This document shows, piece by piece, positions 1 through 64,000 of a stretch of DNA of 64,000 bases (within the stretch, counting starts at the first letter, position 1; the number at the start of each line of letters is the position of its first letter). Location: assembly GCA_964016885.1 (NCBI GenBank), contig CAXHJY010000913.1, forward strand, positions 15,281-79,280, in the 5' to 3' direction. The stretch comes from Eledone cirrhosa. Taxonomy: Eukaryota. The translations under genes were made by a program, and so were the position numbers. The notes under the pieces are model-generated. The model was not told the origin of the DNA. It ran no database searches and worked only from the letters and a program-made list of their open reading frames with translations.

Positions 1-727
1 TCCTTTTCCTCTTGTGTGTGTACTGTTTCGAACAACCCTTACATTGTCATCACTCTTGAAATATTTTGCTGACCAATTTTAACATACGAACTCCATTAAG
101 TGTACTTATATTTTTATTACAAGTGTAGCTAGGAAAATTTAATTGCAATACGGTTTTGTTTATTTCATTTCAATAGTTATGTTCTATTGACAGATAAAAT
201 ATAATTCTATTTAAACACATAAATCATTCAACAGGTTTCATGATATACAATTGAACATTTGAGAAAGTTATTGTGCTCATTTGCATATTTTAGATTTAAA
301 TATATAATTAACTAATTTGCATATTTAATTAAATATTGAATTGGTTACAGCTTAGCATATGTTGCCAGCATATTTGGCTTAATTATTCTGTTACTTACAC
401 AACTTGAGTTACTTCATTTAAACTTCTTAATTAGCTGAAATTCAAACTTCAGTTCTCAATATTTGAAGATAAATCGTTTTCTCAATGTTGCCTTTTGAAG
501 ACACCGTTGTACACACACGCAGAGACGTACACAAATTATTTCGTTATAACCTGAGAGCTTTGTGGAAGATATGATAACTGGGGTGTTCTGTAGTCAATCT
601 ATGAACCAAATATATAAAATACAAGAATTTAACTCATTCGTTACCATATTTCTAATGAAAAGTTTTGCCTTTTATTTTCAAATAATTTTGAAAAGAATTA
701 GGAGTTTGAAAACTTATTATTATTTCC

Positions 728-906
728 GGCAGTATCGGTAGAGGGTCGGACGCCATGCTTTCCAGCATAGTTACGTCCCTTTACGATCTGAGTTCAAATC
801 CCGCCGAGGTTTACTTTGCCTTTCATCCTTACGGGGTCGATAAAATAAAGTACCAGTAATGCACTGGGTAATTACTGGCCTTGTGCCTAAAGTAGAAACA
901 ATTATT
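728..906 (+). mobile_element. tRNA-derived SINE family A (~190 bp)
   Basis: A-box-like GGCAGTATCGGTAGAG, B-box GAGTTCAAATCCC, body TTTGCCTTTCATCCTTACGGGGTCGATAAAATAAAGTACCAG, ATT-repeat tail; many near-identical copies in the window. Confidence 0.85.
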
Positions 907-1308
907 TCCTTTAAGGAGGAGGAAGGGCAAGCAGTCTTCATCTGCCTGGTGACCATGACCAAAGAGATTGTGTGGTGGACAGGGTTGAAAGGGTTGAAAT
1001 AGAGGTATATATAATTGGTCATATAGTAACAAACACTCATAAATGTTGTTAGAATTCCTTCGTTACCGGCCACCAGTTTTCCCGTTGATTGAATCAAGGC
1101 AGCTGCCTGCTTGTAAAGTTAACCCGCAAGTAATTGAACATTTCACACACGGTTTGTGAGCTAAAAAGCATTACTAGCGAACCACGCACCATATCTATCT
1201 ATGTCTCTTTCACTCTCTGTCTCCCCCTCCCCCACTTCCTCTTTCTGCTCCCCCCCCCCATTTCTCTTTCTCTCTCTCCCTCTCTTTACATATATATATT
1301 TGCATTCA

Positions 1309-1369
<61 letters not shown>

Positions 1370-1543
1370 GTAATTGCATCAATCATTTCAGAAACTGTAA
1401 GTAATATAGTGAAATATATCTTTTTCCTGCTATCTCTACCTTGTACCATAGAAGAAAATGGCAATTGTAAAGAATTCGAGAGCATACCAGAGATTAAACT
1501 TATTCTACACTTCTACCTAATGAGCTAGATTAACGAACACACG

Positions 1544-1574
<31 letters not shown>

Positions 1575-2545
1575 ATGCATATATTTGTACGTGTATGTGT
1601 ATGTATATGTGAATATATATGTCTATATGTGTGTATATATCTGCATATATGTATGTATATATGTGCATATATGTATGTATATATGTGTGTGTATGTATAT
1701 ATATGTATATATATATATGTATATCTGTGTGTATATATATATATGTATATATGTGTGTGTGTGTGTGTCTGTATGTATATATATGTGTGTATAGATATAT
1801 GTCTGTATATATATATATATATATATATACATACATATACATGTGTGTGTGTATGGTGTGTGTCTTTCTGAGTAAAGATTATATATATAATCAGCATTTA
1901 ATGTGTATCGAGGTTGATAGAAAACACTGGTAATTGGATTTAAAAAAAAAAAAAAAATTGAAAACCGATTACTTTAGGTTAATAGAAAAAAAGAAAACAA
2001 ATTTCTGTATCATTAGCAATAATTGATAAAATTAATCACATTGCTAGAGTCCTACTTTGTTAATGGCAGGTAGTTTGAACATCCTTGCACTATATATTAT
2101 CTTGTAAAATGTAATTAGTCTTTCTGTCTTTACTACTGCGGGATTTCAAATCAGAGGACTTACCGTGACAGAACAACTATCAAGTCTTTTATTAAATGGG
2201 TATATGCTAACAACCCTACCACTTCACCTATTTCAAATGCTGGTTTTATTCGATATGAACATGGTATTAATAACGTTGAGATGGCGTAAACCACTACAAT
2301 TGACCCCATGGTTTGATCTCCGACCTCTTCTGGAAGTTGTTAAATCACAATGTTCATCATATAAACTTATTTCGTAGTTAATCTAGCAGTAATATTTAAT
2401 GTAAATGTAAAGAGCCCTTAACTTATTGTGGAGTGCCATAGAGGTGGTGTCCTGAGACACACTGTGATCCTTCGGTATTTTAAACCTGGTGGTGTCCGCT
2501 CTTCTCTGCAACTGGTCACATCCGGTTACTGTGAGGGTTAGAGAA

Positions 2546-2694
2546 AGAAAAACCCCTATACTTAATTGGCACTTATTTTTTCTTCATATTGAATTGGTGA
2601 AAGTCAAAGTTGACCTGAGAAAAACCCTTATACTTAATTGGCACTTATTTTTTCTTCATATTGAATTGGTGAAAGTCAAAGTTGACCTGAGAAA
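2546..2694. repeat. 72-bp direct tandem duplication (2 copies), probably a decayed SINE fragment
   Basis: AGAAAAACCC...AAAGTTGACCTG repeats at 2546 and 2618. Confidence 0.85.
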
Positions 2695-2945
2695 TTTAAA
2701 CCCTGGTCGCAATGAGCCGCTCTTAAGAAGCCGGCATTTTTAATCTAACTTTTAGCACTTACAATAACGAAAGCAATATCTGTAGGAAATTAGAAGAGTG
2801 AAAAAAGATGCAAATAGATGTTACTGCAATGTCTTTCACTATACAGACGGCTACCAGAGGGCAGGCTAATCAATGGGAGAAAAAGACAATCAAACCATGG
2901 AATGTCGTGATAGCTTAACAGAAAAAAGTAACCGGCCGTTATGTA

Positions 2946-3005
<60 letters not shown>

Positions 3006-3024
3006 CACACACATACACACACAT

Positions 3025-3086
<62 letters not shown>

Positions 3087-3254
3087 AAATGTTACAGTAT
3101 CGTGAGAGAGAATAGAGAGAAGAAGAGTTATAGAAGGAGACGATACAGATAATTAATTGGCATAAGCAGGTGCATTCGTGCTCGATGCTTGTGGAAACAG
3201 GGTTAATTATTAGAAGCGTTAATATTTAGTGTGCGAATTTAAGCAGAGCAATTA

Positions 3255-3512
3255 TAATCGAAGACATTGATGAAAGAGAAGCCAGTCGTTAAAATATATT
3301 TATAAGAAGCTCTTACACATGTTACGCTCAAGAGGGTCTCTTCAGAGGCACACAAGGAAATAAAGGATTTAATAGGGATTTACATGGTTCCTTATTAAAT
3401 CCTTTATTTCCTTGTGTGCCTCGGAAGAGCCCTTCTTGGGCGTAACAGGTGTAAGTGCTTCTTATAAATATATTTTAACGGCTTGCTTCTCTTTCATCAA
3501 TTTCTTCGATTA
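3255..3512. mobile_element. 258-bp imperfect palindrome with a decayed hammerhead-like motif in each arm
   Basis: Arms 3255-3378 and 3389-3512 are reverse complements with scattered mismatches; + arm reads GCCT-CGGAAGA-GCCC ttctt GGGC-GTAA-CAGGTG-TA; abuts (CA)n. Confidence 0.75.
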
Positions 3513-3747
3513 CACACACACACACACGCGCGCACGCACGCACGCACGCATGCACGCACGCACGCGCGCGACTGATTGTCAACGTAATGCAGATCTCGGA
3601 CACGAGTCTTTCGTAAACTTTGACCTATTGTAACCCAGAGCAAAGCAGAGCTAATTATTCCTAATATTGCCCGTAGCCGCTTCACGTGGGAAACTCCACT
3701 GATATACAGACAGACAGACTAATAACACGTAGAGAATGGAAAACTAG

Positions 3748-3783
<36 letters not shown>

Positions 3784-3980
3784 CACCACACCACCACCAC
3801 CACCACACCTACTACTACTACTACAACTACTACTACTACTACTACGGATTAGTTCAAGGCAACATATTCAGATGAGCAGCAAACGGTTGATTACATTTAT
3901 CCTACAGATACTTTATTATCCAGCGGAATATTTCCTCTTCACTACAATGAAAAGGATAGGAACCGATCGTGAAATCGGAG

Positions 3981-4600
3981 CAAGGAAACTATGTTTCTAT
4001 TGATCTTTCCATTGCTGATACTGTCTTTAAATCAAGGAAACTATTATGTTTCTATTGGTCTTTCCATTGCTGATACTGTCTGTCTTCAGATCAGACCAAG
4101 GAAACTATGTTTCTATTGGTCTCTCCATTGCTGATACTGTCTGTCTTCAGATCAGACCAAGGAAACTATGTTTCTATTGGTCTCTCCATTGCTGATACTG
4201 TCTGTCTTCAGATCAGACCAAGGAAACTATGTTTCTATTGGTCTCTCCATTGCTGATACTGTCTGTCTTCAGATCAGACCAAGGAAACTATGTTTCTATT
4301 GGACTCTCCATTGCTGATACTGTCTGTCTTCAGATCAGACCAAGGAAACTATGTTTCTATTGGTCTCTCCATTGCTGATACTGTCTGTCTTCAGATCAGA
4401 CCAAGGAAACTATGTTTCTATTGGTCTCTCCATTGCTGATACTGTCTGTCTTCAGATCAGACCAAGGAAACTATGTTTCTATTGGACTCTCCATTGCTGA
4501 TACTGTCTGTCTTCAGATCAGACCAAGGAAACTATGTTTCTATTGGACTCTCCATTGCTGATTCTGTCTCTCGTAATATCAGACCAAGGAAACTATGTAT
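3981..4600. repeat. 61-bp minisatellite, ~10 copies
   Basis: Unit CAAGGAAACTATGTTTCTATTGGTCTCTCCATTGCTGATACTGTCTGTCTTCAGATCAGAC; internal copies nearly identical, ends degenerate. Confidence 0.95.
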
Positions 4601-4639
4601 TAGTCTTATAAATGCTAATACTATCTGTCAGTTACAAAT

Positions 4640-4764
4640 CCTGGCAGAAGGAGCAACGTAAAAATAAAGTAATTTGTTGTAAAACAAAATGCGCCGCTCG
4701 TCCCAGGAATCGAACCTTACGATCGTGAGGTTAATGCCGTAACAACTAGACCACGTGCCTTCAC
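4640..4764 (-). mobile_element. tRNA-derived SINE head with CORE-like segment (family B)
   Basis: Reverse complement has GGCACGTGGTCTAGTTG (A box) and GGTTCGATTCCTGG (B box); homologous to 58828-58965. Confidence 0.65.
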
Positions 4765-5807
4765 TAAAGTTATCAGTCAAATGACCCTGAAATTGCACAT
4801 AAAATACCCTGCTCCCTAAAAAGCACATTGTTTATTACAGTTCTGAATGTATTATGTCTGTAACCAAATACGAGTGTGTGATAACTGGAATGCTTTTGAT
4901 CTTTTTGATATAGATCATAGATCCTCCATCAGACAATAAATGCGCAAGAGACCGAGTATTACATTGAAGCATATACCCTTAACCCTTTTGATACCCCCAC
5001 TACCACCCCGAGAGACCCTTTGTTCTATGAAACAAATCATCTCATTCACATCGTTTATATCTAAATGGAATTGTAATCATTACGGGCCTCGAAACTAGTG
5101 ATTTCGTTTTAACAATTACTTGACCTGAAGAATTTCGTCATACATCTATATACTACTCGGTTTTGTTTTTATTACCAGTAAGATCTAATACACTTCTAAG
5201 CGTATTTTATCAAGCACAGGAACATAATAGTAATGGTGACTAGGTATGTATTGTACGAAAACCAAATTATATGACATTAAGATATGAATACAAACAGGAG
5301 AATAAACAATAGAATGTTTGTATTAAAATTACGAAAACTACAACTATATCGGTCTGAATAGCCGATTTTAGATTAAATCTTATATCCTACATAATATACA
5401 CAAAGCAATGATTTTAAGAAACCAGACAATGTTGCTGTGATAAGTTATTTTATTTCATATCATCACTCAGTTCAAAATTCCGAAAAATGAAAATAAAAAT
5501 AGTACACGAAGGATGTGTGTAATTTTCCTTTTTCCTTTGTAGTATGTTGCTGGTGAGTGTGGTCGATAACATTTCCTTATGTACGTGGATGGCTTTGGTT
5601 TGTTCTAGATCTATTCAAGTTCAGATTAAGACAATTGATGGTCTTATGCACACACACACACTGAATACGGCAAGGAGTGGAAGAGAGGGGAGAGATTTGG
5701 CTCCAGTACTAGACTGGTATTTTTTCGATCTCGTAAAGATTAGCCAGACAAATAATAGGTGTAGTCATGGTTATGTGTTTAAAGTGCTTGATGCACAATT
5801 ACATGGC

Positions 5808-5840
<33 letters not shown>

Positions 5841-5853
5841 CCACGCACCCACG

Positions 5854-5914
<61 letters not shown>

Positions 5915-6186
5915 GCGGAAGAATAAAATAAGTGATATATAAACATCTAAAGAAGGGCATAACTCGTTAAGTTGTTAACAGACTTTCACAACTGACTGAT
6001 AGAGCATTTTCCGTTTTTTGTTTTTTTTTTCAATTCCTCGCATCCTATGGGTGACCTTTATCCAATCCTCTGCGAAACGCACGTAACAGGTCGATACACA
6101 ATAAAAACCTAAATACATCTAAACGAAAGTTCATTGTTTTTCTTAGTGCATGAAACAGTTCTAGTCCTGTAGAAGCCATTTCTATA

Positions 6187-6571
<385 letters not shown>

Positions 6572-6845
6572 AAACCCATAAACCATCCAAAAAATTAAAG
6601 TAACTATTAACTTGTCGAGTCTCATTATCTATTTGTAAATATCTTCCTGACGAAAATTAGAAAATTTAGACTACATTTAACCAAAGTTATATTTGATTAT
6701 ATATCAGAATGTGTGTGTAAATCAATCTCCTCTCACTCTCTCTGTCTCCTTTTCTGTACATGCATACACGCAAACACATACACATAAGTATACACACACA
6801 CACATGCCCGTATACAATGCATATATATTATACTTCATTCTTTGA

Positions 6846-6879
<34 letters not shown>

Positions 6880-7471
6880 TAGACTTAATGATTAATTGAT
6901 TAATTTAATTAGACAATTCTATTGATTGGTTAATTGTTTATGTTTGTTTAATAACATGTAGTTGAGAGCTTTTATTCGGTTTGTGTAAAGGAATTTGACC
7001 GCCAAAACCGGGGGTTACCTCCCTTCGGAGAAACCACGTGACTACTAGCAGTGTTTACTACTAGTTCTTGCAACAGGCGGCGGCAGAACGAAAACTTGTT
7101 GACGAAGTAAATTCCACTGTTCTATCTTCCAAAGACCAATTAACTTGCAGGCCCCTGCAATTGGATTTTGTTGATTTCGGATATACAGAAACCTAGTGGA
7201 GATGTTATATAATATTATGTAATATATCCACGATGGTCTAGGTAACTGTCAAACATTTCCCAGAGTCGGGTTTTTCGTTGTTCTGGTCCTAGCGGCTCGC
7301 ATTTCGGTTGCTGGCTTCAATTTGCAGAGGTGTCTAAACGTAATGTTATAACTCTAAGGTAAAATTCTTTATTGAGTGCTTTTGGCTGCACTTCCCGACA
7401 GCATTCGTTAGCTTGCCCGCAACCAGAGCTTCGATTATGCTGCACTACCTTCTTGTATATATATATATATA

Positions 7472-7569
7472 CAAGACTGGAATTGAACCATCAGCACAGT
7501 TGAGGTATGTCAGACATCAATTTATTTTATCTGATGAGGACGTACTGATGAAACAGCTCAGTACCTCTG

Positions 7570-7611
<42 letters not shown>

Positions 7612-7730
7612 TTTGCTTAAACTTTAATCTGTTATTTTAATAAATATTTGCTCTACGGTTCTTATACATTTGATATATATTTATCCTTATCGAGCCCTCT
7701 TTGGATTTTAGTCTTCAAATTTATTATTAT

Positions 7731-7772
<42 letters not shown>

Positions 7773-7931
7773 CTTCAAAATATTAATAAATATAGACATT
7801 CATGTGATCAAATATATTTTATTATACGTATTTCAGAGGTACTGAGCTGTTTCATCAGTACGTCCTCATCAGATAAAATAAATTGATGTCTGACATACCT
7901 CAACTGTGCTGATGGTTCAATTCCAGTCTTG
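7472..7931. mobile_element. Inverted pair of 103-bp hammerhead-bearing arms among (TA)n tracts (PLE pseudo-LTR-like)
   Basis: 7472-7574 is the reverse complement of 7829-7931; (TA)n at 7456, 7573, 7734 and 7993. Confidence 0.85.
7815..7880 (-). ncRNA. Minimal type I hammerhead ribozyme, intact core
   Basis: Minus strand UAUUUUAU-CUGAUGA-GGAcGUACUGA ugaaacagc UCAGUACcUCU-GAAA-UACGUA-UA-AUAAAAUA: 8-bp stem I, 10-bp stem II with one mismatch, palindromic stem III. Confidence 0.85.
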
Positions 7932-7989
7932 GCAGTGATTAGTTATGACAAAACTCAATATTTATATACCATAAGTAGTAACATGATAG

Positions 7990-8062
<73 letters not shown>

Positions 8063-8614
8063 AATTCTATTTCATTTTCATTTTAATTATTCTATCTGTA
8101 CATGTATGTATGCTATGACTGTGCTTTGTTTCAATAATTATTATTATTTGAGATTCCCTCTTAGCACCTGTAATTAAGAACGGATATAAGGTGGAAATTT
8201 TCTCTTCTATGAACTCTGGTAAGAGGTTTTATTATATGTGTATGTATATATACATACACACGCATATATATACACATACATGCACATAAATACACACGCA
8301 CACACACACATATATGTATGTATACATATGTGTCTGTGAATGAAATTCATTCCTTGTAAGAGAGTCTTCATTAGTAGTTCTTTGTGTGGGATTCTTTTAA
8401 ATATATTTCTAGATTTCTAGATTTGCGCTCATTCAATATGTTTCTATACCTTTTTCAACCTGGCATCTACGTCATAAGTATGTTCTTACTTTTACTCACA
8501 CACCTTCACATATATGGGAATTAATTACCTCCCATCCTTTCTGTCGCATTTTTGTCTTACGAGAACATATATTTACATATTTACAATTGCATATATATAT
8601 ATATTTACAAATAT

Positions 8615-8685
<71 letters not shown>

Positions 8686-9234
8686 TCATACATCATACAT
8701 ACATACATACATACATACATACATACATACATACATACATACATACATACATACATACACACTTATGTGAAGAAAATGTTCATATATAATAGCATAAACA
8801 TAAGAAAAGCAAATAAGCCTCCTGTTGTTTCCATTGTATTGGTAAGAAACGCTTTGTATGGCGGGGCAATAGGTCCTCAGTGAAGAGATCCCACACAAAC
8901 AAGTGTTTCAGCCCTTAACTTCTTAGACTGTAAGTGGGCTGGACCACATCCAGATCATGAGTGCTGGTGGCCCTTTTGCTGATATTTTGCCATTTTGGAT
9001 ATCGGAGACTTATGTATGGAGATTTTGTTGAAAGTATCTAGCTGGAATTCCTCTCAGTTGCCTCTACTTTCAAACCTTTATCTAAACATTTTCTTGAGTT
9101 TGGTAGCCATAGTAGCGGTGAGACGTCAATAGTGTCACCGCTGACATCAACACTACAACCATAACTTACTCAGAGTTACTTCCTTTATAAAATATAAACA
9201 TAATGCCCTCTAATAGTATGGGGTTCGTTTTTTC

Positions 9235-9440
9235 CTCCTCGATCCGATCTAGCTGGAACACCACTTCCCTGCCTCAGATATTGTCTTCAGCGTTTTGGTC
9301 CTGTTTTTCCCAGCGTCTGAAAGTTGTTTCATGAGATTGTTGGCAGATTTGCATCAAATTCTGTGGTGAGAAGTTTGACCTGGAAGTTTAGCTTCACTCA
9401 GGTTGTTGGCCAAACTTTCCACTTTGCTGAAAGATCTCTT
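9235..9440 (-). mobile_element. Decayed C-terminus of an RLE-type (HERO/R2-group-like) non-LTR retrotransposon
   Basis: Minus strand translates KSANNLMKQLSDAGKNRTKTLKTISEAGKWCSS*IGSR, resembling the '...ALK.ISEAAE.SS.WIW.RR' tail of HERO-like ORFs (recalled, not aligned). Confidence 0.45.
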
Positions 9441-10146
9441 TTATTAACTAAGCATACAAAGAGATGTGACTCAATTGAACGTGTTCATGTGTCACCGTTA
9501 TATCTCCCTATTTTTAAAGGCAATATTTGATTGAATCCTTTTCGAAATATTTATATCTGCATCCACGTATTGATATATCTTAATCTCAGAAGATCCCATT
9601 GCAGGGGGAAAGCGGAAATTATTTCTGTACGCTAATTTCACAAGCGGGCTGTTTCATTGAAAAAATGGAACGTTCCGAATCGGAACCCATGGAGATCCAA
9701 AGCAATACACAATGTATGTGTTATTGAGGATGTACATTTATATATAAGTGACTCTGTGTGTGAGTACGGTCATATTATCTGTGTTTGCTCAACGAATGTG
9801 CCATGTAGACAAGAGATTTATGTATCTACAGCTTACTACTATGGAAATAAGATACAAGAACTAAACAGCGGCACTAATGAATCTTTGGGATTTAAAGAAA
9901 TGTAGGTGAACAGTTACTAATTACCGTAACAAATTGAAAACATTCCTCTACTCCGATATACGTACGAAAGAGATAAATATCAATCCTAATTATTTAATCA
10001 ACGCCCGGTACAGCTATTTGGGAAATACAGAGACATGAGTTTCATAGAATTTAGGAGAACATCGATAAAAGAAGTAATGAATAAACAGCTTTTCTCCATT
10101 AAGTAACGAATGTGAGACTTTAACTTAGAATATCTATCTATCTATC

Positions 10147-10177
<31 letters not shown>

Positions 10178-10200
10178 CTATACACATGTACACACACACA

Positions 10201-10285
10201 CGAGAGTAGGCTGAAAAGTACATAGGCGGACCAAGATACTCTCATGGAATGACCAAATGAAGTTTATTAGTCAACATATTCCCTG
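10201..10285 (+). mobile_element. Possible Tc1/mariner MITE terminal fragment
   Basis: CGAGAGTAGGCTGAAAAGT resembles the CGAGG...TGAAAAGT mariner TIR pattern; no partner TIR seen. Confidence 0.35.
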
Positions 10286-10377
10286 GAAAAAAAACACAGC
10301 AGTTATTCATGAGGAGATTTGAAATTAATACATGCAAGATTTCACAGCTCTAGTATCACTCCTTCATATTTATCCTC

Positions 10378-10417
<40 letters not shown>

Positions 10418-10517
10418 TGCTGACAACATCAAAATATTCCTAACAAGCTCATATGTCCCAAGGCTCTGATACCATCAACACTATACACACAGAGCTGGCA
10501 TATCTAAGAACTGACTA

Positions 10518-10563
10518 ACTGCCTGATGAGGTCATAGGCTATCATCGAAATATATATAGCAGT
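10518..10563 (+). ncRNA. Minimal type I hammerhead ribozyme, intact core
   Basis: ACUGC-CUGAUGA-GGUcAUA ggc UAUcAUC-GAAA-UAUAUA-UA-GCAGU; lies in a ~195-bp unique island between (TA)n tracts ending ~10415 and starting ~10609. Confidence 0.85.
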
Positions 10564-10647
10564 AAATACAGGATTATGAGTTCATGCAATTGACTTATGT
10601 TTCGTCACTATATATATATATATATATATATACACGTGTGTGTATGT

Positions 10648-10704
<57 letters not shown>

Positions 10705-10863
10705 TATAGTTTCACTTTAAACACACACATAATCCAATGCATCCATTGTATTTTGAGACCGGTGTGTAATTTGACTCATACAATATCTAGTTACTGACAG
10801 TAGCAATTGATTTTGCAACATCCTCTGTATGTAAAACAATCTGTAAATTGCGCTCAAAATATA

Positions 10864-10948
10864 TAATTGTTTCTACTTTAGTCACAAGGCCAGCAATTAA
10901 CCAGTACATTACTGGTACTTTATTTTATCGACCCCGTATGGATGAAAG
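10864..10948 (-). mobile_element. SINE family A, 3' fragment
   Basis: Reverse complement of the body and tail. Confidence 0.75.
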
Positions 10949-11516
10949 AATGTATAATGATGAATGAAAAGAACGTAGATTCGACAGAAGAGACATACAA
11001 AGTCACAACGTTGTACAGACAAACTACGAAGAAAATATATGTAATGTTATTCACCAATCCACTTGTTTTTGTTATACATACAACATCTATCATAGCTAGA
11101 ACATTCTAGAACGTTTGTAAATACAAATATCGCAGACAACTCAACAGACATAATGTAAAGGTAGTGTATTGAAAATTTCAGCATCTCGACAGCTAACATC
11201 TATGAAATAAAAACAAGCTAACCACCATTCTAATGCAAATACGGTACAAAACATCCATTTTTCAACGACTGATTATCATGGAGTTTTGTACTTGTTGCTT
11301 ATATTTTAATATCCCCTGTGACGCTCGAGGCTAACCACCTCTTCTTTTGTTAAATTATATATATATATATATATATAAGAGAGAGAGAGATTAATTTGAA
11401 TATTTGAGTGTGTGTGTATTTGTATTGCATTACAACACTTTTCACAGATTGAATTTCTATTTCCTTGTTAGTTGTTTAAGTTTAGTTTGGAAGAGTAGCG
11501 TCCCTAAATCCATGTG

Positions 11517-11751
11517 TAATAACGTTTCGAAGCTTTAGGTTCTCCATTTTCAGAACCGAAATGTTTATACAGTGGCGTATAGTTCACGTGTTGACCATTG
11601 GTCGTAAACTATCATGGGAATGGTAGCGAATCAAGGACGGTTGATTTATAATTTCCCAATGGCTGAAGCATGGCTGTTTTAATAATTGGTTTCAAGAATG
11701 CGGTAGCTGTATGTTAGGTTTTATTTTATATTCTGATATTAGTAGAGCCAT
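11517..11751 (-). mobile_element. Decayed Penelope-like element 3' end (ORF tail plus degenerate hammerhead)
   Basis: Minus strand ALLISEYKIKPNIQ (11707-11748) resembles the GIY-YIG C-terminal ALLI...KP.LN.Q; downstream CUGAAAA-u-GGAG..CUUC-GAAA-CGUU. Confidence 0.4.
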
Positions 11752-12404
11752 AATAATTGTTTACCTTCTTCTGTATGGAAATCTATATAGAATTGCAAAA
11801 TTGTAGTTATCGTCCAATGAGACCTGATATATATATATATATATATATATGTGTATGTGTGTGTGTGTGTACTTCATGGAAATATGTTGTCATTGCTCTT
11901 GATTGTAAGTGCATAGTTAAACAACAGGAACGTGTAGTGCTTGTGTGACTGATATTTCGGCCATGAATTTCGTAACGCTCATATTTGTAGTGAAACCAAT
12001 AAATCACATTTGTCATTTGCAGCAGGTTCTGCGGTTTGCCAGTCTGTGGTTGCATGTTAATGTGAAGATTATATATATATATATATATATATACATACAT
12101 GTGTGTGTAAGACTATTTTGGGGAAGCGTAACGTCATACAGAGCTAGACAGGATGAGTGAGGTAATTTGTTAAGAAGTCCCTGTGAGAACGACACGAGAA
12201 ATGATATGATATTCGCTGTAAGGAAATGGCAGCTATCTAGTTAAGCAAGAGAGACCTATGTGTTTTGGGAGACCCATCGATCAGATACAATTATATGGCT
12301 GCGACATGAATGGCGAAAATGATTTATAGGGTCCCTACTGCTAACTGGGATAATATGATGAGGTGACTGTGGAGCTGTTTTCAATGTGGTTTTAATGATT
12401 CTTT

Positions 12405-13050
12405 TCTTGTTGTTGTGGTTGGTGTTGGACTTACTGTTTTTGTTGTTCTTCTTCTTCGTGGTGGATTTACTTTACTACTGTTGTTGGTGGTGTTGTTGTT
12501 GTTGTTAGTGCTGGTATTAATTATTCTGTTGTTAAGGTGGTGTTGCTGTTTTTGGTGGTCGTAGTGGTGTTGCTGTTGTTACTCTTGGTGCTGCTGTTGT
12601 TGTTGGTGTTGGTGCTGGTGGTGGTGGTGGTGGTAGTGTCAGTGTGTTACTGTTGTTTATGCTGGTATTGCAGTTGTGGTTGTTAGCAGTGGTGTTGCTA
12701 TTGTCGCTGATGTTGCTATTACTGTTGTTGTTGATATTACTATGTTGTTATCGATGGTGGAACTATTGCTGCTACTGTGGTTGTTGTTATTGTTGTTGGC
12801 TGTGTTTATGGTGGCGGTGTTGTTGGAGCTGCTATTGCAAATGTTGTTTATAGTGGCGCCATTGCTGGGATGTTGTTTTGTTGTTGGAGTTGGCGTTAGC
12901 TGTGTTTCTAGTCATAGTGATGACGCCGGTGTGGTGTTGATAGGGGATGTTCTTAATATGCGATGTTGTCAATGTTGTTGATGGTTGTGGTGGTTTTGAT
13001 GATGATGTTGTTGGTAATGGTGGTGGTAGTGGTCGTGGTGGTGAGGTTGA
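12405..13050. repeat. Degenerate (GTT/GGT/GCT)n low-complexity region
   Basis: Direct reading. Confidence 0.9.
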
Positions 13051-14737
13051 TAGTGGGATTCTTAATATAATGTTGTGAACGGTGTCACCCTTGTTAGGCG
13101 CATTCATAACAGTTTTTAAGAAGTGAGGACCCGGTTTCGATCTCACTACCAGTTGCTTTGGCCAAGTGTCTTTACCATAGATTTAACTCAAATAAAGCTT
13201 TGTGAGGTAAATTGTGAAGGCGGAGACGGAAGCTGCGTAGAAGCTCGTTGGGTGTAATATACCAGCATTGTCACATATCACGTTGATCTTGTCTGATAAT
13301 TAATTTAAGGGCACAGGTGTTTTGAGAAGACAAACGTTCAGTGGATCGGACTATTACATGCTCATCGTTGAAAACTGAAGGAAAATCTATCAGCACCGTA
13401 GTTGTGGTGTTAATAGTGGTAAATGTATTGTAAATGTCAACGATATTGGTGATGGCTTTGACGGTACTAATAGTATGGCTGCATATGGTGCTGCATCATG
13501 CTGCGCTCACTACGACTAATAAATGAAACAGCGTTAATTAGCTTAGAGATACAATTACTAGGACAATATATATCTACACACAAAAGAGTCCATCCAAAAT
13601 GGCAGAACTTGAATCCCAAACCAGAATTAACAAGAACAAGCGAGATAGGTGTGGTAGAACGGAGGTCACAGCAATAAATTTATATGAATTAAAAGTGACA
13701 AAGGCGCTGTGTGGTTACTAATAAATATTGTTTAGTAAACGTAAGAGAAACACAAACACAAGGACACACACACACACACACACATAAACAAACACACACA
13801 TACACACACACACACACATAAACACACACACACATATATATAGTCACGTATTGATCCAATCATTCCGTGTGAAAATGGATAGACGGATCTGTTTTGAATC
13901 CCGTTGGATTGACCGTACCAGTAATTCTAAGGGTCAGGTTTGGTTCACACTAAATATTTACGTGAAATAAGTGTACATGCGTCTGTGGAATGTTAAGTAA
14001 CTTTCACGTTATTTTTATGAGTAGACTGTTCCGGTGTGTTATAACAAGAAAATTCATCATCGAAACTGAAGCAGGTTCATACAATTTGCATTTAATTTTG
14101 GCTCGCATTTTGGAATGCAAACGTTATTTTCATCGTTTTCTTAAAGACTTTAAACAATAATTTTCTCATAGTTTTCTAAAGCTCAATGTTCCAAGATTGA
14201 TACCGCATCAGTAACATAGCCATGTATTTAAATAAATGTAGTAATTAATCTAAACCAATAAAGCGATAATTCTACGTGAAATATTTCTCATTAGTTCCGC
14301 ATTGATGTTTCTTTAATATTGGTAACATCTGCTAGGCAGATTTGCACAATATTATGTCTGGTTACATGTATTGTTATATTTTACTACGGTTTTGACACGA
14401 ACATCCTACTCGTATTTTTTTTCTTCATATTGATACTAATTCTACGGATTACATTGTGTAACGTTTTGTCCACCATATCATGCCTCATAGGCTAATAGTA
14501 TAATAATGACATTTTCAGACTTATGATATGGTTGGTGATTTTTGTGTTGTTGTTTCTACACACTCTGCATCACGATAGGTTTTTTTCAAAACGTCTTCAA
14601 CAAATAAGTAGCAGCGCAAACTGCATTCGAAGAATTAGTCGATACGCCGGTTCCAGAGTTCTATGCCACCATAATAGTTTTGTTCCTCGTTAGCAAGAGT
14701 ATGCTGTTTCTGCTGGTTATTATTACAAGGCAGTGAG

Positions 14738-15149
14738 GGCGGAGGATTGGCAGTATCGGTAGAGGGTCGGACGCCATGCTTTGCCGCATAGAGTTACGGC
14801 CCTTTATGATCTGAGTTCAAATCCCGCCGAGGTTAACTTTGCCTTTCATCCTTACGGGGTCGATAAAGTACCAGTCACGCACTGGGGTCGTTTCATTGAC
14901 TTTTCCTCCTCCCCCAAATTGCTGACCTTGTGCCTACATAAGAACCATTATTACAAGGTGGTGGATTGGCAGTATCGGTAGAGGGTCGGACGCCATGCTT
15001 TGCAGCAAAGAGTTACGGCCCTTTATGGTCTGAGTTCAAATCCCGCCAAGGTTAACTTTGCCTTTCATTCTTACGGAGTCGATAAACTAAAGTACCAGTA
15101 ATGTGCTGGTGATTTGCTGGCCTTGTGCCAAAAGTAGAAACAATTATTA
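14738..15149 (+). mobile_element. Two head-to-tail SINE family A copies
   Basis: Copies at ~14738-14950 and ~14957-15149, separated and flanked by TTATTACAA. Confidence 0.85.
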
Positions 15150-16761
15150 CAATGAATAATCTCTTTTAGCTGCGATATATTTTAAAATGGACAATTAAAA
15201 CCGCAATTAGTTTCACATCAACTTGATGAATATATTTATGTATGTAGGTAGCTTTATATACATTCACACACACAGATCCCCCCCCCCCTATATATATATA
15301 TATGATTTTCCACCTTTCTTCTCTATCTGTCGATCGCTCTGTTAATATATATACGTACATACATCTTAAGAAAAACCATCAGTGAATCAAAGTGTTTGGC
15401 AACATAAAAGTGTGCCTTTCCCTTGCTCTCATTTCTCCGATAACTAGGTTTTGGGATTTGCATGGTTCATTTTCAACAGCAACGATATTTGTGTATTATA
15501 TTGTCTAAATTGTTTGTGATTCGCTGTTGTTAATAAGATAATATATAGCACTTCGACAAAAATGCTGAATAAAATAAGTGCCAGAACTGAAAAAAAATAT
15601 GTACTGGAGTCGATGCGATCGACTAAATCAAAGCAGTACTCAAGCATGGTCGCAGTATACTAACTAATATGTACTAACTTATATATATATATATAATGTT
15701 GTCAAACCCAATATTTTAAGGTCTTATTGTTCCTTCATGCTTGTCATGAGTTGTGTCGTAGCAATGATAAATGAATACAATGACACAGCAAAACGATACC
15801 AGTAATATGATTAAAACAAAAAATAATGTTATATATACGACACACGTTGTTTATGGTAATATCGTGCCTTAGGCGTTAAATACAGAAAGGACCACACAGC
15901 TTGCGCTTATATACCTCCTCCTCTACGAAGCATTCACGTCGTCACCAAATTTTTCCAACCAGCTCCCTCCCCAATATGTTTTTTACCAAATTTTACACAA
16001 CTACTCTCATCACCGCCACCACAAAATTCCACACTCCCGTCGAACGTTATCACCGCTCCCACCGCCGTCATTAATATAAACATACCTCTTTCCCCCACAC
16101 ACTACGCACACATTCTTTTAGCTACGGCGGCTATCATCGGTCTCTTCTTACCATCTGCGTGGGTGGGTGCATCACGGCTCTAATTTACATCTATACCGCA
16201 TAGATTTCATACCACCATCACTGTCATCACCAACAACGGAATCACCGCCACCACTATTACTACGTCTACCAACAACCACAACAAACCACTAATGCCTGCA
16301 CACCTACCAGCACCACCATCAACAACATCGTCACCACAGCCACCACCACCATCGTTGCTGTCGCTGCCACCACCACCACCACTACAACTAAATGCTGTAA
16401 TTTACATCTTTACTGCAGACATATCGTGCTACATGTATTTCTGAAAGAATTTAAACGACGACTACAACAAAACCAACAATTCAAAATGAAAGCAAAAATT
16501 ATAGAAAACAAAAATAATTGGAAACATGAAAAAGGAAGTGATAATTTGATTCGTCCATGTTAGTTTTATATCCAGCTGTTACGGTGAAACTGTCATGGCG
16601 TAGTGAGATTCTGTCTCGTTTCCTCAAATAAAACATATTTATGGTAATGCCATTCTTCATATATGTATAACGCATACACACACACACACACATATATATA
16701 TAGATCATATTATAATATTATAATACCATATCTTTTGTTAAAGACGTATATACACATACAT

Positions 16762-16853
<92 letters not shown>

Positions 16854-16908
16854 TCGAATAAAAAAAAAAGCGAAGTAGTTTCAGATGTTAAAGTCCTTTA
16901 ATGATAAT

Positions 16909-16991
16909 GCTGTGATACATATTTCAATGTTTCAATGACGACAGTGCTCACCCGCTTCGGTGTGCCCAGTGCCGTGACATCGTCAGACAGC
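16909..16991 (-). ncRNA. Type I hammerhead ribozyme, intact core, extended stem II
   Basis: Minus strand GCUGU-CUGACGA-[UGUCACGGCA...UGUCGUCAUUGAAACAUU]-GAAA-UAUGUA-UC-ACAGC; perfect stem I; base of stem II disturbed by a CATTGAAA duplication. Confidence 0.7.
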
Positions 16992-17867
16992 TTCTTACAT
17001 AAGAAGGTTATGTTTCCGAGGCAATCAAAATTGAATCGACATGGGAACGGACAAAGCGTGTGCTCTTGAATTCTTCGCCTGTTCCCTTGTGAGTCCCAAT
17101 TCACCCCCACCGGTCTGCGCAGGCGCAAGTCCGAATGAAGTTGACCATTAACTACCCCAAAGTTCTACGAAAACTCGCCTAGGCAGGTCCCGCTGTCATC
17201 CAAACAATCACCCCATCCAGGTCTGTAATATGACACGGTTATAGTTTACTGCAAGACACCCTGCCAGTGGCATTTGGCCGAAAGCTAGTGGGGGTGGGAG
17301 AGTATGAGTTTCAATATGTCTCAATACTACTCCTAAATTAAGCATGGACAGTAGGATTGACCATCACCCGCTAAGAGAATATATACTTATTTCTAGATAT
17401 TATGGAAAATTATGATTGAGACATAGAAATTAGAACTAAAAATTAAAAATCAAAAATTAAAAACATTACAAGTTAAAATCTTGATTGAAGTAAGTAAAAA
17501 AAAATATATGTACATATAATAACTAATAAATAGGGAGATGTTTAAATTATAGTAAGAAGGATCAATATTACAGATATATTATCCATATATTGAACGATAG
17601 TACCGTACAGTAGAACGGGCGGGTGGGGGGTGGGGTGTAAATTACAGTATGAAACGTACGAGTTAGGCTAATACATAGTTAATATCTCTATCACATGAAT
17701 CAAAACAAATAATACAAAATATAAAATACACAAAAAATACAAAAAATACATAGATGCGAAATGAGAGGAGATATATATGAGAAACATATACGAGGAAGGT
17801 AAACTATGGAAATGAGGGTATAAATGGTTAAGATGATTGTCAATTTTGTCCATTTAAATTGCATATA

Positions 17868-17899
<32 letters not shown>

Positions 17900-17946
17900 G
17901 CATTCACATGCACATATTTATATATATATATATACACACACACCCG

Positions 17947-18000
<54 letters not shown>

Positions 18001-18002
18001 TG

Positions 18003-18033
<31 letters not shown>

Positions 18034-18974
18034 ATAAATATTCTCAGGGAGTTTCGTCGCGACGGATGATTGTTTAAATCACATATACAACTCAGTTTTG
18101 CAAACAGATGAATTAACGTGCCTTGCTCACAAACACAATATGCGGTCATGAATGGATCTCACGACTTCATGACCGGACCTTAAACCCTGAGGTCCCTGAA
18201 ACGCACGTCTTCAAGATGCACACACACACATACACACACACATATGAGAGGGAGAGAGAGAGATGGCAATAATCTTCAAGTCACTGCCACCATTCTCTTC
18301 AGAAAATAAACATTATAGCTCACATCATACCTTAATGTTTGAAATCTCTCTACACCTTTGTACATAAAATACCCACTTTACTTTATATATATATATATAA
18401 AGTATATGTGGGTGGGTCTGCTATTTATGTGTGTATTATAGGTGCATGTATATCGATAGGGTCATCCTCGTACTTACACCACAGGATAGAAAGCGCTCGA
18501 GAGGTAAATTTTAGTATCTTGTTGCTGGCAAATTCACTCTAGAAAAGTTGTACTTGTCGTAACTTTTCATTTTTCTATGAATGATTACCGTATAACAAAA
18601 AGATAATTTATTCAATCACAATGATTACGCATAATGCTCCTTTATTTTCAAGGTATGAACAAGACCGTTTAGTTGTTGTTTAACTCCAGGTCAACTCTGA
18701 TCGAGTAGACCTATGACCCTCAGAGTTTTCCAGTTGTCACACAATCTCATTTTTATGTTTTAAAGGTAGAGATCACTACATTATTTAACGTGTTATTTTA
18801 GTATTTAAGGCGGCAAGGGGAGATTTAGGAAATATTTGATTGATATTTCTATAATGTCGAGCACCAAGTTTGCGGACACTTCGTTTTGTAGCCGAGTATT
18901 TATATAGAAATATACACAGGTGCATACATTCATACGTATACACATTCTCAAACACATGCCTAAATGTGTGTGTG

Positions 18975-19031
<57 letters not shown>

Positions 19032-20724
19032 GTGTGTGTGTGTATTGAAATCCCGATGTAAATCGGGAGGCGACTGCTTTTAAAAAAAGGTACTCAATAC
19101 GCTAGTAGAATTTTGGCATATTCAGTCTATTAGAGAAATTACTTCGATGTGAAATCTTACGAATGAAACAGATCTAGTCCTGTAGATGTCATTTATATAA
19201 TAAAATGAACACACACACAAAGGCAGGGGTATGAGATAGACATAAACACAGATACGTATCGAAAATGGTCGATGTACATGGGTATAAGTATGACTATGTA
19301 ATGTGTATGTAGCATACGGTGGCGAGCGAAAATTTGAAAAATTGAATTAGAAGCTTTTCGCTGTATTATAGTATTACAGAAAATAGTCTAATAACAGGTC
19401 ACATAAGCCCCCACAACGGAAAAAAAAGGGGCATCAGTTTTCACAGAAGGTAATCACTTTAACTTGTATAAATGAAATAGGAAAGAATTCAACAATTCGG
19501 CCGGTGGTCGTTTGTAAAGAAGAAGAAAAAATATTTCCGGTGGTGCAGAGTTTCAAGTTGAAAACTGGATATAAATAACATGACTGGCGTAAAAATTTAG
19601 AAGTGGATAATATTTTTTGATTCGAAAAAACGTTTTTAAATTGAGGTGATAATGTGTGATCTCCATGTTGGATGTCTCAAACACGCAGCTATTCAGAAAT
19701 CAGATTACACATTGAGAGAAGTAAAAGTAGTCTTCTGTTCTTAGTATTATTCTATGTTGCACTTTTAAACGGATTTTTGTCCACTTCTGTTTCACTGAGA
19801 AGTCAGCAGCGAGGCCCGTAATGTAGTAATAAATTCACACAAATCTATTTAAATGTACAGCAGTTAGTGGTTCTTTTCGACACTAATTATATTTTGATGT
19901 ATATGGTGTAATATAACAAGTAATGATGCTCTCTATAACTCTGTGTGTGTGTGTGTGTGTGTATGCCTAGGACGGTTGGAGGGCCACTGATGAAGGACTT
20001 ACTTTTTCATATGTAACCCATTTGCAACGCCGCAGCTCCATTATTATCATATTTACATATATATATATATACAGGGGTGGTGGAACTGGGGGGGGGGGGG
20101 GGCATGGACCCCGCAATAATTATATTTTTCTCCCCAAACTACCAAAACATACATCTATTTGTATATGCGCTACAATTTATGTACGTGTTATGTAGCGACA
20201 GATGGAAGAGATAGATAGAGAGGGGGAGGGTTTGGTGGTAATTGATATAGAGAGGATGGTTGGGAGAGTGTGTTGTATATTAGATATAGAGAGTGGGGGA
20301 GATTAATGTTTATTGATATAGAGAGAAGAATTTGAAGAAGATATAGAGATGGGGAGAGTTTGGTATTAATTGATATATAGAGGGGGGATTGGGAGAGATA
20401 AGTGTTGATATTTATAAAGAGTGAGAGAATGTATTAATCTTAGATATAAAGAGTGTGATAAGAGAGGCTATGTCGTGGTTGATATAGAGAGGGGTAGAAT
20501 TTGGTTTTACTAGATACAGAGAGGGGGATTAAAAGAGAGTTTTGTCTGATAGACATAGTGCGCGGAGGGGGAGTTTGGTAGCACTGTTGGGTCCCAAATG
20601 ATAGGAGAGTGGCAATAATGGGAGGGGAGGGGCTTGGGAAATCAATAACTGTATAATGTACGTTCGTAAATATGGGATTAATTGTCATATATGTTTTTTT
20701 AATGTAAAATAACATTATTATTAG

Positions 20725-21010
20725 TAACTTTGCCTTTCATCCTTACGGGGTCGATAAAATAAAGTACCAGTAATACACTGGGTATTTGCTGGCCTTGTGC
20801 CAAAAGTAGAAACAATTATTATTAGTTTGGATTGGCAGTATCGGTAGAGGGTCGGACGCCATGCTTTGACGCAAAAAGTTACGGCCCTTTATGATCTGAG
20901 TTCAAATCCTACTGAGGTTAACTTTGCCTTTCATCCTTACGAGGTCGATAAAATAAAGTACCAGTAATACACTGATATAATTGCTGGCCTTGTGCCAAAA
21001 GTAGAAACAC
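20725..21010 (+). mobile_element. SINE family A: 3' half plus a full copy in tandem
   Basis: Homology to 728-906; ATTATTATTAGT at both junctions. Confidence 0.85.
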
Positions 21011-21311
21011 TTATGAGTATCTCGACCTGCTGTATCAATATAAATCCCTTACAATAAAGTTTCGCCGGAGATCGATTAGCAAAATTGAATTAGTGGGTGG
21101 AATAAAAACCGGGTGTGGGTGTCTGACAAATTAATAAGCGAGGGTGGGGACGATTATTCAAAACCTGAGAGTATGTGAATTATTGACGGACGTAAGAATG
21201 AATACCGAAATAGTGTGTGTGCGGAAATGTAGTACGTGATACAGGGGAAGAATCGACTTATCGGACTGGTGCTTTATATATCGATATCTAAATGCTGAAA
21301 GGCAAGTGTAT

Positions 21312-21900
21312 GGCTTGGACGCCGCAGGCTTCCCTTCCCAGCTCGAGTCGGTGGGGCTGGACTGAGGGGACGGACGGCAAAAGGCCAGATGGCATGACCA
21401 TCTTCCCGTTCCGCGGTCTGTAAACCCCTCCTCTGGGATGCCACCTGTACCGACACTTTCTGTAGCCGCAACCTGGTGCAGTCTGTGATTAACCCGGGTT
21501 CTGCTGCACGTCCGGCTGAGGAAGTTAAATTCCTCAAATACCCGTCGCTTTCCGACAGGTTTGCGGTTGCACCCCTGGCAGTGGAGACTTCTGGTGTCCT
21601 TGGCCCGAGGGCTACCTCCTTACTCACCACCATAGGCGCTGAGCTGGCTAGCCGCACGTGTGAGCCCCACGAGTTGGAGTGGCTTTTCCAGCGCATCTCC
21701 CTTGCTGTCCTCCGGGGAAACGCCTTCTCCATTCTGACCGCCGGGGCTGTGGTGGGGCCCCATCGCGTATCATTCCATATTTAGTTGTGGTCGGTGTGTG
21801 CGTGTGTTCGTATATATTGCTTTTGTTTACATTCTGCATCATGTCATTCTTCATGGTTTTTCTCTAGTTTAATTTGTGGCACAGTAAGCTGAAATAAAAA
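21312..21900 (+). mobile_element. 5'-truncated CRE-clade non-LTR retrotransposon (restriction-like endonuclease domain and 3' UTR), frameshifted
   Basis: Translates GLDAAGFPSQLE.VGLD..DGKRPDGMTIFPF / KPLLWDATCTDTF...AEEVKFLKY...PLAVETSGVLG...QRISLAVLRGNAFSIL, the RPD..D..E..K..KY RLE signature and the QRIS.A..RGNA tail of CRE elements; AATAAA near 21893. Confidence 0.85.
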
Positions 21901-23519
21901 CTGCGAAGTATTTCATCCGACGCTCTAACAACTCTTCTAACTCGCCGCTTATATCAAGCGAAAGTATGCGCATGTAAATATTTGAGCTCCAACCAATGAA
22001 TCTAACATATGAAAGGTTCTAATGTTGCAGGTAGGAGCATACTACTCATAAAGCTATTACAGCATAGTTGGATACCGACAGAGCAGAATCTACCCCACGT
22101 AGTCATGCACTCCTTCGAACAGTTTAATGGGGGGTATCATTTCAAAATAGTTCTACAGCCGTCATTACCCATTAGTATCATAACCTTCAAGCAGACTAGG
22201 AAACATCTGCGTCGTCACTTAACCTAACATGTTAGAAACAGCAGCTAAATCTACACCAATTCACTCACAAGTTTTACTTTGTTTGGCACCAGCCGGCGTG
22301 TATATGCCTTTCGGTTTATTATGCAAAACAACTCACTTTAAATTATTCATATTTATATTAAGACCTATATAGGATGTTTCCTAAGTAATGTTCCAAACAG
22401 CAGTTTAATAAAGGAAGTGCTAGTTATATTACTAAATTCTTCCATAATTTTATATAAGAACTTTTTGTTCCAAATACCATTTTAGTAATGAAAACGCCCC
22501 ACCCCCTCCTCAGATTGCTGACCTTGTGCCCAAAATAGAGAGAAACTCAAAAACAATTTACTATCTAGAGACACGAAGGCTGGGAGGTTAGTAGAATGAT
22601 GATAGTGTCGGAAGAAATGTCTTGCAGTGTTTGTGATATTTTATATTTTCCTTGAGCTAAAATTTGTTTTTTATCCCCTTATTGAGTTGATAAAATATAT
22701 TACCAATCAAATACTGGCGTCGTTCTAATCAACTTCCTCTTCCCTTTCAATTTTGAGGTTTGGTGTTTTTTTTTAATATTACGTTGTATATCGCGTGACT
22801 CTCTTTTCCCGAGCCTTACGTAGACTAAGATATTTTACTTGTAATTCAAATGTACACGTAGTGTTTGTGGAATATTCAGCCACGTCGACATTATTTTAAT
22901 GAAAAAATAAAGTACCAGTAATACACTGCGTTATTTTCTGGCCTTGTGCCAAAAGTAGAAACAAGTATTTTAATGAATCGGATGTTTAGTTGATTTAACA
23001 AATAATCATCAATCGTCGAAAGAGATGGAAGATCTTACAAACATGTTTGTAAACATTCTTTCAAACAACGAAGATTTATAACTGAAGTTTGTAGGAACAA
23101 ATGTATATTTAAAAGATGTATGTTTATAAAAATTGTAATTTTAATCTTGTCTATGTATATTGTGTAATAGAATGGGAATCTGTTGGAACATGAATTATAA
23201 ATAAATGTTATAATACAGATATAGGATAAACGAAAAGCAGTCAACTAGATCAGCGCTTAGTTATTTATCGCCCTAAGTTTGTTCTACAACATGCGCCGCA
23301 TTCTCCCAAATAAAATAATCACCACTTACAAATTTGACAAGCAGACAATTCTATTTTTGACATCTTTATCTTACCAAAATAATAAAATTACTAACGACAT
23401 TCACCAAGACGAATGACATGTGACAAGTCATACCATCATACGGCCCTTTTCGCCATTTTGGATCATCGCACGACTTGACTACGTGACAAAGATGTTTATT
23501 GACTGCAGTAATGATACTA

Positions 23520-23703
23520 TTTGTAGAATCGTTAGAGCGTCTGACGCCATACTTTGCAGCATGGAGTTACGGCCCTTTCCATTCTGAGTTCAAATCCCGC
23601 CGAGGTTAACTTTGCCTTTCATCCTTACGGGGTCGATAAAATAAAGTACCAGTAATGCACTGGGTAATTGCTGGCCTTGTGCCTAAAGTAGAAACAATTA
23701 TTA
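23520..23703 (+). mobile_element. SINE family A
   Basis: Homology to 728-906. Confidence 0.85.
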
Positions 23704-24379
23704 GTGATGGTGCGTTGCTTAGATGCCAGAGAATTGGATTTGCAATCGTCAGGCTGTGTAGACACGTAACTTCTGCAGGACTTGTAAGACTGTCGAAAAG
23801 ACAAACATGTCATGGTCATTTTTAAATCATGATGCCTGTCACTCTAATCTCCATGTCTAAACACAGTCAATTTCTTCTTCTTCTTCTTCTCCTTCTTCGA
23901 AAGAGAAGGGAAGAATTGACCCCAGTACTGAACTGGTACTTTTTTGTTATCAATCTCGAATGGAAGAAAGGCAAAGTTGACTTCAGCTCGATTTGAACAT
24001 AGAATGCAGAAAGGGGGAACGAACAGCGCAAGGCAGTCACCGATGACTCTACCAATTCGCTGCCTAGTATAACAGAATAAGTAATGATATTATTGATATA
24101 TAAGGATAAGGTTCAGCTTTTTCTCTTTCCCGATGACGTAATTTCTCTTTAACCCGTTTATAACACTTCTACCACAGAACACGACATGAAACATTAATCA
24201 CAATTGTAGAAAAGATATTTATTAACTGACAGTTTTCTTGCAAGATAGTTTCTAAGAGGGATGTAAATATCAGTGAATTAACAACCTCTACTTGCTTTAA
24301 ATAATAATTTCTAACTTAAGCAGAATACCAGCAAATTGTGGGGAGGGGGAAATCGATTATATCGGCTCAATAATTTACT

Positions 24380-24600
24380 GCTACTTGTTTTAAATAATTG
24401 TTTCTGATTTCGGCATAATAACAGTCATTTATGGGGAGGGGAAAGTCGATTAAATCTACCCCCAGTACGTTACTTGTACTTTATTTTTACGATCTTATTA
24501 GGATGCACGACAAAGTTAACCTCGGCGAGATTGGAATTCTGAACGTAAAAGGACCTACCTATATGCCACAAAGCATATTTTCCAAGGCTCTACCGATACT
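24380..24600 (-). mobile_element. Older, diverged SINE family A copy
   Basis: AAAGTTAACCTCGGCGAGATTGGAATTCTGAACGTAAAAGGAC...CTCTACCGATACT is the reverse complement of the head and body. Confidence 0.65.
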
Positions 24601-25160
24601 AACTTATTAGTATCAACTTCTTATTTTAATTGCGGATGCCTAGGGGTGCCGTATTAATATACGCGTGACTATGTCTCATAACTCATAACTCACACAAACA
24701 TTCTTATGCGACATTATGTGGGTGGCGAACTGCAACGTAGTTAGGGCGTTACACAACTCATACTATATTTGGGATGAGTGAATCGGCAGTTTGTCCTTGT
24801 TTTCTCATGTTAGGTCCCGTTCACAAAAGAAAATGAAAGAAAAACAAGATTACTTGAGCTTTCTTTTTCCTCGGGTCTTTGTTCCTCATAATTCTAATTT
24901 TCTTTTATTTTACTTCTGACCACCGGCCAGCATCTGCTTGATCACTTGTTTCTTTCTTTGAGGTATTTTAAGGGGCTCTTCGTATTACCATTGCACTTGT
25001 TTTATTTGGCTCGCCTCCTTTGTGCCCTATATATAAAAAAAAATATATATATATATATATTTTTTTTTTTTTAGTATATGCTGGTTGTTACCGACACCTC
25101 AGTATGCAGATGGAGCACTCGACGAAGTGCGCAGGTTGGTTCGGTTACTCAGGAGTAATG

Positions 25161-25402
25161 TAAAATCAAATAAATAAGTCAAATATTTAAAATTTGGCTT
25201 CGTTTATTACTGCTATATATATTTCGGTGGCAGCCATCTTTGGATGTGACCTCTACAGGCAGTCCGAATTGGTGTGGTAGAGACGTCTCTACCACATAAT
25301 TTCGGACTGCCTGTAGAGGTCACATCCAAAGATGGCTGTCACCGAAATATATATAGCAGTAATAAACGAAGCCAAATTTTAAATATTTGACTTATTTATT
25401 TG

Positions 25403-25408
<6 letters not shown>
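25161..25408. mobile_element. 248-bp near-perfect palindrome carrying two divergent hammerhead motifs, abutting (TA)n
   Basis: Centre between 25284 and 25285 (GGTAGAGAC|GTCTCTACC), no spacer, few mismatches. Confidence 0.92.
25306..25360 (+). ncRNA. Type I hammerhead motif with variant core CUGUAGA (mirror copy on - strand at 25209-25263)
   Basis: ACUGC-CUGUAGA-GGU...ACC-GAAA-UAUAUA-UA-GCAGU; same stems I and III as 10518-10563. Confidence 0.7.
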
Positions 25409-25439
<31 letters not shown>

Positions 25440-25971
25440 AGAGGGGTGGGAAGAACGGTAACGGGCGTGATGATTAAAAGAAAAAATCATAACATTGGGA
25501 AGAAGAGAGATATTATTGGAGATGATCTGAGACAAACGAATGTAATAAGGAATAAATAAAGAAATATTTCAGTATTATAGTATTTGATATGTTTATGCAC
25601 ACAACGAATAATATTCAAAGTTAGAGAAAAACGAATAATATGATCATAACTCTCGCTATCTTCTATGCACACCTTTACAAACACACAAGTAAGCACTGAT
25701 AAATATATACACACATATACATATGCCAAGCGATTTCCAGCATATAAGAAACATGGAGGTAAGGAAAATAATAGATTTCACCTTGAAGTAATTTTCCCCA
25801 ATATTTCCGATTGTAAATAAATAAATGGAGGTTATTTCAGGATTTCGACATTTACAAAGAAAATTATAGAAACTTATTTCAAACATTTCATGTATCAAAT
25901 ATACTTGTAATATATGAAAGATGTCAGTATATAAGTCCCATTCTTTTCAGTTGCGTTCTGGATACATTATT

Positions 25972-26268
25972 TTAACTTTACCTTTCATCCTAACAGGGGG
26001 CGATAAAATAAAGTACCAGTAATACACTGGATATTTGCTGGCCTTGTGCCTATTGTAGAAACAATTATTAGATACAAAAGGGCGGTGAATTGGCAGTATC
26101 GGTAGAGGGTCGGACATGCTTTCCAGCGTAGTTAGTCCCTTTACATTCTGAGTTCAAATCCCGCCGAGGTTAACTTTGCCTTTCATCCTTACGGGGTCGA
26201 TAAAATAAAGTACCAGTAATGTACTAGTTTATTGCTGGCCTTGTGCCAAAAGTAGAAACAATTATTAG
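25972..26268 (+). mobile_element. SINE family A: 3' half plus a full copy in tandem
   Basis: Homology to 728-906; ATTATTAGATA ends both copies. Confidence 0.85.
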
Positions 26269-26367
26269 ATATAATTTCCTATTGACAGTAGATTAAGTCT
26301 AACTTGAGAATAAAATCTGACAGCGACGGAAAACAACACATACAGTCAACACTGTGGTTATCAGAGT

Positions 26368-26412
<45 letters not shown>

Positions 26413-26689
26413 GGTCCTGGAATCAAATTCAACGCTCTAACCAATAAGCCATGCGCCTTCACTATGTATATTTATATGTGTATCTATGTGTACACAGAAA
26501 CTCATATATTATTGAGTGTGATGTATGTTAAGGGTGTTCAGCTACTTATAGTTTGATTTCTTGCGAAGGCAGTTCCGTTTATTGAATCAACTGAAAAATA
26601 CGACGTATATTAAGTCCTCGTCGAGGCACAAATGTGGGTATGCTTGTGTTGTGGAAGACCATATTGGTCACTCCTCGTCACTGATGTTG

Positions 26690-26873
26690 TCAAAGGGAAA
26701 AGCATTGGCCAATAGAGCTTGTCACCAGTGATGTTACAACTCATTTCTACAGCTGTGTAAAGAGGAGCAACGTGAAATAAAGTATGTTGTGCAAGGATAC
26801 AACACATCAGCCAGGAATCAAACTCAAAACCCTACGATTTCAAGCTCTAACCACTAAGCCATGTGGCCTCACT
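26690..26873 (-). mobile_element. SINE family B (CORE-like); head fragment also at ~26412-26463
   Basis: Reverse-complement homology to 58828-58965. Confidence 0.65.
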
Positions 26874-26989
26874 ATGTATATAGATATATGTATGTATGCA
26901 TGTATGTTGTGTATGAATATATGTATATATATGTACGCATATATGTATATATACTTGTATATGTGTAGATACACGTGTGTGTAGATACA

Positions 26990-27030
<41 letters not shown>

Positions 27031-27033
<3 letters not shown>

Positions 27034-27627
27034 CAGTTGGTGCTACTGGTAACATGTATCCAAGTACAACCTGTCTCATGGTCGGGTCGTAGGCGACTAA
27101 ACTGGCAACACCACTAAGGTTTCTTGGTGAGGAGGGTGACTTTGGACATCCTGCAGGACTAAAAACAAAACCTGTCAAAGGAGCTCTTAAGAGTCAATGG
27201 CCATCCAAAATCACCGGGAGAGATGACCCCTTAGCCTTTGTCAAGGCAGAATTCTAGGAGAAGGAAAACTCTGATATAACACCTGCAACCCTGATGGTAT
27301 CCAATGATGTTGACTTGTTCTTCTTTTTTGGTAAATATCATCTTGGTTAAGAGAGTGGGACTGGCTTTGTGCAGTGCCTTTGCTCACTATAAAAGCTTCA
27401 CAGCACAGGCATTGCTTTATATCTGGAGATCTCTCTGCACTTGTCATCACATGGTACCATGTGCCCAGCACTATGTGTCAATAATTGTCACAAGTGTAGT
27501 GTTTGTACCAGAGTTTTCAAGTTGCTGGCCGGACTAAAAAGTCACATTCGTTCAGCACATCGGTAGGGGTTCTCCTACATGGATATAAAGTAGTGGCCGT
27601 ACTCGAAAACGAGTAGGCAGCCATCAT
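27031..27627 (+). mobile_element. ~600-bp non-coding interspersed element flanked by (TA)n, probably a non-autonomous RTE derivative
   Basis: Highly similar inverted copy at 34368-34977; contains GGAGAAGGAAAACTCTGA (RTE 5'UTR-like); ends CTCG-AAAA-CGAG...GGCAGCCATCAT. Confidence 0.75.
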
Positions 27628-27673
27628 ATGTACGCATATATGTATATATACATGTATATGTGTAGATACATGT

Positions 27674-27733
<60 letters not shown>

Positions 27734-27947
27734 GTATAACTGTATAACAACGCTTCATACGTTGACGGCGTGATATGGTTAGGTCAAGTTAACCGAAATC
27801 AAGTATCAACGTAACCTAGCTCAGTTACCTATTGTGAAAAGCAGAGCAGCTGAAACAACTCTATTTACGTTCATTGAATATTTCCAAGATTCGTCCATCT
27901 TTCCTCCATGCAGTCGTTGGACTTTTCATAAATGAATAGCCGCCATG

Positions 27948-28004
<57 letters not shown>

Positions 28005-28011
28005 CTATCTG

Positions 28012-28048
<37 letters not shown>

Positions 28049-28075
28049 CTATCTCTCTATCTCTCTATCTCTCTA

Positions 28076-28106
<31 letters not shown>

Positions 28107-28199
28107 CTCCACCCTCTTTCTCATTCTCCCATCTTCTCTTATTCTTACTCTACAATAGCCTCCCTAATACAAGGCAACCGCGAAAATGAAAACCGCATT

Positions 28200-29240
28200 C
28201 CAACACCACACTACCACCAACACCACACTACCACCACCAATACACTACCACATACCACCAACACCATACCACCACATACCACCAACACCACACTACCACC
28301 ACCAATACACTACCACATACCACCAACACCATACCACCACATACCACCAACACCACACTACCACCACCAACACACTACCACATACCACCAACACCATACC
28401 ACCACACTACCACCAACACCACACTACCACCACCAACACACTACCACATACCACCAACACCATACCACCACATACCACCAACACCACACTACCACATACC
28501 ACACTACCACCACCAACGCACTACCACCAACACCACATTACCACATACCACCACATACCACCAACACCACACTACCACACTACCACACTACCACCACCAA
28601 CACACTACCACATACCACCAACACCACACTACCACATACCACCAACACCACACTACCACATACCACCACATACCACCAACACCACACAACCACATACCAC
28701 CAACACCACACTACCACCACCAACACCACACAACCACATACCACCAACACCACACTACCACCACCAACACACTACCACATAACACCACCACCACACTACC
28801 ACATACCACCACACTACCACCACCACACTACCACCACCACACTACCATCACCACACTACCACCACCATATCACCACACTAGCGCCACCATACTACCACTA
28901 CCGCCACACCACCACTACCACCACCACCACACCACCACCACCACACTACCATCATCATATCACCACATTAGCGCCACCACCACTACCACCACCACCACAC
29001 TACCACCACCACACTACCACCACCACACTACCACCACCACCACCACCACCACCACACTACTACCACCACCACCACTACCACCACACTACCACCACCACAC
29101 TACCATCATCATATCACCACACTAGCGCCACCACCACCACTACCACCACCACCACACTACCACCACACTACCACCACTACCACCACCGCCACCACCACTA
29201 CCACCACCACCACCACCACCACACTACCATCACCACCATC
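28200..29240. repeat. CAC/CAT/CAA-rich compound minisatellite
   Basis: Recurrent ACCACCAACACCACACT and ACCACAT units grading into (CAC)n. Confidence 0.95.
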
Positions 29241-29314
29241 AATATACCAACATACACTCAACTGTAATTTTACAGCTAAAGTTGAAATCAAATACTTTCA
29301 ATTATACACAAGTT

Positions 29315-29367
<53 letters not shown>

Positions 29368-29748
29368 ATGTATGTGTGTTTGGTGTATGTATGCATGTGT
29401 GTGTGTTTGGTGTATGTATGCATGTGTGTGTGTTTGGTGTATGTATGCATCTTTTTGTGTGTTGTTTATGTTTGTATATATGTATATCTCAGTGCTTGCA
29501 TTTTGTCCTGGACATTTATGTATGTATGTGATGATGTGTTTCAATGTGTATGTGGATAGATATATGTTAGGTGTATGTGTTTGTGTATGTATGAGCGTGT
29601 GTGTGAAAATATGTGTGTATGGATATGACTATGTATACATGTATATGTATTTAACTTCACATTATCATTTACAAACAATTACTATACACCCTCCGTATAT
29701 AAGTATGGAAACACTCATCTGCTTATACATATTACACACACACACACA

Positions 29749-29772
29749 CTAACCCTAACCCTAACCCTAACC
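29749..29772 (-). repeat. Short interstitial telomeric repeat, ~4 x TTAGGG
   Basis: CTAACCCTAACCCTAACCCTAACC on the + strand. Confidence 0.85.
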
Positions 29773-30056
29773 AAAACTACCAGTTATATATATAAACCCC
29801 CAGTTGATGGATGCGAAATCCGAAATATAGGGACAATTAAATCTCTTCCAAGGTAACTCTATCTCGTGTTAGTAATTTACACTCTTTCCTACGTTCCTCT
29901 ACACACTATACGTCTCATTCTACATTTCCTCTTACATCTCTCTCATTACCACCTGATTCTGTTACCCGGAGATTTACCCATATGCATTGTCGAGGCTTCC
30001 CAAAACGACCAAATGTTTTATTATTCCACAATGCTTCAAGCAAACTTCAATACTTA

Positions 30057-30119
<63 letters not shown>

Positions 30120-30862
30120 ACTAGTCTTCGTGGGTCGGAGAAAATTGCCAAATTGGTGATTGGCTCGAATATGACCACAAAAACTGTATTATAATCAGGT
30201 GAAAGCAATGTTACCATTTCACCATTTGTTCAGGGTGAAAAGGGACTCGTGTGGGCCTTATATATTGGGGCTCTTTCGAAAGATATATTACAGTCTCCAT
30301 TTATTACCGACAAAACTGGCGAAAGGCCTGTGGCCTATTCTCGGGGGATGGACGTGGGATGGACGCTCAATTCTTGCGTATCACGTGACCTGAAAAAATA
30401 TCCAGATCGGGTCGAATGTTGACAATATATCTATCTACCTCTGTCTATCTATCTATATCCATCTAGCTATCTCTATCAATATATATGTCTGACTATCTGT
30501 CTATCCATCTATCTCTATATAGACCTATCAAGGAAGCAAGAAGATACATTAACATAAAGTCATATTAGTTTCACGATTAAAAGAAAACGTGAGTTACACA
30601 GTCAACATCTCGGGCATTTGACCTTCATCAGGAAAACCATACAAGTGGATGAATAACCAAAAGTGTGAAAAGTAATAAATCTCGAATGTAGAGCTGGAAA
30701 ATGTAACCTTTATATCATATCACTACACGTGTTTCCTATTTTCCCAAAAGGACTTTAAAGCTACTTGTTGAATTGGAGCAATAAATCATAAGCAGAATTT
30801 TAAAAAGGAATGTTTCGAAGAAAATAGGTGACAAAACAACGTTAACTTACAACATTTTTTTA

Positions 30863-31053
30863 GCGGTGGATTGGCAGTATCGGTAGAGGGTCGGGCGCCA
30901 TGCTTTGAAGCATAGAGTTACCTCCCTTTATGATGTGAATTCAAATCCCGCCGAGGTTACCTTTGCCTTTCATCCTTACGGGGTCGATAAAATAAAGTAC
31001 CAGTAATGCACTGGGATAATTGCTGGCCTGGTGCCAAAAGTAGAAACAATTAT
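30863..31053 (+). mobile_element. SINE family A, full length
   Basis: Homology to 51605-51798. Confidence 0.88.
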
Positions 31054-31637
31054 TTTAGCAGGAACCATATCTGAGTGCATCGGTTCGTTCAATTTTTTAT
31101 TCTTCCTCTTTTAGTTCTGGCAGGTGTTCGCCAATTTTGAATCTTTACGTTGAATACATATTACATAACACCCACAGTCCTACTACTACTACTACTACTA
31201 CTACTACTATTAGTACCACTTGTTTCTTCTTCTTTGTCTTTTTTTACATTTTCTCCAATAAGGTGTATGTGACAAGCTGTGGTTTATGAAATGATTTTCA
31301 ATCTGAGGTGGTGGTATGTTATTCTTTTTTTCTCTGTTTCCTTCTACTGTTAATGATGATGATGATGGTGGTAGTAGTGATTGGCCTTGAACCGTTAAGG
31401 TATTTTTCTTGGTTATGTCAAAATTTATAAAACAACCTTTGTATTTTATCTGATAAAAGCGAACCAAAGTTTTGGTACCCTTGAAATATATATAATAGAA
31501 TAAATTTGTCTTTATAAATATAGTTTCCATTTATTTAATATCATTGAATATTATATTCCAGAAAACTGTTGAGTGTTCTAAATCAGTTATAAACATTTAT
31601 ATTTGTTGAATTACCAACACATTGAATAGCCCTTTTG

Positions 31638-31681
<44 letters not shown>

Positions 31682-31685
31682 TATA

Positions 31686-31743
<58 letters not shown>

Positions 31744-31907
31744 GGGTTGACAGCTGCGATAAAAGAGTACTCAATACTGGGGCAGAGCTTTGGTATTCAT
31801 TATTATCAAGGATGAATAGTCTTGTTACTCGGGACTTTCGCCTGAAATGTCTGGTGACCCTGTGATAAATAGGTGAAACTCCAGATACCCTTAATGAAAA
31901 TGAATGA

Positions 31908-31965
<58 letters not shown>

Positions 31966-32146
31966 CTGTGTGTATGTGTGTGTGTCTGTGTGTGTGTGCA
32001 TACACATTTCGAGCTATCGAAGATCGAAGAGCTCAGAGATTATGAGGTTCATATTTTATCATATAGATTCCAGTACTTATATTGGAAATTATTCTGGTAA
32101 TTATTTTATCGATCTAGACACAGACGAAATCATACGCCCTCCCCCA

Positions 32147-32205
<59 letters not shown>

Positions 32206-32213
32206 TTATCCCG

Positions 32214-32264
32214 GGCTTCCTGATGATTTCTCCCGAATGAAACAGTTCTAGTCCTGTAGAAGCC
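32214..32264 (+). ncRNA. Type I hammerhead ribozyme forming almost the whole of a ~70-bp insert inside (TA)n
   Basis: GGCUUC-CUGAUGA-uUUC uccc GAAu-GAAA-CAG uucuaguc CUG-UA-GAAGCC; 6-bp stem I, 3-bp stem III plus A-U; related pieces at 6150-6186 and 19141-19198. Confidence 0.8.
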
Positions 32265-32309
<45 letters not shown>

Positions 32310-32472
32310 GTATAATAAACAATACAATATAATTACCTCATTACCAGAGGTCTCCCGAATAAGACGAATACAAGAAACGTCCTCATTCGTTCGTCGGACA
32401 AGGCAATTTAAAACATAGTGAAATATTTGAAAAATCTCCTCATGTTATCAATTTTCAACGGAAACTTCAATA

Positions 32473-32536
<64 letters not shown>

Positions 32537-33232
32537 AACATATTTGTGTTGGTATTGCTATATTTGTACATATCTTTGCTTGCTTGATTGTCTCTATCTA
32601 CTACACTTGTAGCTCTTCAATACCTCTTGTATTTGTTCTCTAATTACTTTCTCTTGATCTCTTACTCTTCACCTTTCTCCCACCTCATGTAATAACCCTT
32701 TACGTTCTCTTCCCAATTCATATATTATGTAACACTTTCATTTCCACAATTTGTCATGACCTCCACAAACAGGTATTGACATAGCACATTCTCTCACTCT
32801 CTCCTACCTCTCCTCTCTCTTTTTTCATCCCTATCAATGGTTTACCCTTACTGGCTCACACACACTCACACACACACACACATACACTCACACACGCACA
32901 CTCACACACACACACAGATAGACAGACACACACTCACACATACATACATACACTCATAGAGAGAGAGACACACACACATTTATACACACACACACTCGCA
33001 CAGATACACACATACACACACTCTCACACACATATTTATACGCACATGTACACACACATATATATAGACACACACACACACTTCCCTATCAATGTTTTAC
33101 CCTTAGTGAATCACACACACACACATACACAAATAGAGTGAGACACACACACATATTTATATACACACACATATGCAGAGATACACATATATATAGAGAC
33201 ACACACAAAAATATGTATATAGACACTCACAC

Positions 33233-33310
<78 letters not shown>

Positions 33311-33314
<4 letters not shown>

Positions 33315-33430
33315 ATAATAATAAATTTGAAGACTAAAATCCAAAGAGGGCTCGATAAGGATAAATATATATCAAATATATAAGAACCGTAGAGCAAATA
33401 TTTAACTTTAATCTGTTATTTTAATAAATA
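33311..33430. mobile_element. TA-embedded module related to 7620-7734 with one segment inverted
   Basis: 33311-33404 is the reverse complement of ~7641-7734, while AACTTTAATCTGTTATTTTAATAAATA is in the same orientation in both. Confidence 0.8.
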
Positions 33431-33601
33431 TATATATATATATATATATCTTAAGGTTTGTTTGTTCACTACTGGATAGAACTGGTCATTCCCTATGGTC
33501 AATCCTGGTGTAATATTGTGAAGAGTACTCAACGCAGTGCAGTTTACCCATCTTCGTTTGTGTAGTTGGTGGTGCGAATAGGGAGTTAATTATAAAGAAA
33601 A

Positions 33602-33787
33602 ATAACAGGAGGCTGGACTGGTGTGAATCCTTGAATGGTTTATTATACTATAGTCATTTCAATGACCGGGTTCCATATAAATCCGGTGATATCATCAGGT
33701 ATTCGAAATATAACAAAGGAATATGTAAAAACCATGAGTCCGGAAATAAACCTTTCAAGGATTTACACCAGTCCAGCCTCCTGTTAT
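33602..33787. mobile_element. 186-bp module with 43-bp inverted ends enclosing a hammerhead
   Basis: 33602-33644 pairs with 33745-33787 (2 mismatches); (TA)n follows at 33791. Confidence 0.85.
33645..33702 (-). ncRNA. Minimal type I hammerhead ribozyme, intact core
   Basis: Minus strand AUAC-CUGAUGA-uAUcACCGG auuuauauggaac CCGGUcAUu-GAAA-UGACUA-UA-GUAU followed by AAUAAA. Confidence 0.72.
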
Positions 33788-34132
33788 GTTTATATATATA
33801 TATGTGTATATATACATACACGTATATAGAGAGTGAGAGAATGTGTGCCTATGTAATGATACAAAGTGGGGGAAATCGAGATATCTCATTACAATTGTTT
33901 CCGTAAAATACTCTTCTGCTTTCCATAGTGAAATTATCCAAATATCTTACTCAGCTCCCACCCCTCTCTCTCTCTCGCTCTCTGTTACACTTTCATACAC
34001 CCTTTCTCTGTCTCCCTCTCACACACCCCTCTCTATGTCTCTCTCTCACACACCCCTCTCTCTGTCTCTTTCTCACACACGCCTCACTTCGACTCCATCT
34101 CACCTATATATATATCTCTCTCTCTAAATCTC

Positions 34133-34176
<44 letters not shown>

Positions 34177-34367
34177 AACATATATATATATATTATATAC
34201 ACATACATATATATATATTATATACACATACATATATATATATTATATACACATACATATATATATATTATATATACATACATATATATATATACATATA
34301 TATATACATATATATATATATATACATATATATATACATATATATATATACATACATATATATATAT

Positions 34368-34977
34368 ATGGTGGCTGCCAACTCGTTTTCGAGTACGGCC
34401 ACTACTTTATATCCATGTAGGAGAACCCCTACCGATGCGCTGAACGAGTGTGACTTTTTAGTCCAGCCAGCGACTTGAAAACTCTGGTACAAACACTACA
34501 CTTGTGACAATTACTGACACATAGTGCTGGGCCCATGGTACCATGTGACGACAAGTGCAGAGAGATCTCCAGATATAAAGCAATGCCTGTGCCGTGAAGC
34601 TTTTATAGTGAGCAAAGGCACTGCACAAAGCCAGTCCCACTCTCTTAACCAAGATGATATTTACCAAAAAGAAGAACAAGTCAACATCATTGGATACCAT
34701 CAGGGTTGCAGGTGTTATATCAGAGTTTTCCTTCTCCTAGAATTCTGCCTTGACAAAGGCTAAGGGGTCATCTCTCCCGGTGATTTTGGATGGCCATTGA
34801 CTCTTAAGAGCTCCTTTGCCCTTTGACAGGTTTTGTTTTTAGTCCTGCAGGATGTCCAAAGTCACCCTCCTCACCAAGAAACCTTGGTGGGGTTGCCAGT
34901 TTAGTCGCCAACGACCCGACCATGGGACAGGTTGTACTGGGATACATGTTACCAGTAGCACCAACTGGTGACCTGAC
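34368..34977 (-). mobile_element. Second copy of the ~600-bp element (inverted relative to 27031-27627)
   Basis: Near-identical reverse complement; flanked by TA/TACA tracts on both sides. Confidence 0.8.
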
Positions 34978-36117
34978 ATACATATATATATACATACATA
35001 TATATATACATACATATATATGTACATACATACATATGTACATACACATATATATACATACATATATATATACATACATATATATATACATACATACATA
35101 CACATATACATACATACACATATACATACATACATACATACAGACATACACATACATACATATATATAATATATATATACATATAATACATACATACATA
35201 CATATATATATACATATAATACATACATACATACATATATATAATATATATATACATATAATACATACATATATATAATATATATATACATATAATACAT
35301 ACATACATATAATATATATATACATATAATACATACATATATATAATATACATATACATATAATACATACATATACATACATATACATATATATATACAT
35401 ACATATACATATATATATACATACACACACACACACACATACATATACATACATACACACATATACATACACATATATATACATACATATTATACACATG
35501 TACATACATATACACACATACATATATAGACATATATATATGTGTGTACATACATATATATATATATACACACACACACACACTATATATATATATATAT
35601 ATATACACCCATGTAAAAGTCATCACAATTTTGGCCAATGCATCTAAATTGTTCTATGTAAAAGTTGACCGTCGTTCTTGGTCAACGAAAGTATTATTCT
35701 GACATAGAAATGTATTTTCTTGTACTGTTACGTTCTGAAACATATACATATATATATACATATATATATATACATACATATATATATACATATATACATA
35801 CACATATATATATATATATACATATATACATACACATATATATATATATATACATATATACATACACACATATATATATACATATATACATACACATATA
35901 TATATATACATATATATATACATATACATACATATATATATAGACATACATATATATATATATACATATACATACATACATATATGTATATATATATATA
36001 TATATGTATATATAGTATATATACATGTGGTTACATCCGACTCAACCCGTATATATAGTATATATATATATATATAGTATATATATATGTGGTTACCTCA
36101 GATTCAACCCGGAATAA

Positions 36118-36175
<58 letters not shown>

Positions 36176-38997
36176 GTATACATATAGTGTATATATATAT
36201 ATATTTATATGTACGTGTGTGTCAGTACGATATATAGAGAACCGTAAACAGTACAATCGCCGCCAAAGATTCAGTTGCATGGGTGAATACTACTCTCAAT
36301 ATTATTCCGATGAATATATTCCGAGAAAAATTTCCATATGCAAATCTTAAAGAAATGTGGCTAAGTTCTGAAGATTATCTTCTCTTGTATCCAATCTTGG
36401 ATGGTCTGATGTGGTGTAGTTATTCCATCTCCGTCTCTCCTGCTGTTTCATTTTCTATTTTTTTTGTAGATAACTTATGAATATTGATGATTAATTCGAT
36501 AAATTCACTGTGTATGGTTGTGTGTATTATATATATCTATATATTAAATTCAACAATGTCAGTATTCCGTGTGTCATGATTCTCGATTATCATTGGTTCA
36601 TATGTTTCAAACGACTCCGACCACCTCAACGACGCCAAACTTAAATTAATATGCATAATGTCAATGAGGGAGTGAGAGCGGAGAGTAAGAAACAGGGAGG
36701 CAAAGTGAACGCTGTGTTGGATACACTATGTATATGTGTCAGTGTAGAGACATGTGTGATGTGTTTGGAAATAGGGGAAGGAAAGCAATAACTATTAACA
36801 TGTGTGCGTGTGTATGTACATGCGCGTATGTTTATGTGTGTGTGCGTGCGTGCAGCGTTCCACAGAAAGTAAAAACTATCAACATGTGTGAGTGTGTGCG
36901 TGTGTGTAAGTGCACGGGTGCGTGTGTAATTTTGCGTGCGTCGTTTCTGTTTGCGGTGGTAATACGACCTCATCATATGCTGAGTCTGGCAAAAAGGTTG
37001 GATCCTATGGCCTGCCAGGGCTAGAGTAATATTGAAAAACGATTCTATTCTCGATGTAGAAGGAACCGCCATTTGGAGTTCAAACCAGCTCCCCCCCCCC
37101 CCCAGTTGAACTCTGGACAACATTGACTGTCTATTACTCAGTGGCTAAGAGCCTGGAAATTACTGAATAAATTTGTGTGTCGTATAATTTGTTGTTTTAT
37201 TATTATAGCTGACCACTTATAGATAAGCATGTTATCCATATCCATATTAATTTGGCATTTGTATAAACCATTTCAAGTAAATAGGGACCTTTTTTACATT
37301 GACGGACATCTTTTATATTAATTATCTATATCTACATCTACATAAAATATAAAAGATTGGAACTTCCATTATTCTTTTGAGAAACGTGGAACAACCACGT
37401 CTCTGCAATGATACACGTTTTACAGTCAGGCAGATGATGAACCATCTCCTAGAGGTCGCTATTCTAGGTGGGAGCACCTAGAATTATTCATATACTATGC
37501 ACAAACGGTACAACGAAGAATCTAGTATATCTGGAAGATTTTTTTTACTGTTTTTTTTTGTATCACACAGACACCACGGACTCGCCTCATACTGTAATCA
37601 GACAAACATCCAATACAGTCATTTTCTCTTTTACCTGTCTTCTCTTAATATCTGTTTACCCGGGCGAAGATCTTTAGTCTATCATTTTCTTTTCTTATAT
37701 ATATATATGTGTGTGTGTGTGTCTGTGTGTGTGTGTGTGTGTGTGTGTATAATTAAAAGACGAAGATTATCGAATAGAATGGACACAGCTTTAGTCGTTT
37801 CCTCACTAATTCAATAATCTAATTAAGTCTGTATTATTAAAATTCGAGCCCAACCGATCAGTGTCCACACGTTAATCAGCGAGGAAGACCACTTCGTGTG
37901 GGTAGGAAATACCTTTTCCCTAGTATCTCAATCTTTAAACTTAATAGATCAGCATTTTACTATATTGTTCTCCCATGTTTTCCTTTTCGTATGTGTGTGT
38001 GTGTTTACATTTGTGTCTACAGAAAAAGATTGATAAAATAAGTACCCGATTTGAGAAAATTACTAAAGGCGATATGATCGACTAATTCCGTTTGAGCCGT
38101 TGCCACAGCATGGTCGCAGTCTAATGATGGAAACCAGTAGAAGAATAAAAGAATGCCGCTGCTTCATTTTGTGTATCGCCAGAATCAATCACACGTATCA
38201 TGTTAGGAACATTTGATAAACGTTAAATTTGATAAGCTCGCTTTAGAAGTCAATTGAATTACCAGTGCTCTAATGGATAAATCTGTTGCAAATGTTCGAG
38301 TAATCTATCAAATATTTATTATTGTTGAGTGATATCGATGAAATAATATTGAAATAAGATCAAACAAGACATTAGTCTCGCTTGAATATCGACAAGCTAA
38401 ATATCATTTGTAATTAATTTAAATGTCAATTTAGTTATAACGTGAACGTGATGTAAACCATATTTGTTCGTGTCTTTAAAAATAAAAACATGTAATTGAG
38501 AATTTATTAAGGCATAAATATTAATTTTATACAGTTTCACGGTTACTTGACGTCACTTCAACATAGTGAGAAAATATACTAATGATATTACATCGTTTCC
38601 ATATAGTGAGAAAATATTCTGTTGATATAAGCTTTCAACGATATGCCTACACAACAATAAGCCAACCGAGTCAGATGTTTGCTTCTCGATTATCAAGCCC
38701 CAACTTCGATCCCACTGAATGGATTCTTGGTCAGGTGCCATTTATCATATCCTCGTGTTGACCCATCAGTTTTGAGTGAAACTGGGAAGACGGAAACTGT
38801 TTGGAAGCCCGTCATATGAACTGTAGCTGTATCTCAAAGGCCCAGCCGTTTCACATACTGTAACACGCTGAATCTCCCTAAGAATTATGTTAATTATGTA
38901 CGTGTTTATAGAACGTTTTGTCAGTTACGATATCATAAGTACGGTAGTCTCACTATGAATGTTTTAAGCTCTGATCAATCCATATTTTCCAACGTAG

Positions 38998-39047
<50 letters not shown>

Positions 39048-39051
<4 letters not shown>

Positions 39052-39250
39052 GGAACGGGTAGGACCCCGACGGCTGAGCTCAAGCCGTTTCGACGGCTAA
39101 TTCTGGACTAGCCGTCGAATTAGCCGTCGAAACGGCTTGAGCTCAGCCGTCAGGGTCCTACTCGTTCCTATTACCCAATCTACTACCCTAAGTATTGAGT
39201 ACTTTGGTGCGTTATGGTCCACCTGGTTCCTTACGACATTTCCTTCGTTA
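39048..39250 (+). mobile_element. TA-embedded fold-back module family H (truncated hammerhead: stem II, GAAA, stem III, GUC, stem I 3' strand)
   Basis: Inverted arms 39048-39103 and 39117-39172; GAAA-CGGCU ugagcuc AGCCG-UC-(G/A)GGGUCC; copies at 42220, 45709 and 49021. Confidence 0.85.
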
Positions 39251-39409
39251 TATATATATATATATATATATATGCGCATAATAAAATACATGGAACTCTT
39301 TTAACCATCTTTTGATTTTATATTATTTACACTCCAGTCCTATAAAACATTGAGTGCTACTTATTCGATATTTGCATTGCTTTATTGGGCTACAATAAAA
39401 CTTACCTCC

Positions 39410-39441
<32 letters not shown>

Positions 39442-39799
39442 CTGTTGTACAATGGTCTAACTACTTAGAAACTCGTTCAATGCTGATATATACACACACA
39501 TGCATACATACACACATATATATATATATATATATACATAGAGAGAGAGAGAGACGAGTGAGAGGGGCAATGTTTCAACTAGAGAAGATTTAAATTCTAA
39601 CATCTGTTTAAAGAATGTTAAAATGGATTTGGCTTCTTTATTATTAATAGAAACATACCAGTTTGAGGATCTTTCGTAGTAATTTGGACAGATATAGTTT
39701 GAGGTTAACTAAATATAGATACAAATATACACGTATAGACACAGATATATGTCTAACTATATATTTATAATCATATACATTCATTTTAAATATAAGCTT

Positions 39800-40068
39800 A
39801 TGTCAGGGCATTCTTCTTGGAGAAGGCAACTTAGAAAACTGGGTTAACTCCGATATAAAACATGCGGCTCAGTAGTTACCAATGATGTTGATCTTTTCTT
39901 CTTTTCGGGTTATAGCTACTGTCGCTCAGAGAGTGGGATTGGCTCAGTGCACAGTCTTTCTTCACTTTAAAAATATCTTCACGCACAGGCATTGCACGAT
40001 AGAATTAATAATTGTTAATAATGGTATAACGTGCAATGGCCATATTCGATAACGAGGGGGCAGCCATC

Positions 40069-40071
<3 letters not shown>
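39800..40071 (+). mobile_element. Shorter diverged relative of the ~600-bp element
   Basis: Shares GGAGAAGGCAACT, CCAATGATGTTGA, GAGAGTGGGA, GCACAGGCATTGC and the 3' end GGCAGCCATCAT followed by (TA)n. Confidence 0.65.
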
Positions 40072-40109
<38 letters not shown>

Positions 40110-40160
40110 TTCCTACAGATAAATTATTATACACTAACATAATATTCACACATACATTTA

Positions 40161-40226
<66 letters not shown>

Positions 40227-40270
40227 TATACATATATATACATATATATATATACATATATATATACATA

Positions 40271-40756
40271 TATTTCTCTGGGACACCGTAGAGTCTTACA
40301 ATCTTCCACAATGACTCTCGATGAACACTGTCGAAAGCTTTCCTGAAGTCAATGTAGTTGACAACAAGTGACTTGTGGAACTCCCGACACTGTTCAATGA
40401 TATTTCGGAGAGTGAAGATCTGCTCTGAACAAGACCTTCCACTGCGGAAGCCAGCCTGTTCGTCTCGAAGATGACGATCTACTTCAGCCGGTTCAGGATG
40501 ACTGTGCAGAATATCTTCCCTGGCACTGATAGCAAAGTGATCCCTCTCCAGTTGTTGCAGTCGCTGAGACAGCCCTTCTTCAGTAGTGGTACAATCACTC
40601 CATTTCGCCAGTCCTACGGCACTCCTCTTCTTGCCAAATCACATTGCATAAATGGGTGAGCTGCTCCTCTATTACATCTATTACATCTTTGCTCCTCTAT
40701 TACATCTTTGCTCTTGATTGGCAAACTGCTTCCACTTCATCCTCCAGTTAGCTCTC
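40271..40756 (-). mobile_element. RTE-clade LINE reverse transcriptase fragment (N-terminal RT region, disrupted)
   Basis: Minus strand: [43 protein letters not shown]...[64 protein letters not shown]. Confidence 0.92.
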
Positions 40757-40803
40757 TATAACGTGCAATGGCCATACTCGATAACGAGGGGGCAGCCATC
40801 ATG

Positions 40804-40871
<68 letters not shown>

Positions 40872-40911
40872 TTCCTACAGATAAATGATTATACACTAAC
40901 ATAATATTCAC

Positions 40912-41494
40912 TCATATTGACGATGGGGATGCTGAGGTGGATGTGCGCACAAGGCTGGGAAAAGCAGCGGCGGTCTTCCAGCGACTCCGTCCGGTATGGT
41001 CCAGGTGTTCCATCGGCAACGCCGTCAAACTCCGTGTTTACATGTCCATTGTAGTACCAACAGCGATATATGCCTGTGAGACATGGAAGAGTACGGAAAG
41101 TGTATGTAACAAGCTTGATGTATTCCACCGTCGTTGCATTCGGACCATATTGAAAATTTCATGGAGAGACCAAGTTAGCAACGAGGAAGTGATGAGGAGG
41201 TCAGGATTGGAGAAGTTAAGGGACATTGTCCGGAAAAGGGGGACGGCCGTTCGCGGGCCACATCCTTCGTTTGCCGGCAGATCGAGCTGCTCATATTGCC
41301 ATGGATTGGGTACCAGAAGGTGGCAGGGGGGAACGGGGAAGACTACGAAAAACATGGCGGAGCACATTCAGGGAGGACTTGCAGGAGATGGGAATTACCT
41401 GGAGAGGTGCTAGTAGGGCCGCCAGTGACATGATCAAGTGGAGGAAGCTCGTCGCCCAATGTTCCACAAGGGACTGGAGGAACTAAGACTAAGA
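40912..41494 (+). mobile_element. RTE-clade LINE 3' fragment (post-RT domain to stop, short CTAAGA tail), one frameshift
   Basis: DVRTRLGKAAAVFQRLRPVW...KLRVYMSIVVPTAIYACETW...LDVFHRRCIRTILKISWRDQVSNEEV / FAGHILRLP...GRGERGRLRKTWR...KWRKLVAQCS; ends AACTAAGACTAAGA into (TA)n. Confidence 0.92.
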
Positions 41495-41509
41495 TATATA
41501 CATATATAT

Positions 41510-41622
<113 letters not shown>

Positions 41623-42219
41623 CACGCATATCTTCACAACTATTAGCCTATATACTACACATCTATGATTTATTACAGACATAATTTGGTTTACATGCAC
41701 ATCTAACTCTTCTGTTAATCAAGTGAAAGACAAGAACTTGATTTAATTAAAGGAATAAAGTTGAGCAGTCACCTCGTCTGAAAGTTCACTAAAGCGTCAA
41801 GCAGCTAATCATAAATATATGCACGAAAACATAAAACATATATACAGTTATATATGTATACGTATACATTTAAATATAGAGGAAGATATATAGGTATAAA
41901 GATAGATAAATATATAGATACACATCACATTATATACGTTCATATTGTATAACATCCCTGTCTGATATAGATTACATTTATAACCATGTTTTATCCATGC
42001 CCCCCTTTTCTATAAAGGTCGGATCATATTCTTTATAAGGAACTAATGACAAACAGCCTCTTTTTCCGCCACATAACACGTTCAGAAATTTTTTTATTTC
42101 ATCGAATTATCTTTGGCTTATCGGGTAACAACCTACTTCACATTATCACAACATCTATGAACTTCAAATTTATTGGTCGACTAAATTTTATAGTTGCTCG
42201 CATATATATATATATATAT

Positions 42220-42464
42220 ATAGGAACGAGTAGGACCCCGACGGCTGAGCTCAAGCCGTTTTGACGGCTAATTCTGGACTAAAAAAAAAAAAATTCTGGA
42301 CTAAAAAATAAATTTTTTTCTTTTTTTAGTCCAGAATTAGCCGTCGAAACGGCTTGAGCTCAGCCGTCGGGGTCCTACTCGTTCCTATTACCCACTCTAC
42401 TACCCTAAGTATTGAGTACTTTGGTGCGTTATGGTCCACCTGGTTCCTTACCACATTTCCTTCG

Positions 42465-42467
<3 letters not shown>
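42220..42467 (+). mobile_element. Family H fold-back module with an A-tract/T-tract spacer
   Basis: Arms 42220-42281 and ~42328-42388; flanked by (TA)n. Confidence 0.85.
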
Positions 42468-42516
<49 letters not shown>

Positions 42517-42544
42517 TTATATATGTATATATATATATATATAT

Positions 42545-42694
42545 AGTGTTAGAAAGTAAAGGGACACAAACAAAAGATGGACATTTTTCCTTCATCAGTT
42601 GTCTAAATACGCTGAAAAATCTGTGACCTGTAGTAGACAACTGATGAAGGAAAAATGTCCATCTTTTGTTTGTGTCCCTTTACTTTCTAACACT
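42545..42694. mobile_element. 150-bp hairpin (perfect 61-bp arms, 28-bp spacer) between (TA)n tracts; each arm contains CTGATGA
   Basis: 42545-42605 is the exact reverse complement of 42634-42694. Confidence 0.9.
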
Positions 42695-42714
42695 ATATAT
42701 ATATATATATATAA

Positions 42715-42770
<56 letters not shown>

Positions 42771-45708
42771 AAGAGAGTGAAGGACAGCGGCATGGTGAAA
42801 ATATTTTTATTTACTCACACACTGTAACAAGTTTTTATTGAAGCGGGTACTAAGAGAGTGAGTGTGTGTATGTGAGATAGAAATAAAGTATTTTATGTGT
42901 TATGCTGCTCTTTTAAATCTGATGGCCATTTCTAATTAAATCATGTCAATTATCAAAGGACCAGCTAATTTATCATAAAACACATAAGAGCAATAGAAAA
43001 TAATGAGAGAACATTACGTATGAGATTTTGAGTCTCAAGATGCTGAAGGTATGTGTTAATGATCGATATTCTATGAGCAAATCTACCTCATTAAACAGTA
43101 ATATCACTTTATAATACGAGCTTTAAGGTCCCATGGCTACATTGCATTCGGAAAATTAATTTCTTAGAAAGTCTATAAACTGTTTATAAATACCTCAGAA
43201 GACATGGCACATTAAACTAGGAGGTTATTTAGAGGTCCCAATTTCAATTCCTGTTTTTAACTATTTATTTCCTTACTGGTTCTCCCATTCTCTCAAATTT
43301 CATCATCAATAATCTTGAGGAAAATTCATCAAAATCAAAATAGCCGTTTCACCTTACCCTAAAGAAATGTATGAATGATTTTTGTTACAGATGTGACCGA
43401 GAAAAGAGGAAACTATTTCAATGTTATAAGGTAGAATCGTTAGAATATCAGATAGAATGCTTCACATTATAGGTCTCGGCTTCTTGCATAGTTTAAAACC
43501 TGCATGCGTAAAAGTTGCCTTACATAATTGTTGTGGTCTATAAAGTACCTGTACCTTCCTGGGATAGACTCTCTTTAAGTAAAGGAGCTGATCGTAATAT
43601 CGAACTATCGAATCTACGTTTCCATTATTGATGATATCTTGCCGGTCTTAAATCCTGCCAGAGGGTGGCTAGGATTTTAACTCAGAAATCACAGAGCACG
43701 ATTAGACACTGCAAAGCACCCCATCCAGCTCATTAACTATTCTGTGCATAAACCTTCATTGGACAGTTATTATATTCATCGATGCCGAAAGGATGGTGAA
43801 GACCAAAGTTAACCGCAGCAGGATTTGAACACAGGGAGTATTGAACCAGAATAAATGATGTGTAATTTAATACGAAACTCTGACGACTCTGCCAATTCGC
43901 CGTTTTCTTTATAAGTGTTCCCTCTATTAGTAGTAAGTGATGAGTGAGAGCTATTTTCCTTTTGAAACTAAACAGTTCTCGCGTTAAAAGTTCAAGTGGA
44001 AAATTAAAACGTTTATCGACAGCTGGGTCGTTTGCTGACGTTTTCTCCACAGAAATATATTTACAAAGATACATCATACTTTAACCCACCAGACAGCAAT
44101 ACTCTCAACAGAACGATCAGCCCTCTCCCACCATTAACACCTATGCCCTACCCATCATATCCAGGTCTGTTCCAGCATTTAATGGCGACAGTAAACTAAA
44201 ACAAATATAATATGAATCAGACAAAACTGTCGAAAGAAATATATTAGACGGATACGTTTCTTTTGTAGTGTTGATCGTCATCGTTGTTGTTGTAGTAGTA
44301 GTAGCAGTAGTAGTTCTAGTTGTTGTTGTAGTGGTGGAGAAGCTACGAAACGGTAGAATCGTAAAATCTTCGACTTGAATGCTTCGCCGTATTCGTTCTG
44401 TCTCTCTGCGGTCAAATCTCTCCGAGTTAGTTTGTGAAATATATACCAGCCCAGTACTGGAGTCGATTCTTCATCTGTATTTCGTCCTCACACCCTCTCA
44501 CTCTCTTTCTTTCTGTGGAAGAAATTAGCTATAGGCTGACTTGGAGAAGGATGGAGCGCCACCTTCGCGATATATGATTACGGTCCTTTTTGTTCTGAGT
44601 TCTAATCCCACCGAGGTCAACTTTCCTTTTAACATATTCAGGGTTGATGAAGTAAAGTACCAGTCTAAAGTAAAGTACTAGAATCAATTTAATCGCCTTT
44701 CCCCTACCACAATAAAATAAAATATATATTTCTAGTTATGTGTCTAAATTAGGAATTATTGTCTATTGATTTATACTTTTGTGATGGTGGGGTGAATATT
44801 TCGTCATTCTTCCAGCGCCGTGTGCTTTCCTTGTCTAAAAACCAAAAACTTAAAAAATAAGAAAAGGAAAGGGGGGAAAAATGTGGATTGACAGATTAGA
44901 TAAAGGGTCGGACATGGTGGCATCTTTTCATGTATCTTTGCATCGTGAGTTCAAATTCCACCGATGTCAACATTTTATCCTTCAAGAGTTGATGAAATAA
45001 AATAATATATTAGTTCAAATTCCTCTGAGAAGATCATTATTTTTCATTCTTTAAGAAGTGTTAAAATGAAATACTAGTATCATTGTCTTTCCAACGTTCT
45101 TTCTAAATTCCTTGGCCTTCTGCTTAAATTATAAACACGTATTTGTTGTTCGATATTGTTAATCTATCGTTGGTGTTGCCCGATTTTCATTGCCTGAATA
45201 AAATTAAGAAATAAATAAAAAAAAGTTTTAAAAAATATATAGAATACAAGAAAGGGGTGGGCGAGGAGAATATGAATGAAGAAAAAGAGAAGAAAACTAT
45301 TTACCAAAAGTTCTTGACGTGTAAACATAAGAGTTCTGGCGGTTAAGACGTTTACCTTTGCGACGCCAGTGTTAATATATACAAGGGATAAACATTAACG
45401 TGTGTAATTGCTTAATAAATTAAATGCACTGAGTTAGAGAATTGTATCGAAGGAGTCGCTTTATGTGGTTTCGTTATTCTAATGTGTTTGTTCAATTTAG
45501 GTTAAGCCTGCAAGGTATATGGATAGATATACATACAGACATGAAGCTAGATAGATCGATAGATATAATTATTAGAGCTATGAATCTATATCAGTGGCAC
45601 ATACACATGTATCTTATAATATAGACTAAATCTATGTTCCACAAAACAGCAAAAACGGTTTAAAATATACATATTTACACTAATATATATATATATATAT
45701 ATATAATA

Positions 45709-45838
45709 TAACAAAGGAATCGTGGTAAGGAACCAGATGGACCATAACGCACCAGAGTACTCAATACTTAGGGTAGTAGAGTGGGAAGTAGGAAAAAGTG
45801 TGACCCCAACGGCAGAGCTATAGCCGTTTCGACGGCTA
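45709..45838 (-). mobile_element. Diverged single-arm family H module in (TA)n
   Basis: Reverse-complement homology to 39121-39250. Confidence 0.8.
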
Positions 45839-45910
45839 TATATATGTATGTATGTATATATATATATGTATGTATGTATATGTATATATATATATGTATG
45901 TATATGTATG

Positions 45911-45943
<33 letters not shown>

Positions 45944-45980
45944 ATGTATGTATATATATATATATATATATATGTATATG

Positions 45981-46021
<41 letters not shown>

Positions 46022-46028
46022 ATGTATG

Positions 46029-46061
<33 letters not shown>

Positions 46062-46068
46062 ATGTATG

Positions 46069-46101
<33 letters not shown>

Positions 46102-46108
46102 ATGTATG

Positions 46109-46139
<31 letters not shown>

Positions 46140-46146
46140 ATGTATG

Positions 46147-46195
<49 letters not shown>

Positions 46196-46198
46196 ATG

Positions 46199-46253
<55 letters not shown>

Positions 46254-46483
46254 ATGTATGTATGTATGTATATATATATAGAGAGAAAGGGTATATATGT
46301 GTGTGTGTGTGCATACAAATGAAATAATATACATGCATTCAAACAAATGCACACATACAAATTGACATATGCGTATATGTATGGATATATATACATACAT
46401 ATATTATAATATAGATGTATTCCAACAAATACACAAGCACGCACATACAAATTGATATATATATGTGTGTGTGTATATATATA

Positions 46484-46525
<42 letters not shown>

Positions 46526-46592
46526 AAAGGCAAACAGAAATAACAAAACAAACTCAGAGTACAATGATGAAATGCATTATTAGTTTTGCGCT

Positions 46593-46653
<61 letters not shown>

Positions 46654-46812
46654 CAAATACGTAAATATTCCACATATATGAACATTTTAATGTTTCCTTT
46701 GTACCTAGAAGAGAGCACGTGCCAATATATCAACAAAAAGATTCTTTCTAAACAATGGACATGACCAGAGGGGACATTTGTATAAATAAAAACAAACACG
46801 TGTGAGAGACAT

Positions 46813-46873
46813 GTATATATATATATATATATATATACAGTATATATGTATATATATATATATATATATTACA

Positions 46874-46938
<65 letters not shown>

Positions 46939-47000
46939 TATATATATATATATATACAGTATATATATATATATATACAGTATATATATATATATATACA

Positions 47001-47072
<72 letters not shown>

Positions 47073-47100
47073 TATATATATATATATATATATATATACA

Positions 47101-47152
<52 letters not shown>

Positions 47153-47176
47153 TATATATATATATATATATATACA

Positions 47177-47257
<81 letters not shown>

Positions 47258-47272
47258 CAGTATATATATATA
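46813..47272. repeat. (TA)n array periodically interrupted by CAG
   Basis: Recurrent TATACAGTATA. Confidence 0.92.
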
Positions 47273-47290
47273 TTCTATTCTATTCGCTAT

Positions 47291-47359
<69 letters not shown>

Positions 47360-47671
47360 TGTATATATAATCTTAATGGCACTAGTATATATATATATAT
47401 AATTTTAATGGCACTAGTATATATCTGTCAGTGTTGAGATGTCTCCCGATAGACATCAACTGCTGAAGTAAACATAGAAAACATAATTATCTCCCCTCAG
47501 GTTATATAACTATTATATAATTGGTTTAAACTTGATGTCTTACATATGTCTATTTTTGTTAAATACCTACTTCCTTCACTTATCCCTGCCAATCTTACTG
47601 ACCCCTAGAGATTCACAGCCCACATTCTTCACACACAAACACACATATATGTATATATATATATATATATG

Positions 47672-47702
<31 letters not shown>

Positions 47703-48019
47703 CCATTGTACCATACAAGCGCACACAAACAAAAATATATATTTATGTATGTAAAAATACATATATATATATATATATATACAATTGTGTGTGTATGTGT
47801 GTGCGTGCGTGTGTGTGTGTATGCCTGCATGTGTTTGTGCATATACTACATGTCGTAAACACTCCACCATTTTTGTGTCTTGTCTTGTATGTGCTTCAGG
47901 GCATCTATGTTTGTGTGTACGTATGTTATATATTCGTGTGTATTTGTGTATAACATCCTCTATAATTAAAAATTGTAGATATCAAGGCACGGTAGACTCC
48001 ATAAGTGCATAGATTAGGT

Positions 48020-48330
48020 ATGTGCATAGAATCAGCATGTTGATTACTTTCAACCACGAAGACAAAAACAGAGATTTTGGACCATGTACTAGATGACTCC
48101 TGCTTATCAAATTAATATGGATGTGGCTGAGTATTTCATATTCACATCTACTCATAACGTGGCCCTCGGGGAGATTCAGCATGACGCAATGTGTGACATG
48201 GCTAGCCCTTTGAAATACAACTTATTTTTGCCACCTGAGTGGACTAGAGCAACGTTAAAAAGGATCGAACTGGTAATCTTTTGATCTTTATATCAACTCT
48301 CTAACCACTACGCTATGTACTTTCACACAT
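48020..48330 (-). mobile_element. Decayed SINE-like interspersed repeat (family C); related fragments near 1040-1150, 13240-13380, 13870-14070, 38750-38930 and 58490-58620
   Basis: Shared CTCGGGGAGATTCAGCATGAC...TGTGACATGGCTAGCCCTTTGAAATACA motif (reverse complement at ~38830-38880); tRNA-head remnant near 48300-48325. Confidence 0.5.
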
Positions 48331-49020
48331 CTGTCACTCAAATAAAAAATGGATCACCCAAATAAAAAATTGATCCATCAAATAAAAAAATAGCAAATTG
48401 TGACTGAAGAAACGCCGGACACTCTGTCCAACTTTAAAACATTTGTAGACACGAAGACACGTACACACATACACATAGACATACACATACATGTGGAAAA
48501 AGAAAGAGCATGCATGCGTGAGTGTGTGTATGTTTGATCACGTGTGCATGTAAAAGAAACTGGATAAAAGGACAAAGAGATGTTCTGATGACATCTTAAT
48601 GGTGCTTGCCAAAGATTTATAAGTATTTTCACAAGAGAACTAATCTCATCGGGGAACAAAAAAATAAATAAATAAATAAAATATTATCCAGTCCACCACA
48701 TGGCTCATTTTCCTTTTAAAAGCTTGGATCGTTTTCAAGTGATAGCAAATGGCGTTACTGGAGTGTAAGCCCTGGGTTTTTTTGACATGTGCGTAGGAAT
48801 TTTTGATAGGAAGAGCTATTTGTATCAACACACACACATACACACGGACGCACACACACACACACGCACGCACGCACATATATATATATATATATGTGTG
48901 TGTGTAATATACGAGCTTTATGGAAAATGGGAGTAAGTGGTGAGAATTGAGTTTGTCAGTCTGTGTGCATGTGTATGTATGTACGTACGTATGTATGTGT
49001 GTGTGTATATATATATATAT

Positions 49021-49167
49021 ATAGGAACGAGTAGGACCCCGACGGCTGAGCTCAAGCCGTTTCGACGGATAATTCTGGACGTTCCTATTACCCACTCTAC
49101 TACCCTAAGTATTGAGTACTTTGGTGCGTTATTGTCCACCTGGTTCCTTACCACATTTCCTTCGTTA
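49021..49167 (+). mobile_element. Family H module with an internal deletion at the inversion junction
   Basis: Antisense arm 49021-49080 joined directly to GTTCCTATTACCC...; flanked by (TA)n. Confidence 0.85.
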
Positions 49168-49654
49168 TATATATATGGCGGGGGAACCACGAAAGTAGGA
49201 CTAGAAACTCCAATCTCATGCTTCTCATTGATAACTTCGTTCGTTTTGTTGACTGAACAGGAGTCTACAAATATTTTTTCGGCAGTTTCAATTATATATA
49301 GAGATATTTCTACTTTATGCTCTAGCAATACTTAAAAATATTTCTTTTGAATAAATTTTCTAATTTAGCTACATATTGAGTCTAAATACTTCTTCTGAAG
49401 CGGCGCACCATGAGTTAAAACTAAAAAAAAAAATAGTTTGAGTAGCAAAGCTAACGAAAGATGTTAGGGGTATAGTGAGTTTTGTTGAAACAGGAGTAGA
49501 TTATAAATAACGATTTAGTAGAAGACTACAAAGAAAGAAGCTGCTATATAATGTTCCACTTGCGTGATTATTCCCCTTTTATTTTGCATTTTCCCTCCTA
49601 TTTGGCACCGTTTCAACTTCTCTCTTTCCATCTCTGTATGTGTACCACATGTAT

Positions 49655-49715
<61 letters not shown>

Positions 49716-50233
49716 TCTTCTTTTCCTTTTTTCTTCTTCTTAACCTCTTACTTTTTCCTTACCCCTCCCTCGCCCCTCTCCTCTTTCTCCTACTTGAATA
49801 AAATGCATCAGTGTTGCTTCTGAGTCTTTACCTTCTGGTGTTCAAATCTCATCATGATTAATCTCATTTTAATTCAAGGAAAAAGAGTCCTGTTATTGAA
49901 CACGCTAGCTGCTAGGGCATTTTTATAATATGGCGCAGCCTTGTTTCATGTTGTTTGGAGATTATTCTCCAAATGTTGCGGACTAATTGCATTTTCCAAA
50001 ACCATCTCCAGATGGAAGAGGCTGTTATTCATGTATCATAGTCACCCACATAGTATAGTATAAGGTTTACATTTCAAGATCTCGCATAATACCATATTAA
50101 CTTTGAACATCGCGTAAGAACTGGCATTGCAAGATATCATATCTGACGAAAAGTCTAGTAAACCTACTAGTAATCATAGGTTAACATTTAAGCATAATAC
50201 TTCTCTCTACAACTTTGGATTGCCTAACACCCG

Positions 50234-50334
<101 letters not shown>

Positions 50335-51260
50335 GTTCCCAGTGTGGAAAACTGGTGCAGAGGTTTATGGTAATTAGTAAAAACCCGACGAACGGCACAT
50401 TCAGTTTCGGTTGGCCTCATTTTGGGTAACGAATATAAGTTCAAAGCAAGCTTAAATTTAGTGGTCTTTTTTATGGGGTGTTTATTAATTTTATTCACAC
50501 ACCCACACACTCACATGCGTAACATAAAATATATATGTGTGTACATTTCCGACCAATTAGATAATTACGCATTTAAAACCTTATCTCTAACACAACACAC
50601 GTTCCAGTAATTTCATTACTCATATTGGTAGTATTATTTCTTCCCTGGGGTGTATTTTTTAGCCGTTTGTCCTGACGTAGATAGCAGAATTACCTTCTGA
50701 TTCACACAACACTCATTTTACTCTTCCTGTTATTACTTAAGTGTCGGTGCTCCTTCGCAAACTCTTTGTATAGAAGTAGATTTAATACATTTGAAATACA
50801 ACACATGGTAAAAACCTTGTTCTGATTATTCGGGTTTTGTCTTTTATCAGATTGTTATGGTGTATATCTCTATACAAGGCTGGTGACTGAGAATTTAGTG
50901 CCTTAGGCTAACCCTAAAATATGCGTTCCCTTTTCCCAGTTATACACCCATTATCCTTAATATAACTTTCAGTTTGAAATTTCGCCAAGCATATGATCCT
51001 AGTGTTTGACACTTCTTGCTTTGACCACGCTAAGGATACTACTAGGAATATATCTTCCACCACAGAGGCCACATCATGTGACAAGACTCTGTATTGCTTT
51101 GGGTCTTTCTTCTACACTGCTACAATGTAAACATGTTTAGTGATTTATTCATTGATTACAAGAAATTATGTGTATATTTACTTTATACAAATGTGTCTTA
51201 AAATAGGAATATTTAAGATACACCTCCATGATGTTTGTTCCTTAGGTGGCTACCTAGCTG

Positions 51261-51298
<38 letters not shown>

Positions 51299-51305
51299 GG
51301 AAACT

Positions 51306-51396
51306 ACGAGTCTGATGAGCTATCGATTTCAGAGTTGGGCACGATCGATACAGATTGTAACTTGAGTTAATCGATCGCAAAACACGCGTCACACGT
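51306..51396 (+). ncRNA. Hammerhead motif with long stem II and GAAA>AAAA core change (probably inactive)
   Basis: ACGAGU-CUGAUGA-GCuAUCGAUU...AAUCGAUcGC-AAAA-CACGCG-UC-ACACGU; next to (TA)n at 51267-51295. Confidence 0.65.
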
Positions 51397-51409
51397 GAAT
51401 ATACATAAT

Positions 51410-51545
51410 TGTTTCTACTTTAGGCACAAGGCCAGCAAATACCCAGTGCATTACTGGTACTTTATTTTATCGACCCCGTAAGGATGAAAGGCAAAGTCAA
51501 CCTCGGCGGGATTTGAACTCAGATCGTAAAGGGACGTAACTATGC
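51410..51545 (-). mobile_element. 5'-truncated SINE family A with a 14-bp target-site duplication
   Basis: TGAATATACATAAT at 51396-51409 and 51546-51559. Confidence 0.92.
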
Positions 51546-51604
51546 TGAATATACATAATGATGATATTTAGGTACAGCATTTCTATTCATTATTATGGTC
51601 AATT

Positions 51605-51990
51605 GGCGGTGGATTGGCAGTATCGGTAGAGGGTCGGGCGCCATGCTTTGAAGCATAGGGTTACCTCCCTTTATGATCTGAGTTCAAATCCCGCCGAGGT
51701 TAACTTTGTCTTTCATCCTTACGGGGTCGATAAAATAAAGTACCAGTAATGCACTGGGATAATTGCTGGCCTGGTGCCAAAAGTAGAAACAATTATTATG
51801 GTCAATTGGCAGTATTAGTAGAGGGTCAGACATCCTTTCCAGCGTAGTTACGTCCCTTTACGGACTGAGTTCAAATCCCGCCGAGGTTAACTTTGCGTTT
51901 CATTCTTACGGGGTCGATAAAATAAAGTACCAGTAATATACTTACTGGGTAATTGCTGACCTTGTGCCAAAAGTAGAAACAATTATTATT
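51605..51990 (+). mobile_element. Two head-to-tail SINE family A copies; the first has a TSD
   Basis: TATTATGGTCAATT at 51591-51604 and 51794-51807. Confidence 0.9.
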
Positions 51991-52643
51991 GCTATTACAC
52001 ACACACACACACACATGTATATATAATTTTGATACCTTTCGGCCAATATCGATCCAGGCCATGTCTAGTTTGATGGCACCACTGGTTATCAATTTAAAGT
52101 GGACGTATCGATAGTTTCAATTGACATGTGCATTCCTTGAAACGATGATCTTTTTTAAGGTTCAGTAATGCAGCCCTCTGATGACTGCGCCTAGTTGTCC
52201 GCCTAGGTGGCCGCCTAGTTATCCTTAACGGAAGCACCATCCATTCACATACCACCATCACACATAACATAGTTTACTTACAGTATATTCGTTTGATAAA
52301 CTCTAACGTTATTCGTTAAACACCGAAAGATTGGAAAGACAATTGTTCATTGCTGCATTCTCTAGAAAACCACAGTTACTCAGCTACTCCACCCCTCTTC
52401 CTTACAACTCCGTAATTGCCTCCCTTAACCAAACTTACAGCCCGGAATGTTTTCTGCTAACTTCACCTCCTCAGTCTTAGAAATGTGCTGTAAGCAATGT
52501 TGTTTGTTTCTCTTATAAACAACGTGTGTTTATCCGTCCATGTGGCTTGTCAAAACTAGTCTTTCCACTCAATTTCCACACACACACTCTCACACACACA
52601 CAAACACACACACACACACACACACTCTCTCTCTCTCTCTCTC

Positions 52644-52691
<48 letters not shown>

Positions 52692-52884
52692 CTCTCTATC
52701 TTTCTCTCTCTATTTCTCAACCTTTCTCCCTTCACTCTATCGCAAACACACGCACACACACACACATATGTATATACAGTATGAGTGTATGCGTATGTGT
52801 TTATATATATATATATATATACGTGCACACAATCACATACATACATATATATATATATATTGTATATATATATATGTGTGTGTG

Positions 52885-52916
<32 letters not shown>

Positions 52917-53144
52917 TATATACGTGCACACAATTACATACATACATACACACACACATATATATATATATATATAATCAGTTACTGTTTTCATTTTATC
53001 CAATTCTTACATTTCATCTGTAATTATCTTTCTCTCTCTCTCACACACACACACATACATACCCACACATATACATACCTACACACATATACACACATAT
53101 ATATATATGCATGTATATACACACATGACACATACATACACAGG

Positions 53145-53202
<58 letters not shown>

Positions 53203-55368
53203 ATATATATATATCTCACACTTCCCTTTCATTTATAGTTTTATTTTTACTTCTCTCTATTACAACCCTTCAGAAACATTATCAGTTATCGTTTACTTTT
53301 ATTGATATATTTATCGCTATTTTATCGTCCGTACGTGGTTTTCCTTTCTTTCTTCTGTCTATTTATCTTACTTAGCTCCCCTTTTCTTTGATTTTTTTTT
53401 TTCTAATGTTTCCTTTATTTTTATCGTAATTTTCGTTGTTGTTCTTGTTTTTGTTGTTCCCGCTGACCTTATTATTTTGGTTTGTTTTGTTTATATCTAT
53501 TTAATATTTTTTTTTTTATTACTAGTTTTATTTTAGTGCTATTAGTTCAATTCTTGCTGTATATTGCATTTTTGTTTTGTTACTTAGATTACTGAGTCAG
53601 ATGGATGGCGGAGTGAGGAATCGTAGAGCATCGGACGTCTTTCCTTGTGCTATTTTTTCGGCAATTCACGCGCGGAGTTCAAGGCTTTCTAAAGTCGACT
53701 ATATTTCGTACTGGGGTCTATTTAATCAACTTATTTTCTCACCCGAAAATTGCGGACCTATATTCGAAACCATTACTGGCTCTGGTGCACCTTTTCGTCG
53801 GGAACATGGAATGGATCTCCGTCGGTTTTGACAAAGATCGTTCCAGATGCTAGACCAAATGAGAAAGCTGCTCATGAAATTGACATGTATCCCACAGATA
53901 GGTGCCAATGTGGGACGTAGCTGGTCCCTGGAATTACAGGGACAGTCCATCCGACTGTAGAAGAATGGATAACCTCTATGTAGGCATTATCTGACCCTTG
54001 GGAGGACATGCCAGTGCGACGATGTTGCAGTTCTGTGGCACATATAGCACCGTTATATTTATACTTCAAAACCTTTAGTTAAAGGTGATGGTAAGAGCTA
54101 TTGGTTATACTCTTGACTCCTTGTTGTTTGTCACCTTTCTATCGCAGTATTGATGAGCGGTCGCTGCAGATGTGATGAGAGAAAACACGTGTCGCTGGAG
54201 AAAGAATGAATTTTAAAAGTCTAAATTAAAACACGAAAACAACAAATCCTTACCGGATCAGGGGGATGAGATTTCAGTAGTCTCTTCTCACCAGTTGCAA
54301 CTCCCTTATTGGACAGAAAGCTCTATCCACCCGATCATAGAACAGAAAATCGTAGGTGAAGAGAAAGCAGCTTCCCAGTTCTCAGCAACAGTCACACCCG
54401 CCATACTGAGCGAGAAATAATCTGTTTCAAAAATTCCAAACGTATAAATGATGTTTGACATTTTCTGAGAGAAAATAAAAGGCAGTGTTGTAATATGCCC
54501 ATGTCCCAGTAATGCGAAATATAATCTCACAAATATCAGTTAAACCATATCACGAACCATATCATTTTTTGAAGAGTAGAAAATTATACATGTGATGGAT
54601 GTATCAGCATCGTACGATGCCATGTCAAGATTTCTCCTATAGCATGTTACACAGATAAATACAACCAAAAAATGATAATAAAAATAATTGCTGACATAAC
54701 AACTAACGAATTTGAAATATCTTTTTACATATCAGAAAATTAGACGGAAAACGTGTCGGAAGAAAAATTGATAGGACTTGTTCTCGATGATGCGTCACAA
54801 ACAAGATAAACGTGATGAATGTGTAAAAAAAAATCGTTCAAGTAAAATTGCAACATGCAAATTCAGATTTTTCCTTAAGTCATCTAATATAAATTCTTGA
54901 TGAAGTCATCTAGATTAGCTCAGAAGACGTCAATTTTTATGGAATAAATTTAAGAGATTATGCCATGAATGAACATGCGGTGATACGGTCTTAAATTCAA
55001 ATAACAGAAACAAAACAAAATAATAAATAAATAAATGAACGAAATAATGAAATAAAAGGGAATGTGAATACTAAATGTTTGTCATCATCACGAGAGTTGT
55101 GAGGGATTTCTTAATGTTAGAAATATATCTACGAAGACAATGAAATATATTATAAAATATATAGAAGATAGGATAAGATGCCTTTATTAAAAGGGAACTT
55201 GTAAATATAAGTTCCAAGCCAGATAATTGGAAAGGATATCCGGACGTAGGTTCTAATGAGAGATTCGTAGGGACGCTGACTTGGGGATTTAATTCGTGTG
55301 TAACCCACCCTTCTTCAGATCGTACGCCTATACTTAGGCATGTGTACACACACACACACACACACACA

Positions 55369-55420
<52 letters not shown>

Positions 55421-55645
55421 TGCAGTATTGAAAGTGTTCAGGAGAGGCATTTTTGCTATTCAGTAAAGCTCTGATTAATTTTTCCAAGTTTCTCTTAAAG
55501 AGGAATCACTTGGTGGAGATGGTTCCTTTCTAACTAGTTAGTTGAAAGATTGATAAAAAGTGATAATGTTTAACAGGACTGCTCCCATATCATATGGCGA
55601 TGATGATCCCAGCACGGGTTAATCAACAGGCTGAACGAAAGACGA

Positions 55646-55685
<40 letters not shown>

Positions 55686-56069
55686 CTACACATATAATTG
55701 GATAATATATATATACTGGCATACAACAAAGAAGCTAAATTTATAGCAATTAATCTGTTATTCCGAATTTTATCAGTAACCATGTTTTTCCTGTATAAGT
55801 GAAGCGTTTAACAGCAGGAGACACCAATACGAGTCAAAAGATTCGGGTTACCTCCCTAACTCTGGGCTGTAGATGTTTTAGAAATAAAGATTCTTATCAA
55901 TTGCTTGTTAAATGGCCCAAAATTTATTACCAAATGGAGAGTAAATTTTCTCGTTCATTTAAGCTCAGAAATATTAGTATGTGAAATCGAAATATTCCTT
56001 GAGTTCAAATTTCATTAATAACTTTAATTTTTTTTATAACTTAACAGCTTATTTCCTTTACTAAACAGT

Positions 56070-56930
56070 TAGATATTACTACATGGGTCCAAGAGACAGA
56101 ATTGCGATGGCGTTATCCTTCAGGAAAGCGAGAAATATGTGCTGAAGGAGCCAGTGCAACAGGTGGGACTCGTTCTTGCGGATGGCTATCTACACCCCGA
56201 TTAAAATTATGATGAAGCTTATGAGGAGAATATATGTTCATAACATTGAGAATCATGATTATGGTGATGATGATGATGATGGGGAAGATGATGCTAAAAC
56301 ATACAATATTTTGATGTGTACGGCACCAATATAGCGACTATGGGACCGCGCAACTGCAGCAAAATCACCAGTCTGGGAGGTCATCAAAATAGTTTTTAAA
56401 TCATATCTCTTCCTTTGATGTATTTTCAACAACCCTGTATTAACTATAGTTTTAAAAAATCTCTCGGACAGAACATAAGTACATCATCTGGAACTCTCAA
56501 CAATTTGAAAACAAACAACTCAGCCTAAGGATAGTATGTTTCTTAAGAGCTTAAGGACGTGACGTTGATGGTAAGCCCTTAGGATTTGATGTGGGGAGGG
56601 GGTATATAATTTTACATTAGAGTAAATGACGTTAACGCAGGACTGAGAGATTTGTTATAGTAGGATAGAGTTAAAGGCAATCAAGCGTTAAGAAGGAAGA
56701 GCCGTACAAACAACTCCTTCTAAACCAGTCAATTCCCAGCACATTTACAAATATTTGCAACAGCAGTTACGCCATCAAGTTGGTCACTAGCTTATCACGA
56801 ATTATGTTTCACTGTTTCCGGTAGAGTAAATTGCTTCCGCGCTTACGCAGTGTTGGCATTTGACAAGAAGGCGCCAGCAGTGATCCGCCAATGTACCGTA
56901 GCTGGTCATGGGGAAATGTATCACTGATTC
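56070..56930 (-). mobile_element. Heavily decayed CRE-like retrotransposon 3' region
   Basis: Collinear minus-strand peptides ICKCAG, FCPRDFL, TIVNTG, EEI*FKNYFDDLPDW and NESHLLHWLLQHIFLAFLKDNAIAIL match in order FCSRNL, SVINPG, EEVKFLKYPSLSDR and CEPHELEWLFQRISLAVLRGNAFSIL of the copy at 21312 (the Cys motif lies upstream of that copy's truncation). Confidence 0.55.
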
Positions 56931-57018
56931 GCTTTAGAGACAGCTACTCAGCACGCACACTACCTCGTTATTCAAATACTTTGTTACACTCTGGCATACA
57001 TATATGGTCACATACGTG

Positions 57019-57058
<40 letters not shown>

Positions 57059-57087
57059 TATATGTATATATAGAACACACATACATG

Positions 57088-57220
<133 letters not shown>

Positions 57221-58827
57221 GCACATAGATTTTTCTCTCTTTACATATATATATATATATAAATACAAAACATACCTTACTGCTGATTATATATTTTCTT
57301 CGTAATTTCGTACTAGTTTCTAGCGGTCTGTCAGCCTGTCTAGGATAGTAAGGTTACTAAGTCCTTTAGTAATATTTCTAGATTTCCATAAATAAAAGAT
57401 GGGTCGTACAGATAAAAAAGAGCCTATATAAGCCCTTTGCTTTCTCTCTTTAGGCAACATTCGTGAGGTAAAAATGGAAATCATGCATGCATGAGTAACC
57501 CCTGATCCTCCATGAAGATAATCATCTGGTTAATTAATTTAATGGGCATATGTTTATGTTTTAACACTATGTAATGATTTATCAGAAAATACCTAAAATA
57601 AAGAAAAAAACAGTCTCGTTAATTCAAATAGTTGTAGTATCTTTTTTAGAGGACAGGCTGTTGTAGAAATATATAATATTAGAGTGGTGGCTTTGATCTT
57701 TAATGTGATGGAGTTATAGTAGTTGATGTTTTGTATTTAAAAAAATGTCTTTCTAATGTGGTTTCATGCAGTGCAGGACATTAATTCTGAACATCCTTCA
57801 AACATTGAGCAGAAAATAAGTAAAAATCAGATTTGTTAATTCAAATGTGCATCTTTACTAGTGGATGGATGGTTGTAAAAATATGCAGGTCAATTATTAG
57901 TGTGATGCAATTAATTATGATAATTATAATGCTGTGTAGGCATTTTTATTCATTAAACCTTAATATCGTCTCATGATTTAGCTGGTTTGTTAGTACGATG
58001 TTTTATAGTATACATTACTAGTGGGTAGCTGATTGTGAAAATTTGCAACAAACTAAAGTTGTGCTGCTTTGCAACAAACTAAACTTGTGCTGCTTTGTAC
58101 TTAGTAAAGTGGTTTCATCTGGCTCATGACGTTAAAAGCAGGGATTATTTAACGTGTCGTTGACCACTGCTTGTGTAGTTCCCAAATTAATTTTGTTTCA
58201 AACACTACATGCGTTTACATGGTAAATGATATTTAAAGGAATTAAAATACTTATAAAACCTTACAAATATTCATTACAAATGCTTGTCAGACTCAGTGAA
58301 TACCAATCACTGAGTCAGGGTTCCTGCCTCACAGATTTTTGCAGTTCTAGAATTTCCTTAAAATAAACCCGGGTAAACAGTTAAGAGATTCGCTTAGCAA
58401 TCATGCGTGGATAAATGTCGTGTGAAGTAGATTTCACGCAAATAAATTAGCATTGAAAATAATTCATGCAGAAAAATAGCAATGTTAAATGGTGGGTGCT
58501 CCATCGGTTTTGACGATGAATTATTCTGTTGTTTGATCAACTGTACACACTATTCGTTTAAGATACAACGCATAAGTGGATGAATGTTTGACAGACACTT
58601 GAACTAAAATTAATTATCAGACCGAAGCAGCTGGAGAAGGCCAGGCCTTTGCATTAGGGGTACGACCCATTCGACGGGCTTGCACACAATTCCCGTCTAC
58701 CCAAATTCACGGACAAGGTTTGGTCGACTTATAGGTATGACAAAGCCATTTGCCCAAGAAGCTACACAGTGGGATAGAACCTAAGACATCATTATTTTAA
58801 AGGATACGTTAATCTAACGATATGAGT

Positions 58828-59095
58828 GTGAAGGCGCGTGGCTTAGTGGTTAGATCAACGAGCTTGCAATCGTGAGTTTAAGAGTTCGATTCCCGAACTG
58901 GGTGGTGCGTTGTGTCTTTGAGCATGACACTTTATTTCGTGTTGCTCCAGTTTACTCAGCTGTACATCACTGATATCCTCATCCATGTGAAGAGGTTAGA
59001 CTGGTATCCATGGCCGACTGCTGGTCTTCCACAAACAAACTTGCCCAGGTTTGTGCATCGGACGGGAACATTCTACTTGCAAATCCCATGCCCAT
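58828..59095 (+). mobile_element. tRNA-derived SINE family B with CORE-like domain
   Basis: A box GGCGCGTGGCTTAGTGG, B box GAGTTCGATTCCC, then GTTGTGTCTTTGAGCATGACACTT...CTCCAGTTTACTCAGCTGT. Confidence 0.75.
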
Positions 59096-59119
59096 TCATG
59101 ATTGAAGGGTGTCTTTACT

Positions 59120-59157
<38 letters not shown>

Positions 59158-59159
<2 letters not shown>

Positions 59160-59235
59160 TGTCCCCAAAGATGTAGACACACGTTTATTATAATGCTGTT
59201 GAAATGTGTATACATTTTTAGAGGAACACCCTGTA
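59158..59235. mobile_element. ~76-bp Tc1/mariner-type MITE in TA
   Basis: Imperfect TIRs GGTGTCCCCAAAGATGTAGACACA / TGTGTATACATTTTTAGAGGAACACCCTG-TA. Confidence 0.6.
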
Positions 59236-59748
59236 TATATATGGCAAAATTGATTGAGACGTAAAGGCAATTCTGAACTATCATTGGCTGATATTCAGTA
59301 ACGTGTTTTCTCATGTTAATCCGGCCCTTCTAAATGAAACTATGTTACTATTTCACAGACGTTGTCTCAGTAGATTTTGTGCCTCTGTTGAAGGATTTGG
59401 GTATACATTAATTAAGATGGCTGCGGTGATACGAGGTCTGAATGTTATCTTTAAATTTTCTATGATTCCGATGTTGTCAACAAGTGTCTTTTTATATAAT
59501 TTAATACTATAGTGTGAAGAGACAGTATGAAGTAAGGATTGTGTGAAGAATGCCTTATCTTTTGTGTATGTATACATATATGTGTGTGTGTAGAGAGGGG
59601 GTATGCACGCACACAGAAACACACACTCATACACACACTCAAATTATTTATATAATATTTACACTCTACTTACACTAAAGCATAGATTACTGAGTTGAAT
59701 AACGGTCTTACTAGTCTCAATTAGTAACATCTTATCTCTGACTCCGTC

Positions 59749-63294
<3,546 letters not shown>

Positions 63295-63356
63295 TTTGAA
63301 AGGGTATGTATAAACAGCATGCCACGATTAAAAGCCTCAAGACTGGGGTAAACATC

Positions 63357-63542
63357 GGGAGTGTTGGCAGTATCGGTAGAGGGTCGGACGCCATGCTTTC
63401 AAGCATAGAGTTACCTCCCTTTATGATCGGAGTTCAAATCCCGCCGAGATTAACTTTGCCTTTCATCCTTACAGGGTCGATAAAATAAAGTACCAGTAAT
63501 ACACTGGGATATTTGCTGTCCTTGTGCCAAAAAGTAGAAACT
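63357..63542 (+). mobile_element. SINE family A
   Basis: Homology to 728-906. Confidence 0.87.
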
Positions 63543-64000
63543 CTTATGTATTACATTAAAATAGCCATAGTAAATAGAATTGTTAACCGTTGTATTAATC
63601 ATTGGAATGATTCTTGTAGAGATAACAATTCCTCTACAATATAGTTTACTGCTTCTTAAAGTGCGTAACATAGAGGACCATAAAATATTCGAATGACTAG
63701 TGATAGGTGTGTATATTTATCTAAAAACATCCCCGTGGAATTCTTTTTATACTGTGGCCTCTAGCATCTTGAAGAAATGAGTAGTATCGATAACCATCTC
63801 TTCTGCCTTGCTGCATTTATTCCGTATACGAATAATCCATTCGATATATTTCTTAAAATTGCTAGAAACCAACAAACCCCCAACATCCACCGCTTGTCAT
63901 CTTCAGGGTCCTTTGTTTAGGAAACATAATACCACTTACAATACCTGTTTCCTGAAGTTGCCATACTTTAACAAGTAATTCTGTCTGTCCACAGGGCCAT

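What the first reader, a model, noticed from the sequence alone, without database searches (positions are those of the whole stretch)
32150..32306. A ~70-bp insert that is essentially just a hammerhead, inside pure (TA)n
The unique sequence 32202-32270 is 51 nt of ribozyme plus a few flanking bases. Its 3' 37 nt (ATGAAACAGTTCTAGTCCTGTAGAAGCCATTTCTATA) recur exactly at 6150-6186 before a (CA)n tract and in decayed form at 19141-19198 before a short CA run. All three end at about the same position, which suggests a defined 3' end primed in a microsatellite. The stem III loop varies (TTCTAGTC vs ATCTAGTC) around a CTAG palindrome. This may be one of the smallest mobilised ribozyme units.
Basis: partly seen in the sequence, partly recalled or inferred. 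Interest (0 to 1): 0.75.

Follow-up and report, generated by a model that had tools for sequence, protein, structure and literature searches.

The report
Penelope retrotransposon tip copied to cap
The 70-base insert is a fragment from the end repeat of an abundant Penelope-type jumping gene, not a free-standing mobile ribozyme, and many such fragments start 30 bases after a TATA box with an extra G, which likely marks copying that ran to the capped start of the RNA.

Summary
The sequence is as described: a 51-nt type I hammerhead (32214-32264) between pure (TA)n tracts. It is not a stand-alone unit. It is part of the terminal repeat (pLTR) of a Hydra-clade Penelope-like element: TATA box, hammerhead, ~70-nt tail, then a 713-aa RT/GIY-YIG ORF (intact in 5 of 10 long loci fetched, all of a sister subfamily). 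A 26-nt core has 7,605 exact genomic matches. The insert's first 12 nt are the inverted end of the tail. Copies end at two fixed sites, and 49 of 51 typed inverted pairs use one of each. New: 65 of 91 exact-hammerhead copies begin at the first base of stem I, 30 nt after the first TATA base, mostly with an extra G. A sister subfamily shows the same spacing and G; short copies of three Neptune-type families also start about 30 nt after their TATA. Likely mechanism: both target strands prime near the 5' end of the capped, uncleaved RNA, cDNA runs to the cap, and the two cDNAs join by microhomology. The U-U pair is a family trait; cleavage is untested.

The parts
32150..32201 (.). (AT)26, left part of the target microsatellite
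32202..32203 (.). 2 nt (CG) where most other copies have AA or AT; unexplained (junction addition or later mutation)
32204..32215 (-). 12-nt inverted arm: the outer end of the pLTR tail (inferred RT start site b); its last three bases overlap the other arm as GGG microhomology
32213..32213 (+). G at position -1 where the parental pLTR has C; inferred copy of the 5' cap (in this copy also explicable by the inverted arm)
32214..32264 (+). type I hammerhead; its first base is the inferred transcription start (+1), 30 nt after the first base of the parental TATA box; U-U at the base of stem II; CUAG palindrome in loop III; predicted cut after 32258
32265..32273 (+). short extension to the inner fixed end (inferred RT start site a), merging into TA
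32270..32307 (.). (TA)19, right part of the target microsatellite
6150..6189 (+). second copy, starting at about nt 24 of the hammerhead and ending at site a before (CA)n; no inverted arm found
19141..19204 (+). third, decayed copy ending at site a
19050..19145 (-). decayed inverted arm of the third copy, carrying the tail out to site b
   Evidence: score 35, maximum of 300 shuffles 30

Best explanation
The insert is a head-to-head fragment of the terminal repeat of a Hydra-type Penelope-like retrotransposon, likely made when both strands of a cut (TA)n tract primed reverse transcription near the 5' end of the element's capped RNA. Shown: the parent has TATA, hammerhead, tail, ATG and an RT/GIY-YIG ORF; copies have two fixed 3' ends and one sharp 5' end at TATA+30 with an extra G. 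Inferred steps: (1) Pol II starts at the first base of stem I and caps the RNA. (2) The ribozyme stays mostly uncleaved. (3) The endonuclease cuts (TA)n. (4) One strand primes at site a (about nt 60-68) and copies to the cap, adding C opposite it. (5) The other primes at site b (about nt 135) and here stops after 12 nt. (6) The cDNA ends join through GGG microhomology and are repaired. The copy lacks the promoter and most of the tail, so it is probably dead.
For: Parent element: the tail reads through into an ATG in L200 and L267. This subfamily's hammerhead precedes the ORF in L448 and L449. 5 of 10 long loci have hammerhead, intact 713-aa ORF, 2.5-3.9-kb TA/GT-rich 3' region and a second direct hammerhead; copies with broken ORFs, including this subfamily's, match the intact element at 78-85% over the ORF region. 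Hydra motifs are present. Two ends: 41 at a, 38 at b, 12 unassigned of 91; 61 of 91 have an inverted arm; a pairs with b in 49 of 51 typed pairs. This matches two internal RT starts and both-strand priming shown in vitro for Poseidon_Ac (PMC11167929). 5' end: 65 of 91 start within 3 nt of stem I and 26 extend upstream. TATA lies 30 nt before stem I in both subfamilies although the spacer sequence differs. Base -1 is G in 16 of 28 junctions not templated by the inverted arm (background 14%, P about 1e-7), but C in 25 of 26 extended copies. In the sister subfamily +1 is A, so slippage on GG is excluded: 79 of the first 100 listed non-C copies have G (counted by eye from the list; 2,000 such copies), 8 of 11 untemplated junctions are G, and 6 adjacent head-to-head pairs carry G on both arms. 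Incidental short copies of three ORF-linked Neptune-type families start at TATA+27 to +36 in 21 of 28 cases, also where the hammerhead lies further downstream. Untemplated 5' G as a cap mark: PMC3287187 (passages). Uncleaved template: 68 of 1,684 tail copies lack the A at the cut; 12 of 30 inspected start there, 4 of them explicable by stem I microhomology.
Against: No RNA evidence for the start site or cap. No intact ORF was found for this exact subfamily; the intact ones belong to the sister subfamily. In 37 of the 65 junctions at +1 the base at -1 can be templated by the inverted arm and is uninformative, and the script's classes are rough. Copies starting at the cut after a flank A are not counted, so the cleaved share is underestimated. 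D. virilis Penelope has a TATA-less internal promoter (PMC2377424, passages), and PMC3846280 explains head-to-head junctions by self-priming on an antisense template. In the sister subfamily most copies extend past +1 (6,726 with C against 2,000 without; the C class is strand-skewed, perhaps by an array). Pfam support for GIY-YIG is weak (E=0.017). The exact-match samples favour young copies on contigs C1-C4.
Confidence: 0.8

Rival explanations
1. The 70-bp form is itself a minimal mobile ribozyme unit: a (TA)n flank supplies a TATA-like promoter and the element's enzyme copies it in trans.
For: The same junction recurs at 6 loci (L001-L004, L012, L013). An upstream TA tract could mimic TATA at -30 (inference).
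Against: Only 3 exact junction matches against 256 exact hammerheads. The junction follows from GGG microhomology, and equivalent short-arm junctions of other lengths occur (L030, L066, L506, L513). Sequence variants of short copies also occur in long copies (by eye). Sequence downstream of the RT start, which Poseidon_Ac needs (PMC11167929), is absent.
Confidence: 0.05
2. One cDNA runs to the RNA 5' end, folds back on itself and primes the second arm (self-priming), or an antisense template self-primes, as proposed for bdelloid Penelope elements; the short form then arises by deletion within the palindrome.
For: Many junctions sit in short palindromes or microhomologies. PMC3846280 (passages) proposes self-priming. 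Long inverted repeats are deletion-prone (general knowledge).
Against: Either arm can be the one that reaches +1, and both can: six pairs carry the extra G on both arms. Fold-back gives no reason for the second arm to end at the other fixed site in 49 of 51 pairs. Poseidon_Ac extends both target strands in vitro.
Confidence: 0.1
3. The sharp 5' end is a reverse-transcriptase arrest at stem I or a splice junction rather than a capped start, and the G is ordinary terminal addition.
For: The end coincides exactly with stem I. In D. virilis Penelope an intron ends at the 5' end of helix I (PMC4209133). An AG lies 2 nt upstream of +1 in this subfamily (sequence).
Against: The pile-up follows TATA spacing in families where the hammerhead is elsewhere. 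No shared upstream exon is seen. The sister subfamily has CCC, not AG, before +1. The added base is strongly G-biased.
Confidence: 0.08
4. A monomer of a circular-RNA retrozyme (tandem, self-cleaved, circularised, then retroposed).
For: Type I hammerhead with a palindromic loop; retrozyme monomers of 51-972 bp derived from PLE repeats are reported (bioRxiv 10.64898/2026.07.22.740005).
Against: No head-to-tail 70- or 130-nt arrays were seen in the sampled loci (not searched genome-wide). Copies keep the whole uncleaved ribozyme and do not pile up at the cut. The sequence is contiguous with an ORF.
Confidence: 0.03

Closest known systems
Hydra clade of endonuclease-positive Penelope-like elements (Craig et al. 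2021, PMC8557442; passages, sections 10-11, supplement searched)
   Same: Single ORF with RT and C-terminal GIY-YIG, DKT, CxCx5C linker, CxxC and CxH around E and N, canonical hammerhead, (TA)n targets, inverted 5'-truncated copy, one-sided tail.
   Different: RWR for RWK; element about 5-6 kb because of a 2.5-3.9-kb TA/GT-rich 3' region (Hydra generally under 3 kb); tail about 70 nt (30-40 reported); U-U at the base of stem II. Three short DNA/RNA motifs and the N-terminal peptide were not found in the supplement text (long runs there are cut).
Poseidon_Ac in vitro mechanism (Frangieh et al. 2024, PMC11167929; parts 1-2 of 4)
   Same: Two internal RT starts bounding the tail, AT-rich cutting, extension on both strands, uncleaved RNA as template.
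   Different: There the hammerhead overlaps the ORF start; here it is wholly upstream at the inferred +1. The parts read do not report cap-terminated short insertions or an extra G.
Penelope elements of Adineta vaga and Drosophila virilis (PMC3846280, PMC2377424; passages)
   Same: Head-to-head inverted pLTR with optional tail; promoter inside the pLTR; a putative TATA in A. vaga pLTRs.
   Different: The D. virilis promoter is TATA-less and internal; junctions were ascribed to antisense self-priming.
PLE hammerheads and animal non-LTR retrozymes (PMC4209133 parts 1-2 of 4; PMC7229834 passages; bioRxiv 10.64898/2026.07.22.740005 parts 1-3 of 5, supplements not seen)
   Same: Type I fold, palindromic loop III suited to dimers, many dispersed single motifs from truncated PLEs.
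   Different: Lacks the conserved G10.1-C11.1 pair; not tandem; copied uncleaved.
Cap-derived untemplated G at L1/SVA 5' junctions (PMC3287187, passages); retroviral minus-strand strong-stop DNA (recalled, not from a call)
   Same: Extra 5' G at the transcription start; a short cDNA from an internal primer site to the cap.
   Different: Different enzyme class; here the primer is the target DNA and two such cDNAs are joined.

Membership tests
Hydra-clade PLE | Single ORF, RT plus C-terminal GIY-YIG | tested here: met
   713 aa; YRDD at 347; VY..YIG at 586-604. Pfam GIY-YIG only E=0.017. Intact in the sister subfamily, broken in this one.
Hydra-clade PLE | DKT motif and CxCx5C linker | tested here: met
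   DKT at 116, CxCx5C at 566
Hydra-clade PLE | RWK motif | tested here: inconclusive
   RWR at 38, a conservative change
Hydra-clade PLE | CxxC and CxH flanking conserved E and N | tested here: met
   CxxC 666, E, LLN 683, CxH 694
Hydra-clade PLE | Canonical hammerhead in the pLTR; (TA)n targets | tested here: met
   Hammerhead on both sides of the ORF; 125 of 144 tail ends run into a dinucleotide repeat
Hydra-clade PLE | Generally under 3 kb | tested here: not met
   About 5-6 kb between hammerheads because of the long 3' region; a descriptive, not diagnostic, trait
Hydra-clade PLE | RT phylogeny places it in the clade | not tested
   Published proteins could not be brought into the tools; resemblance to Hydra-1_Obim by eye only
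Endonuclease-positive PLE | Inverted 5'-truncated copy with one-sided tail | tested here: met
   61 of 91 inverted; a with b in 49 of 51
Type I hammerhead ribozyme | Core CUGANGA, GAAA, UH and three stems, with covariation | tested here: met
   two stem I pairs change on both sides (10 cells; 0 of 500 shuffles; related, hand-picked sequences); stem II fixed while loop II varies
Type I hammerhead ribozyme | G10.1-C11.1 closing pair | tested here: not met
   U-U in 190 of 195 arms; also U-U in a Neptune-type family here
Type I hammerhead ribozyme | Self-cleavage | not testable with these tools
   The predicted monomer minimum pairs stem II's 5' strand with the core GAA; the active fold is 1.0 kcal/mol higher; a CUAG dimer folds at -28.6 against 2 x -9.3
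Non-LTR retrozyme | Head-to-tail tandem units | tested here: not met
   None in sampled loci; no genome-wide tandem search
Non-LTR retrozyme | Circular RNA made by double self-cleavage | not testable with these tools
   No RNA data; DNA copies do not pile up at the cut
Non-LTR retrozyme | No coding capacity in the parent | tested here: not met
   The parent sequence continues into the ORF

The most novel reading that the evidence does not exclude
Penelope-like elements replicate through a strong-stop intermediate, like retroviruses. RT always starts at sites a and b in the upstream repeat, a short way from the cap, because only there are they followed by the downstream sequence the enzyme needs. 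The short cDNA then jumps to the downstream repeat to copy the body. The many cap-ended, head-to-head mini-insertions are failed jumps, and the hammerhead at +1 is a protein-gated timer or binding fold rather than a cutter of the template. Against: extended copies keep C at -1 (25 of 26), and read-through RNA from tandem copies explains them without a jump.
Probability: 0.25. Interest if true: 0.82.

Novelty: new member of a known kind. Interest (0 to 1): 0.5.

Why it matters
As a 'smallest mobile ribozyme' the finding fails: it is a by-product of a known kind of element. The by-products are informative. How Penelope-like elements, the closest relatives of telomerase, make head-to-head, one-tailed insertions is named as an open question in PMC8557442. 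Here genomic fossils give the RNA start to the base (TATA+30), a cap-like G on either or both arms, and one-of-each use of the two RT starts. That favours twin priming on a capped sense RNA over antisense self-priming and is directly testable in the existing in vitro system. I found no report of cap-ended PLE insertions (open-access library only), so absence from print is not established.

Tried and rejected
Rfam: no hammerhead among the 150 best of 331 window hits shown or in the local scan. Plain folding z-scores of the insert were not significant. My first reading that the element starts with CGGG was query bias; the parent has C at -1. Walking upstream from short copies crossed twice into unrelated elements nested in the same microsatellite and otherwise ended in TA/GT-rich sequence. 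0 of 80 loci picked by the Pfam GIY-YIG model were contiguous with this family; they were mostly Neptune- or Penelope-type. The ORF was found only by looking downstream of the tail. No RNA holder listed. Laying three runs' contigs gave no cover of the insert because repeats are skipped, so empty-site alleles could not be tested. No solved relative (best E=0.077). No paper retrieved on 10.1-11.1 mismatches. PMC13000458 and PMC12602865 (passages) did not bear on the question. In one search the Neptune starts were 22 of 51 at +27 to +36; one search shows the upstream clusters come almost wholly from ORF-selected loci, hence the 21 of 28 figure for the other loci. Two duplicate loci (L287, L288) were dropped from the 93 to give 91. 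The host species was not determined; 'octopus' and 'cephalopod' as search terms were a guess from the repeat landscape.

Full report
Observation. The insert, its pure TA flanks, the hammerhead fold and the two further window copies are as described. The hammerhead spans 32214-32264 with the predicted cut after 32258. Rfam does not recognise it. The genome (G000, 3.0 Gb) holds 7,605 exact matches of a 26-nt core (control 0) and 256 of the whole 51-mer, but only 3 of the insert's left junction.

The unit is longer than the insert. Most copies continue about 70 nt past the point where the insert stops and then meet (TA)n. The insert's first bases, 32204-32215, are the reverse complement of that outer end. 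I sampled 93 of the first 94 listed exact-hammerhead places (the one left out is L010) and dropped two duplicates. Of the 91, 41 end at the inner site a, 38 at the outer site b and 12 are unassigned. 61 have an inverted arm directly upstream. Where both arms can be typed, a pairs with b in 49 of 51. The decayed window copy at 19.1 kb has the same layout. This is the inverted copy with one-sided tail described for Penelope-like elements (PMC8557442; PMC3846280). Its biochemical basis, two internal RT starts and extension on both target strands, was shown for Poseidon_Ac (PMC11167929).

The parent element. Upstream walks and 80 GIY-YIG loci did not link the family to an ORF. Looking downstream of site b did: two loci read through into an ATG about 50 nt later and a third into the start of the same stretch. 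A search with that stretch gave 40 scored matches. Of 30 loci, 10 have a frame open to the end of the locus, and this subfamily's hammerhead precedes the broken ORF in L448 and L449. Of 10 longer loci, 5 have hammerhead, intact 713-aa ORF, a 2.5-3.9-kb TA/GT-rich 3' region and a second direct hammerhead; these belong to a sister subfamily. The protein has YRDD, DKT, CxCx5C, a GIY-YIG-like VY..YIG, CxxC and CxH, and RWR for RWK, matching the Hydra clade as defined in PMC8557442 section 11. Pfam support is weak and no tree was built.

A sharp 5' end. 65 of the 91 copies begin within 3 nt of the first base of stem I and 26 run further upstream. In the parent the first base of a TATA box lies 30 nt before stem I, with CCAAT further up, in both subfamilies despite different spacer sequences. 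The parent has C at -1 (25 of 26 extended copies). Junctions not templated by the inverted arm have G in 16 of 28 (background 14%); the other 37 are uninformative. In the sister subfamily +1 is A. There 2,000 exact copies have a base other than C at -1, and of the first 100 listed 79 are G, 11 T and 10 A (counted by eye). 8 of 11 untemplated junctions are G, and six adjacent head-to-head pairs carry G on both arms. 6,726 copies have C, mostly extended ones, so cap-ended copies are a minority in that subfamily. Incidental short copies of three ORF-linked Neptune-type families start 27-36 nt from their TATA in 21 of 28 cases (22 of 51 truncated starts when ORF-selected loci are included), including a family whose hammerhead lies further downstream. 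An untemplated 5' G is attributed to copying of the cap for L1 and SVA (PMC3287187). The cap reading is an inference; no RNA was seen.

The ribozyme. U-U at the base of stem II is in 190 of 195 arms. The three other stem II pairs stay while loop II varies, and stem I changes on both sides at two pairs between subfamilies (hand-picked, related sequences). So the fold is maintained, but without the G10.1-C11.1 pair called highly conserved in PMC4209133. The predicted monomer minimum sequesters the core GAA, the active fold is 1.0 kcal/mol higher, and the CUAG palindrome allows a dimer. Templates were mostly uncleaved: 68 of 1,684 tail copies lack the A at the cut, and 12 of 30 of those inspected begin there. 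Copies starting at the cut after a flank A escape this count. This agrees with Poseidon_Ac, where uncleaved RNA is the substrate and cleavage needs the protein.

Mechanism of this insert. Likely: the enzyme cut the (TA)n tract; one strand primed at site a and copied about 60 nt to the cap; the other primed at site b and copied 12 nt; the ends annealed through GGG at 32213-32215. The same short-arm class occurs at 8 loci of this subfamily and 2 of the sister subfamily among those held, with different arm lengths, as expected for repeated independent events. The copy has no promoter and lacks most of the tail and the downstream sequence, so it is probably dead. Fold-back self-priming, RT arrest or splicing, a self-propagating 70-bp unit and a retrozyme monomer fit less well (see rivals).

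Novelty. The element is a new member of the Hydra clade; short motifs of it were not found in the PMC8557442 supplement, which lists one other octopus Hydra family. Dispersed single hammerheads from truncated PLEs are known (PMC4209133). I found no paper on cap-ended PLE insertions; the library is open-access only and the bioRxiv supplements are closed. Earlier AI notes on this genome report two-site priming and a fixed internal stop in other families; they are leads, not support. Verdict: real feature, first reading partly wrong, ordinary element class, with a testable new clue to how these elements copy themselves.

Noticed in passing
window 42222-42462; also about 39091-39250, 45730 and 49040-49165: A second family of head-to-head, one-tailed short elements with a hammerhead 3' half (palindromic loop) and a tail box shared with the family studied; its parent and promoter were not found.
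   Followed up: partly
window about 39269 (+) and 7834 (-); L130:2384-2690: A third family with a type I hammerhead (GCGC palindrome in stem III), 1,730 first-look candidates in the genome and many inverted pairs.
   Followed up: partly
window 32308-32478: The right flank of the finding is itself a very high-copy repeat ending in (TA)n; TA tracts here collect nested insertions.
   Followed up: no
L236-L255, L376-L415: At least six Neptune-type families, a Penelope/Poseidon-type family with tandem hammerheads about 500 bp apart (L246), and further Hydra-type ORFs; about 10,600 GIY-YIG first-look candidates.
   Followed up: partly
L239, L243, L250 (3' region): A Neptune-type family whose hammerhead also has U-U at the base of stem II and a CUU cleavage triplet.
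   Followed up: partly
L146-L175: Another Hydra-type family with two fixed 3' ends about 170 nt apart and an expanding (T5A)n tract in its 3' region.
   Followed up: partly
L478-L485: 3' regions of 2.5-3.9 kb made almost wholly of degenerate TA/GT repeats are carried inside intact elements, so these elements may spread the microsatellites they target.
   Followed up: no
genome-wide: Strong strand skew (4,499 against 2,227) among sister-subfamily copies suggests a large same-orientation array somewhere.
   Followed up: no
L034-L038, L042, L047, L048: One truncated copy is embedded in a larger unit repeated at least 8 times at the start of contig C1.
   Followed up: no
window 40015-41413: Broken reading frames that look like RTE-type LINE reverse transcriptase (label recalled, not tested).
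   Followed up: no
window 4045-4598 and 59749-63295: A 61-bp tandem array (9 copies, 98% match) and a 3.5-kb degenerate (AT)n tract.
   Followed up: no
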